Shown: one piece after another, positions 1 to 10,053 of the stretch | How the letters are laid out: each line of letters starts with the position of its first letter | How positions within the stretch are numbered: the stretch's first letter is position 1 | Made by a program: the position numbers and the translations under genes | Notes under the pieces: model-generated | Databases searched by the model: none | What the model was told of the DNA's origin: nothing | Seen by the model: the letters and a program-made list of their open reading frames with translations, nothing else | Virus record (IMG/VR): IMGVR_UViG_2740892213_000005 | Source: a virus | Lineage: Duplodnaviria; Heunggongvirae; Uroviricota; Caudoviricetes | DNA length: 10,053 bases | Strand: one strand, 5' to 3'

Positions 1-66
1 CTGTACTGCGTGAATAGCGTTTTGCTGATGTGCTGGAGATCGAATTTCAAAGGTTAGTTTTTTCAT
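1..66 (-). CDS. ninB: NinB (partial; start codon in window, rest runs off the left edge)
   Basis: Reverse-complement of 1-66 translates to MKKLTFEIRSPAHQQNAIHAVQ, which matches my recollection of the lambda NinB N-terminus; GAGAGGGAA Shine-Dalgarno upstream (plus 70-80). Confidence 0.8.
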   Translation of the reverse strand, partial: MKKLTFEIRSPAHQQNAIHAVQ

Positions 67-259
67 GACTTCCCTCTCTAACAGATTTCAGGTTATTCCA
101 CTCCGTTACCGCACTGCTATAATTCGCGGCCGCCACAGCGGCGTGGTTAGCGCAGTAGATTTGGCACCCGTTCTCCATGTCGAATATTGTCGGTGATTTT
201 CCGCATTTACATTTTTTGGCACGCGGTGCGTCTGAACACATTCCGTTAACGGTGTCCAT
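47..259 (-). CDS. Small Cys-rich hypothetical protein (70 aa) in the NinA/ren position between helicase and ninB
   Basis: ORF track; cysteine cluster CKCGKSP...NGCQIYCANH suggests a zinc-binding fold; its 3' end overlaps the ninB start by about 20 nt. No family recognised. Confidence 0.5.
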   Translation of the reverse strand: MDTVNGMCSDAPRAKKCKCGKSPTIFDMENGCQIYCANHAAVAAANYSSAVTEWNNLKSVREGSHEKTNL

Positions 260-285
260 CAGGATCCCCCTCGTTCTTAATCCAA

Positions 286-313
286 TAAAAAAGGGCTACT
301 GTATAAATAGCCC
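286..313 (-). terminator. Intrinsic terminator downstream of the helicase gene (tR2-like position)
   Basis: On the minus strand GGGCTA-(9 nt loop)-TAGCCC followed by TTTTTTATT; lies between helicase stop (341) and the next ORF. Confidence 0.5.
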
Positions 314-340
314 CTGTTATTAGCTCAGTGATGTAGATGG

Positions 341-1717
341 TCATACGTCAGCCCCTTGTGCATATCGTCTGCCACGCGCAGCAGGTGCATTTGATGCTGT
401 GCAAATCTGTCTGGCTTCATCCTGGTCACATGCAACAAAGTGTCCGTTACAGAACCGCTGGTAAACCGTACCAAGCGAGCCAAAACGGTTTTTCGTCACG
501 ATGATTTCAGCAAATGGCGCGGCGCTACTGTTCTCGTCATATACCGCTTCCCGATAGAGCATGATGATTGAGTCTGCGTCCTGCTCAATGCTTCCTGAAT
601 CACGCAAATCTGCGTTTGTCGGGCGTTTGTTTGGTCGCTTCTCAACATCGCGCGAAAGCTGACTCAGGGAGATAACCGGTGTTTTCAGGTCTTTCGCCAT
701 CGCCTTCAGGCTTCCGGAGATGTGAGCAATTGCGAGGTCGTTGCGGTCTGCTTTCGGCTTCTCAATCAGGCCAAGATAATCCGCCATGATGAGTGAGAGG
801 TTTGGATTTTCCTGTTTGTGCCGTTCTGCGATTGAGCGTATTTCTTCGACCGATAACCGCGAGGCATCGACTACCCATACATCCAAATCTGCAAGCTGAC
901 TCATGCCGTTAGCAACACGTGCCCATCCTTCGTCATCCATCGATGCAGGATTTCGCAGCACGCTAACCGACATCCTCCCGGCGTTGGCAATGCTTCGCTC
1001 TGCAATCTGCAATGCGCTCATTTCCATTGAGAAAATCAACACTCCGCGCCGGACGTCAGAACCAGGAATAACGCGGCTTGCAACGCCTTCGGCAATCTTC
1101 AGAGCCAGTTCGGTTTTCCCCATACCAGGACGAGCAGCGATTATCACCAGGTCTTCCGCGTTCATCCCTCCGGTGATGGCGTCAAGTTCTTCGATTCCGG
1201 TCTTCAGGGTATCTGACTCTTCTCCGTTCCTCAGACGCCTGTCAAGCGTGTCAGTGTAGTCAGTAATGATTTCCCCTAACCGTACCGGTTTAACCTCGTC
1301 ACGGGGCTTTCTGATGGCTGAAAGACGCTTTACAAGTTCATCCATCGCCTGACTCGATGCGTCGATAGTTCCGCTCTGAATTGGTTCACGCATTTCATCC
1401 ATGATTTCCAGCACCAGACGACGGTGATAGTTATCCGCGACCATTCCGGCATATCCCTTCAGGTTTGCGGCACTCGGGCAGTTCTTGCTGGTCATCAGGA
1501 TTGACGTGAAATGCTCCTCTCCGCACGCCTCGGCAACCATCAGCGCGTCGATTAGGTTTCTGTTTCTCGCCTGCTTGCGGATAACCTCGAAGGCTTTCCG
1601 GTAGAGCGGAATTGAAAACGCTTCCGGCTCCAGCGTTGCAAGAACGTCACTGGCGGTTGGAGTTAATCCACCAATCAGCAGGCCACCGATAACGCTCGCT
1701 TCGATATCCTGTTTCAT
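341..1717 (-). CDS. DnaB-family replicative DNA helicase (P22 gene 12-like)
   Basis: 458 aa; N-terminal [13 protein letters not shown] motif, Walker [20 protein letters not shown], and [11 protein letters not shown] identical to the E. coli DnaB motif; ATGA start/stop overlap with the upstream O-like gene. Confidence 0.9.
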
Positions 1718-2661
1718 GCAATCCCCCTGTCTGCAAACTTCCCTTCCCGAACTCCCGTTAACGAATCTTCCCTCAGCAGGTAATCAAAATCAGCCGTCCA
1801 GCCCGTGTCGTTGTCTCCGAAGTAAAACGGCTTGGCCTGATGCACAAACGCCCTGACATACGCTCTGAAACCGTCCACGTTTGGCGTTTTCAGTTGCGGG
1901 ATGATTTTCTTCAGGCGGCGTTTGCGTTTCTCGTTGACCGCAACAGCGTGTGGCAGTCTGTCACCGACTTCGGTGTTGTAGGCGTTCAGGAATGATTCGT
2001 AGTCGATTCGTTCTGCCTTGCGACGTTCAGGTTTAACCTGCCCATCGCCTCCCCCATTGGGGGGTAGGGGGGTATTATTTATATTCTTGTTAATACCTTC
2101 TTGTTCATGATGTGCGGTTGTTTGTGCGGCCTCATGTGCGCTTTCATGTGCGGCATGTGCGCTGAAAGCCGCGCCATTACTGTCTTCGTCATGTGCGGCA
2201 TCATGTGCGGTTGTTTGTGCGGCTTCATGTGCGGGTAAATTGTCCATTTTTTGAGCATATTCATGGTAATTTGTGATGGTGATCACACGACCTTTTTGCT
2301 TCTCTCCATCAATGGAGATCATCCCCTCTTTCACAAAAACCTGAAGCATCCGCTCAACCTGATCACGGCTTGCTGGCTTGCCATGCCTGTCGCATAACTG
2401 AAGACCTAAATCAGCTGCTGTCACAACCAGTTGACCGGGTTGCAGATGCCATTCATGACCTTTGAAATTCGCTTTGTATGGCTTTCTGGCGGCATTCAGG
2501 AGAAGGTTTTCCCACAGGGTGCGAAGATAAACATCTTTCGCCCATGACTGTTTCAGAATGCTCCGGTACAACGGAATGTAACCAGTTTTCTGGTTCTCCA
2601 TCCTGTTGCTCCTGCGCTCGTGTGCGGCGCTGAAATCGTAGATTTTTGCTGTATTGCTCAT
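1714..2661 (-). CDS. O: Replication initiator, lambda O-like (P22 gene 18-like)
   Basis: N-terminus [10 protein letters not shown] resembles lambda O MTNTAKILNF; gene contains the iteron/AT-rich origin; His/Ala-rich repetitive linker is encoded by the iterons. ORF track begins at a GTG at 2664; the ATG at 2661 is preferred by homology. Confidence 0.85.
2051..2100. other. Origin-associated G/C-rich near-palindrome (CCCCCATTGGGGGGTAGGGGGG) plus AT-rich unwinding element (about 2073-2100)
   Basis: AT-rich stretch TATTATTTATATTCTTGTTAATA immediately flanks the iterons, as in lambda ori. Confidence 0.6.
2107..2234. repeat. Origin iterons: about 9 copies of TGTGCG(G/C) at 10-12 bp spacing, including two copies of a roughly 32-bp unit (around 2107-2140 and 2202-2233)
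   Basis: Direct repeats read from the sequence inside the O-like gene; in lambda the O-binding iterons also lie within O. Confidence 0.7.
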
Positions 2662-2663
2662 CA

Positions 2664-2936
2664 CTACCTGCCTTGACGAAAGACCTTAAGAACATCGTTA
2701 AACTGACTTACGGATATGTCTTCTTTGATCAGCCTTTCCAGAAATGCGTTTGGAATGAACGTATATCCCTCCTCTTTTGGTAGAGACGGGAGCAACGCCC
2801 TCGCCTCAGCCTTCAGAAGCTCAGTTCTGGCAACTTTCACAAAAGAGATTTGAGTTCTTTCATCAATGGAACGAAGGAAGCGCAAACGCTTAGCTTCTTT
2901 GTGTGTATCAGGTGGATTAAAGCCTTTGTTTCGCAT
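2664..2936 (-). CDS. Hypothetical protein (90 aa) between cII and O
   Basis: ATG with GAGGTAA Shine-Dalgarno 4 nt upstream; stop overlaps the O start (translational coupling). The track ORF 2664-3104 is the same frame extended upstream. Confidence 0.55.
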   Translation of the reverse strand: MRNKGFNPPDTHKEAKRLRFLRSIDERTQISFVKVARTELLKAEARALLPSLPKEEGYTFIPNAFLERLIKEDISVSQFNDVLKVFRQGR

Positions 2937-2941
2937 ATAAT
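2913..2941 (+). promoter_or_regulatory. Candidate pO-like promoter for an oop-like antisense RNA
   Basis: Perfect TATAAT at 2936-2941; weak -35 (TGGATT) 17 bp upstream; a terminator follows about 75 nt downstream. Confidence 0.3.
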
Positions 2942-2947
2942 TACCTC

Positions 2948-3015
2948 GTTGGATGTTGTTAAAATTCCATTTGTATTTGATCAGAACGCTCGGTCTTGCA
3001 TACCGGGCGTTTTTT
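2948..3015 (+). ncRNA. oop: Candidate oop-like antisense RNA overlapping the 3' end of cII
   Basis: Plus-strand terminator at 2987-3015 inside the minus-strand cII gene, with a TATAAT about 50 nt upstream; mirrors lambda oop geometry. Start is approximate. Confidence 0.4.
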
Positions 3016-3258
3016 ATTGGTGAGTCCATCAAGCGCATACTTAAAAGCCCTGCTAATTGGACTGATGTCTGATGCCATTCCAAAAGCACACAAGACCGAA
3101 GCAATAAATCTCCAGTCCGTTCTGCTTATCTTCGATTCATGACAGCCAATCATCTTTGCCAGACCGCGCTGGGTAAGCGTTGACAGGTTGATGAGTAAAT
3201 CTGTTTCTGCGCGATCAACGTCGCTCTGTGATAGTTTGCTGTAACTTGTTTGTTCCAT
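2959..3258 (-). CDS. cII: CII-like transcriptional activator
   Basis: 99 aa; C-terminus ...TNKKRPVCKTERSDQIQMEF matches lambda CII ...TNKKRPAATERSEQIQMEF as I recall it. Confidence 0.85.
   Translation of the reverse strand: MEQTSYSKLSQSDVDRAETDLLINLSTLTQRGLAKMIGCHESKISRTDWRFIASVLCAFGMASDISPISRAFKYALDGLTNKKRPVCKTERSDQIQMEF
2987..3015 (+). terminator. Intrinsic terminator (8-bp stem CGCTCGGT/ACCGGGCG, 7-nt loop, TTTTTT)
   Basis: Read directly from the sequence; sits antisense within cII. Confidence 0.6.
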
Positions 3259-3322
3259 TTCTTACTATTTCCATAGGTAAATAATCACTAATACTCATCT
3301 TTCGATGAGTGATTAATTAGTT

Positions 3323-3357
3323 ACCGCGTTGTCGGCGGTGCAGATTGATAAAGAGCG
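3323..3357 (-). promoter_or_regulatory. nutR: nutR: boxA CGCTCTTTA (3349-3357) and boxB ACCGCCGACAACGCGGT (3323-3339), P22 type
   Basis: Minus-strand sequence between cro and cII; boxA matches the consensus; boxB matches the P22 nutR boxB as I recall it. Confidence 0.7.
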
Positions 3358-3367
3358 GATCCGCTTA

Positions 3368-3583
3368 TTAAGCGGCTTTGTGTTCCGGTGGGAACACGTC
3401 ATCAAGACTGACTTTTGCGCCTAACTTGTTTAGGCACGCAACAAGAGCACGGCATGTTTTAAGGTCTGGGAAGCGACGACCAGATTCCCAATGTCCGATA
3501 GCTCCCTGTGTGCATCCAACCGCCTTAGCAAGTGTTGTTTGAGAGATATTCAGTGACTCTCGATATTTTCGTAGGTTGCTCAT
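3368..3583 (-). CDS. cro: Cro-like repressor (HTH, 71 aa)
   Basis: Position divergent from cI; HTH motif QTTLAKAVGCTQGAIGHWESG; GGAGGG Shine-Dalgarno upstream. The track ORF 3368-3754 is the same frame extended upstream. Confidence 0.8.
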   Translation of the reverse strand: MSNLRKYRESLNISQTTLAKAVGCTQGAIGHWESGRRFPDLKTCRALVACLNKLGAKVSLDDVFPPEHKAA

Positions 3584-3609
3584 ATGCCCTCCATAGTAAC
3601 CATGAAACA

Positions 3610-3638
3610 ATAATACGATATGTACTTTTGGAATGCAA
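3610..3638 (-). promoter_or_regulatory. pR: -35 TTGCAT, 17-bp spacer, -10 TATTAT (minus strand)
   Basis: Located about 25 nt upstream of the cro ATG; an operator dyad overlaps the spacer and -10. Confidence 0.5.
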
Positions 3639-3685
3639 ACAAAAAATACATCTTGTGCATGGATGGTTTTAGTACAGAGCGTAAT
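3612..3685. promoter_or_regulatory. OR operator region: dyads AGTAC-N5-GTAYT at 3612-3626 and AGTAC-N5-GTAAT at 3671-3685
   Basis: The same 15-bp dyad recurs at pL (4492-4506) in the same position relative to -35/-10. Confidence 0.45.
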
Positions 3686-3694
3686 AATAAGGAT

Positions 3695-4354
3695 ATGAAA
3701 ATGAAATGGTATGAACTGGCTAGATCCAGAATGAAAGAACTCGGCATAACTCAAGAGAAGTTAGCTGAAGAGCTTGGTATGACGCAGGGTGGAATTGGTC
3801 ACTGGTTGCGCGGATCTCGTCATCCATCTCTTGACGAGATTGGTGTGGTGTTTAAATACCTTGGTATTGATAACGTCTCATTCAACCACGACGGTACATT
3901 TTCACCTGTTGGCGAATACTCATCTGCCCCCGTTAAAAAACAATATGAGTACCCTGTTTTTTCTCATGTTCAGGCCGGGATGTTCTCGCCTGAGCTTAGA
4001 ACCTTTACCAAAGGCGATGCGGAGAGATGGGTCAGCACAACCAAAAAAGCCAGTGATTGTGCGTTTTGGCTTGAAGTTGAAGGTAATTCCATGACCGCAC
4101 CAACAGGATCCAAGCCAAGCTTTCCTGACGGGATGTTAATTCTCGTTGACCCTGAGCAGGCTGTTGAGCCAGGTGATTTCTGCATAGCCAGACTTGGTGG
4201 TGACGAGTTTACCTTCAAGAAACTGATCAGGGATAGCGGTCAGGTGTTCCTACAACCACTAAACCCGCAATATCCAATGATCCCATGCAATGATAGCTGT
4301 TCCGTAGTAGGGAAAGTTATCGCCAGCCAGTGGCCTGAAGAGACATTTAGTTAA
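3695..4354 (+). CDS. cI: CI-type prophage repressor (S24 peptidase family)
   Basis: C-terminal roughly 130 aa almost identical to the lambda cI C-terminal domain ([38 protein letters not shown]); N-terminal HTH domain differs. Start at 3695 or 3701; the track ORF begins at 3620. Confidence 0.85.
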
Positions 4355-4385
4355 CAGCCTCACCACTCTAAAACACACAACAATA

Positions 4386-4414
4386 ACCCGACCTTAGCGT
4401 CGGGTTTTCTTTTT
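4386..4414 (+). terminator. Intrinsic terminator after cI (CCCGAC-loop-GTCGGG, TTTTCTTTTT)
   Basis: Read from the sequence about 30 nt after the cI stop. Confidence 0.6.
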
Positions 4415-4479
4415 CCAAAATATAAATCAATAAAATACAAAGTGTTATAAAAAACTAACCGCATTTAGAACATTTTGTA

Positions 4480-4508
4480 TTGACTCAATAAAGTACACAT
4501 CGTACTAT
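4480..4508 (+). promoter_or_regulatory. pL: -35 TTGACT, 17-bp spacer, -10 TACTAT, with OL dyad AGTACACATCGTACT (4492-4506)
   Basis: Near-consensus sigma70 promoter about 200 nt upstream of N; operator overlaps spacer and -10. Confidence 0.6.
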
Positions 4509-4553
4509 TTAGCCATCAGCAGGAAGCTGGAAGCCAAACGGAACAGATTGGCA

Positions 4554-4588
4554 GGCTCTTTAACTTCGATGGGGCGCTGACAAAGCGC
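4554..4588 (+). promoter_or_regulatory. nutL: nutL: boxA GGCTCTTTAA (4554-4563) and boxB GCGCTGACAAAGCGC (4574-4588), P22 type
   Basis: Lies between pL and N; boxB is a 5-bp stem with GACAA loop, matching the P22 nutL boxB as I recall it. Confidence 0.75.
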
Positions 4589-4707
4589 AAACAGATACCA
4601 AACGAGATGGGTTTGGCGGTGATGTGAATTGCAGCTGCAACGACAGCAACCAGAAGATCAGCACCTGGCGCATCACCACCAAAGCCATTTCACATGAGGA
4701 AAACATC

Positions 4708-5016
4708 ATGACGGTAATCGTGTACGGAAAATCAACATTTGCAGGAAATGCCAAAACTCGCCGTCATGAGCGGCGCAGAAAGCTGGCTATCGAGCGTGAT
4801 TCCATCTGCAACATCATCGATTCGATCTTCGGCACAGACAGTGAGGAAGCTGTTCAGGAAGAACCGAGAAAGCGTTTAAGTCTTTCTGAAAAAGCAATAT
4901 CACTCGGCATCATCAGTAAATCAAATACAGATGCGAATGGCGGAAGCGTTTGTTTGCCTGAAGTTGCACTGTATGCTGCTGGTTACAGGTCAATGAAATC
5001 AATTACGGCGAGATAG
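4708..5016 (+). CDS. N: N-type transcription antiterminator (P22 gene 24-like)
   Basis: Contains the arginine-rich motif GNAKTRRHERRRKLAIER, the P22 N boxB-binding peptide; GAGGA Shine-Dalgarno upstream. The track ORF starts at 4624; the homology start is MTVIVYG. Confidence 0.85.
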   Translation: MTVIVYGKSTFAGNAKTRRHERRRKLAIERDSICNIIDSIFGTDSEEAVQEEPRKRLSLSEKAISLGIISKSNTDANGGSVCLPEVALYAAGYRSMKSITAR

Positions 5017-5018
5017 AA

Positions 5019-5285
5019 ATGACTAGCAAACAAGTATCATATAAATGCTATTGCCCTTTATGTGGAAGAAAATTCAGCGCCAAGGCAGCATGGAAGCATA
5101 TCAATGATTATCATCCAAAAGCATCAGAACGTGAGTTGATGATGATAAGAGATGTAAAACGAGAAAAAATTTCTTTCGCAACAAAGCCACTAAACGCCAA
5201 CAAAAACGCAATATTGTATCAAATGCATCGTTCAAGTGGTCCAGATTATTCTGGAGGGCTTCCATCTCTTGGAAAGAAAAAATAA
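5019..5285 (+). CDS. Small C2H2-type zinc-finger-like protein (88 aa), hypothetical
   Basis: Pattern C-x2-C-x12-H-x4-H (CPLCGRKFSAKAAWKHINDYH); starts 2 nt after the N stop. Confidence 0.6.
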   Translation: MTSKQVSYKCYCPLCGRKFSAKAAWKHINDYHPKASERELMMIRDVKREKISFATKPLNANKNAILYQMHRSSGPDYSGGLPSLGKKK

Positions 5286-5421
5286 CCACGCTCACGCTGG
5301 TTTTTAATGACATAAATAACCGTATTTACTACCGCAAGCCACGCAGTGAAATGGGTGTGACTTGTGTTGGTCGCCAGAAAATGAAATTAGGCAGCAAACC
5401 ACTTATTTGAGAGGAATTAAT

Positions 5422-6045
5422 ATGTCATCAATCCGCTTAACTACGAGAATGAAAGAGGAAATCGCTCGTAACGCTTTAATTAAGTCTGGGGTTTTCACTG
5501 AACTTGAAGAAGTAACAAAGTTAAAGAACCAGCTTGCACTTGACGCCAGAGTTATTGCGTTTGGCGGGAAAAAGAAAACCGAAGAAGTGGACCAGCTGGC
5601 ATCAAAGTTAATGGCTGCAAGTGAGGAACTTCAAAAGCTTGGATGTTCATTTTACTCATGCGATGTCAGTTCAAGTTCGATTTATCTGACTGTATCTGGA
5701 AGAAGGGTTGGCTGGCATTCATACGGAAAAGACGGCAACGGTGAAGATATATTGCTCCCTACCCCCGACAAAGATAAATGCATGTTTGACGCAGAACACA
5801 AAATAACAAAAAGGTTTGATGAAATCTGCGCATTGCAACAAAAACTTGAAGCCAGGAAAAAGGATATCGAATCAAATGTATGGGCTGCTTTGAACTCAGT
5901 CACAACAGTTAAGCGACTTATTGAGGTCTGGCCTGAAAGCAAAGAGTTGCTACCAAAAGAAGCAGATAAAGCAAGTGCAGCACTTCCTGCTTTACGGGTA
6001 GAAGATTTGAATAAGATGATTGGACTTCCTTCCGAGGCCGCATAG
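5422..6045 (+). CDS. Hypothetical protein (207 aa), accessory gene in the pL operon
   Basis: ATG with GAGAGGAA Shine-Dalgarno; the track ORF 5362-6045 is the same frame extended upstream. No family recognised. Confidence 0.65.
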   Translation: MSSIRLTTRMKEEIARNALIKSGVFTELEEVTKLKNQLALDARVIAFGGKKKTEEVDQLASKLMAASEELQKLGCSFYSCDVSSSSIYLTVSGRRVGWHSYGKDGNGEDILLPTPDKDKCMFDAEHKITKRFDEICALQQKLEARKKDIESNVWAALNSVTTVKRLIEVWPESKELLPKEADKASAALPALRVEDLNKMIGLPSEAA

Positions 6046-6060
6046 TCGGCCTTTATTTTT
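6034..6060 (+). terminator. Hairpin with T-tract overlapping the stop codon of the 207-aa gene
   Basis: AGGCCG-(6 nt loop)-CGGCCT followed by TTATTTTT. Confidence 0.5.
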
Positions 6061-6087
6061 GGCACAAACAACAGAATAAACACTGCA

Positions 6088-6119
6088 CTGTGTATTCATT
6101 CCAACGAGTGAATACACGG
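6088..6119. repeat. Perfect 9-bp inverted repeat GTGTATTCA-N10-TGAATACAC
   Basis: Read from the sequence (6090-6098 and 6109-6117); no T-tract follows. Confidence 0.6.
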
Positions 6120-6177
6120 AGCAATGTCGCTCGTAACTAAACAGGAGCCGACTTGTTCTGATTATTGGAAATCTTCT

Positions 6178-6205
6178 TTGCCCTCCAATGTGAGGGCAAT
6201 TTTTT
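6178..6205 (+). terminator. Strong intrinsic terminator (8-bp stem TTGCCCTC/GAGGGCAA, 6-nt loop, TTTTTT) immediately upstream of the next gene's RBS
   Basis: Read from the sequence; GGAGGA Shine-Dalgarno and the ATG at 6218 follow directly. Confidence 0.6.
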
Positions 6206-6217
6206 GACGGAGGATAT

Positions 6218-7186
6218 ATGAGTGAAGTAACAGATTTAGTTGTTATTGAAAAAGCAAATGCAATGACTGTATTTCAGTCTGCCGACCAGATTGAAGAAAT
6301 CCTTCAAAAGGTTGAACGTGAAGTTATGTCCTTTGTGCCTGATATCACAACGGCAAAGGGCAGAAAGGAGATCGCTTCTCTGGCGTATAAAGTTGCGCAG
6401 ACGAAAACATATCTCGATGGTCTTGGCAAAGACCTTGTTGCTGAACTGAAGGAAATTCCAAAGCTAATTGATGCTAACCGCAAGACAGTGCGCGATCGCC
6501 TTGATGAACTGAAAACCAAGGCGCGCCAGCCTCTTACTGATTATGAGGAAGAACAGGCGCGGATTAAAGCCGAAGAAGAAGCTAAGGCAGCAGCTGAAGC
6601 TCTCGCAAAGCAAATTGAGTATGACCATGAAATAGCTATTTTGATGGATCGCGAATTTGACCGCCAAAGAGAAGAGGCAAGACTCAAAGCGGAGCAGGAA
6701 AAGCGAGAGCATGAAGAACGATTAAAAAGAGAAGCTAAAGAGAAAGCCAGAGCAGAAGCCGAAGCAAAGGCAAAAGCCGAAATTGAAGCAGCAGCAAGGC
6801 GAGAAGCAGAAGCTAAGGCCGCAGCGGAACGTGCAGAGCGTGAACGCATTGAAGCCGAGCAACGAGCACAGCGCGAAGCAAAAGAGGCAGCAGAACGAGC
6901 TGAAAGAGAAAAGCAGGCAGCAATTGAAGCAGAACGCAGAAAAGCACATGAGGAGGCTGAACGAATCCGTCGCGAGGCTGAAGCAAAAGAGCAAGCCAGA
7001 ATAGCAGAAGAAAAAAGAATCAAGGACGAAGAAGAGCGTAGAGCAAAGGATAAAGCTCACCGGAAAGAAGTAAATAACAAAATACTTGCTGACCTTATCA
7101 AGGTTGGCGCATCAGAAGATGTTGCTAAAAATATCATAACAGCCATCGTAAAAGGCGAAGTATTCGCAACAAAAATAACCTACTAA
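6218..7186 (+). CDS. Hypothetical protein (322 aa) with a long E/A/K/R-rich charged helical segment
   Basis: About 100-aa N-terminal region, then a roughly 170-aa highly charged low-complexity stretch (EAEAKAKAEIEAAARREAEAKAAAERAERER...), then a short C-terminal region. GGAGGA Shine-Dalgarno. Confidence 0.75.
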   Translation: MSEVTDLVVIEKANAMTVFQSADQIEEILQKVEREVMSFVPDITTAKGRKEIASLAYKVAQTKTYLDGLGKDLVAELKEIPKLIDANRKTVRDRLDELKTKARQPLTDYEEEQARIKAEEEAKAAAEALAKQIEYDHEIAILMDREFDRQREEARLKAEQEKREHEERLKREAKEKARAEAEAKAKAEIEAAARREAEAKAAAERAERERIEAEQRAQREAKEAAERAEREKQAAIEAERRKAHEEAERIRREAEAKEQARIAEEKRIKDEEERRAKDKAHRKEVNNKILADLIKVGASEDVAKNIITAIVKGEVFATKITY

Positions 7187-7210
7187 TAAAACCAACATAA
7201 GGAACCACCC

Positions 7211-7342
7211 ATGATTTACGCAATCGCGGGAGGCGCTCGCATGGGTGCCTTCCAATTAAATGAATCTTTACTTGAACGAATCACCCGTAAATTACGTGAC
7301 GGATGGAAAAGAGTTGAGGTCTTATTATGCGCAATGAAATAG
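7211..7342 (+). CDS. cIII: CIII-like protein (43 aa)
   Basis: Not in the ORF track (short). MIYAIAG...ESLLERITRKLRDGWKR matches the lambda CIII core as I recall it; AAGGAA Shine-Dalgarno 7 nt upstream. Confidence 0.7.
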   Translation: MIYAIAGGARMGAFQLNESLLERITRKLRDGWKRVEVLLCAMK

Positions 7343-7479
7343 CCATCAATCACCAGATGCTTCGTGCTGCACAGAACAAAGCAGTAATAGCCAGATTTAT
7401 TGGTGATTCAAAAATGTGGCTTGAAGCAAATAAAGCGATGAAATCAGCTATCAACCTTCCGTGGTATCGCAGGAAATGA
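7327..7479 (+). CDS. kil: Kil-like protein (50 aa)
   Basis: Not in the ORF track. IARFIGDSKMWLEA resembles lambda Kil IATFIGDEKMFREA (recalled); overlaps the cIII 3' end by 16 nt. Confidence 0.55.
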   Translation: MRNEIAINHQMLRAAQNKAVIARFIGDSKMWLEANKAMKSAINLPWYRRK

Positions 7480-7634
7480 GTTTTACAGATAACTGGTCAG
7501 ACGAAGAATTCATTCGTCAGATGAAAGAATTAATCGGTAACGAAGGAGATATTCATGTCACTTGCAACCACAGTGAAGGAGAGCAAGTTACAGAGACGCA
7601 TGTACACGCAGAAAGCTCTCTGGTATCGCCATAA
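7476..7634 (+). CDS. Possible small ORF (52 aa), weakly supported
   Basis: ATGA overlap with the kil stop, but poor Shine-Dalgarno spacing; overlaps the next candidate by 80 nt in another frame. Confidence 0.2.
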   Translation: MSFTDNWSDEEFIRQMKELIGNEGDIHVTCNHSEGEQVTETHVHAESSLVSP

Positions 7635-7725
7635 TGGCGACCGCGAAGGAATGCGGGTATGCCTTAATTTGTCCCGAGTCGAAGTATTAAATCAGCGTTA
7701 TTTCCTTGGGCCGTGTCCATTCTGA
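7555..7725 (+). CDS. Small hypothetical protein (56 aa), in the position of P22 arf upstream of the annealing protein
   Basis: Strong AAGGAGA Shine-Dalgarno 5 nt upstream; ends 9 nt before the next gene. Confidence 0.4.
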   Translation: MSLATTVKESKLQRRMYTQKALWYRHNGDREGMRVCLNLSRVEVLNQRYFLGPCPF

Positions 7726-7733
7726 GGTGAATT

Positions 7734-8441
7734 ATGGATTTGAACAAATTCGATGAGCCATTCAGCCCTGAAGATATCGAATGGCGAATACAGCAAAGCG
7801 GTAAAACACGCGATGGCAAGGTGTGGGCTATGGTGCTGGCTTATGTCACGAACCGGGCAATCATGAAGCGCCTGGACGATGTTTGCGGCAAAGCAGGATG
7901 GCGCAATGAATACCGCGATATTCCCAACAACGGCGGAGTTGAATGCGGCATATCAATCAAGATTGATTCCGAATGGGTAACCAAATGGGATGCTGCTGAA
8001 AACACGCAGGTAGAAGCCGTCAAAGGCGGTCGTTCCGGTGCAATGAAGCGCGCTGCCGTTCAGTGGGGAATCGGTCGGTATCTGTATAACCTTGAGGAAG
8101 GTTTTGCACAAACATCTCTCGATAAAAAGCAGGGATGGCACAGGGCAAAACTCAAGGATGGAACAGGATTTTACTGGCTCCCTCCATCGCTGCCGGGATG
8201 GGCAATCCCAGCATCAGATAACAAACCATCACCAGAAAATACCAACCAGAAATCTCCATCGGTTGACTGCGAACAAATCCTGAAAGACTTCAGCGATTAT
8301 GCGTCAACAGAAACTGACAAGAAAAAACTCATCGAGCGTTATCAGCGTGACTGGCAATTAATGGCTGGCAACGAGGAGGCGCAGGCTAAATGCGTTCAGG
8401 TAATGAACATCAGAGTTAACGAACTAAAACAGGCGGCATAA
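7734..8441 (+). CDS. Single-strand annealing protein, Rad52/Sak-type
   Basis: Motif KGGRSGAMKRAAVQWGIGRYLY is typical of Rad52-like phage annealing proteins; GAGGTGA Shine-Dalgarno; stop abuts the ssb start. Confidence 0.85.
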   Translation: MDLNKFDEPFSPEDIEWRIQQSGKTRDGKVWAMVLAYVTNRAIMKRLDDVCGKAGWRNEYRDIPNNGGVECGISIKIDSEWVTKWDAAENTQVEAVKGGRSGAMKRAAVQWGIGRYLYNLEEGFAQTSLDKKQGWHRAKLKDGTGFYWLPPSLPGWAIPASDNKPSPENTNQKSPSVDCEQILKDFSDYASTETDKKKLIERYQRDWQLMAGNEEAQAKCVQVMNIRVNELKQAA

Positions 8442-8957
8442 ATGGCAAGCAGAGGCGTAAATAAGGTGATCATTATTGGTCGCCTTGGGCATGATCCAGA
8501 AATCAGATATTCACCATCAGGAACGGCATTTGCAAACCTTACCGTTGCTACGTCAGAACAATGGCGTGATAAGAAAACTGGAGAGCAAAAGGAGCAGACG
8601 GAGTGGCACCGCGTGGTAATGAGCGGGAAACTGGCAGAAATTGCCAGCGAATATCTGCGAAAAGGCTCTGAGGTTTATCTTGAAGGCAAATTGCGGACAA
8701 GAAAATGGCAGGATCAAAGCGGACAGGATCGGTTCACTACCGAAGTCATCGTGGGCGTTGGTGGAACCATGCAAATGCTTGGTGGCAAGCAAGGAGGCAA
8801 TGAACAGTCTTCACCTCAGCGAAATAATGGTCAGCAACAAAGACAGCAACCTCAGCAGCAGGGAAATCACAGCGAACCACCTATGGATTTTGACGACGAT
8901 ATCCCCTTTGCACCAGTAACTCTCCCCTTCCCTCGTCACGCTATTCACGCAATTTAA
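8442..8957 (+). CDS. ssb: Single-stranded DNA-binding protein with a 15-aa extension beyond the usual DDDIPF tip
   Basis: OB-fold N-terminus ([37 protein letters not shown]), Gly/Gln-rich linker, acidic [11 protein letters not shown] motif followed by [15 protein letters not shown]. Confidence 0.9.
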
Positions 8958-8965
8958 GGACTTAC

Positions 8966-9514
8966 ATGAATCACTTGATGGTTGACCTTGAAACAATGGG
9001 CAACGGGCCATACGCGCCAGTTATTTCTATTGGGGCGGTATTCTTTGACCCGAATACCGGAGAAACAGGAGAAGAGTTCTCGGTAAATATCTCGCTTGAA
9101 TCATCAATGCGATATCGAGCGCGTCCTGACGCTTCAACGATTTTATGGTGGCTGGAACAGAGTGAAGAAGCCAGAAAATCGCTAACCAGCAACACTCAGG
9201 AGCTTTCAACGGCTCTTTCATGGTTATCTGAATTCATCATAAAGAACGCTAACCACAAATTCGTTCAGGTTTGGGGGAATGGAGCATCATTTGACTGCGT
9301 TATTCTCCGAAACAGTTATTCGCTGACAGGGCAGCCAGTTCCATGGCAGTGGTGGAATGACCGCGACGTAAGAACAATCGTCGAGCTTGGAAAGGTAATA
9401 GGATTCAACCCTAAGCGAGATATGCCATTCAAAGGAACTCGCCACAACGCGCTTGATGATGCCATCCACCAAGCCAAATACGTTTCAGCGATCTGGAAAA
9501 AGTTAGCTAAATAA
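8966..9514 (+). CDS. DEDDh-type 3'-5' exonuclease (DnaQ-like fold)
   Basis: MVDLETMG (Exo I motif), HNALDDA (Exo III motif); AAGGA Shine-Dalgarno. Confidence 0.8.
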   Translation: MNHLMVDLETMGNGPYAPVISIGAVFFDPNTGETGEEFSVNISLESSMRYRARPDASTILWWLEQSEEARKSLTSNTQELSTALSWLSEFIIKNANHKFVQVWGNGASFDCVILRNSYSLTGQPVPWQWWNDRDVRTIVELGKVIGFNPKRDMPFKGTRHNALDDAIHQAKYVSAIWKKLAK

Positions 9515-9530
9515 TCAACAGGAGAAAAAC

Positions 9531-9824
9531 ATGCCAGCGCCTTTGTATGGTGCGGATGACGCGCGCCGCTGTTCCGGCAATTCCGTATCGGAGGTGCTGG
9601 ATAAATTCAGAAAAAACTACGACCAGATAATGTCGCTACCGCAGGAAACGAAAGAGGAAAAGGAATTTCGCCACTGTATATGGCTTGCAGAGAAAGAAGA
9701 GCGCGAGCGAATTTACCAGACATCAATCCGACCATTCCGCAAAGCCACATATACCCACTTCCCTGAAATTGACCCGCGCCTGCGTAATTACCGCTCACGC
9801 TATGGCGCTATCAGTAATGACTGA
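9531..9824 (+). CDS. Hypothetical protein (97 aa)
   Basis: ORF track; AGGAGA Shine-Dalgarno upstream. No family recognised. Confidence 0.6.
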
Positions 9825-9834
9825 GGAATTTACC

Positions 9835-10002
9835 ATGAGAGGACTTGCATACAATCCCGGCATTCTTCCGGCAGAAATGATTATTCGCCAACGCGTAAAG
9901 CCAATGCCATCGAGAGAGGAATTGCTTAAGAGAAATTCTTTTCCATCAGTGAATCAAAACAAATATCTGAATGCGATGTGGCGCAAAGGAGGCAAACAGT
10001 GA
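9835..10002 (+). CDS. Hypothetical protein (55 aa)
   Basis: ATG at 9835 with GAGGAA Shine-Dalgarno; the track ORF 9685-10002 is the same frame extended upstream through the previous gene. Confidence 0.5.
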
Positions 10003-10053
10003 GCGAAATTAATTACCAGGCACTGCGTGAGGTGGCGGAACGTGCAATTCCAG
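9999..10053 (+). CDS. Start of a further gene (GTG start, runs off the right edge)
   Basis: AAGGAGG Shine-Dalgarno 6 nt upstream of a GTG that overlaps the preceding TGA stop; reads [18 protein letters not shown]... Confidence 0.4.

Follow-up and report, generated by a model that had tools for sequence, protein, structure and literature searches.

In phage lambda, the lysis-lysogeny decision is influenced by OOP, a 77-nt RNA transcribed from the promoter pO that is antisense to cII and acts in an RNase III-dependent manner (PMC12197685, PMC2327240, PMC5869508). Pairing of OOP with the pR transcript leads to RNase III-dependent decay of the cII mRNA and thereby favours lysis (PMC12197685, PMC2327240, PMC5869508). 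Also, interference between pO and pR has been described (PMC3985674), and pO influences replication (PMC3985674, PMC3349717). OOP has become a textbook antisense regulator of this decision, which in Stx phages controls the release of Shiga toxin. Oop-like sequences are present in Stx phages (PMC5488031), and these already imply the element described here.

In this study, we asked whether the strand opposite the 3′ end of cII in a lambdoid phage sequence of 10,053 nt, referred to in full length as the window, encodes such an RNA. A preliminary description of the window had proposed an oop-like antisense RNA at this position, and four lines of evidence agree with that proposal: homology to phage 21 and lambda, a match to a covariance model, a lambda-like architecture, and the predicted size. 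We conclude with a probability of roughly 0.85 that positions 2948-3016 of the plus strand encode a 69-nt homolog of lambda OOP, reaching from pO (2913-2941) to the terminator tO inside cII, which by analogy with lambda would down-regulate cII.

Sequences and analyses

For the search of oop homologs, a covariance model (R1) was built from lambda, phage 21, Salmonella phage SPN9CC and six prophage homologs, while the window and its close relatives were left out. The oop RNA of P22 was compared by means of the 63-nt sequence printed in PMC13397905. For the comparison of oop 5′ ends, 80 IMG/VR loci with 95-100% identical CII were used. More distant relatives were obtained by a scan of one genome per species, which yielded 22 cII loci with 44-89% CII identity, and 21 sequences matched by the model were aligned under guidance of the covariance model (alignment A5). 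Promoters were scored with a rough sigma-70 matrix with base frequencies based on published compilations. For synonymous resampling, the last 25 cII codons of the window were used.

Genomic setting of the locus

The window covers the immunity and replication region of a lambdoid phage, for which the following genes were assigned:

341-1717, minus strand: DnaB-type helicase
1714-2664, minus strand: O-like initiator
2664-2936, minus strand: small ORF of 90 aa (phrog_2519); its start codon and 5′-UTR carry pO
2959-3258, minus strand: cII, 99 aa, the antisense target (Pfam Phage_CII, E 7e-34; phrog_191, CII-like activator)
3368-3583, minus strand: cro (HTH_3)
3695-4354, plus strand: cI-type repressor
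4705-5016, plus strand: N antiterminator

The region 2850-3300 has 98.7% identity to many Stx2a-converting phages, and the C-terminus of CII (...TNKKRPVCKTERSDQIQMEF) is similar to that of lambda (...TNKKRPAATERSEQIQMEF). The small ORF between cII and the O-like gene is conserved; it matches phrog_2519 over positions 1-90 of 90 (E 6e-57) and is entered as a CDS in LC487996.1, while no Pfam hit was obtained. Its slot is that of the orf48-type genes in P22 and HK022.

Some further features of the window were recorded. Within the O-like gene, at 2104-2246, repeats with a period of 12 nt occur (core CATGTGCGG, at least four overlapping copies, about 700-830 nt from pO), which are probably the iterons of the origin. 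On the plus strand at 3236-3249, just within the 5′ end of cII and opposite to it, lies a TTGC-N6-TTGT sequence, which in position and form corresponds to the CII-binding box of a pRE-type promoter directed toward cI; by itself, this pattern is no more frequent in the window than expected by chance (2 vs 1.85 occurrences). Just past cI, a symmetric hairpin has a terminator score on both strands, and beside it is the best promoter-like site of the window (4385-4406 and 4480-4508 for the two features). This plus-strand site, TTGACT-17-TACTAT, is probably the promoter pL, from which N is transcribed. Finally, an ORF of 322 aa (6218-7186, plus strand) contains a long, highly charged repeat segment rich in Glu, Ala, Lys and Arg (AEAEAKAKAEIEAAARREAEAK...).

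Identification of an oop homolog opposite the 3′ end of cII

The element opposite the 3′ end of cII consists of the following parts:

2913-2918, plus strand: candidate −35 region of pO, TGGATT, 17 bp from the −10 region, 3/6 consensus
2936-2941, plus strand: −10 region of pO, TATAAT, overlapping the ATG of the small ORF (2936-2934, minus strand)
2948-3016, plus strand: predicted oop RNA of 69 nt, from G2948 into the T-run (covariance model R1, with ends from lambda)
2950-2969, plus strand: weak 5′ hairpin, about −3.8 kcal/mol, in place of lambda stem-loop I (folding, model alignment)
2959-3016, both strands: sense/antisense overlap of oop and cII, 58 nt including the stop codon (coordinates)
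2983-3015, plus strand: intrinsic terminator tO, stem 2983-3013, T-run 3010-3015 (terminator scan, covariation, synonymous resampling)

When the 3′ 62-68 nt of the element were compared with phage 21 and lambda, the identity to phage 21 was 89.7% over 68 nt (window 2963-3030, the 3′ two-thirds of the element) and that to lambda 85.5%. The overlapping feature in the phage 21 record is labelled "oopRNA", and the record of HK633 has a feature "similar to lambda oop" at the equivalent place. Model R1 gave a single full-length match in the window, at 2948-3016 on the plus strand (55.2 bits, E 3.4e-10), with 9.6 bits for the next best score. A scan of the whole window with Rfam 15 (E <= 1) gave no family matches; since Rfam appears to be without any oop model, this says nothing against membership in the oop family. 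Judged from its sequence, the element is a short-form, unannotated member of this known family.

The end points 2948 and 3016 were transferred by analogy from the 77-nt OOP of lambda, and the resulting 69 nt fall into the range of 65-75 nt expected in the preliminary description. The RNA 2948-3019 folds with −20.2 kcal/mol (z = −3.15). The complementarity of the predicted RNA to cII is perfect over 58 nt, comprising the last 55 coding nucleotides and the stop codon, compared with an overlap of 55 nt in lambda, of which 52 nt are coding (PMC5869508). Toward the 5′ end, 11 nt of the predicted RNA lie in the spacer between cII and the small ORF, compared with 22 nt in lambda. An ORF of 39 aa on the plus strand (2953-3072) was rejected as a coding gene, as the terminator would truncate it and it is without supporting evidence.

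Proposed mode of action

According to the reading as an antisense RNA, the predicted 69-nt transcript would start at pO and end at tO inside cII. By analogy with lambda, it may pair on the pR transcript with the last 55 coding nucleotides and the stop codon of cII and with the 11 nt of spacer between cII and the small ORF; RNase III would then cut the duplex, the cII mRNA and the CII protein would drop, and the lower CII level would shift the decision toward lytic growth. Convergent firing of pO may in addition damp transcription from pR toward the replication genes, again as in lambda. RNase III cleaves the lambda duplex within the portion formed by the cII-O spacer (PMC5869508). Since the spacer duplex comprises only 11 nt here, processing by RNase III may differ from that in lambda.

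The damping of pR could also be the main function. The oop homolog would then be mainly a transcriptional element in which convergent interference between pO and pR tunes the module of O-like gene, helicase and origin, with the RNA being secondary. This account is compatible with the antisense reading, and there is precedent for it: in lambda, there is less transcription from pR when pO is active, and replication is impaired in a pO− mutant (PMC3985674), and a replication-silencing phenotype needs oop transcription together with iterons (PMC3349717). In the window, iteron-like repeats lie inside the O-like gene. Against it, the replication module of the window consists of an O-like protein and a DnaB-type helicase, unlike the O/P module of lambda, and the silencing phenotype is specific to the lambda module, whereas a P22-type module is unaffected (PMC3349717). 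Furthermore, the terminator hairpin is strongly conserved with compensatory changes (see below), which argues that a discrete RNA is selected, beyond the mere firing of a promoter. As the primary role of the element, we regard this account as improbable and keep the antisense RNA as the preferred reading.

The promoter pO and its junction with the downstream gene

The TATAAT sequence at 2936-2941 had been noted before as overlapping the start codon of the small ORF, and this holds: the CAT at 2934-2936 is the ATG of the minus strand, and the first T of TATAAT is the complement of the A in this ATG. Likewise, the −35 region is weak, as previously stated; the best candidate, TGGATT at a spacing of 17 bp, agrees with the consensus in three of six positions. 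For this reason, pO is absent from the list of a consensus scan requiring at least 4/6 matches per hexamer. In lambda, the −10 region is CATAAT and the −35 region TTGAGT; the latter is unrelated to TGGATT because the downstream gene here is the small ORF and not O. The total score of pO is nevertheless about equal to that of the functional lambda pO, because the perfect TATAAT is better than CATAAT (rough sigma-70 matrix: 11.18 for TGGATT-17-TATAAT vs 11.57 for TTGAGT-17-CATAAT). With the same rough matrix, pO ranks third among about 20,000 sites on both strands of the window.

The 5′ ends of oop at the 80 IMG/VR loci were of two types, a lambda type (37 loci) and a window type (35 loci), the latter having TATAAT, a deletion of 11 nt and no GATCCAG motif. 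Of 73 assessable related loci, 72 have a [CT]ATAAT sequence located 73-74 or 86 nt upstream of the T-run, and the −10 region was also found in 17 of 20 diverse prophage sequences as well as in lambda, phage 21 and SPN9CC. Upstream of the −10 region, the sequence and with it the −35 region change according to the downstream gene, of which there are at least six different ones. In loci L005-L084 and L086-L106, at least six unrelated downstream genes are joined to one and the same oop 5′ end with its −10 region. A constant −10 region next to a switching upstream sequence indicates a mosaic joint located exactly at the start codon and the −10 region, with the −35 region supplied by the gene that follows. 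This fits a published hybrid pO with the −10 region of lambda and the −35 region of P22 (PMC3349717).

The joint gives some room to the assumption that oop is vestigial here, i.e. that the hairpin was inherited with the 3′ end of cII and that the promoter became too weak after joining a new gene with a poor −35 region. The 3/6 match of TGGATT is consistent with this, as is a −35 region that is different in every downstream context, and conservation of the −10 region may partly serve the ribosome-binding spacer and the ATG of the downstream gene. One related locus has lost the −10 region entirely: in L032 (IMGVR_UViG_2778261069_000005), a full lambda-type oop (85.7 bits) is present, while everything upstream of its 5′ end is replaced; this is possibly a rearranged or decayed prophage. 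Against decay in the window stand the perfect −10 region, the total score on a par with lambda pO and the described hybrid pO. In addition, the TATAAT-containing short form occurs without change in 35 loci, which represent two upstream contexts, and in 279 of 5,426 complete E. coli genomes, where the RefSeq annotation at this place comprises no more than the CII gene and a hypothetical protein. A vestigial oop is therefore very unlikely.

The terminator tO

A strong terminator of the plus strand at 2987-3015 inside the minus-strand cII gene had been noted in the preliminary description, and its hairpin core, T6 run and position were all recovered in the sequence. The G+C-rich core of the hairpin spans 2987-3009 (CGCTCGGT/ACCGGGCG, loop CTTGCAT), A/U and G/U pairs of the flanking A-rich and T-rich runs lengthen it to 2983-3013, and the six T residues follow at 3010-3015. 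With a stem of 12 pairs, 6 of them GC, and an energy of −16.1 kcal/mol, tO ranks first among 18 terminator-like sites detected in the window by the scan; such sites are common in this sequence, with 10.3 ± 3.5 expected from shuffles. Termination on the minus strand by the same hairpin was rejected: no T-run follows the hairpin on that strand, so it acts in one direction only.

As the hairpin lies within a coding region, its stability was compared with that of synonymous variants of the cII tail. Only 0.8% of the variants match the observed antisense terminator (−16.1 vs −6.0 ± 3.4 kcal/mol; p ~0.008), while 12% reach −10 kcal/mol or below.

Conservation of the hairpin in Enterobacterales

The 22 cII loci from the species scan stem from Escherichia, Shimwellia, Symbiopectobacterium, Atlantibacter, Tatumella, Yersinia, Pantoea, Mixta, Winslowiella, Izhakiella, Pectobacterium, Edwardsiella and others. 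An antisense hairpin with a directly adjoining T-run was found in all of them, within the last 30-58 nt of cII and with −10 to −22 kcal/mol; under the lax terminator criterion applied, about 0.29 hits per 71 nt also occur in the flanking sequence, and the count was not relied on alone. The stem sequences are diverse (GCTCGG/CCGGGC, TCCTCGG/CCGGGGA, GCGTCCAG/CTGGACG, GGCTACTG/CAGTGGCC, TCCGCG/CGCGGA and others), and the tail peptide of CII is widely variable among the 22 loci.

In alignment A5, which was fitted to the structure of the model and hence leans toward it, 98.7% of the stem cells are paired and 8 of 11 pairs have changes on both sides. None of 500 shuffles reached the observed value, and slid controls gave at most three such pairs. 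With a plain MAFFT alignment of the 22 terminator segments, RNAalifold gave no base pairs, since stems of unequal length are misaligned in it; the covariance-model alignment was therefore used in its place.

Across genera (L086-L106, lambda, P22), compensatory changes preserve the antisense hairpin, while the C-terminal tail of CII varies widely in its amino-acid sequence. The protein tail thus seems to be constrained by the RNA structure and not the reverse. Taken together, the z-score of the RNA fold, the synonymous resampling and the covariation in distant relatives show that the element is more than chance. The idea of a coincidence, with the hairpin and T-run arising from the CII peptide (Lys-Lys-Arg-Pro...Glu-Arg), TATAAT from an A+T-rich translation start and no RNA function at all, can draw on the many terminator-like matches in the window, the background of the lax criterion and the share of synonymous variants that the peptide predisposes to a hairpin, but it is almost certainly wrong, as the observed stability is rare among these variants, the covariation across variable CII tails largely refutes it, and oop RNAs have been detected at the equivalent place in lambda, P22 and BTP1 (PMC13397905, PMC7067206).

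Occurrence and significance of the short form

The short-form copy is widespread, being present in E. coli genomes, phi24B and many Stx2a phages, and it is unannotated in GenBank and RefSeq and has no Rfam model. For Stx, O157 or phi24B phages, literature searches for studies that themselves detected oop gave only reviews and work on lambda. The practical value of the present analysis lies in the annotation and in a ready covariance model and alignment, while the understanding of how such RNAs work is unchanged.

A further-reaching view would be that the short form (window, phi24B, about 5% of complete E. coli genomes) is a functionally distinct subclass, and that oop represents an uncatalogued family across Enterobacterales whose terminator constrains the CII tail; we consider this view doubtful as a whole. 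As the short form has neither the 5′ stem-loop nor the LexA box and its spacer duplex is only 11 nt long, it might be processed differently, for example by a cut inside cII or by faster decay. It might also be uncoupled from SOS control, and it might affect translation of the downstream small ORF.

Comparison with known oop RNAs

Lambda OOP (77 nt, pO to tO, 38675-38599) is likewise antisense to the 3′ end of cII and the spacer following it. In both lambda and the window, the −10 region lies over the start codon of the gene behind cII, the RNA starts just downstream of the complement of the Shine-Dalgarno sequence of that gene, and the terminator is located inside cII. The tO hairpin of the window is homologous to that of lambda (GAACGCTCGG...CCGGGCGTTTTTTATTGG), with a loop extended by 3 nt, which correspond to one additional cII codon. 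The difference in length of the RNAs (69 vs 77 nt) goes along with a deletion of 11 nt in the 5′ part. The strong stem-loop I of lambda is essentially missing from the window RNA, and the 5′ domains fold with −3.8 (window), −11.3 (lambda) and −2.3 kcal/mol (P22 oop). Stem-loop I is probably not a defining feature of OOP, as the P22 RNA is also without it. A LexA-binding site in lambda pO-oop is reported (cited in PMC5869508); a LexA-like box of this kind is missing in the window, where a search of 2843-3129 for CTGT-N8-ACAG with up to two mismatches found none.

A conserved motif, GATTGATCCAG, was observed in the oop 5′ domains of L086, L095, L100 and lambda. It provides two alternative 5′ arms, in which either ATTGAT is paired with ATCAAT or ATCCAG with CTGGAT, and the choice of the arm is set by the codons of the last CII residues (I-D-M-Q-F vs I-Q-M-E-F). 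The window-type oop has lost both 5′ arms.

The oopRNA of phage 21 (AJ237660.1, 644-724) is nearly identical to the window in the tO hairpin, whose 7-nt loop is of the same type, and in the adjoining cII sequence, but differs from it in a lambda-type 5′ half and a pO derived from lambda O. The Stx phage phi24B (HM208303.1) carries, in its cII-O spacer, a sequence that deviates from the window in a single loop base (C instead of T3004) between the −10 region and the end of the T-run; it differs upstream of the −10 region and hence in the −35 region (TTTATT context). The element is not annotated as an RNA in the phi24B record. About 160 bp between cII and O are unannotated there (L109, 1360-1500), and a start codon lies over TATAAT as in the window, so the annotation of phi24B probably misses both a small ORF and an oop RNA.

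For two phages with oop RNAs of similar build, transcripts have been detected, namely the 63-nt oop of P22 (PMC13397905) and OOP of BTP1 (PMC7067206), both found by RNA-seq. Both are positioned as in the window and are antisense to c1, the equivalent of cII. The P22 terminator stem (GGCCTCAA.../...TTGAGGC) is unrelated to that of the window and belongs to a group with longer stems, so that the architecture is shared and not the primary sequence. Like the predicted RNA of the window, the RNAs of P22 and BTP1 are short, have little structure in their 5′ part and end in a strong terminator within the coding 3′ end (PMC13397905, PMC7067206).

Follow-up and report, generated by a model that had tools for sequence, protein, structure and literature searches.

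Positions 3323 to 4588 of the window (the whole 10,053-nt stretch of DNA analyzed in this study) are organized around two divergent genes, cro on the minus strand and cI on the plus strand. The 111-bp gap between them contains three operators (OR1-OR3) and two promoter candidates, pR and pRM, which are placed back to back, while a second operator cluster (OL1-OL3, 4434-4506) is located over the pL promoter, upstream of the gene for the N antiterminator. The following features were identified, with operators given without strand and scored out of 12 against the refined pattern described below:

3323-3339, minus strand: nutR boxB, ACCGCCGACAACGCGGT, identical to that of P22 nutR; 5-bp stem and CGACAAC loop
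3349-3357, minus strand: nutR boxA, CGCTCTTTA, aligned with P22, Stx1 phage and lambda
3368-3583, minus strand: cro, 71 aa, HTH_3 fold (Pfam HTH_3, E=4e-12)
3610-3638, minus strand: pR, -35 TTGCAT (3638-3633), 17-nt spacer, -10 TATTAT (3615-3610), predicted +1 near 3603
3612-3626: putative operator OR1, AATACGATATGTACT (minus strand reads AGTACATATCGTATT), 12/12, overlapping the -10 and spacer of pR
3645-3659: putative operator OR2, AATACATCTTGTGCA, 10/12, adjoining the pRM -35; centre at -43 from ATG 3695
3660-3688, plus strand: pRM candidate, -35 TGGATG (3660-3665), 17-nt spacer, -10 AATAAT (3683-3688), predicted +1 at A3695
3671-3685: putative operator OR3, AGTACAGAGCGTAAT, 11/12, overlapping the pRM -10
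3695-4354, plus strand: cI, 219 aa, HTH_3 N-terminal domain and lambda-type Peptidase_S24 C-terminal domain (Pfam)
4385-4416, plus strand: intrinsic terminator after cI, 8-bp stem then TTTTCTTTTT; dG -12.4 kcal/mol, z -4.1
4434-4448: putative operator OL3, AATACAAAGTGTTAT, 10/12, the weakest site
4467-4481: putative operator OL2, AGAACATTTTGTATT, overlapping the pL -35
4480-4508, plus strand: pL, TTGACT-17-TACTAT, predicted +1 near A4515
4492-4506: putative operator OL1, AGTACACATCGTACT, a perfect dyad inside the pL spacer and -10
4555-4563, plus strand: nutL boxA, GCTCTTTAA, aligned with P22 nutL
4574-4588, plus strand: nutL boxB, GCGCTGACAAAGCGC, identical to that of P22 nutL; 5-bp stem and GACAA loop
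4708-5016, plus strand: N antiterminator, 102 aa, P22 gene 24 type (Pfam N_peptide PF25694, E=6.5e-37)

Pfam families matched in the window were HTH_3 and Peptidase_S24, N_peptide, and Phage_CII, and an Rfam scan of the whole window returned no match. For pR, a consensus scan picks the neighbouring register TTTGCA-18-TATTAT, and GenBank record AP005153 marks a "putative major rightward promoter" in the corresponding position. The start of the pL transcript, ATCAGCAGGA, is common to lambda and P22. This arrangement very probably represents the immunity region of a lambdoid E. coli prophage, with what would be an ordinary lambda-type lysis/lysogeny switch.

The repressor and its start codon

The earlier note on this DNA had described the C-terminal domain of cI as nearly that of lambda, and its N-terminal domain and Cro as different, which is borne out by our alignments. 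From YEYPVF (position 3944) onwards, 133 of 136 residues and 384 of 411 nucleotides are identical to lambda cI, and no similarity was detected upstream of 3944 in the same alignment; a weak resemblance of the N-terminal domain to that of lambda (12 identities in 26 residues) is confined to the HTH. The best PDB match of cI is the lambda repressor (3BDN, E=2e-96), and a PDB search with the N-terminal domain returned generic HTH proteins only (E≥1e-4). In addition, the self-cleavage features A94-G95, S132, and K175 (A111-G112, S149, and K192 in lambda) are present and the cooperativity residues examined are all conserved, so that RecA-stimulated self-cleavage and oligomerization should match those of lambda. 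To judge from its sequence, cI is a mosaic in which a non-lambda HTH domain is joined to a lambda S24 domain. Its recognition helix, TQGGIGHW, nearly equals that of Cro (TQGAIGHW), an all-helical HTH_3 protein that does not have the lambda Cro fold. The rexAB genes of lambda are absent from the window.

Alignment with known immunity types assigned the repressor N-terminal domain and the operators to the VT2-Sakai type. Cro is 100% identical to Cro of VT2-Sakai, Nil2, 1717, 2851, the PA series, phi458, and Stx1/Stx2-II phages, and the N-terminal domain of cI is 96-100% identical within this type (for residues 1-83, 96.4% to 1717, the PA series, and 2B8, and 100% to phi458). The group consists of VT2-Sakai (Sp5), Nil2, Stx1-converting phage/Stx2 II (AP005153/AP005154), 1717, 2851, and the PA series, and its cassette is also found in the non-Stx phages phi458, Dewey, and Louie. 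This immunity type (VT2-Sakai/Nil2/Stx2-II) is already known, and its modules are already in databases. Phage L/ST64T immC and epsilon34 belong to the same family of N-terminal domain, Cro, and operators; their N-terminal domain is ~54% identical, and phage L Cro, with the recognition helix TQGAIGHW/Y, is 69% identical. The C-terminal domain of phage L, however, is P22-c2-like, whereas that of the window is lambda-like.

The earlier note had also placed a dyad just upstream of the cI ATG and suggested a leaderless pRM transcript. This dyad, OR3, is indeed found 9 nt before ATG 3695, in the lambda pRM register: the candidate pRM has the same spacing as lambda (TAGATA-17-TAGATT-6-ATG), phage L shows TTGTCA-17-AATAAT-6-ATG, and epsilon34 TATAAT-6-ATG. 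The lambda-identical succession of a -10 element, 6 nt, and ATG in three lineages backs the suggestion, and it is fairly likely, as far as promoter alignments can tell, that pRM starts at the A of ATG 3695 and yields a leaderless cI mRNA.

Two other starts have to be weighed. A second in-frame ATG at 3701 is preceded at 7 nt by an SD-like AAGGA (3689-3693) that is kept in the window group and epsilon34, and the Nil2 record uses this start; cI could thus begin at 3701 on a conventional pRM transcript initiated upstream of 3689. We consider this unlikely, because any -10 element in the AT-rich stretch 3682-3690 would direct initiation to 3694-3698, downstream of the SD, and because phage L, whose single ATG aligns with 3695, has neither the SD nor a second ATG and yet keeps the -10, 6 nt, and ATG. 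The SD could instead serve long pRE transcripts, and both starts may be used, with leaderless AUG 3695 on pRM transcripts and SD-served AUG 3701 on pRE transcripts.

Translation from ATG 3659, which would give a 231-aa repressor from a leadered mRNA with OR3 inside the coding sequence, is very unlikely. In the window the reading frame is already open at 3659, the corresponding upstream extension is open in phage L, and this start was chosen by PGAP (RefSeq) and the AP005153 annotators; however, an in-frame TAG falls between ATG 3659 and ATG 3695 in 4 of 77 usable IMG/VR loci carrying the immunity cassette, with the 219-codon cI intact. Moreover, a TGA closes the extension in epsilon34, where it also lacks an ATG, its changes in close relatives are non-synonymous (F to S or C, S to N, D to G), it would contain OR3 and the -10 element, and the Nil2 record starts at 3701 instead. 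On this evidence, the cI start in RefSeq and AP005153 is probably 12 codons too long, and the leaderless start at 3695 remains our preferred reading.

N, the nut sites, and exchange of the cassette

N was previously likened to P22 gene 24, and we found 70 of 100 residues identical to gp24, with only 3 differences in residues 1-42. The RNA-binding arm, NAKTRRHERRRKLAIERD, is identical to that of gp24, with no difference in residues 14-31, and N matches the NMR peptide given in PMC11480772 at 18 of its 19 residues. A PDB sequence search with N gave nothing relevant among the chains covered (≥20 residues, which probably leaves the 1A4T peptide outside). Both nut sites carry P22-type boxB, as had been reported, with sequences identical to P22 nutL and nutR, respectively; the nutL boxB also equals the RNA 15-mer of PDB 1A4T, the complex with the P22 N peptide (quoted in PMC11480772). 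Each boxA is located 10 nt upstream of its boxB, and the hairpins fold as expected. Thus, P22-type N accompanies P22-type nutL and nutR, and the claim that antiterminator and RNA sites are matched stands. Besides the arm and both boxBs, the window shares with P22 a nearly identical boxA and a similar N-leader hairpin, but the central part of N has diverged (70% identity overall) and the cassette is not P22 c2/cro. The arginine-rich arm of N would bind the boxB hairpins of transcripts from pL and pR, making RNA polymerase resistant to terminators, and the P22-type N would be served both by nutL, which follows pL, and by nutR, which follows cro.

Among the 77 loci, N, nutL, and nutR are concordant in 39 lambda-type, 14 P22-type, and 2 HK97-type cases, and no discordant combination was found in these 55 fully classified loci or in the 64 in which both nut sites could be classified. 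The N paired with this same cassette may be of lambda, P22, or HK97 type, and both boxBs switch along. In the Stx phages, N and the nut sites are of HK97 type and additional ORFs (~1.4 kb) separate cI from OL; Dewey has the same cassette with lambda N and nut sites, and the window has P22-type N and nut sites with only the terminator between cI and OL. It appears that N, nutL, and nutR are passed on together as a matched set, even though the immunity cassette that lies between them can be exchanged.

The part of the window that is homologous to the immunity module of the Stx phages starts at ~3350, at the nutR boxA. We propose that the cassette consists of cro, OR, cI, the terminator, and OL/pL (about 3350-4527, VT2-Sakai/Nil2 type), and that it would be swapped among phages via recombination at conserved joints, one at or just past the cro stop and boxA and the other at the conserved 5' end of the pL transcript, so that N, nutL, and nutR would remain matched through the exchanges. 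With high confidence, the switch can be described as three known modules: a VT2-Sakai/Nil2-type cassette, the linker and C-terminal part of lambda cI, and a P22-type N/nut system.

The N/nut match might be historical rather than functional if the region were a decayed prophage remnant. A chromosomal prophage is the most likely source of the window, since 99.8% identical copies occur in E. coli chromosomes, but decay is highly improbable given that all ORFs are intact, that the same cassette is carried by the isolated plaque-forming phages Dewey, phi458, and vB_EcoP-683R2, and that the same N is present in phage phiKp_30. The lack of any discordant N/nut combination in the survey implies ongoing selection.

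Operators and the working of the switch

The earlier note defined the operators by three 15-bp dyads of the form AGTAC-N5-GTAYT. All of its quoted sequences, dyads and boxBs alike, are present at the coordinates it gave, and the three dyads are real, except that the right arm of the third (3671-3685) is GTAAT, one mismatch away from GTAYT. The definition itself had to be extended: there are three sites in OR and three in OL, with OR2, OL2, and OL3 previously overlooked, and the half-site is 6 bp long (ARTACR) with a 3-bp centre, all six fitting ARTACR-N3-YGTAYT. Using the refined pattern ARTACRNNNYGTAYT and a threshold of ≥10/12, each of the two gaps contains three sites, compared with ~0.1 expected from dinucleotide shuffles of the same gap (P≤4e-4). 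In the remaining 9.86 kb, no site reached ≥11/12. An independent repeat finder connects the same operator sites (repeats D1, I1, I3, and I8). An extra OL candidate at 4451-4465 (9/12) is not conserved among the window, Dewey, and the Stx1 phage and was rejected; at 10/12, OR2 and OL3 match only weakly, which makes their occupancy putative.

Across the Stx phages, Dewey, and the 77 IMG/VR loci, half-site positions 1-5 are almost invariant and nearly all operator variation falls in the central 3-5 bp; the half-sites of OR1 are invariant in all 77 loci, and OR2 is kept in the Stx phages, Dewey, and phage L. Similarly, in an OR/OL alignment of the Stx1 phage, Nil2, 2B8, Dewey, and VT2-Sakai, differences are found mainly in operator centres and spacers. 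GenBank record AP005153, reportedly described in a J Bacteriol paper of 2003, already labels all six equivalent sites as putative operators. A full-text literature search for the operator sequences retrieved no papers, and no experimental footprint, transcription start map, or immunity test for this operator type was found in the literature; in a 2021 review, 933W and H-19B are the only Stx phages with mapped operators.

That the dyads are chance AT-rich palindromes and the true repressor sites lie elsewhere is scarcely credible: the intergenic regions are AT-rich and five 10/12 matches do occur elsewhere in the window, but the shuffles fall far short of the observed sites, the original pattern with ≤1 mismatch has just four matches in the 10 kb, each of them within one of the two regulatory gaps (0.45 strand-hits expected; the observed count was reached in 1 of 200 shuffles), every ≥11/12 match falls within OR or OL, the 77 loci preserve the half-sites and vary in the operator centres, OR1 and OL1 with their adjoining -10 elements are 90% complementary over 20 nt (repeat I1), and phage L and epsilon34 have the same motif (ATAC..GTAT) at the same promoter-relative positions.

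The operators are not of the lambda type, in agreement with the earlier note. Lambda operators are 17 bp long (TATCACCGC type), those of the window 15 bp (ARTACR type), and neither OR nor OL contains a TATCACCGC-type half-site with ≤1 mismatch; together with an N-terminal match limited to 26 HTH residues, this places the window outside imm-lambda. The operators of phage L/ST64T and epsilon34 read AATACA-N3-YGTAYT, and the epsilon34 paper proposed WTACRAWWTGTAT as operator (PMC2629481). The experimentally mapped 933W operators also have a length of 15 bp and an odd central base, and they carry G-T/A-A-C from position 2 to position 5 (OR1, for instance, is CGTACTGAAAGTACG); however, the 933W N-terminal domain is ~23% identical, its recognition helix differs, and its Cro is HK022-like, which indicates likeness of format rather than membership. 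The lambda-like repressor of BAA2326 (O104:H4) has footprinted operators, ATAACTGTGCGTAATG, ATATCTGCGGTGTTGAC, and CCTTTGGTTATATGTAAT (PMC5977221), which differ from the window motif, and so does not represent the same immunity.

The VT2-Sakai-type phages share with the window the lambda-like C-terminal domain, pR, pRM, pL, and all six operator positions. With lambda, the window shares the cI linker and C-terminal domain (98%), the 3+3 operator layout with O1 over the -10, the pRM register (-35, 17 nt, -10, 6 nt, ATG), OR2 at about -42/-43, and the acidic positive-control positions. We suggest that cI dimers would bind the six putative operators through the HTH domain. Since OR1 overlaps the -10 and spacer of pR, OL1 those of pL, and OL2 the pL -35, bound repressor should shut both early promoters. 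OR2 adjoins a weak pRM -35 and cI has acidic residues, E21 and E25, that align with the lambda positive-control residues E34 and D38, so OR2-bound repressor probably activates pRM; negative autoregulation is expected from the overlap of OR3 with the pRM -10.

Operator spacing is where the VT2-Sakai-type switch, including that of the window, joins a lambda cooperativity domain to a non-lambda operator geometry. In the window, OR1-OR2 and OR2-OR3 are 33 and 26 bp apart, and OL1-OL2 and OL2-OL3 25 and 33 bp; the group as a whole shows 32-33/26 in OR and 25/33 in OL. Phage L has 34/26 in OR with the same -10, 6 nt, ATG register, and the middle operator of epsilon34 is placed differently (24/35). 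Spacing is invariant and similar to that of lambda only for OR2-OR3 (26 bp) and OL1-OL2 (25 bp), whereas OR1-OR2 spacing varies between isolates from 32 to 35 bp and is 24 bp in lambda. Lambda-style OR1-OR2 cooperativity therefore cannot be assumed despite the lambda C-terminal domain, and pairwise cooperativity may link OR2 with OR3 or be missing between OR1 and OR2. It is doubtful that cooperativity shifted to OR2-OR3 or absent from OR1-OR2, a lower repressor set-point, and two cI starts all hold together.

As such, the window is one more lambdoid recombinant built from known modules and of little significance. The by-products of its analysis are a six-site operator definition, ARTACR-N3-YGTAYT, for the immunity type of VT2-Sakai and many O157:H7 Stx phages, an annotated cI start that probably needs shortening in RefSeq and AP005153, and a quantitative case, with no discordance in 55-64 loci, for inheritance of N, nutL, and nutR as a trio. 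If altered OR cooperativity were true, it would imply a lower repressor set-point and easy induction in the clinically important Stx2 phages.

Immunity type and operators

The window spans a lambdoid prophage's early region, with the leftward strand of lambda corresponding to the + strand; further left-operon genes lie downstream of N.

Main genes of the early region
341-1717, -, DnaB-like helicase
1714-2664, -, O-like initiator
2959-3258, -, cII (Pfam Phage_CII)
3368-3583, -, cro
3695-4354, +, cI
4708-5016, +, N

Comparison with known immunity types placed the cro, OR, cI and OL/pL cassette in an already known type. Its cro-OR-cI DNA is 93% identical to that of Nil2, the Stx1-converting phage, Stx2 II, 2851 and the PA-series O157:H7 phages, and 98% identical to that of the non-Stx phages Dewey, Louie, phi458 and vB_EcoP-683R2. 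All of these, and VT2-Sakai, have a 100% identical Cro; identity in the cI N-terminal domain ranges over 96-100%. The VT2-Sakai reference record (NC_000902, L014) has an in-frame stop in the region of the cI recognition helix (MT*GGIGHW) and splits cI into two annotated fragments; the phage that was sequenced could be mutant in its repressor.

The observation in the earlier note holds, and the analysis bears out its interpretation; every sequence quoted there was found at its coordinates. The three 15-bp dyads (AGTAC-N5-GTAYT) that it described are present, but the third (3671-3685, AGTACAGAGCGTAAT) ends in GTAAT and does not fit that pattern. With at most one mismatch, the pattern has four matches in 10 kb. 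All lie either in the gap between cro and cI or in that upstream of pL, and one of them, at 4467-4481, was overlooked. On inspection, the half-sites proved to be 6-bp arms around a centre of 3 bp (ARTACR-N3-YGTAYT); this pattern fits six predicted operators.

Predicted operators
3612-3626, OR1
3645-3659, OR2
3671-3685, OR3
4434-4448, OL3
4467-4481, OL2
4492-4506, OL1

The dyads are more frequent than chance would give: three sites were observed in each gap, compared with a mean of ~0.1 in 5,000 dinucleotide-preserving shuffles per gap (P<=4e-4), and no site scoring >=11/12 was detected in the other 9.86 kb of the window. A pattern-blind repeat finder clustered the same sites, and also paired OR1 plus the pR -10 with OL1 plus the pL -10 (90% complementary over 20 nt). 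Moreover, the GenBank record of the Stx1-converting phage (AP005153) lists three 'putative operators' each for OR and OL, which match the six sites exactly in position, together with putative pR and pRM. No experimental mapping of this six-operator type was found in the literature and the operator strings match no searchable paper; a 2021 review cites mapped operators for 933W and H-19B only.

The footprinted BAA2326 operators differ from those of the window. The experimentally defined 933W operators are likewise 15 bp long and read GTAC or GAAC at positions 2-5 (OR1, CGTACTGAAAGTACG; L012, 2776-2846), whereas the N-terminal domain of the 933W repressor is just 23% identical to that of the window cI; the likeness may reflect convergence or very remote common ancestry. 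Closer are the Salmonella phages L/ST64T and epsilon34, whose repressor N-terminal domains are ~54% identical to that of the window. The phage L Cro is 69% identical to the window Cro, and the window motif occurs in OR of both phage L (AATACATTTCGTACT, AATACAATATGTGTG, AATACATCTCGTAAT) and epsilon34 (ATACACATCGTAT, ATACAAATTGTAT; operator proposed by the epsilon34 authors, WTACRAWWTGTAT, PMC2629481). The phage L repressor has a P22-c2-like C-terminal domain, and therefore the operators and their DNA-binding domain form one exchangeable unit and the cleavage/oligomerisation domain another. The recognition helices of phage L c2 and Cro (TQGAIGHW/Y) match that of the window Cro, and the phage L/ST64T operators fit the window pattern; judged from these sequences, cross-recognition between Salmonella and E. 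coli immunity types is conceivable.

Repressor, Cro and promoters

The earlier description of cI as nearly lambda in its C-terminal part and different in its DNA-binding part holds. From YEYPVF (window 3944) onward, cI is identical to lambda cI at 133/136 aa and 384/411 nt; just upstream similarity is nil, and the N-terminal match is limited to 26 HTH residues. The protein has HTH_3 and Peptidase_S24 domains (Pfam) and keeps the Ala-Gly cleavage site, Ser149/Lys192 and all checked cooperativity residues, with S139C, E217D and G236S as sole differences from lambda. Cro, also reported as not lambda-like, has 71 aa and an HTH_3 domain, with no relation to the fold of lambda Cro. Its identity to the N-terminal domain of cI is 35%, and the recognition helices are near-identical (TQGAIGHW in Cro, TQGGIGHW in cI), as expected if both proteins read the same operators.

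In RefSeq (WP_014532159.1, 231 aa) and AP005153, cI starts at ATG 3659, within OR2. The resulting 12-codon extension (3659-3694, +) would include OR3 and the pRM -10, and shows non-synonymous differences between close relatives. This annotation probably gives cI 12 codons too many, because 4 of 77 usable IMG/VR loci carrying the cassette (L091-L094) have an in-frame TAG in the extension and an otherwise intact 219-codon cI. We place the predicted start at 3695; a second ATG (3701), after AAGGA, might be used instead or as well, for example on pRE transcripts.

Promoters
4480-4508, +, pL, TTGACT-17-TACTAT; OL1 in spacer and -10, OL2 on -35
3638-3610, -, pR, TTGCAT-17-TATTAT (neighbouring register in the promoter scan); OR1 on -10

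In lambda, pRM mRNA starts at the AUG, as established experimentally, and E34 and D38 of the repressor are positive-control residues. Sequences upstream of the repressor ATG were aligned in eight phages in the known register of lambda pRM (TAGATA-17-TAGATT-6-ATG). The same register gave TGGATG-17-AATAAT-6-ATG in the window group, TTGTCA-17-AATAAT-6-ATG in phage L and CTGTTC-17-TATAAT-6-ATG in epsilon34. OR2 is centred at -43, adjoining the candidate pRM -35, OR3 overlaps its -10, and cI E21 and E25 occupy the positions of lambda E34 and D38 in the alignment. The leaderless cI transcript proposed in the earlier note is thus a well-supported prediction. Separately, a pRE-like candidate (3236-3268, +) in the 5' end of cII has a CII-type TTGC-N6-TTGT (3236-3249), 13 nt and TACTAT (3263-3268), the same layout as lambda pRE, directed through cro to cI.

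Among the 77 loci, the OR2-OR3 (26 bp) and OL1-OL2 (25 bp) distances are constant, and those of OR1-OR2 (33-35 bp; 32 in Stx phages) and OL2-OL3 (32-34 bp) vary. Each constant pair spans the -35 and -10 of a promoter, so promoter geometry alone accounts for the fixed spacing.

Antitermination sets and modular exchange

N is indeed P22 gene 24-like (70% identical to P22 gp24, with an identical RNA-binding arm at residues 14-31), and both boxB elements are P22-type: that of nutL is the 15-mer of the P22 N-peptide/boxB NMR complex (PMC11480772) and that of nutR equals P22 nutR. Each folds as the expected hairpin. The same cassette was found with three antitermination sets.

N types and boxB sequences found with the cassette
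Window: N, P22; nutL, GCGCTGACAAAGCGC; nutR, CCGCCGACAACGCGG
Stx1 phage, 2B8: N, HK97; nutL, GGCTGAAAAGCC (Stx1 phage); nutR, CGCTGAAAAGCG
Dewey: N, lambda; nutL, GCCCTGAAGAAGGGC; nutR, GCCCTGAAAAAGGGC

A survey of 80 IMG/VR loci with 99-100% identical cI N-terminal domains (77 usable) revealed agreement of N, nutL and nutR in 39 lambda-type, 14 P22-type and 2 HK97-type loci, with no mismatch among the 55 loci with all three parts classified or the 64 with both nut sites classified. Conversely, in LC6160xx-series Stx2a phages the window's cII-nutR (98.3%) and N (97.4%) flank a different, longer immunity region. The right exchange joint lies at the cro stop or boxA (3350-3368), and the left one at the conserved pL transcript start CATCAGCAGGA (~4520) or between nutL boxA and boxB.

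Several other features were observed around these modules. The N leader contains a long hairpin (4604-4691, +), downstream of nutL and ahead of the N ribosome-binding site, with 21-nt arms (86% complementary); it is very stable (dG -45.9 kcal/mol for 4589-4712, z -6.3), partly conserved in P22, and probably the counterpart of lambda's RNase III-processed N-leader structure. Between nutR and cII, a stable hairpin (3262-3322, -; dG -15.7 kcal/mol, z -3.9) and the UAUUUA after it form a candidate tR1-like terminator; the epsilon34 record annotates tR1 at the equivalent place. Directly after N, an 88-aa ORF (5019-5285, +) has a C2H2-like zinc-finger motif (CPLCGRKF...HINDYH; weak, sub-threshold Pfam matches), and another pL-operon ORF (5422-6045, +) gives a full-length match to Pfam Nmad5 (nucleotide modification associated domain 5, E=1e-69). 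Klebsiella phage phiKp_30 (LC768498, L002) has a 99.4% identical N region (701-1690) and only a cro-like HTH gene ~460 bp upstream, with no cI gene between; this may reflect a cI-less derivative or simply the point at which the linear record was cut.

Copies of 3300-5100 are present in E. coli chromosomes at 99.4-99.8% identity, this combination occurs at >=80% coverage in ~50 of 5,426 complete genomes, and coverage of the whole window by any one phage record in the collection is at most 54%. The cassette swaps are classical modular exchange among lambdoid phages, of which the imm434 and imm21 hybrids are examples. The window, with no sign of an unusual mechanism, is a new recombinant built from well-known modules; its only potentially informative aspect is a possible OR1-OR2 cooperativity over 33 bp via a lambda C-terminal domain.

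Follow-up and report, generated by a model that had tools for sequence, protein, structure and literature searches.

A C2H2-like zinc-finger gene found next to the antitermination gene N in lambdoid prophages

Introduction

Positioned directly after the antiterminator gene N in the early region of a lambdoid prophage is a gene encoding a small C2H2-like protein, the linkage of which to N or to Nun-like genes is obligate and the slot of which is shared with the latter. The DNA under study, referred to throughout as the window, is a stretch of 10,053 nucleotides from a virus (Caudoviricetes; IMG/VR record IMGVR_UViG_2740892213_000005). RNA-tethered control of transcription elongation is exemplified in textbooks by N and Nun, and to our knowledge every known member of the class binds boxB via an arginine-rich peptide. 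Here we tentatively propose, with somewhat less than even confidence, that the protein encoded after N is an elongation factor of the N/Nun class in which a zinc finger takes the place of the arginine-rich motif.

Results

Identification and distribution of the gene

Relevant coordinates are provided in Table 1. As the original prediction had it, a small protein is encoded directly after N. On the plus strand, an ATG located 2 nt past the stop codon of N (TAG, 5014-5016) opens a frame of 88 codons followed by a stop. When compared with its orthologue P0006 from locus L003, the frame displays pN and pS values of 0.21 and 0.91, respectively, and whereas the synonymous sites are saturated, the two proteins are still 75% identical. 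It is a real gene under strong purifying selection. The encoded protein matches the HMM of phrog_20899 at 2e-64 over its full length (residues 1-88 of 88), and distant homologues also match this uncharacterized phage family, which is an independent PHROG record, at values ranging from 1e-8 to 1e-33. In RefSeq the protein is listed as a hypothetical one (WP_130078254.1), and the identical sequence is found on 849 contigs from E. coli, Salmonella, and the Klebsiella phage phiKp_30.

The occurrence of the gene is decidedly patchy. It is present in 14 of 5426 complete E. coli genomes, and of 50,697 phage records two contain a match, which is full-length in one only. Its GC content is 36.7% as compared to 46.5% for the window as a whole. 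Most close relatives, the Stx phages for example, are devoid of the gene, which behaves as a cassette; this is the one caveat to the observation that the frame is intact and selected in relatives. Whereas a word-indexed search retrieved close relatives only, an exhaustive HMMER search reached short homologues with ∼40% identity and matched, in addition, multi-finger proteins, one of them over 38 stretches. A scan of genome contigs with the pattern GG[LAI]PSLGKK gave 35 matches, none of which is a relative.

Table 1 Features of the window discussed in the text
Feature	Position	Strand	Basis
nutR: boxA CGCTCTTTA (3357-3349) and boxB CCGCCGACAACGCGG (3338-3324), downstream of cro	3324..3357	-	minus-strand sequence
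nutL: boxA GCTCTTTAAC (4555-4564) and P22-type boxB GCGCTGACAAAGCGC (4574-4588)	4555..4588	+	exact boxB match, promoter scan
N antiterminator gene, P22/H-19B-type arginine-rich motif, C-terminus CLPEVALYAAGYRSMKSITAR	4708..5016	+	PF25694 (N_peptide) 6.5e-37, phrog_271 1.6e-36
Recombinant cassette: 3' part of N (CLP...ITAR C-terminus) and zinc-finger ORF	4908..5317	+	blastn breakpoints versus Stx2 phage locus L009
Coupling junction: N codons GCG AGA (SD-like GAGA), TAG, 2 nt, ATG	5008..5021	+	sequence
Type B zinc-finger ORF, phrog_20899 member, 88 aa and stop	5019..5285	+	ORF list, sequence
C2H2-like finger, residues 9-32, ligands C12/C15/H27/H32, core F19, predicted beta-beta-alpha	5043..5114	+	invariant columns, AlphaFold pLDDT 83-84, PDB profile matches
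Conserved basic helix 2, residues 37-50, ERELMMIRDVKREK	5127..5168	+	alignment, AlphaFold pLDDT 82-85
Variable linker, residues 51-77, low confidence	5169..5249	+	pLDDT 53-60; poor conservation in alignments A1 and A5
C-terminal peptide SGGLPSLGKKK, residues 78-88	5250..5282	+	type B alignment A6, sequences
Untranslated, out-of-context relic of a lambda/Stx-type N C-terminus, NRIYYRKPRSEMGVTCVGRQKMKLGSKPLI*	5318..5410	+	translation

That the region is not a gene at all, but rather a chance ORF with a chance Cys/His pattern, is exceedingly improbable. When 10-kb windows are shuffled, 17% of them contain a stop-free match to a loosely defined C2H2 pattern, and for that reason a bare motif is weak evidence that proves nothing alone. 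In addition, a few genomes carry damaged copies, namely P0003, P0004, and P0007, which are frameshifted or ligand-mutated, and a C12F variant in locus L038. The saturated synonymous sites, the independent PHROG family, and homologues that keep invariant ligands at identities as low as 23% are, however, at odds with such a reading, and the pN/pS comparison together with these ligands led to its rejection. It is the conservation across homologues that makes the finger more than chance.

Architecture of the protein

Three architectures can be distinguished within the family. Type A proteins, encoded in the N slot, combine the finger with an N-like C-terminal domain, type B proteins carry after the finger the peptide SGGLPSLGKK(K/R), and the short forms consist of the finger only. 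Between types A and B, the finger domains show 36-59% identity and are interleaved in a similarity tree, and two hosts, Proteus mirabilis and Arsenophonus, harbor both architectures. The search for type A proteins in E. coli and Salmonella, in which type B is most frequent, yielded none, and only a finger-only relative came to light there, in a Hendrixvirinae phage.

The peptide that the original prediction had singled out, CPLCGRKFSAKAAWKHINDYH, is indeed present and corresponds to residues 12-32 of the window protein. Its ligand spacing, given there as C-x2-C-x12-H-x4-H, is in fact C-x2-C-x11-H-x4-H, and the x12 pattern does not match the protein. In an alignment of 20 sequences extending down to 23% identity, Cys 12, Pro 13, Cys 15, Phe 19, His 27, Ile 28, and His 32 are invariant, such that all four of the putative zinc ligands are conserved among the homologues, as the prediction required of a genuine finger. 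Cys 10 was considered as a general ligand and dropped, given that it is conserved in close relatives only.

A profile of the family matches solved C2H2 fingers, including those of Aart (2.9e-6), 1mey (1.2e-3), and ZFAT (2elo, 1.5e-3). The alignment with ZFAT, the sole printed one to cover both histidines, requires a one-residue gap before the first of these. The model predicted by AlphaFold with the alignment contains β-strands at residues 9-11 and 18-20 and α-helices at residues 24-31 and 37-50, with pLDDT values of 82-85; residues 51-88 are of low confidence. The prediction thus displays the β-β-α arrangement of classical C2H2 fingers followed by a second helix. All of the Pfam finger families score below their gathering cut-offs (14-20 bits versus 25-27.5), with zf-C2H2 at 14.1 bits versus 25.2 and zf-Di19 at 19.6 versus 27.5. 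Searches of the protein against NCBIfam and PADLOC gave no match above threshold, and fold searches were uninformative, the domain being too small. On the basis of the conserved ligands, the profile matches, and the predicted fold, the window protein is probably a small C2H2-like zinc-binding protein, in keeping with what had been predicted.

The second helix is characteristic of the family, with the motif AS-[DE]-x-[EQ]-L-x2-IRD-[AV]-[KR]-R. In the 20-sequence alignment Leu 40, Arg 44, and Asp 45 are invariant, and Ile 43 and Arg 48 are conserved at a level of at least 90%. Overall, the protein is basic, with a pI of 9.9 and 18 lysines and arginines versus six aspartates and glutamates. Such features might suit a DNA-binding regulator that represses or activates promoters early after induction by means of a single C2H2 finger and basic flanks (helix 2 and the KKK tail), the models being the GAGA factor, with its single finger and basic flanks, and the prokaryotic Ros/MucR finger. 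Indeed, the solved fingers matched by the profile are mostly DNA-binding C2H2 fingers, as are the best Foldseek matches (C2H2 and UBZ fingers, all non-significant), and one source labels a Pantoea homologue a "putative Zn-finger protein." We nevertheless consider this role unlikely. Family members differ widely at the helix 1 positions expected to contact bases, ROS_MUCR is absent from the Pfam matches at E-values up to 1, and no repeated operator-like motif was found besides the immunity operators. Furthermore, a DNA-binding role leaves unexplained both the coupling to N and Nun and the fusion of the finger to an N-like C-terminus, which are described below.

The C-terminal peptide is near-invariant in type B proteins. 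Gly 79, Gly 80, Pro 82, Ser 83, Leu 84, Gly 85, Lys 86, and Lys 87 do not vary, position 81 is occupied by leucine, isoleucine, or alanine, position 78 by serine or glutamine, and position 88 by lysine or arginine. No significant similarity was observed between this tail and the C-termini of N proteins, either in pairwise comparisons or with an HMM and decoys. Given that the tail is so well preserved in spite of a variable and disordered linker, it has the appearance of a docking peptide, and SGGLPSLGKK(K/R) is probably a docking motif.

An invariant terminal peptide on a disordered linker, typical as it is of docking motifs, would likewise befit an accessory anti-defense protein or an inhibitor of a host enzyme, a function raised in the original prediction. 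In that case the finger would be a scaffold, the tail would plug a restriction, nuclease, protease, or defense component, and the place after N would simply be an insertion hot spot. The N-to-cIII stretch of relatives does carry Ral, SieB, Kil, CIII, and anti-RecBCD, and the gene resides in a mobile cassette of low GC content with the sparse distribution in E. coli noted above. Positive support for inhibition was not obtained, and we regard it as doubtful. No anti-defense or defense model was matched, and the protein, being basic, is not an acidic DNA mimic. In addition, it occurs together with Ral: loci L004-L008 have N, then the orthologue, and, ∼290 nt downstream, a true Ral gene (PF11058). 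The notion that the finger gene occupies the position of ral, and the idea of a ral substitute that goes with it, was therefore abandoned; the PF11058 HMM does not match the window protein. Finally, an insertion hot spot predicts neither the fusions of the finger to an N-like C-terminal domain in the N slot nor the alternation with Nun-like genes at a 2-nt junction.

The early region of the window

The window covers the early region of a lambdoid prophage, and the segment used for searching, 4950-5420 (471 bp), is 100% identical to E. coli SMN013SH2. The minus strand encodes a DnaB-type helicase, a replication protein, cII, and cro. On the plus strand, N is preceded by the gene for a cI/LexA-type repressor (3695-4354), a terminator, a pL-like promoter (4480-4508), and, downstream of the latter, a P22-type nutL. 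Following the finger gene are those for Nmad5, a coiled-coil protein, an ERF-like protein, SSB, and an exonuclease. The elements of nutL are those that we take to be boxA and boxB from the textbook nut sites of P22 and lambda, and the site on the minus strand is presumably nutR, as judged from the nutR of P22. A promoter scan revealed no promoter of its own for the finger gene, which belongs to the pL operon, itself repressed. Within this pL/N operon the gene comes second, and its translation is coupled to that of N.

A blastn comparison with the Stx2 phage locus L009 showed that window positions 4514-4907 and 5318-5528 match this locus and that the segment between them differs, replacing ∼50 bp of an N gene of the Stx-phage type. 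The N protein of Stx2 phages has the same N-terminal two-thirds as that of the window and a lambda-like C-terminus, whereas the cassette provides the window N with a C-terminus of the P22/H-19B type. As can be seen in Table 1, a relic lies immediately beyond the cassette, and its translation is identical to the C-terminus of the intact N from L009. Judging from these breakpoints, the 3' part of N and the finger gene entered the window jointly as one cassette. In all, 1412 genomes match the 4950-5420 query, and among the listed E. coli genomes without the ORF, only window positions 5273-5411, which contain the relic, are matched.

Linkage to N and Nun-like genes

In 39 of the 39 loci that could be assessed, which represent seven lineages with identities of 38-100%, an N-family or Nun-like ORF directly precedes the type B gene, either ending within 34 nt of its start or overlapping this start by a few bases. 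The usual gap between N and the type B gene, as in the window-type and P0006-type loci, is 2 nt. The junction GCGAG(A/G)-TA(A/G)-NN-ATG is common to the aligned loci with N and the finger gene and to the N-Nun locus of E. coli W (alignment A8), in which a Nun-like gene follows N with the same 2-nt gap, and it places an SD-like GAGG or GAGA within the last codons of N. The 3' allele of N carried by the window is found in 47 E. coli genomes. The next gene is that of the finger protein in 14 of these and a Nun-like gene in the other 33, which encodes a protein of 92 residues with an arginine-rich motif, the C-terminus VVNHAHQRNPKKKW, and a match to phrog_5632 at 3.4e-29. A lambda-type N gene, a Nun-like gene, and the finger gene are arranged in tandem in locus L049, and there it is the Nun-like ORF that precedes the finger gene.

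Unrelated accessory genes are known to accumulate behind N, and thus adjacency to N alone could reflect the place where a cassette inserts. The translational coupling, the strict adjacency to N or Nun, and the transfer together with the 3' end of N could also be accounted for by a chaperone or stabilizer that is made in stoichiometric amounts with N, binds the disordered N (or Nun) protein, and, without contacting RNA or RNA polymerase, guards its partner against proteolysis or tunes its translation. A function of this type we deem quite improbable in light of the partners, whose C-termini are unrelated (of the lambda type via Nun in L049 and of the P22/H-19B type elsewhere), and of the homologues that exist where there is no N.

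Type A homologues in the N slot

The homologues of Proteus, Providencia, Arsenophonus, and Pantoea that lack the type B tail occupy, on the pL side, the first gene position past the repressor. With the exception of a neighboring second immunity region in Arsenophonus, no N-family ORF was found in these loci. Two of the proteins, P0028 from Proteus and P0035 from Providencia, both encoded at this first position in loci without an N gene, terminate in sequences (..VLPSMSLYATTHKKNGRVKDVTARC and ..LLPNTAIYSVSHSKANKISASW, respectively) that resemble the C-terminus of N (..CLPNVALYSAGYRNSKNVTAR). When scored with an HMM built from 23 non-redundant N tails, with 18000 shuffled decoys serving as the control, P0028 and P0035 reach 11.3 and 13.1 bits, respectively. 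The best decoy scores 9.5 bits, and none of the 18000 attains either value. Pairwise scores of the two C-termini against N lie about 6-8 sd over those of shuffled sequences, Pfam N_peptide matches residues 52-79 of P0035 with an E-value of 0.0083, and the full N HMM matches the P0035 ORF at 1.3e-3. Alignment of type A with N by hhalign returned the expected alignment at a non-significant P of 0.07, and the HMM with decoys was used instead.

In P0028 and P0035, as judged from these scores, the finger is fused to an N-like, RNA-polymerase-binding C-terminus. The similarity is significant in these two type A lineages only, with the others being marginal or negative. For the window protein, the score against the N C-terminal HMM is -1.1 bits (p about 0.4), and neither PF25694 nor phrog_271 matches it at E-values up to 1. 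In the N protein of phage H-19B, the matching region is the RNA-polymerase-binding C-terminal domain, which is needed for processive antitermination away from nut (PMC3526286).

A hairpin with a 5-bp stem, an 8-nt loop, and two compensatory pairs, GAACGNNRCNSTATATYRWCGG, is conserved in the lineages of P0028 and P0035. The first copy lies 31-52 nt downstream of the end of the -10 hexamer of the pL-like promoter of those phages (3798-3826), and the second is situated downstream of cro. In position, the pair resembles nutL and nutR, and it is seen only in the two type A lineages with the N-like C-terminal domain. In locus L055, the hairpin on the pL side has been swapped whereas that on the pR side has not, and the leader departs from that of L011 exactly inside the hairpin, along with the downstream finger gene. 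The Proteus-type hairpin is absent from the window at up to three mismatches.

Discussion

Proposed function

Of the functions put forward in the original prediction, that of a DNA- or RNA-binding regulator fits better than that of an inhibitor, and the genomic context points to the transcription-elongation system of N and Nun. Three findings, taken together, link the finger module to this machinery: it occurs fused to an N-like C-terminal domain, its gene is obligately adjacent to N and was transferred with it, and this gene alternates with Nun-like ones. N and Nun have a common arginine-rich targeting motif and different C-terminal effectors (PMC5386594), and by analogy a finger for targeting and a tail as the effector are favored here.

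According to the elongation-factor model that we prefer, the finger and the basic helix 2, which would pack after it, form a targeting module equivalent to the arginine-rich motif in N and Nun. This module might bind a hairpin in the nascent RNA or a surface of a Nus factor or RNA polymerase, and the C-terminal peptide, at the end of a linker predicted to be disordered, would supply the effector or docking function toward RNA polymerase or a partner. By analogy, the protein may thus bind RNA or the elongation complex and affect termination. Two versions of the model can be envisioned. In the first, which is slightly favored, the protein would be a Nun-like competitor or excluder that shares its targeting module with the type A proteins and differs from them in its C-terminus. 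In the second, it would be an auxiliary subunit that helps its own N.

Several observations run counter to a role in elongation. The type B tail is without similarity to the N C-terminal domain, and the HxHxR..KKW motif of Nun is absent. P22 N functions without a finger protein. The same is true of H-19B N (PMC3526286). In addition, HK022 Nun is present in lysogens (PMC5386594), whereas the finger gene is part of a repressed operon. Moreover, a significant N-like C-terminal domain and the hairpin pair are seen in two type A lineages only, L055 has exchanged just one hairpin of the pair, the window does not contain the hairpin, and type A proteins were not found in E. coli or Salmonella.

A broader reading, which we view with considerable skepticism, is that the finger and helix of phrog_20899 constitute a zinc-dependent RNA-targeting module parallel to the arginine-rich motif. 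Joined to an N-like C-terminal domain, it would define a new class of processive antiterminator, acting in Proteus and Providencia phages at a new hairpin site, and joined to SGGLPSLGKK(K/R), it would yield an anti-antiterminator of the Nun kind, expressed alongside N and blocking rival phages of that class. Should the elongation-factor model be true, it would add a new RNA-recognition module to the N/Nun paradigm and would supply an antiterminator candidate together with a candidate competitor, both open to direct testing. If it proves wrong, there is still a widespread early gene in the prophages of E. coli and Salmonella, including those of Shiga-toxin-producing E. coli (STEC).

Comparison with known systems

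The literature contained nothing relevant on zinc-finger N-like antiterminators or on small phage C2H2 proteins. The fold is known, and the phrog_20899 family and its linkage to N and Nun are undescribed in the literature found.

YacG is an acidic zinc-finger inhibitor of DNA gyrase with C4 ligation, the C-terminal tail of which docks on its target. The window protein is reminiscent of it in combining a small zinc-binding domain with a tail, but the CxxC knuckle of a homologue gives matches at chance level only (E about 0.1). Lambda Ral (PF11058) is likewise a small pL-operon protein encoded downstream of N. It bears no sequence relationship to the finger protein, however, and in L004-L008 it is encoded downstream of the finger gene.

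With the classical C2H2 fingers (PF00096, zf-C2H2_4, and zf-Di19), the window protein shares the CxxC...HxxxxH ligands, a phenylalanine four residues past the second cysteine, a predicted β-hairpin and helix, and significant profile matches to solved structures. It differs from them in having eleven rather than twelve residues between the second cysteine and the first histidine, in its sub-threshold Pfam scores, and in consisting of a single finger that, in a protein of an enterobacterial phage, is followed by a basic helix peculiar to the family and by a tail of the docking type.

The lambdoid N proteins (P22 gp24 and H-19B N; PF25694 and phrog_271) are encoded in the same operon and are also small, basic, and largely disordered. 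Relatives of the finger protein are found in the N slot, with an N-like C-terminus of the RNA-polymerase-binding kind and, in both early transcripts, hairpins resembling nut. The window protein itself, however, lacks both an arginine-rich motif and an N-like C-terminus of the CLPxVALYxAGYR...TAR type, and the N HMM does not match it. Moreover, its gene is the second one, after a complete N with P22-type nutL and nutR, whereas the type A homologues come first in the pL operon.

Unlike HK022 Nun and the Nun-like proteins (phrog_5632), the finger protein has no arginine-rich motif, no HxHxR..KKW C-terminus, and no match to phrog_5632. Its presence alongside a Nun-like gene in L049 shows that there is no simple redundancy with Nun. 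The two are alike in size and charge and, in 33 E. coli genomes, the slot behind this N allele, with its 2-nt junction, is taken by a Nun-like gene. The likeness may extend to the proposed design as well, that of a shared targeting module joined to a different C-terminal effector.

Remnant of the N gene downstream of the finger gene

Coordinates of the features described here are listed in the table. The sequence following the zinc-finger gene can be translated to NRIYYRKPRSEMGVTCVGRQKMKLGSKPLI*, which is the same as the end of the intact N protein in Stx2 phages. This relic is a remnant from the insertion of the cassette carrying the 3' part of N and the finger gene. A search of complete E. 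coli genomes with window positions 4950-5420 returned 1412 matching genomes in all, and in those listed without the finger ORF the match is confined to positions 5273-5411, the relic included. In two of the loci concerned, L010 and L060, the relic sequence comes after the first gene of pL, an unrelated one coding for 147 aa (uncharacterized in L060).

Features of the window and of related loci
Feature	Location	Strand	Remarks
Lambda/Stx-type N C-terminus relic	window 5318-5410	+	untranslated
Nmad5-family protein	window 5422-6045	+	PF18757, 1.2e-69
322-aa Glu/Lys/Ala-rich coiled-coil protein	window 6218-7186	+	phrog_1376; after Nmad5-family gene
64-aa ORF	window 4560-4754	-	over nutL and N start
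70-aa Cys-rich ORF	window 47-259	-	RefSeq 'Lar family restriction alleviation protein', same prophage
Finger-only homologue, 54 aa	L060 about 2483-2647		Wanchaivirus PDP110P2 (Hendrixvirinae)
Second immunity region	L057/L058 3882-5474; L020/L021 4389-5486		directly 3' of finger gene
Conserved hairpin	L011 3864-3885; 2562-2583	+; -	nutL-like and nutR-like positions
Nun-like gene after N	L053 1920-2198		E. coli W; also L054 (UMNK88)
Three N-slot genes in tandem	L049 2354-3234		single IMG/VR phage contig

The Nmad5/coiled-coil pair recurs (206 and 323 aa) 3' of the finger gene region in a Proteus locus, L013. The 64-aa minus-strand ORF, a shorter version of which RefSeq annotates as a hypothetical protein (WP_249823529.1, L001 5557-5739), is likely a spurious call. 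The Lar-family ORF probably encodes a further small zinc-binding protein.

Variation among the finger proteins

One copy of the finger gene (L038 3001-3267) carries a C12F substitution; C10-x4-C15 remains and may constitute an alternative ligand pair. In P0003 a compensated double frameshift has removed both cysteines, P0004 and P0007 are frameshifted in their C-terminal parts, and the linkers of P0002 and L039 contain a four-residue duplication (NAIK). The finger-only homologue, which displays 60% identity to Proteus P0028 across 45 residues, is encoded in L060 immediately 3' of the relic sequence and downstream of the 147-aa gene.

Neighboring regulatory regions

The second immunity regions contain cro-like and cI-like genes, accompanied in the Arsenophonus loci (L057/L058) by an N-like ORF, and suggest tandem or recombined prophage immunity modules. 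The L011 hairpin, with a 5-bp stem, an 8-nt loop (CRSUAUAU), and two compensatory pairs, is also found in L012-L014, L018, and L019; all of these loci, L011 included, are from Proteus and Providencia prophages lacking N. The hairpin is followed, 25-35 nt farther 3', by another conserved block, AATG....GA.AG.GGCAA.A.CC. No boxA was recognized.

In the L049 tandem, a near-lambda N (107 aa) is followed by a Nun-like protein with the C-terminal end KVNHAHQRRPGKKW and then by the zinc-finger protein. The Nun-like transcription termination factor gene of E. coli W (phrog_5632, 3.4e-29) begins 2 nt 3' of a complete N gene. Whereas nun takes the place of N in HK022, 33 E. coli genomes carry N and a Nun-like gene in tandem within the pL operon.

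Follow-up and report, generated by a model that had tools for sequence, protein, structure and literature searches.

The 207-amino acid protein encoded at positions 5422–6045 of the 10,053-nucleotide stretch analysed here (the window), which is the early region of a lambdoid prophage of Escherichia coli, is almost certainly an intact, full-length member of the Nmad5 family (Pfam PF18757). The earlier note had taken it for an orphan that matched nothing recognisable, and this has to be corrected. A profile HMM search aligned residues 4–203 end to end with profile positions 1–206 of 206 (E 1.2e-69, 234.9 bits against a cut-off of 27), and PHROG 1965 matched with an E-value of 1.2e-81. The exact protein is also present in NCBI under the Nmad5 name, in a 90%-identity cluster of 2436 sequences. 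The gene is already catalogued and its family already named, and our analysis adds no new entity. The earlier note had set its reading against a possible confident match to a characterised family: the match is indeed confident, but the family itself is defined only computationally. The argument below refers to the following features of the window.

4480–4508, plus strand: pL-like sigma-70 promoter, presumed driver of N, the zinc-finger gene zf88 and the Nmad5 gene, a role assigned from lambdoid gene order.
4708–5016, plus strand: gene of the antiterminator N, upstream boundary of the slot (Pfam N_peptide, E 6.5e-37).
5286–5421, plus strand: intergenic gap of 136 bp that holds the upstream recombination junctions of the cassette.
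5411–5414, plus strand: Shine-Dalgarno-like GAGG, 7 nt before the ATG, as read from the sequence.
5422–6045, plus strand: gene of the Nmad5-family protein, 207 aa, with ATG at 5422 and TAG at 6043–6045.
5905–6039, plus strand: residues 162–206, the most conserved part of the family (helix and C-terminal tail).
6034–6060, plus strand: terminator-like hairpin 1 (hairpin 6034–6053) with a T-run, which overlaps the stop codon and travels with the gene.
6080–6127, plus strand: long inverted repeat with 22-nt arms, 82% complementary, without a T-run.
6178–6205, plus strand: terminator-like hairpin 2 (hairpin 6178–6199), with an 8-bp GC-rich stem and T6, the usual downstream edge of the cassette.
7211–7342, plus strand: cIII-like ORF, downstream boundary of the slot; its counterpart in APC_JM3.2 carries the annotation cIII.

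The full-length Pfam match, a pairwise dN/dS of about 0.21–0.23 among 56 distinct alleles of the window gene, which denotes purifying selection, and the integrity of close copies, 78 of 80 of which are intact at 207 aa in IMG/VR, together identify a real coding gene. One of the other two copies has a premature stop and one encodes 204 aa. Loss of the frame in close relatives, which the earlier note would have taken as a sign of decay, is thus rare if the truncation in Stx2a phages described below is set aside. Across the 56 alleles the C-terminal third of the protein is nearly invariant. The frame itself, the motif GCSFYSCDVSSSS and the K/E-rich helix were all found as previously described. 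A longer version of the protein with a TTG start at 5362 is unlikely, because the N-termini of homologues read MSSxRLT or MxRLT. An antisense ORF of 133 aa (5682–6083) was considered as a sieB-like gene and rejected, as homology and selection signals all lie on the plus strand.

Among complete E. coli genomes, 211 of 5426 (3.9%) carry a gene with the RefSeq/PGAP name "Nmad5 family putative nucleotide modification protein". The window gene is 100% identical in E. coli strain D1, and copies with 93–94% identity are found in mEp235, HK542, HK244, Kapi1, the PhiR12 series and Stx1a-converting phages. The mEp235 copy lies just downstream of N, and the matches in HK542, HK244 and PhiR12 overlap the N gene as well. 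On a larger scale, a profile search over 1.84 billion representative sequences returned 2650 Nmad5 clusters at 50% identity, and nearly all of the best 150 of these are about 200 aa long. The homologues among the matches listed are all single-domain proteins, mostly of about 180–230 aa and without fusions. All 41 diverse homologues scanned matched PF18757 only, and a relaxed Pfam scan of these 41 members gave no consistent second family; an NCBIfam scan of the window protein returned nothing above chance. Like the proteins of PF18757 and PHROG 1965, the window protein is phage- or prophage-borne, single-domain and about 200 aa long, with an N-terminal RLT and the C-terminal signatures WPE..EL.P and LPA..LN..IGLP; it stands alone as a 207-aa protein in the lambdoid early region. 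It contains all family-wide motifs, which are 83–100% conserved among 143 diverse members. These are R-L-T, the G48-G49 turn and G93 in the N-terminal and core part, followed by T162..L166..W170-P171-E172..E175-L176-x-P178 and L188-P189..L196-N197..G201-L202-P203 in the C-terminal part.

The position between N and cIII that the earlier note had assigned to the gene is confirmed by both boundaries. The ORF at 7211–7342 contains the motif ESLLERITRKLRDGWKR, which we take to be lambda CIII-like, and is followed by kil (Pfam Lambda_Kil). Within the slot, the Nmad5 gene is flanked by an 88-aa zinc-finger ORF (zf88) upstream and by a 322-aa coiled-coil ORF downstream. A Pfam scan of eight window ORFs gave hits for N, Kil and Nmad5, for a Rad52-like annealase and for an Rv2179c-like exonuclease, and for nothing else; a further ORF was recognised as an SSB by its sequence, in agreement with the mEp235 annotation.

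The gene had also been proposed to form a discrete, exchangeable cassette, and the breakpoints of homology, the changing neighbours and an alternative occupant of the slot all agree with this. In 74 of 80 close loci the upstream breakpoint falls at 5300–5420. Downstream, homology ends at 6060–6100, after hairpin 1, in 15 of the 80 loci and at 6200–6240, after the second terminator, in 49. Because homology breaks in the gap and behind the hairpins, the mobile unit consists of the gene together with its 3' hairpins. When the gene content of the slot is compared between related phages, occupants and neighbours vary: on the upstream side the zinc-finger gene may be present, be replaced by another gene of 110 aa or be missing without replacement, and on the downstream side there is the 322-aa gene or, as in mEp235, cIII directly. 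The same allele group is combined with Rad52-like, Erf, Sak4 or Red/Gam recombination modules. In a lambda-like phage whose N gene agrees with this allele in its 5' part, the slot is filled by ea10 and a sieB-like exclusion gene, and in phiKp_30, which has a near-identical N-zf88 segment, neither Nmad5 nor the 322-aa gene is annotated. In one Stx2a-converting phage, two opposite-strand transposase-like ORFs, presumably IS3-family-like, abut the gene at about codon 34, and a 152-aa remnant is left. Altogether 48 records of Stx2a-converting phages match, and those listed match residues 34/36–207 only. Since the transposase-like ORFs leave a truncated copy, the gene is dispensable for those Stx2a prophages.

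The 136-bp gap, which follows from the end of the preceding ORF at 5285, and the two downstream hairpins are likewise as first described, and the inverted repeat at 6080–6127 adds a third structure between them. The stretch 6025–6215 folds far better than shuffled sequence (z = -5.97); an Rfam scan of the window found no RNA family. No sigma-70-like promoter was found in the gap at 5286–5421, and from this we infer that the Nmad5 gene is transcribed from pL. A weak bulged hairpin with T5 lies in the gap just past the zf88 stop codon and bears on immediate-early co-transcription of Nmad5 with N.

Two AlphaFold2 models, computed with 30 and 97 sequences, agree with each other (mean pLDDT 84.7 and 87.1). 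The predicted core is confident, with pLDDT above 90 for residues 11–170, and the last 25 residues are predicted to be disordered, with pLDDT below 50 in both models. In the predicted alpha+beta fold, the N-terminal RLT strand joins a small beta-sheet (residues 83–122), which packs on three long helices (8–72) and a fourth one (127–158); a small helical C-terminal unit would follow at 163–186. A search of the predicted fold against the PDB returned no similar chain, no known transferase, kinase or glycosylase matched, and the matches in BFVD were only other Nmad5 or uncharacterised phage proteins. Nmad5 belongs to the larger phage families that have a confidently predicted but structurally unmatched fold.

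Conservation is strongest in the conserved helix, T162-x-K164-R165-L166...W170-P171-E172..E175-L176-x-P178, and in the tail, L188-P189-A...L196-N197..G201-L202-P203. Among 143 diverse members, N197 is conserved in 100%, L166, W170 and P178 in 99%, L196 in 98%, A18, P171, E172 and L176 in 97%, G48 and G93 in 96%, and I14, R43, T162 and G201 in 93%, and H126 in only 51%. The positions that are at least 88% conserved (143–194 diverse members) consist largely of hydrophobic residues, Gly and Pro, to which R5, R43, T162, E172, E175 and N197 are added; conserved residues of a catalytic type were not found in these 143–194 proteins, and Cys is not conserved. The Cys/Ser-rich region that had been pointed out as a notable feature is a variable loop and not a conserved site, and because the patch is not conserved, we rejected its reading as a metal site. 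Nmad5 proteins have a near-neutral pI (median 7.8). The strongest conservation falls in a C-terminal helix and a predicted disordered tail, and such a pattern is the signature expected of an interaction surface rather than of an active site.

A single published genetic link ties Nmad5 to bacterial immunity. Dhillonvirus escapers of Tmn, a KAP NTPase, carry the nmad5 mutations K216E (SM_A8) or K296E (SM_S22), and reverting the Lys-to-Glu change brings back Tmn sensitivity (Yamashita et al. 2025, PMC11846954). Deletion of nmad5 gives no escape from Tmn, the Dhillonvirus deletion mutants are viable, and the wild-type gene was uncloneable, with apparent toxicity (PMC11846954). In our analysis, SM_S22 CDS6 is annotated 80 residues too long: its Nmad5 domain starts at M81 (MRLTK), with a promoter-like site just upstream. 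K296 of SM_S22 is therefore K216 of a 254-aa protein and thus the same position as in SM_A8. This lysine aligns with R165 of the window protein, in the conserved T-x-K-[K/R]-L...WPE helix. The SM_S22 gene lies on the opposite strand and has its own sigma-70-like promoter and terminator. In the literature, we found no functional data on the Nmad5 family beyond PMC11846954, no biochemical assay of any member, and nothing on the Nmad5 gene in work mentioning mEp235 or HK542. The "NMAD" domain of a validated DefensePredictor defence system is Nmad2 (PF18753), not Nmad5, and was set aside as irrelevant.

That the gene encodes an accessory factor, perhaps for anti-defence or host takeover, is a reasonable reading. 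Tentatively, we favour the more specific possibility of a non-enzymatic, partner-binding early accessory protein that acts on host DNA-processing or infection-sensing factors. The protein would be made early in lytic growth and would not be a base-modification enzyme here. A rigid alpha+beta core might present the conserved basic helix (T162-x-K164-R165-L166...WPE) and the flexible tail (LPA....LN..IGLP), and both could bind a widely conserved host protein, of DNA processing or infection sensing, or a nucleoprotein intermediate. Such binding may dampen the response of a host nuclease, of repair or of abortive infection, and the early DNA metabolism of the phage would thereby be shielded. In favour of this proposal we count that the gene is found in hot spots or as a moron, in virulent phages as well, that it can be lost, that it seems toxic when cloned and that the Tmn result resembles a gain of function; furthermore, the cassette is independent of its neighbours, conservation is not of a catalytic type, and a confident core carries a flexible tail. 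Against it speaks that the Tmn result comes from a 254-aa relative with about 30% identity and could also reflect sensing of Nmad5 or of its product. In addition, the window protein gave only chance-level PADLOC matches (MTase_II, E 0.039, 10.7 bits), matched none of the known anti-defence proteins and was absent from two published phage accessory-gene screens searched by protein sequence. Even without conserved catalytic-looking residues, the protein might act catalytically together with a partner.

The most serious alternative comes from the genes that surround Nmad5 in other phages, which we surveyed in 76 diverse IMG/VR loci (31 groups at 80% identity) as well as in metagenomic contigs and annotated phages. 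In 10–11 of the 31 groups, Nmad5 lies between an Enc34-type SSB (PF10991) and DNA polymerase A, and a DUF2800 nuclease occupies position -2; in 26 of the 30 members of its gene cluster, the SSB is found at offset -1. Elsewhere the gene stands between an Rv2179c-like exonuclease and a dNMP kinase with overlapping stop and start codons, follows ThyX and precedes a PD-(D/E)XK nuclease, primase and Sak4 in N4-like phages (one contig of this context has a tandem Nmad5 duplication), or is placed between Sak4 with DUF669 and a DEAD helicase. Some Nmad5 genes are near dGTP diphosphohydrolase and dUTPase, MazG is among the neighbours of others, and in an Aeromonas prophage Nmad5 heads the early operon before Dam and C5 methyltransferases. 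Nmad5 could thus assist the phage itself in replication or recombination by binding SSB, exonuclease, annealase or polymerase, of phage or host, or a DNA intermediate. The recurrence of SSB, DNA polymerase A, exonuclease, dNMP kinase, ThyX, Sak4 and helicase, together with the Rad52-like annealase, SSB and Rv2179c-like exonuclease of the window operon itself, argues for such a helper. This frequent embedding among replication, recombination and nucleotide-metabolism genes also counts against our proposal, as a part in the phage's own DNA metabolism would explain it at least as well as action against the host.

Against a helper, close alleles pair with four unrelated recombinase types and keep no constant partner. 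No conserved partner gene emerged across the Nmad5 contexts, downstream or otherwise; genes of 316–338 aa downstream of Nmad5 elsewhere were tried as a candidate and are unrelated to the 322-aa gene of the window. In other phages Nmad5 is an isolated moron among structural genes: in the Vibrio phages P23 and VchM-138 it sits on the opposite strand inside head or tail operons, in Dhillonvirus SM_S22 it is likewise on the opposite strand, and in Pseudomonas phage ZRG1 it lies between terminase and portal; in Salmonella phage SPN3UB it is found in the nin region. Moreover, lambdoid phages and Dhillonvirus tolerate its loss, and most lambdoid phages are without the gene, which fits its low frequency in E. 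coli. On balance we regard a helper function as somewhat unlikely.

The family name suggests a different alternative. Nmad5 stands for nucleotide modification associated domain 5, which PMC11846954 credits to Iyer et al. 2013 (NAR 41:7635), and the name derives from neighbourhoods of the YuA/M6 type with modification enzymes. In YuA/M6-like Pseudomonas phages, Nmad5 (gp15) directly follows a 5-hmdU DNA kinase (gp13, PF18748) and a helical-domain protein (gp14, PF18723) and precedes a dUMP hydroxymethylase, within a thymidine-hypermodification cluster (PMC9476957). Nmad5 might accordingly be a true component of base modification, such as a subunit that lends specificity or a scaffold to thymidine hypermodification or to another modification of phage DNA, and the adjacency of other members to ThyX, dNMP kinase, MazG, dUTPase, dGTP diphosphohydrolase and Dam or C5 methyltransferases could be read in the same way. 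For the window clade we consider this improbable. With YuA gp11, gp12, gp13, gp14 and gp17 as tblastn queries, neither the window nor any of 159 related loci, each taken with 6-kb flanks, gave a homologue; the kinase, the HMUDK helical protein, the hydroxymethylase and the radical-SAM and PLP enzymes of YuA have no counterpart there. Pfam domains of base-modification enzymes were likewise missing from the eight window ORFs scanned, and mEp235 (37.6 kb), with its standard lambdoid early region, has no modification genes within 4 kb of its Nmad5 gene. The family is also without conserved catalytic-type residues, and its predicted fold resembles no known transferase, kinase or glycosylase. The neighbourhood of base-modification enzymes from which PF18757 takes its name is thus found neither in the window nor at any of the 159 loci, and the label "nucleotide modification" is probably misleading for this clade. 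The annotation "putative nucleotide modification protein", carried by thousands of entries, is without gene-context support here.

Finally, a prophage defence or superinfection-exclusion gene that benefits the lysogen, like lambda sieB or rexAB, could be imagined from the sieB-like gene in the slot of the phage with part of the same N allele, from the cassette's own terminators and from moron-like placement in several temperate phages, but this is highly improbable: on the pL-transcribed strand and without a promoter-like site in the gap, the gene should be silent in the lysogen, no PADLOC defence model matches, and virulent phages carry Nmad5 as well, namely the N4-like Schitoviridae and Dhillonvirus.

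Returning to the proposed partner-binding protein, we may speculate that the same holds for the whole family. Nmad5 proteins would then be widespread non-enzymatic phage effectors with a fold new to the PDB and a name that is a misnomer for most of them; the K/R165 helix and the LPA..LN..IGLP tail would make contact with a host sensor or DNA-processing protein that is conserved universally, and abortive-infection proteins of the Tmn type (KAP NTPases) would be one target. In this general form the idea is unlikely. If it were true, the cassette in the window prophage would be an early anti-defence gene. mEp235 and HK542 are tractable K-12 phages that carry the window-type allele and provide a simple system for the function of the family.

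Among known systems, other Nmad5 proteins are found in settings that differ from that of the window protein. YuA gp15 is of the same family and 45% identical over its C-terminal 87 residues; at 186 aa it lies beside a 5-hmdU DNA kinase and a dUMP hydroxymethylase, whereas the window is without such genes. The Dhillonvirus protein (SM_S22 CDS6, SM_A8 CDS7) also belongs to PF18757 (E 4.5e-56), and both genes are dispensable accessory genes with their own terminator. It is, however, only about 30% identical to the window protein and longer, at 254 aa, and its beta region contains a large insertion. Its gene, which has a promoter-like site of its own, is flanked by lysis genes on one side and head genes on the other, while the window gene is part of the pL operon.

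Lambda ral and sieB and genes of the P22 gene 17 type occupy the same slot as the window gene and are, like it, mosaic, exchangeable and non-essential. There is no sequence relationship with Ral or SieB, as Pfam and PHROGs return only Nmad5 and PHROG 1965 and PADLOC stays at chance level, and sieB, unlike the window gene, lies on the opposite strand. Lambda Gam and P22 Abc2 are small non-enzymatic inhibitors of RecBCD that are encoded beside phage recombination genes. The analogy to Nmad5 is a functional one only: common to them are small size, early expression, dispensability, a probable lack of catalysis, a gene close to those for recombination and toxicity of the cloned gene, and no similarity in sequence or fold to the window protein was found. 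Nmad5 is found together with Gam in some phages and with an Abc2-like gene in others, which makes a duplication of their function unlikely.

Two homologues of Nmad5 concern database annotation:

SM_S22 (Dhillonvirus) 5005-6009, minus strand: published 'nmad5' CDS6, 334 aa
Phage APC_JM3.2 2947-3570: Nmad5 homologue labelled 'Smchd1'

Judged from its sequence, the SM_S22 CDS6 annotation seems to be 80 codons too long. As annotated, CDS6 overlaps the oppositely oriented scaffolding gene; its Nmad5 domain begins at M81, and a sigma-70-like site is located just upstream of this codon. The N-terminal truncation reported for SM_A8 is probably an annotation difference, which accounts for K296 in SM_S22 and K216 in SM_A8, the positions of the Tmn escape changes K296E and K216E (PMC11846954), being one residue. 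In APC_JM3.2, the name 'Smchd1' was apparently propagated from a UniProt entry and is misleading for this Nmad5 homologue.

A broken Nmad5 copy was found in an Stx2a phage. In Stx2_PV12-16 the gene is adjoined at about codon 34 by transposase-like ORFs, which are probably IS3-family/IS629-like, leaving a 152-aa remnant with a GTG start:

Stx2_PV12-16 1238-3025, strand opposite Nmad5: pair of transposase-like ORFs (108 aa, 296 aa)

Nmad5 matches occur in 48 Stx2a-phage records, and among the matches listed only residues 34/36-207 were covered. Furthermore, one cluster comprises 232 proteins of 152 aa, which seem to represent this remnant as well.

Two copies of Nmad5, with overlapping stop and start codons, are present on an N4-like metagenomic contig:

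N4-like contig 3913-4518 and 4515-5117: Nmad5 genes in tandem (201 aa, 200 aa)

ThyX lies on one side of the pair and a 326-aa protein on the other; the homologue of this protein from phage FSL SP-058 matches the PD-(D/E)XK nuclease family.

In the window, Nmad5 has the following neighbors:

5019-5285, plus strand: zf88, 88-aa ORF beginning 3 nt past the N stop codon
6080-6127, plus strand: inverted repeat, 22-nt arms, without T-run
6218-7186, plus strand: gene of a 322-aa protein with PHROG matches
7734-9824, plus strand: recombination module of Rad52-like annealase, SSB, Rv2179c-like 3'-5' exonuclease, then a 97-aa ORF

The zf88 protein features a eukaryote-style, C2H2-like zinc-finger motif (YKCYCPLCGRKF...HINDYH), with weak Pfam matches (zf-Di19, zf-C2H2 and similar models) and assignment to PHROG 20899, a family of unknown function. 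Only part of the Nmad5-bearing phages carry zf88, and the N-zf88 segment is 99.7% identical in Klebsiella phage phiKp_30. Downstream of Nmad5, the intergenic plus strand at 6025-6215 is unusually structured (z = -5.97) and contains two terminator-like hairpins; the inverted repeat had no Rfam match.

The 322-aa protein has a very long central coiled coil rich in Glu, Lys, Ala and Arg. It gave no match in a Pfam scan and matches PHROGs 1376, 21365 and 17211, all families of unknown function; in APC_JM3.2 it is annotated 'TolA-like'. Whether its gene is present does not depend on Nmad5, and the protein is unrelated to the products of genes downstream of Nmad5 in other phages.

Red and Gam are absent from the recombination module. 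In unrelated metagenomic phages (L175-L177), the gene directly before Nmad5 encodes an exonuclease of this Rv2179c-like family, and the mEp235 record shows, at the position equivalent to the 97-aa ORF, an ORF of similar size with the note 'anti-RecBCD 2'.

Follow-up and report, generated by a model that had tools for sequence, protein, structure and literature searches.

A probable lambdoid PreS (LPR1) sRNA cassette in an early-left operon with P22-type N/nutL

Gene content and transcription signals of the early-left operon

The window, i.e., the whole stretch of 10,053 nucleotides analyzed here (IMG/VR record IMGVR_UViG_2740892213_000005, Caudoviricetes), contains an early-left operon region with the gene order cI, nutL, N, an 88-aa gene, an Nmad5 gene, PreS, a 322-aa gene, cIII, and kil (Table 1). 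The nutL site is located downstream of a pL-like promoter (TTGACT-N17-TACTAT, approximately 4480–4508) and upstream of the N gene, an ORF at 4624–5016 that matches the N_peptide family. Its boxB (GCGCTGACAAAGCGC) is presumably of the P22 type, judging by the P22 boxB sequence. The 207-aa Nmad5 gene occupies the position of ral in lambda, and the 322-aa gene that of ea10, with cIII and kil coming next.

A scan of positions 5300–7300 revealed no sigma-70-like promoter, and manual inspection yielded nothing beyond a single −35-like TTGGCA that has no usable −10 partner. The sequence TGGCAC at 6060–6065, which resembles a sigma-54 site, was also considered and rejected, as the −12 element is missing.

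The 170-bp region between the two accessory genes holds three hairpin structures. Two of them are followed by T-tracts; both were found by the terminator scan (7 and 8 pairs, with 5 G-C pairs each), and in mEp234 both bear annotations as rho-independent terminators. The upstream one (GAGGCCG at 6034–6040, CATAGT, CGGCCTT at 6047–6053, then TATTTTTGG) encloses in its loop the TAG stop codon of the 207-aa gene (6043–6045). At −11 kcal/mol (z = −1.8) it is unremarkable by energy alone; relatives retain it in two stem versions, with a fully compensatory change from C-G to A-U in one of them (L115), and the lambda copy is degraded to −4.7 kcal/mol. By its stem, U-run, and conserved structure it fits the definition of an intrinsic terminator, and we refer to it as terminator-like. 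The downstream hairpin, tL2a, is a strong terminator (TTGCCCTC at 6178–6185, CAATGT, GAGGGCAA at 6192–6199, and T6 at 6200–6205), followed by GGAGG (6209–6213) and the ATG of the 322-aa gene. Two relatives have a different terminator at the tL2a position, and others vary its loop and stem foot. The third structure is built on a perfect 9-bp inverted repeat that has no T-tract, GTGTATTCA (6090–6098)-N10-TGAATACAC (6109–6117). All three had been pointed out in the first-pass annotation and were read again directly; its assumption of an N-antiterminated operon likewise holds, as a P22-type nutL and an N-family protein are both present in the window.

Table 1. Features of the early-left operon discussed in the text (window coordinates)
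Feature	Position	Strand	Description	Source
nutL	4546..4588	+	boxA CTCTTTAA, boxB hairpin GCGCTGACAAAGCGC	sequence read
207-aa accessory gene	5422..6045	+	Nmad5 domain	PF18757 Nmad5, E = 1.2e-69; phrog_1965
Terminator-like hairpin	6034..6060	+	7-bp stem, then TTTATTTTT	terminator scan
GAATAA motif	6074..6079	+	directly 5′ of the extended helix; left cassette edge	
Extended hairpin	6080..6127	+	core is the 9-bp repeat	fold; lambda copy identical
PreS (LPR1) sRNA	6119..6205	+	87 nt	ortholog of lambda complement(33925..34011)
Seed region	6152..6177	+	complementary to E. coli dnaN −46 to −16	authors' primers
Intrinsic terminator tL2a	6178..6205	+	8-bp stem, 6-nt loop, U6	terminator scan; Sf6/O276 annotations
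322-aa accessory gene	6218..7186	+	Sf6 gp33-like, charged-residue-rich	phrog_1376, phrog_21365; Sf6 annotation

The PreS small RNA and its cassette

Very probably, the whole intergenic region is a lambdoid PreS (LPR1) sRNA cassette residing in an early-left operon with P22-type N/nutL. In lambda, LPR1 is encoded between ral and ea10, and its 3′ end is tL2a (Silverman et al., bioRxiv 10.1101/2024.10.31.621285; Mol Cell 2025;85:4678). It is seen as bands of ~88 and ~68 nt, is enriched with Hfq, and is expressed in the lytic cycle only (bioRxiv 10.1101/2024.10.31.621285). Pairing of PreS with the dnaN leader exposes the ribosome-binding site, which raises the beta-clamp level and stimulates replication of the phage DNA; alaS is repressed by PreS. 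Deletion of PreS cuts the phage yield 2- to 4-fold, and a target mutation that compensates for a 3-nt change in the seed rescues it (Silverman et al.).

The lambda ral–ea10 intergenic region (34087–33925) is ~97% identical to window positions 6042–6205. Within PreS itself the alignment is gapless over the whole length, with 85 of the 87 nucleotides identical; one of the two differences is a loop base, and the other replaces U.G in the lambda terminator stem by U-A. Located after N and before cIII in the early-left operon, the gene ends at tL2a, which doubles as the terminator and the Hfq-binding 3′ module of the RNA. Its 5′ end was deduced from the primers used for cloning and deletion by Silverman et al., namely GAGCAATGTCGCTCGTAACT and the one ending in TGAATACACG: they place the first nucleotide at GAGCAATG, window position 6119, and the end of the deletion arm at 6118. 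The lambda 5′ end is accordingly taken from primer design plus approximate band sizes, and the bioRxiv preprint contains no account of 5′-end mapping or of PreS biogenesis. The processed form, LPR1-S (~68 nt), would begin near 6138.

The seed region holds both the 18 nt deleted in the seed mutant of the same authors (TGTTCTGATTATTGGAAA) and the CTG triplet mutated in M1, each identical to lambda. Its predicted duplex with the dnaA–dnaN junction of K-12 (dnaN −46 to −16) has an energy of −25.0 kcal/mol (RNAduplex), and this pairing agrees with the published target region and with the M1 mutation. Hfq binding, lytic expression, and dnaN activation are expected for the present copy by sequence identity. 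The three hairpin structures jointly are this phage's copy of the described, and hence already known, lambda PreS/LPR1 gene. What was previously taken for a spacer separating the repeat from the terminator is actually the body of the RNA with its seed, that is, the main function of the locus.

The cassette sequence is matched by 331 phage records, mostly at 95–99% identity, and is found in 2239 of 5426 complete E. coli genomes, with up to six copies per genome. The phages having it number in the hundreds and include Stx phages. It is this conservation, rather than the repeat or the fold of the upstream hairpin alone, that makes the locus non-random. Perfect 9-bp repeats with a loop of 3–12 nt occur twice in the window against 0.49 expected, and at least one is seen in 31% of dinucleotide shuffles, so such a repeat is not rare by itself.

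Among the RefSeq matches listed, no annotated feature coincides with the cassette. No Rfam 15 family was assigned at the gathering score or at a permissive E-value, the best sub-threshold match being RyhB with 18 bits against a threshold of 55; as a model of the PreS sRNA apparently does not exist, this miss is not counted against membership. PreS is not mentioned in the Pas sRNA preprint, and LPR1 coordinates were not found in the RIL-seq tables. The EHEC sRNAs HnrS (66 nt) and the EcOnc/AsxR/AgvB group were rejected as candidates, since their loci lie in the late or moron region. A scan of species-representative genomes for diverged copies produced 24 matches, mostly low-coverage contigs in unrelated bacteria, which we read as spike-in contamination and discarded. 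Several of these contigs are ~48.5 kb long, the same as the lambda genome. Partial matches in PA45 and O276 were not accepted as hairpin-only or PreS-only variants, as they are explained by IS elements that interrupt PreS and the hairpin.

The hairpin at the 5′ end of PreS

The 9-bp repeat grows to 14 contiguous pairs (6088–6101 with 6106–6119) and further, through an A.A mismatch, 3 bp, a C.A mismatch, and another 3 bp, to a helix of 20 bp with two 1x1 mismatches spanning 6080–6127; the loop is CAAC. Fold energetics, suggested earlier as a check, bear the structure out: the segment 6080–6127 folds at −24.9 kcal/mol (z = −6.28), none of 200 shuffles being as stable, and the whole 191-nt stretch has z = −5.97. 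The published 5′ end of PreS, G6119, is situated in the 3′ arm, paired with C6088. In compact relatives the GAATAA motif at the base of the helix is where upstream ORFs of at least four kinds end, reading Glu-stop (GAA TAA).

The extended hairpin is identical in lambda, and the hairpin, PreS, and the terminator form one constant unit in ~200 viral contigs. Besides the hairpin described above (type A), there exists an unrelated stem, UAUAGCAGAUU-UACG-GAGUCUGCUAU (type B), of similar shape and with the same endpoint before (G)AGCAAUG. The half-sites of the two types share no sequence. As a hairpin with unrelated half-sites takes its place in the same cassette, the earlier suggestion of a protein-binding dyad is unlikely. 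Type B is almost always linked to one upstream ORF, and hence the swap may have been a single event. The scan of IMG/VR gave no type-A hairpin without a PreS start behind it. Within type A only 16 haplotypes were found, differing by isolated, dispersed changes, and this number is too small for assessing covariation statistically. Two lineages perfect the lower stem via changes on opposite arms (−30.7 and −29.0 kcal/mol); these variants could reflect template-switch mutation in a quasi-palindrome, not selection. We assign the hairpin to the sRNA gene because type A never occurs without PreS, type B has the same endpoint, and the stem-perfecting variants exist.

The possibility of an RNase III site, raised in the first-pass annotation, stays plausible and is backed by the position of the published 5′ end. 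Our tentative proposal is that the inverted repeat may be a modular RNase III excision signal that, together with tL2a, frees PreS from the N-antiterminated pL transcript. PreS would have no promoter of its own, a view based on the negative sigma-70 scan and on the four or more upstream ORFs ending directly against the helix, and would be excised from the pL transcript. The hairpin would serve as the processing signal, directing an RNase III-type event that creates the 5′ end: a staggered cut between 6090 and 6091 and between 6118 and 6119, at the center of the 22-position helix, would leave exactly the published end. The 3′ end at tL2a may arise either from polymerases that escape N modification and terminate or from trimming that stops at the terminator stem, and a later cut near 6138 would generate the shorter, more abundant form.

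The fit to RNase III was judged by qualitative rules. The 20 bp and two mismatches amount to 22 helical positions, in line with the ~22-bp helix that accommodates the RNase III dimer and is cut near its center, with 12 positions loopward and 10 baseward of the implied cut center. At in vivo RNase III sites both of the positions enclosed by the staggered cuts form pairs, a G-C usually being one of them; U6089.G6118 and G6090-C6117 of the present helix are in keeping with this. Position 6118 is polymorphic (G, T, or A), and T, found in ~39 related loci, produces a U.U mismatch. Two further points count against the overall explanation. N-modified polymerase should read through tL2a, which makes formation of the 3′ end in lytic growth hard to explain, and the intact upstream terminator should lower unmodified transcription into PreS.

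A different role for the same stem, which we regard as rather unlikely, is that of an insulator or stabilizer unrelated to RNase III, with RNase E or another single-strand endonuclease cutting at its foot. In variants of this explanation, the stem protects the 3′ end of the cleaved upstream message or acts as a shield of PreS against ribosomes and RNase E arriving from upstream. Hairpins do block exonucleases and RNase E scanning, and in compact relatives the structure directly abuts the upstream stop codon, as 3′ stabilizers do. Moreover, the step from ~88 to ~68 nt is of the kind usually credited to RNase E, and position 6118, between the cuts, tolerates a mismatch. However, G6119 is not single-stranded, being inside the continuous 14-bp stem; its context (CACG/GAGC) is G/C-rich rather than the A/U-rich single strand preferred by RNase E, and in the window the upstream gene already ends in a terminator hairpin of its own, located 37 nt upstream.

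The region is also a junction of mosaic modules, as had been supposed. The feature "bsq4; boundary sequence" of Sf6 (AF547987) corresponds exactly to window positions 6085–6197, and the cassette is indeed a short conserved non-coding block between unrelated modules in different phages. Among 201 loci, ~21 left-flank classes, two hairpin types, and ~9 right-flank classes make up 55 combinations. Left breakpoints occur at 6035, 6048, 6057, 6075, 6085, and 6119, and approximately 110 of the 121 right breakpoints at 6197–6205. Breakpoints mostly flank the cassette instead of coinciding with the repeat. Of the first-pass interpretation as a whole, the two terminator-like T-tract hairpins, the N operon, and the module junction stand; the sRNA was missed.

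One might go further and view the block as mainly a recombination boundary, in which the repeat is a DNA-level cruciform or hot spot without a role in RNA. Breakpoints gathering at both edges in so many flank combinations, the exact bsq4 annotation, and the existence in the literature of a model of mosaicism via boundary sequences favor this view, as do the multi-base changes perfecting the repeat, which resemble template-switch events in DNA palindromes. We nevertheless find it improbable. The block contains a characterized sRNA whose deletion lowers the yield 2- to 4-fold, an effect sufficient for purifying selection at the observed 95–99% identity. Recombination requires homology, not a hairpin, yet the structure is kept when type B replaces the sequence, and the terminator is likewise swapped for another terminator. 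The boundary observations are compatible with the sRNA view, as a conserved functional gene would serve recombination as a by-product.

It is very unlikely that PreS is a primary transcript of its own weak promoter in or near the hairpin, with the hairpin DNA being an operator-like dyad bound by a controlling protein of the phage or the host. TTGGCA at 6059–6064 does agree with five of six positions of the −35 consensus, A/T-rich hexamers are available at 6074–6082, and lytic-only expression implies regulation, which pL, however, accounts for. The scan accepts no sigma-70-like hexamer pair, and no hexamer with the required −11A/−7T is suitably spaced from 6119. The sequence upstream of 6085 is often replaced by unrelated coding sequence and the hairpin is replaced as well, so that promoter and operator would need re-creation at each replacement; the type-A and type-B half-sites, as noted, have nothing in common.

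Finally, an open frame from ATG 6124 to TGA 6205–6207 could encode a 27-aa peptide (MSLVTKQEPTCSDYWKSSLPSNVRAIF), with the hairpin controlling translation by sequestering GGAG (6118–6121) and AUG in its 3′ arm, but this is hardly credible, given the GGAG-ATG spacing of just 2 nt, the change of GGAG to TGAG in type-B and many type-A relatives, a C-terminus varying with the terminator variants, and the behavior of the RNA as an Hfq-dependent sRNA acting by base pairing, in which a compensating target mutation rescues the 3-nt change in the seed. Translation of this frame appears unlikely from the poor Shine-Dalgarno spacing and the unconserved motif.

Implications and comparison with known systems

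Recognition of PreS accounts for a block of ~120 bp at 95–99% identity amid a shuffled neighborhood and gives the old observation of a "boundary sequence" a functional meaning: more of the host beta clamp is made available for phage replication. Its practical value is in genome annotation. In addition, the natural swaps of the hairpin and the terminator are ready-made constructs for testing the formation of sRNA ends in an operon whose polymerase ignores terminators. If the RNase III excision model is true, PreS output would be coupled to early-left transcription with no need for a promoter, hairpin and terminator alike could be exchanged for unrelated ones while the seed is fixed, and at least one classical lambdoid "boundary sequence" would be a processed sRNA gene, not a recombination linker.

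The closest known system is lambda PreS/LPR1 itself. Both genes belong to the pL operon, where they precede cIII and are flanked by the genes at the ral and ea10 positions, and have the same seed, tL2a terminator, and upstream hairpin. In contrast to lambda, the phage studied here has P22-type N/nutL, the Nmad5 gene in place of ral, and the Sf6 gp33-like gene in place of ea10; the terminator stem contains U-A instead of U.G, and the hairpin that closes the upstream gene, degraded in lambda, is intact.

The DicF sRNA of the Qin prophage, reportedly described by Faubladier and colleagues in 1990, is likewise a small Hfq-binding RNA inside an immediate-early operon of a lambdoid prophage, is processed out of a polycistronic transcript by endonucleases, RNase III among them, and targets an essential host gene. 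However, DicF represses ftsZ, whereas PreS activates dnaN, and the two have no sequence similarity; in DicF the RNase III cut makes one 3′-end form, whereas for PreS it is proposed to make the 5′ end. StxS and lambda 6S RNA resemble PreS in that the 3′ end of a phage sRNA is a terminator otherwise overridden by an antiterminator protein. They differ from it in depending on Q and the pR′ late operon rather than on N and pL and in being primary pR′ transcripts formed by early termination at tR′, and again show no sequence similarity.

As for bsq4 of Sf6, it has the coordinates of the constant cassette and lies between mosaic modules. The concept of lambdoid boundary sequences, which is said to originate with Clark and colleagues in 2001, credits recombination for the conservation of such blocks, whereas an sRNA gene credits function.

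The intergenic region and its hairpins

The window belongs to a lambdoid phage and covers its immunity and early-left region; transcription from pL runs along the plus strand. Its nutL is of the P22 type, with boxB GCGCTGACAAAGCGC. The slot of lambda ral (restriction alleviation) is occupied by the 207-aa gene, whose Pfam match points to another function in anti-restriction or modification. The 322-aa protein has a long central stretch (residues ~110–270) with a high content of E, A, K, and R; it has no Pfam match, its PHROG matches are all of unknown function, and a homologue is labelled "TolA" in one phage record.

Features of the window in gene order
Feature	Coordinates	Strand	Remarks
S24/HTH repressor gene	3620–4354		First in gene order
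pL-like promoter and nutL			After the repressor gene; read from the sequence
N-family protein gene			After nutL
88-aa gene			Between the N-family and 207-aa genes
207-aa gene	5422–6045		Pfam Nmad5 ("nucleotide modification associated domain 5"), full length, E = 1.2e-69
Upstream hairpin, 7 bp	6034–6053	+	TAG stop of the 207-aa gene in loop; then TATTTTTGG
Intergenic region			Between the 207-aa and 322-aa genes
Perfect repeat GTGTATTCA-N10-TGAATACAC	6090–6117	+	Sequence read directly
Terminator hairpin, 8 bp	6178–6199	+	Then T6
322-aa gene	6218–7186		Similar to Sf6 gp33
cIII and kil			3' of the 322-aa gene

All three structures lie where the first-pass annotation placed them, and its structural description is accurate on reading of the sequence; both T-tract hairpins were also recovered by a pattern scan. 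The downstream terminator ends 12 nt before ATG 6218, with GGAGG at 6209–6213 in between. In the predicted fold, the perfect repeat forms the centre of an extended helix with a 4-nt loop and 14 contiguous pairs (6088–6101 with 6106–6119), followed outward by an A·A mismatch, 3 bp, a C·A mismatch, and 3 bp (−24.9 kcal/mol, z = −6.28). A perfect 9-bp repeat alone is not unusual by chance: the window has two versus 0.49 expected, and at least one occurs in 31% of shuffles. The sole other short-loop example, ATCTCGTCA-N9-TGACGAGAT, is located at 3814–3840 inside the repressor gene. The energy of the upstream hairpin is ordinary (z = −1.8). It is conservation that shows these features to be real; within-window statistics do not establish it.

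A hairpin before the shared TTTATTTTT is kept in relatives with different upstream genes, its stem being either AGGCCG/CGGCCT or AAGGCTGCC/GGTGGCCTT, the latter with the stop codon in the loop. Its variants include wobble to Watson-Crick changes and one fully compensatory change from C-G to A-U. The lambda copy is decayed (−4.7 kcal/mol). Plausibly, it is a working terminator or a 3' stabiliser of the upstream gene. Since many relatives lack it, it stands outside the constant cassette of hairpin, sRNA, and terminator.

Identity with the sRNA PreS

Matches to the intergenic region occur in 331 phage records, mostly at 95–99% identity, and 6042–6205 aligns to lambda 34087–33925, between ral and ea10. 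The downstream hairpin is annotated as tL2a in the records of phages Sf6 and O276, and both T-tract hairpins as rho-independent terminators in that of mEp234, in agreement with their first-pass reading. The literature on tL2a includes Silverman et al. (bioRxiv 10.1101/2024.10.31.621285; Mol Cell 2025;85:4678), who describe an Hfq-bound sRNA between ral and ea10, LPR1, renamed PreS, whose 3' end "corresponds to ... tL2a". It forms bands of ~88 and ~68 nt, is made in lytic, not lysogenic, growth, activates translation of dnaN, where it pairs 5' of the start codon and opens the RBS, and represses alaS; phage release falls 4-fold without PreS and 2-fold without 18 nt of its seed (bioRxiv 10.1101/2024.10.31.621285).

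The 5' end and seed of lambda PreS were placed on the window from these authors' primers, with the cloned PreS starting GAGCAATGTCGCTCGTAACT, the full-deletion arm ending ...TGAATACACG, and the seed deletion taking out TGTTCTGATTATTGGAAA (bioRxiv 10.1101/2024.10.31.621285). The 5' end falls at 6119, directly after G6118, the single base that separates it from the 3' arm of the perfect repeat, and the seed falls within 6152–6177. The primer and alignment matches thus identify the "strong terminator" as the 3' module of the sRNA, and the "spacer" between repeat and terminator as the sRNA body; the latter was missed in the earlier interpretation, which was otherwise partly right. The window seed is computed to pair with E. 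coli K-12 dnaN from −46 to −16 (−25 kcal/mol). By every sequence-level criterion testable here, the locus belongs to the PreS/LPR1 family; tL2a and bsq4 are further names for it. How PreS regulates its targets was established in lambda by others, and the present analysis shows the identity of the gene, the seed, and the predicted target complementarity.

No family in Rfam 15 matches the locus. Of 5426 complete E. coli genomes, 2239 carry it, and no feature is annotated at the RefSeq E. coli loci among the matches listed. Exact seed matches in unrelated bacteria (Shewanella, Ruegeria, Pseudomonas, Neobacillus, Kitasatospora, Bradyrhizobium, and others; loci L129, L134–L141, L143, L147, and others) lie on contigs mostly of low coverage, several of ~48.5 kb, the lambda genome length, and look like lambda DNA contamination. 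A 27-codon open frame inside PreS (6124–6207, MSLVTKQEPTCSDYWKSSLPSNVRAIF) has GGAG and ATG in the 3' arm of the hairpin; as the GGAG varies among relatives, its translation seems unlikely.

Hairpin and PreS as one cassette

We gathered ~240 viral contigs, anchoring the collection on the seed and on the 5' segment of PreS. Walking out from the seed, homology ends on the right at 6197–6205 in ~110 of 121 loci, and on the left at discrete positions (6035, 6048, 6057, 6075, 6085, and 6119). Flanks of 201 loci fall into 21 left and ~9 right classes, in 55 combinations. The constant part, 6085–6197, is exactly the "bsq4; boundary sequence" of the Sf6 record; hence, the classical boundary sequence is the hairpin plus PreS. 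The module junction proposed earlier is borne out by this label and by mosaic breakpoints on both sides of the constant part. The RBS region after tL2a (GAGGATAT; window 6206–6217, lambda 33905–33924) is common to the 322-aa gene of the window and lambda ea10, which are unrelated, so that the conserved block seems to supply translation start signals for any right-hand gene.

In 58 loci, the window-type (type A) hairpin is swapped for an unrelated one, UAUAGCAGAUU-UACG-GAGUCUGCUAU (type B), which also has a tetraloop, ends 1–2 nt before (G)AGCAAUG, and likewise pairs its lower stem with the first PreS bases; it is tied mostly to one upstream ORF. A few loci retain the hairpin and seed with another terminator (TGCCGC-N9-GCGGCA TTCTTTT) instead of tL2a. 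Among 2.9 million viral contigs, the type-A hairpin was never followed by anything but the PreS start, and PreS without an intact hairpin, or the hairpin without full PreS, was found only through IS insertions. The hairpin thus belongs to the sRNA gene and is not a free-standing element. The unit structure of the cassette is demonstrated here at the level of sequence. Phage PA45 (L123, locus 1587–2850), with a two-ORF mobile element inside PreS after the first 16 nt, is a natural PreS knock-out, and phage O276 (L124, locus 221–1200), with IS903 inside the hairpin, a natural hairpin knock-out.

Formation of the PreS ends

A pattern scan of 5300–7300 found no sigma-70-like promoter. At least four distinct small ORFs upstream of the helix in compact relatives stop at GAA TAA against its base, leaving no non-coding room for a promoter there. 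Given the lack of a promoter and the position in the pL operon, PreS probably arises by excision from the pL transcript. G6119, its 5' end as published, is paired with C6088 in the predicted helix, and the candidate event is an RNase III double cut with 2-nt 3' overhangs at 6090/6091 and 6118/6119. The centre of such cuts would have 12 helix positions loopward and 10 baseward, 22 in total, and an RNase III dimer covers 22. Both positions that would lie between the cuts are paired (U·G and G-C), as they are in ~90% of in vivo RNase III sites. Among the three roles suggested for the repeat in the first-pass annotation, this supports a putative RNase III site.

Position 6118, between the cuts, is polymorphic among relatives. 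Two lineages have a perfect lower stem (−30.7 and −29.0 kcal/mol). In contigs L061 and L148 (corresponding to window 6084–6123), paired multi-base changes make the imperfect lower stem perfect: in one contig GCACTG of the 5' arm has become GCTCCG, and in the other GGAGC of the 3' arm has become AGTGC. Such perfection may reflect template-switch mutation of quasi-palindromes rather than selection for the helix.

The 3' end is puzzling, as polymerase modified by N should read through tL2a; either some polymerase would terminate there, or longer read-through RNA would be trimmed as far as the stem. The 87-nt PreS is predicted to fold with its first six bases paired to part of the seed, and thus the cut giving the ~68-nt form may, speculatively, free the seed.

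The finding is real, yet already explained by a described sRNA gene; its residual novelty lies in the proposed 5'-end role of the hairpin and in the naturally occurring swaps of hairpin and terminator, by which that role could be tested. Compared with lambda PreS, the window copy (6119–6205) has only two differences, one in a loop and one at the foot of the terminator stem, which is U-A in the window and U·G in lambda.

Follow-up and report, generated by a model that had tools for sequence, protein, structure and literature searches.

The genes at positions 7734-9824 of the analysed DNA (10,053 nucleotides; hereafter the window) form a complete early-left recombination (Rec) module of a lambdoid phage or prophage of E. 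coli. Exactly four genes make up the module, for a single-strand annealing protein (SAP), an SSB, a nuclease and an anti-RecBCD protein; the successive gaps between them measure 0, 8 and 16 nt. The arrangement is not new and corresponds to a published recombination cluster of lambda-like E. coli phages. The nuclease gene is an optional cassette in near-identical modules. The 5'-3' cutting that appears to be missing is most likely supplied by the host RecBCD enzyme, reprogrammed by the product of the adjoining abc2 gene. The explanation that accounts best for these data, and to which about an even chance is given, is an ES18/epsilon34-type module with resection by Abc2-RecBCD, annealing by SSB and SAP, and an accessory DEDDh nuclease acting on 3' ends.

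Gene content and layout of the module

The coordinates of all features are compiled in Table 1. The three ORFs named in the original prediction were recovered at the same positions, and their predicted identities as Rad52/Sak-type annealing protein, SSB and DEDDh nuclease were correct according to Pfam, with E-values far beyond chance. The annealing protein matched PF04098 (Rad52_Rad22; E 5e-26, 91.9 bits at a cut-off of 20.3) with residues 4-136 on profile positions 7-153 of 153, as well as phrog_1097 (E 3.5e-130), and carries the PGAP name 'Rad52/Rad22 family DNA repair protein'. A sequence search of the PDB with this protein yielded no solved relative (best E 0.1, an unrelated protein). The SSB matched PF00436 (E 3.7e-38). 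Its residues 1-156 correspond to a canonical bacterial-type SSB ending in DFDDDIPF, with NCBIfam model PRK09010 aligned to the model end, and both the OB domain and the linker match the profiles. The DFDDDIPF motif is internal and is followed by an extra peptide of 15 residues (residues 157-171; nt 8910-8954). A connection of this extension with the nuclease was considered and rejected, as the extension is equally present in modules without the nuclease. NCBIfam models were not found for the nuclease, the annealing protein or Abc2.

Table 1. Features of the recombination module and its flanks in the window
Feature	Position	Strand	Size and assignment
Small ORF, HK97 gp42.1-like / Sf6 gp30-like	7461..7634	+	57 aa; phrog_2123, E 9.2e-42
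Small ORF, Sf6 gp29-like / HK97 gp42-like	7555..7725	+	56 aa; phrog_1723, E 9.4e-36
Rad52/Sak-type single-strand annealing protein	7734..8441	+	235 aa; Pfam PF04098, phrog_1097
Phage SSB	8442..8957	+	171 aa; PF00436
Optional gene-sized cassette	8958..9517	+	~560 nt; window aligned with loci L165 and L178
DEDDh (DnaQ-fold) exonuclease, DexA/Rv2179c family, predicted 3'-5'	8966..9514	+	182 aa; PF16473
Abc2 (anti-RecBCD protein 2), RecBCD modifier	9531..9824	+	97 aa; PF11043
DUF2737 small protein	9802..10002	+	PF10930, E 1.6e-31

The tight packing that had been claimed was confirmed: the stop codon of the annealing-protein gene (TAA, 8439-8441) directly abuts the ATG of ssb (8442), and the ssb stop codon is separated by 8 nt from the ATG of the exonuclease gene, ahead of which an AAGGA Shine-Dalgarno-like sequence is located. 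The exonuclease stop codon is followed after 16 nt, including an AGGAG sequence, by the ATG of abc2 (9531). The original prediction ended one gene early and missed abc2 as the fourth member of the module.

The four-gene block is located downstream of cI, N-like and kil genes on the same strand. No promoter- or terminator-like sites above chance were found on the + strand between 7500 and 10053. The first small ORF upstream of the block occupies the slot of arf in P22, and a counterpart is annotated in mEp235 and Sf6. It is overlapped in another frame by the second small ORF, a type that immediately precedes the annealing protein in 9 of the surveyed loci. The DUF2737 gene often lies 3' of abc2 and is annotated in mEp235 and Sf6; no part in recombination is known for it. 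Homologues of lambda Exo, RecE, Bet, RecT and Gam were not detected among all six-frame ORFs of the window (phmmer, E 1e-5). A panel of 13 proteins matched the window only with Rad52SAP, SSB1 and Abc2, and the DEDDh protein is the sole nuclease.

Lambdoid Rec modules with DnaQ-like nucleases have been described by Zheng, Casjens, Davidson, Amundsen and Smith (Genome Res 2025; PMC12315714), who note the same polarity oddity of the DnaQ-like 3'-5' nuclease and whose module assignment agrees independently with the one made here. Their 'anti-RecBCD + SSB + nuclease + SAP' type has ES18 as prototype, and epsilon34 carries a DnaQ-like nuclease (PMC12315714). The window shares with this type the four functions, the tight packing and the place in the early left operon, and no structural difference was found. 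The same four genes are present in epsilon34, g341c, mEp235 and mEpX2 at 85-92% DNA identity to the window; for mEp235 and mEpX2, which carry the nuclease gene, E. coli K-12 is the recorded host. Among 5,426 complete E. coli genomes, 140, including that of E. coli W, have this four-gene block in their annotation.

The order small ORF(s), annealing protein, SSB/Abc1 slot and abc2 is common to the window, to arf-erf-abc1-abc2 of P22 (Murphy 2000 and Poteete, as cited in PMC9836394) and to hkaM-sak4-ssb-abc2 of HK620 (Hutinet et al. 2018, PMC5928155). The likeness extends to Abc2, which is ~90% identical to the P22 protein, to resection that would be borrowed from RecBCD and, in HK620, to a cognate SSB adjoining the annealing protein. 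The window differs in its Rad52/Sak-type annealing protein (PF04098, versus Erf, PF04404, in P22 and Sak4 in HK620), in its bacterial-type rather than HK620-type SSB, and in the additional DEDDh gene between ssb and abc2. The lambda Red (Exo/Beta/Gam) and Rac RecE/RecT systems are likewise early-left modules built around an annealing protein of the Rad52 superfamily. However, they encode their own 5'-3' dsDNA exonuclease, RecE being composed of PF06630 and the PDDEXK domain PF12684, whereas the window nuclease differs from it in fold and is expected to have the opposite polarity.

Sequence and fold of the exonuclease

The motifs on which the DEDDh assignment had been based, MVDLETMG and HNALDDA, are present as residues 5-12 and 160-166. 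The protein matches PF16473 (Rv2179c-like; E 2.6e-73) over its full length. All three exonuclease motifs are intact (Exo I, DxE; Exo II, D; Exo III, Hx4D), and the DEDDh residues D7, E9, D110, H160 and D165 show no variation among 19 homologues with 56-87% identity to the window protein. The best Foldseek match of an AlphaFold2 model (mean pLDDT 92, pTM 0.89) was T4 DexA (8KEN/8KEL; TM 0.80, E 2e-12, 25-26% identity), followed by RNase T (E 4e-6), REXO2/Orn, ERI-type enzymes, Cap18 and ExoI (4HCB, E 3e-4). DexA was also the sole PDB entry matched by the nuclease sequence (8KEL; phmmer E 9e-14 with the single sequence, 2e-15 with the profile). From family membership, 3'-5' polarity is expected of an intact DEDDh enzyme that has DexA as its closest solved relative in sequence and fold, and the opposite polarity proposed originally stands as such an expectation.

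DexA is a DNase that prefers ssDNA over dsDNA (PMC12153337), and the relevant part of the same source does not describe T4 dexA as belonging to a recombination module. The DEDDh residues of DexA are conserved in the window protein, and W152 of DexA, a residue linked like D169 to 5hmC recognition, aligns with the nearly invariant W130. The window protein is shorter (182 aa versus 227 aa) and several DexA loops are missing; D90 of DexA, a tetramer contact, falls in a DexA-specific insertion. D169 of DexA, which aligns at F147/N148 with an uncertainty of ~1 residue, does not appear to be conserved, the window protein having Asn versus Asp in the family consensus. The nuclease is conserved in Escherichia, Salmonella, Klebsiella, Citrobacter, Kluyvera, Pantoea, Photorhabdus and Providencia, with identities down to ~55-67%.

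ExoI is a DnaQ-fold 3'-5' ssDNA exonuclease that recognises the free C-terminal carboxylate of SSB, and it is reportedly recruited through the C-terminal DDDIPF tip. The window resembles the E. coli pair of SSB and ExoI in that an SSB gene adjoins the gene of a predicted DnaQ-fold 3'-5' exonuclease. The free C-terminal carboxylate for ExoI-type recognition is absent, since DDDIPF of the window SSB is internal and followed by 15 residues.

Distribution and genomic context of the nuclease gene

The extent of the optional cassette was determined by alignment of the window with two further loci. The cassette starts right after the ssb stop codon and ends just before the ribosome-binding site of abc2. 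It is missing from the otherwise near-identical locus L165 and replaced by an HNH cassette in locus L178. Occupancy was counted in 79 loci whose Abc2 has an identity of 97% or more. The order SSB-Abc2 was found 17 times, SSB-exonuclease-Abc2 13 times (plus two truncated copies), SSB-HNH-Abc2 five times and SSB-HNH-exonuclease-Abc2 twice, so that 17 of 39 modules with this SSB type (SSB-1) have neither nuclease nor HNH gene. The isolated phages HK75, IME10, N7 and ECP1 contain a near-identical module without the nuclease. Because the gene is present or absent in near-identical modules, the nuclease is dispensable for the module. A protein named 'SSB' that clusters with the nuclease (P0144) was considered as a natural SSB-nuclease fusion and rejected; it is a deletion chimera without the DxE motif.

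The nuclease family comprises 3,728 proteins and at least 576 IMG/VR loci. For the context survey, 155 loci with relatives were informative. Neighbours were assigned by a distance-scored walk, and nuclease domains were grouped by average-linkage clustering on p-distances. The gene was located after SSB in a recombination module in 31 of the 155 loci (class A), stood alone outside such a module in 87, with 73 of these beside xis/int, and was fused to the RecE N-terminal domain in 37. The order annealing protein, SSB, (HNH), exonuclease was kept in all 31 class A loci, with annealing proteins of four sequence types and three families (Rad52/Sak, 19 loci; Sak4, nine; Erf, three) and two unrelated kinds of SSB (PF00436-type, 26 loci; HK620-type, five). 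Both SSB types preceding the nuclease in module-type loci have an acidic-aromatic C-terminal motif (DDDIPF or DDxFxPF-like), and no co-variation of nuclease sequence with SSB type was seen among the clustered nuclease domains. The constant position despite exchange of annealing protein and SSB bears out the assignment of the nuclease to the recombination module.

The sequence subfamilies of the nuclease coincide with genomic context, and the subfamily of the window protein (at least ~62% pairwise identity) holds 30 of the 31 class A loci. As a refuting outcome, the original prediction had named a nuclease unlinked to recombination genes in most relatives. This applies to the family as a whole, with its 87 stand-alone loci, but not to the window's own subfamily, which stays linked.

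In the RecE-N fusions, the DEDDh domain is found in place of the PD-(D/E)XK 5'-3' nuclease domain, which ties the nuclease domain to DNA-end processing. No annealing protein was detected in the 6-kb flanks of these loci. The 73 stand-alone loci beside xis/int match the DnaQ-type genes near int and outside modules of Zheng et al. (PMC12315714). In many of them, a YfbR-like 5'-deoxynucleotidase gene and DNA-modification genes are close by. DUF2303, the YfbR-like gene and other frequent stand-alone neighbours were considered as hidden recombination genes and rejected; PHROGs and Pfam assigned these neighbours as nucleotide phosphatase, ParB-like, queuine-transferase-like, or gave no function. The cassette boundaries, the near 1:1 presence and absence in near-identical modules, the coincidence of subfamily with context and the RecE-N::DEDDh fusions are not reported by Zheng et al., who describe 'RecE-2' proteins as being without nuclease domain (PMC12315714).

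Some general observations point away from a role in the module. Most family members lie outside Rec modules, and the Pfam family of the nuclease, PF16473, is named after an exoribonuclease, Rv2179c. An anti-T4 role has been assigned by experiment to an E. coli DexA homologue (PMC12153337).

Resection polarity and candidate roles of the nuclease

Abc2 matched PF11043 with residues 1-97 of 97 (E 4.5e-63). The match to P22 Abc2, whose structure was solved on RecBCD (PDB 8B1T chain A; E 2.7e-57, 97/97 residues), spans the RecC-binding helices (residues 3-66), and P68 is conserved. The 5'-strand exonuclease activity of RecBCD is upregulated when Abc2 is bound, which has been proposed as a source of ssDNA for phage recombination (PMC9836394, PMC5928155). 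With Abc2 encoded next door and the proposed reprogramming of RecBCD for 5'-strand resection, the polarity puzzle is largely gone.

As judged from the work on P22, Abc2 would bind RecC of the host RecBCD enzyme, which would then ignore Chi and degrade mainly the 5' strand, leaving 3' single-stranded tails. A module acting through RecBCD modified in this manner would not be without 5'-3' resection activity. Family membership and the HK620 precedent suggest that these tails are coated by the phage SSB and paired with complementary ssDNA by the Rad52/Sak-type annealing protein. In experiments with sak4-ssb-abc2 of HK620, SSB and not Abc2 stimulated oligonucleotide recombineering (PMC5928155). The weakest step concerns the nuclease, a small DexA-like 3'-5' DNA exonuclease that may act on the free 3' ends of intermediates coated by SSB. 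Trimming of non-homologous 3' flaps or overhangs would be one possible task once annealing has taken place; another would be to blunt 3'-tailed ends for loading of RecBCD-Abc2. Accessory 3'-end trimming, and not service as a resection partner, is the favoured role. Since annealing recombination is usually counteracted by 3'-5' ssDNA exonucleases of the host (Lovett 2011, cited by Zheng et al., PMC12315714), and a xonA mutation reportedly enhances RecET assembly (PMC13048471), a helper role of the nuclease is not the default expectation.

A function as an anti-phage weapon is unlikely. The DexA-like nuclease would selectively degrade modified DNA (e.g. 5hmC) of superinfecting or co-infecting phages, as has been proposed for the E. 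coli homologue EcD ('HREX'), and the Rec module would merely be a convenient slot. When plasmid-borne, the E. coli DexA homologue is reported to confer protection against T4 and to digest T4 DNA while leaving unmodified dsDNA undigested, and its spread over Escherichia, Citrobacter and Klebsiella (PMC12153337) matches the family studied here. The near-invariance of W130 (DexA W152), the optional, cassette-like nature of the gene and the location of most relatives in an accessory region beside xis/int are also consistent with this function. However, the gene lies 8 nt after ssb in the repressed early-left (pL) operon and has no promoter of its own, and because of this sequence context expression in a lysogen is not expected. 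The Asn that aligns, to within ~1 residue, with DexA D169, where the family consensus has Asp, would also argue against it, and the best PADLOC match, a Cas-associated DEDDh model (E 2e-4), was weak and not convincing. Among the members listed for five clusters, that of the window protein and four related ones, EcD (HAK9828821.1) was not found. The constant position of the window's subfamily after SSB would be left unexplained.

The same strict position after ssb is not explained by a function in nucleic-acid turnover outside recombination, which is somewhat less probable still. The nuclease would either break down fragments of host DNA or oligonucleotides to mononucleotides, the classical role of DexA, or act on RNA from the 3' end as an exoribonuclease or nanoRNase in the manner of Rv2179c, Orn and RNase T. 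The naming of the Pfam family for an exoribonuclease, the second-tier fold matches to RNase T, Orn/REXO2 and ERI-type enzymes, and the YfbR-like 5'-deoxynucleotidase and DNA-modification genes near many stand-alone xis/int loci are in line with turnover, and a scavenging role of DexA is documented (PMC12153337). In contrast, the DNase DexA is closest by a wide margin (Foldseek E 2e-12 versus 4e-6 for RNase T) and the only PDB entry matched by sequence, and scavenging would be of little use to a temperate phage without a known programme of host-DNA degradation.

On the model drawn from the original prediction, the DEDDh nuclease would be a dedicated resection partner, a counterpart of lambda Exo or RecE with reversed polarity that produces 5' tails for the Rad52/Sak-type protein. 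This is improbable. In its favour, the position of the nuclease after ssb is kept across the window's subfamily despite exchange of annealing proteins and SSBs, the same domain replaces a 5'-3' nuclease domain on the RecE-N scaffold in 37 loci, and the epsilon34 gene is treated as a legitimate module member by Zheng et al. (PMC12315714). However, the claim that the nuclease stands in for a 5'-3' exonuclease could not be upheld: the adjoining Abc2 already accounts for resection, the nuclease is optional among the 79 loci, and near-identical modules work without it (17 of 39 SSB-1 modules as well as HK75, IME10, N7 and ECP1). The ssDNA preference of DexA (PMC12153337) is unlike that of a processive dsDNA resection enzyme, and the RecE-N fusions were without a detectable annealing protein in their 6-kb flanks.

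Persistence of the cassette as a passenger, selfish or neutral, at an intergenic site that tolerates insertion, like the neighbouring HNH gene and without benefit to the module, would fit the clean indel boundaries, the patchy distribution among near-identical modules, the co-occurrence with the probably mobile HNH gene and the caution urged by Zheng et al. on mobile nuclease genes (PMC12315714), but it is very improbable, as the catalytic residues are invariant and protein and position are kept across eight genera down to ~55-67% identity, which indicates purifying selection on an active enzyme. We know of no homing mechanism for a DEDDh exonuclease.

Beyond the accessory 3'-end trimming favoured here, a more general possibility is left open by the constant position after SSB amid exchange of partners and by the domain replacement on the RecE-N scaffold. 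The DexA-like DEDDh domain might represent a second route of DNA-end processing, with reverse polarity, in phage annealing recombination; this is regarded as doubtful, slightly more so than a function in turnover. If both observations reflect function, these phages would combine two activities, RecBCD-Abc2 for resection of the 5' strand and a nuclease coupled to SSB for 3' ends. The RecE-N fusions would rely entirely on 3'-5' resection, and the surviving strand and the junction trimming of recombinants would change.

A small, testable puzzle is thereby defined: the subfamily keeps a predicted 3'-5' nuclease beside SSB, although host 3'-5' ssDNA exonucleases normally depress annealing recombination. 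The role of the nuclease could matter for recombineering toolkits that consist of an annealing protein and its SSB. Knowledge of this role would also help to choose between a recombination and an anti-phage ('HREX') reading of a widespread prophage protein family.

Gene content of the early-left region

The window, 10 kb long, derives from a lambdoid E. coli phage or prophage, of which it covers the immunity, replication and early-left region. Downstream of the cI-type gene, the plus strand carries an N-like region, an Nmad5-domain gene, an Sf6 gp33-like gene, kil and the recombination genes, in this order. The Nmad5 gene belongs to the early-left operon and is flanked by the N-like region and the gp33-like gene. 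No Pfam match was obtained for the gp33-like protein; its long middle part is rich in Glu, Lys, Ala and Arg and coiled-coil-like, which accounts for the strongest AT skew of the window (0.58, 6501-7000). Within the O-like gene, several copies of a motif with a period of ~12 nt (...CATGTGCGG...) at 2104-2246 encode a His/Ala-rich protein repeat, and these copies are candidate origin iterons resembling those of lambda O.

Features of the window
Feature	Position	Strand	Match
DnaB-like helicase	341-1717	-	
O-like initiator	1714-2664	-	
cI-type repressor	3620-4354	+	
Nmad5 (nucleotide modification associated domain 5) protein, 227 aa	5362-6045	+	PF18757, E 1.7e-69; phrog_1965, without assigned function
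Sf6 gp33-like protein, 322 aa	6218-7186	+	PHROG families without assigned function
Small ORF	7461-7634	+	Own PHROG family, E 9e-42
Small ORF	7555-7725	+	Own PHROG family, E 9e-36
Annealing protein, Rad52/Sak-type	7734-8441	+	Rad52_Rad22 PF04098, E 5e-26
SSB	8442-8957	+	PF00436, E 3.7e-38
DEDDh nuclease, Rv2179c-like family	8966-9514	+	PF16473, full length, E 2.6e-73
Abc2, 97 codons	9531-9824	+	PF11043, full length, E 4.5e-63

The original prediction had described a module of a Rad52/Sak-type annealing protein, an SSB and a 3'-5' DEDDh exonuclease. All three ORFs were found exactly where predicted, and Pfam matches confirmed their identities. The nuclease motifs quoted in support were real, with D7, E9, D110, H160 and D165 invariant among 19 homologues. 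The packing was as tight as described: the stop of the annealing protein gene abuts the ssb start, and 8 nt separate ssb from the nuclease gene. Co-transcription of the module from pL would be the simplest reading, since promoter- and terminator-like sites on the plus strand from 7500 to 10053 did not exceed chance level.

From 7300 to the window end (2.75 kb), identity was 92% to phages mEp235 and mEpX2 and 86% to the Salmonella phages epsilon34 and g341c; the four-gene block 7734-9824 matched several prophages at 98.8-99.6% identity, among them those of E. coli EC3 and E. coli W. The two small ORFs in front of this block are read in different frames and share 80 nt; mEp235 and Sf6 have annotated counterparts of each. 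They hold the place of P22 arf. In other modules with the nuclease behind SSB, a true Arf (PF17585) is found there.

Abc2 and the optional nuclease cassette

A fourth gene, abc2, which the original prediction had missed, starts 16 nt past the nuclease stop. Its product shares ~90% identity with P22 Abc2 as solved on RecBCD (8B1T, E 2.7e-57), and P68 is conserved. P22 Abc2 binds RecC; in the resulting complex Chi is no longer heeded and exonuclease activity on the 5' strand is raised; RecBCD-Abc2 has been proposed as the source of ssDNA for the phage recombinase (PMC9836394; PMC5928155). Oligonucleotide recombineering in HK620 is stimulated by the cognate SSB but not by Abc2 (PMC5928155). Neither P22 (arf-erf-abc1-abc2) nor HK620 (hkaM-sak4-ssb-abc2) has an exonuclease of its own, and the window shows this layout plus one gene. 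Homologues of lambda Exo, RecE, Bet, RecT and Gam were sought in the window and none was present. By analogy with the P22 and HK620 layouts and given Abc2, the module is therefore most probably not short of 5'-3' resection activity and would borrow that of the host.

Alignment of the window with a nuclease-less module (locus L165) revealed a single clean block of difference of ~560 nt (8958-9517), an insertion in the window that begins immediately behind the ssb stop and extends almost to the Shine-Dalgarno sequence of abc2. The content of this slot was counted in 79 IMG/VR loci with an Abc2 at least 97% identical to that of the window. SSB was followed directly by Abc2 in 17 loci, by the nuclease in 13 (plus 2 truncated), by an HNH gene in 5, and by HNH and nuclease genes in 2; an HK620-type SSB preceded Abc2 in 4. 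In the remaining 36, SSB and nuclease were undetected and ~420 nt before abc2 were unassigned, probably representing abc1 as in P22/ST104. Among isolated phages, mEp235, mEpX2, epsilon34, g341c and CurroJimenez have the nuclease, Sf6 has the HNH gene, and the slot is empty in HK75, IME10, N7 and ECP1. The nuclease is thus dispensable for a working module, because near-identical modules and isolated phages occur without it.

The window SSB runs 15 residues (157-171, nt 8910-8954) beyond the canonical DFDDDIPF tip, and the extension occurs whether or not a module has the nuclease. Host SSB partners would be expected to bind weakly to a DDDIPF motif in this internal position. In Sf6-type modules (L002:4626-5105, a surveyed relative; Sf6 gp26) the SSB ends in ...DDSDIPF and a 16-residue peptide closes the downstream HNH endonuclease, which suggests that the HNH cassette inserted within the ssb 3' end and captured the old tail.

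Distribution of the nuclease family

The neighbours of the best 80 IMG/VR loci and the best 80 from one genome per GTDB species were classified; after omission of 5 loci with too little upstream sequence, this sample, biased to close relatives, comprised 155 informative loci. The nuclease followed SSB in a recombination module in 31 (class A), stood alone within three genes of excisionase/integrase, often behind Ead/Ea22-like genes, in 73 (class B), stood alone in another context in 14 (class B2), and was the C-terminal domain in larger proteins of 690-870 aa in 37 (class C). A panel recombination gene lay within 6 kb in only one of the 73 class B loci.

Average-linkage clustering gave nuclease-domain subfamilies that coincide with genomic context: 30 of the 31 class A proteins grouped with the window in a single cluster of at least ~62% identity, and class C clusters were separate. 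Gene order is conserved in class A (annealing protein, SSB, sometimes HNH, then nuclease). The annealing protein varied between Rad52/Sak (19 loci), Sak4 (9) and Erf (3); the SSB was bacterial-type in 26 and of the unrelated HK620 type in 5, both types carrying an acidic-aromatic C-terminal motif; and Abc2 came next in 20. The nuclease sequence did not co-vary with SSB type. The proposed linkage to recombination therefore held for the window's subfamily, stably placed behind SSB, but not for the family at large, which is found mostly outside such modules and is not a recombination-module family.

Stand-alone relatives near xis/int (e.g. L043, L060, L065, L037) are often preceded by a conserved series of phrog_204, DUF2303 and a YfbR-like 5'-deoxynucleotidase, then Ea22-like genes; genes of the ParB-like, methyltransferase or queuine-tRNA-ribosyltransferase-like kind are present as well in some of these loci. 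Judged by gene content, this neighbourhood is one of nucleotide metabolism or DNA modification rather than recombination. Four loci contain an enterobacterial-type prophage under the titles Actinomycetes MAG (L083), Chryseobacterium sp. (L089), Geobacteraceae MAG (L118) and Veillonella parvula MAG (L139), with nucleases 98%, 77%, 59% and 58% identical to that of the window; contamination or mis-binning is likely.

Class C proteins match Rac RecE residues ~6-591 over their first 400-600 residues (phmmer E 1e-26 to 1e-194). They combine PF06630 with PF16473, whereas E. coli RecE is PF06630 + a PDDEXK domain; the 3'-5' DEDDh domain thus replaces the 5'-3' nuclease domain of RecE. About a quarter of the surveyed relatives have this fusion: L139 (4108-6552, 815 aa; match to RecE 50-591, E 1e-194, PF06630), L136, L137, L155, L127 and a further 32 loci. 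These genes lie directly upstream of xis/int, and RecT, Bet, Erf, Sak and Sak4 were not detected within 6 kb. PHROGs already contains RecE-N::DEDDh families, named 'exonuclease'; a literature search found no paper on the swap.

Likely substrate and role of the nuclease

T4 DexA (8KEL/8KEN) was the only sequence relative with a solved structure (E 9e-14 with the single sequence, 2e-15 with the family profile). It was also the best fold match (TM 0.80, E 2e-12) of a confident AlphaFold2 model (pLDDT 92), followed by RNase T, Orn/REXO2, Cap18 and ExoI, none with an E-value better than 4e-6. The T4 enzyme is a 3'-5' exodeoxyribonuclease with a preference for ssDNA (PMC12153337). Because the closest relative by sequence and fold is a DNase, DNA is a more likely substrate than RNA, despite the family name 'exoribonuclease'.

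While the observation was confirmed, its interpretation was supported only in part: the optional presence of the nuclease and the adjacent Abc2 argue against a dedicated resection partner. A serious rival is a role in phage-phage conflict, by analogy with the E. coli DexA homologue EcD, reported in 2025 to digest T4 DNA while sparing unmodified dsDNA and to confer protection against T4; the taxonomic spread of 'bacterial DexA homologues' in that study matches this prophage family (PMC12153337). However, the gene lies in the repressed pL operon and, according to the sequence scan, lacks its own promoter, and the residue that aligns, to within about one position, with DexA D169 is non-acidic. 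EcD was not among the members listed for the cluster of the window protein and four related clusters.

An accessory role is favoured, in which the nuclease would trim 3' flaps or overhangs on SSB-coated ssDNA; alternatively, it may blunt ends for RecBCD-Abc2 entry. For such a putative nuclease-SSB coupling, the nearest mechanistic analogue is E. coli SSB with exonuclease I. Against a helper role, Zheng et al. note that host 3'-5' ssDNA exonucleases usually reduce annealing recombination (PMC12315714), and another report describes enhanced RecET-mediated assembly in a xonA mutant (PMC13048471).

The gene arrangement is already known, since it was described by Zheng, Casjens, Davidson, Amundsen and Smith and since this set of four genes carries PGAP annotation in 140 of the 5,426 complete E. 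coli genomes. In their analysis of 325 lambdoid genomes, tight packing made the epsilon34 DnaQ gene 'very likely' a legitimate module member, further DnaQ-type genes were placed near int, outside modules, and the unexpected polarity of the nuclease was already remarked on (Genome Res 2025, PMC12315714). Modest additions made here are the limits of the cassette, the roughly 1:1 ratio of near-identical modules with and lacking the nuclease, the agreement of subfamily with genomic context, and the RecE-N::DEDDh domain swap. Because the subfamily is stably placed behind SSB and the class C domain sits on a recombination-exonuclease scaffold, the pattern fits an enzyme acting on DNA 3' ends of recombination intermediates, and a random passenger less well.
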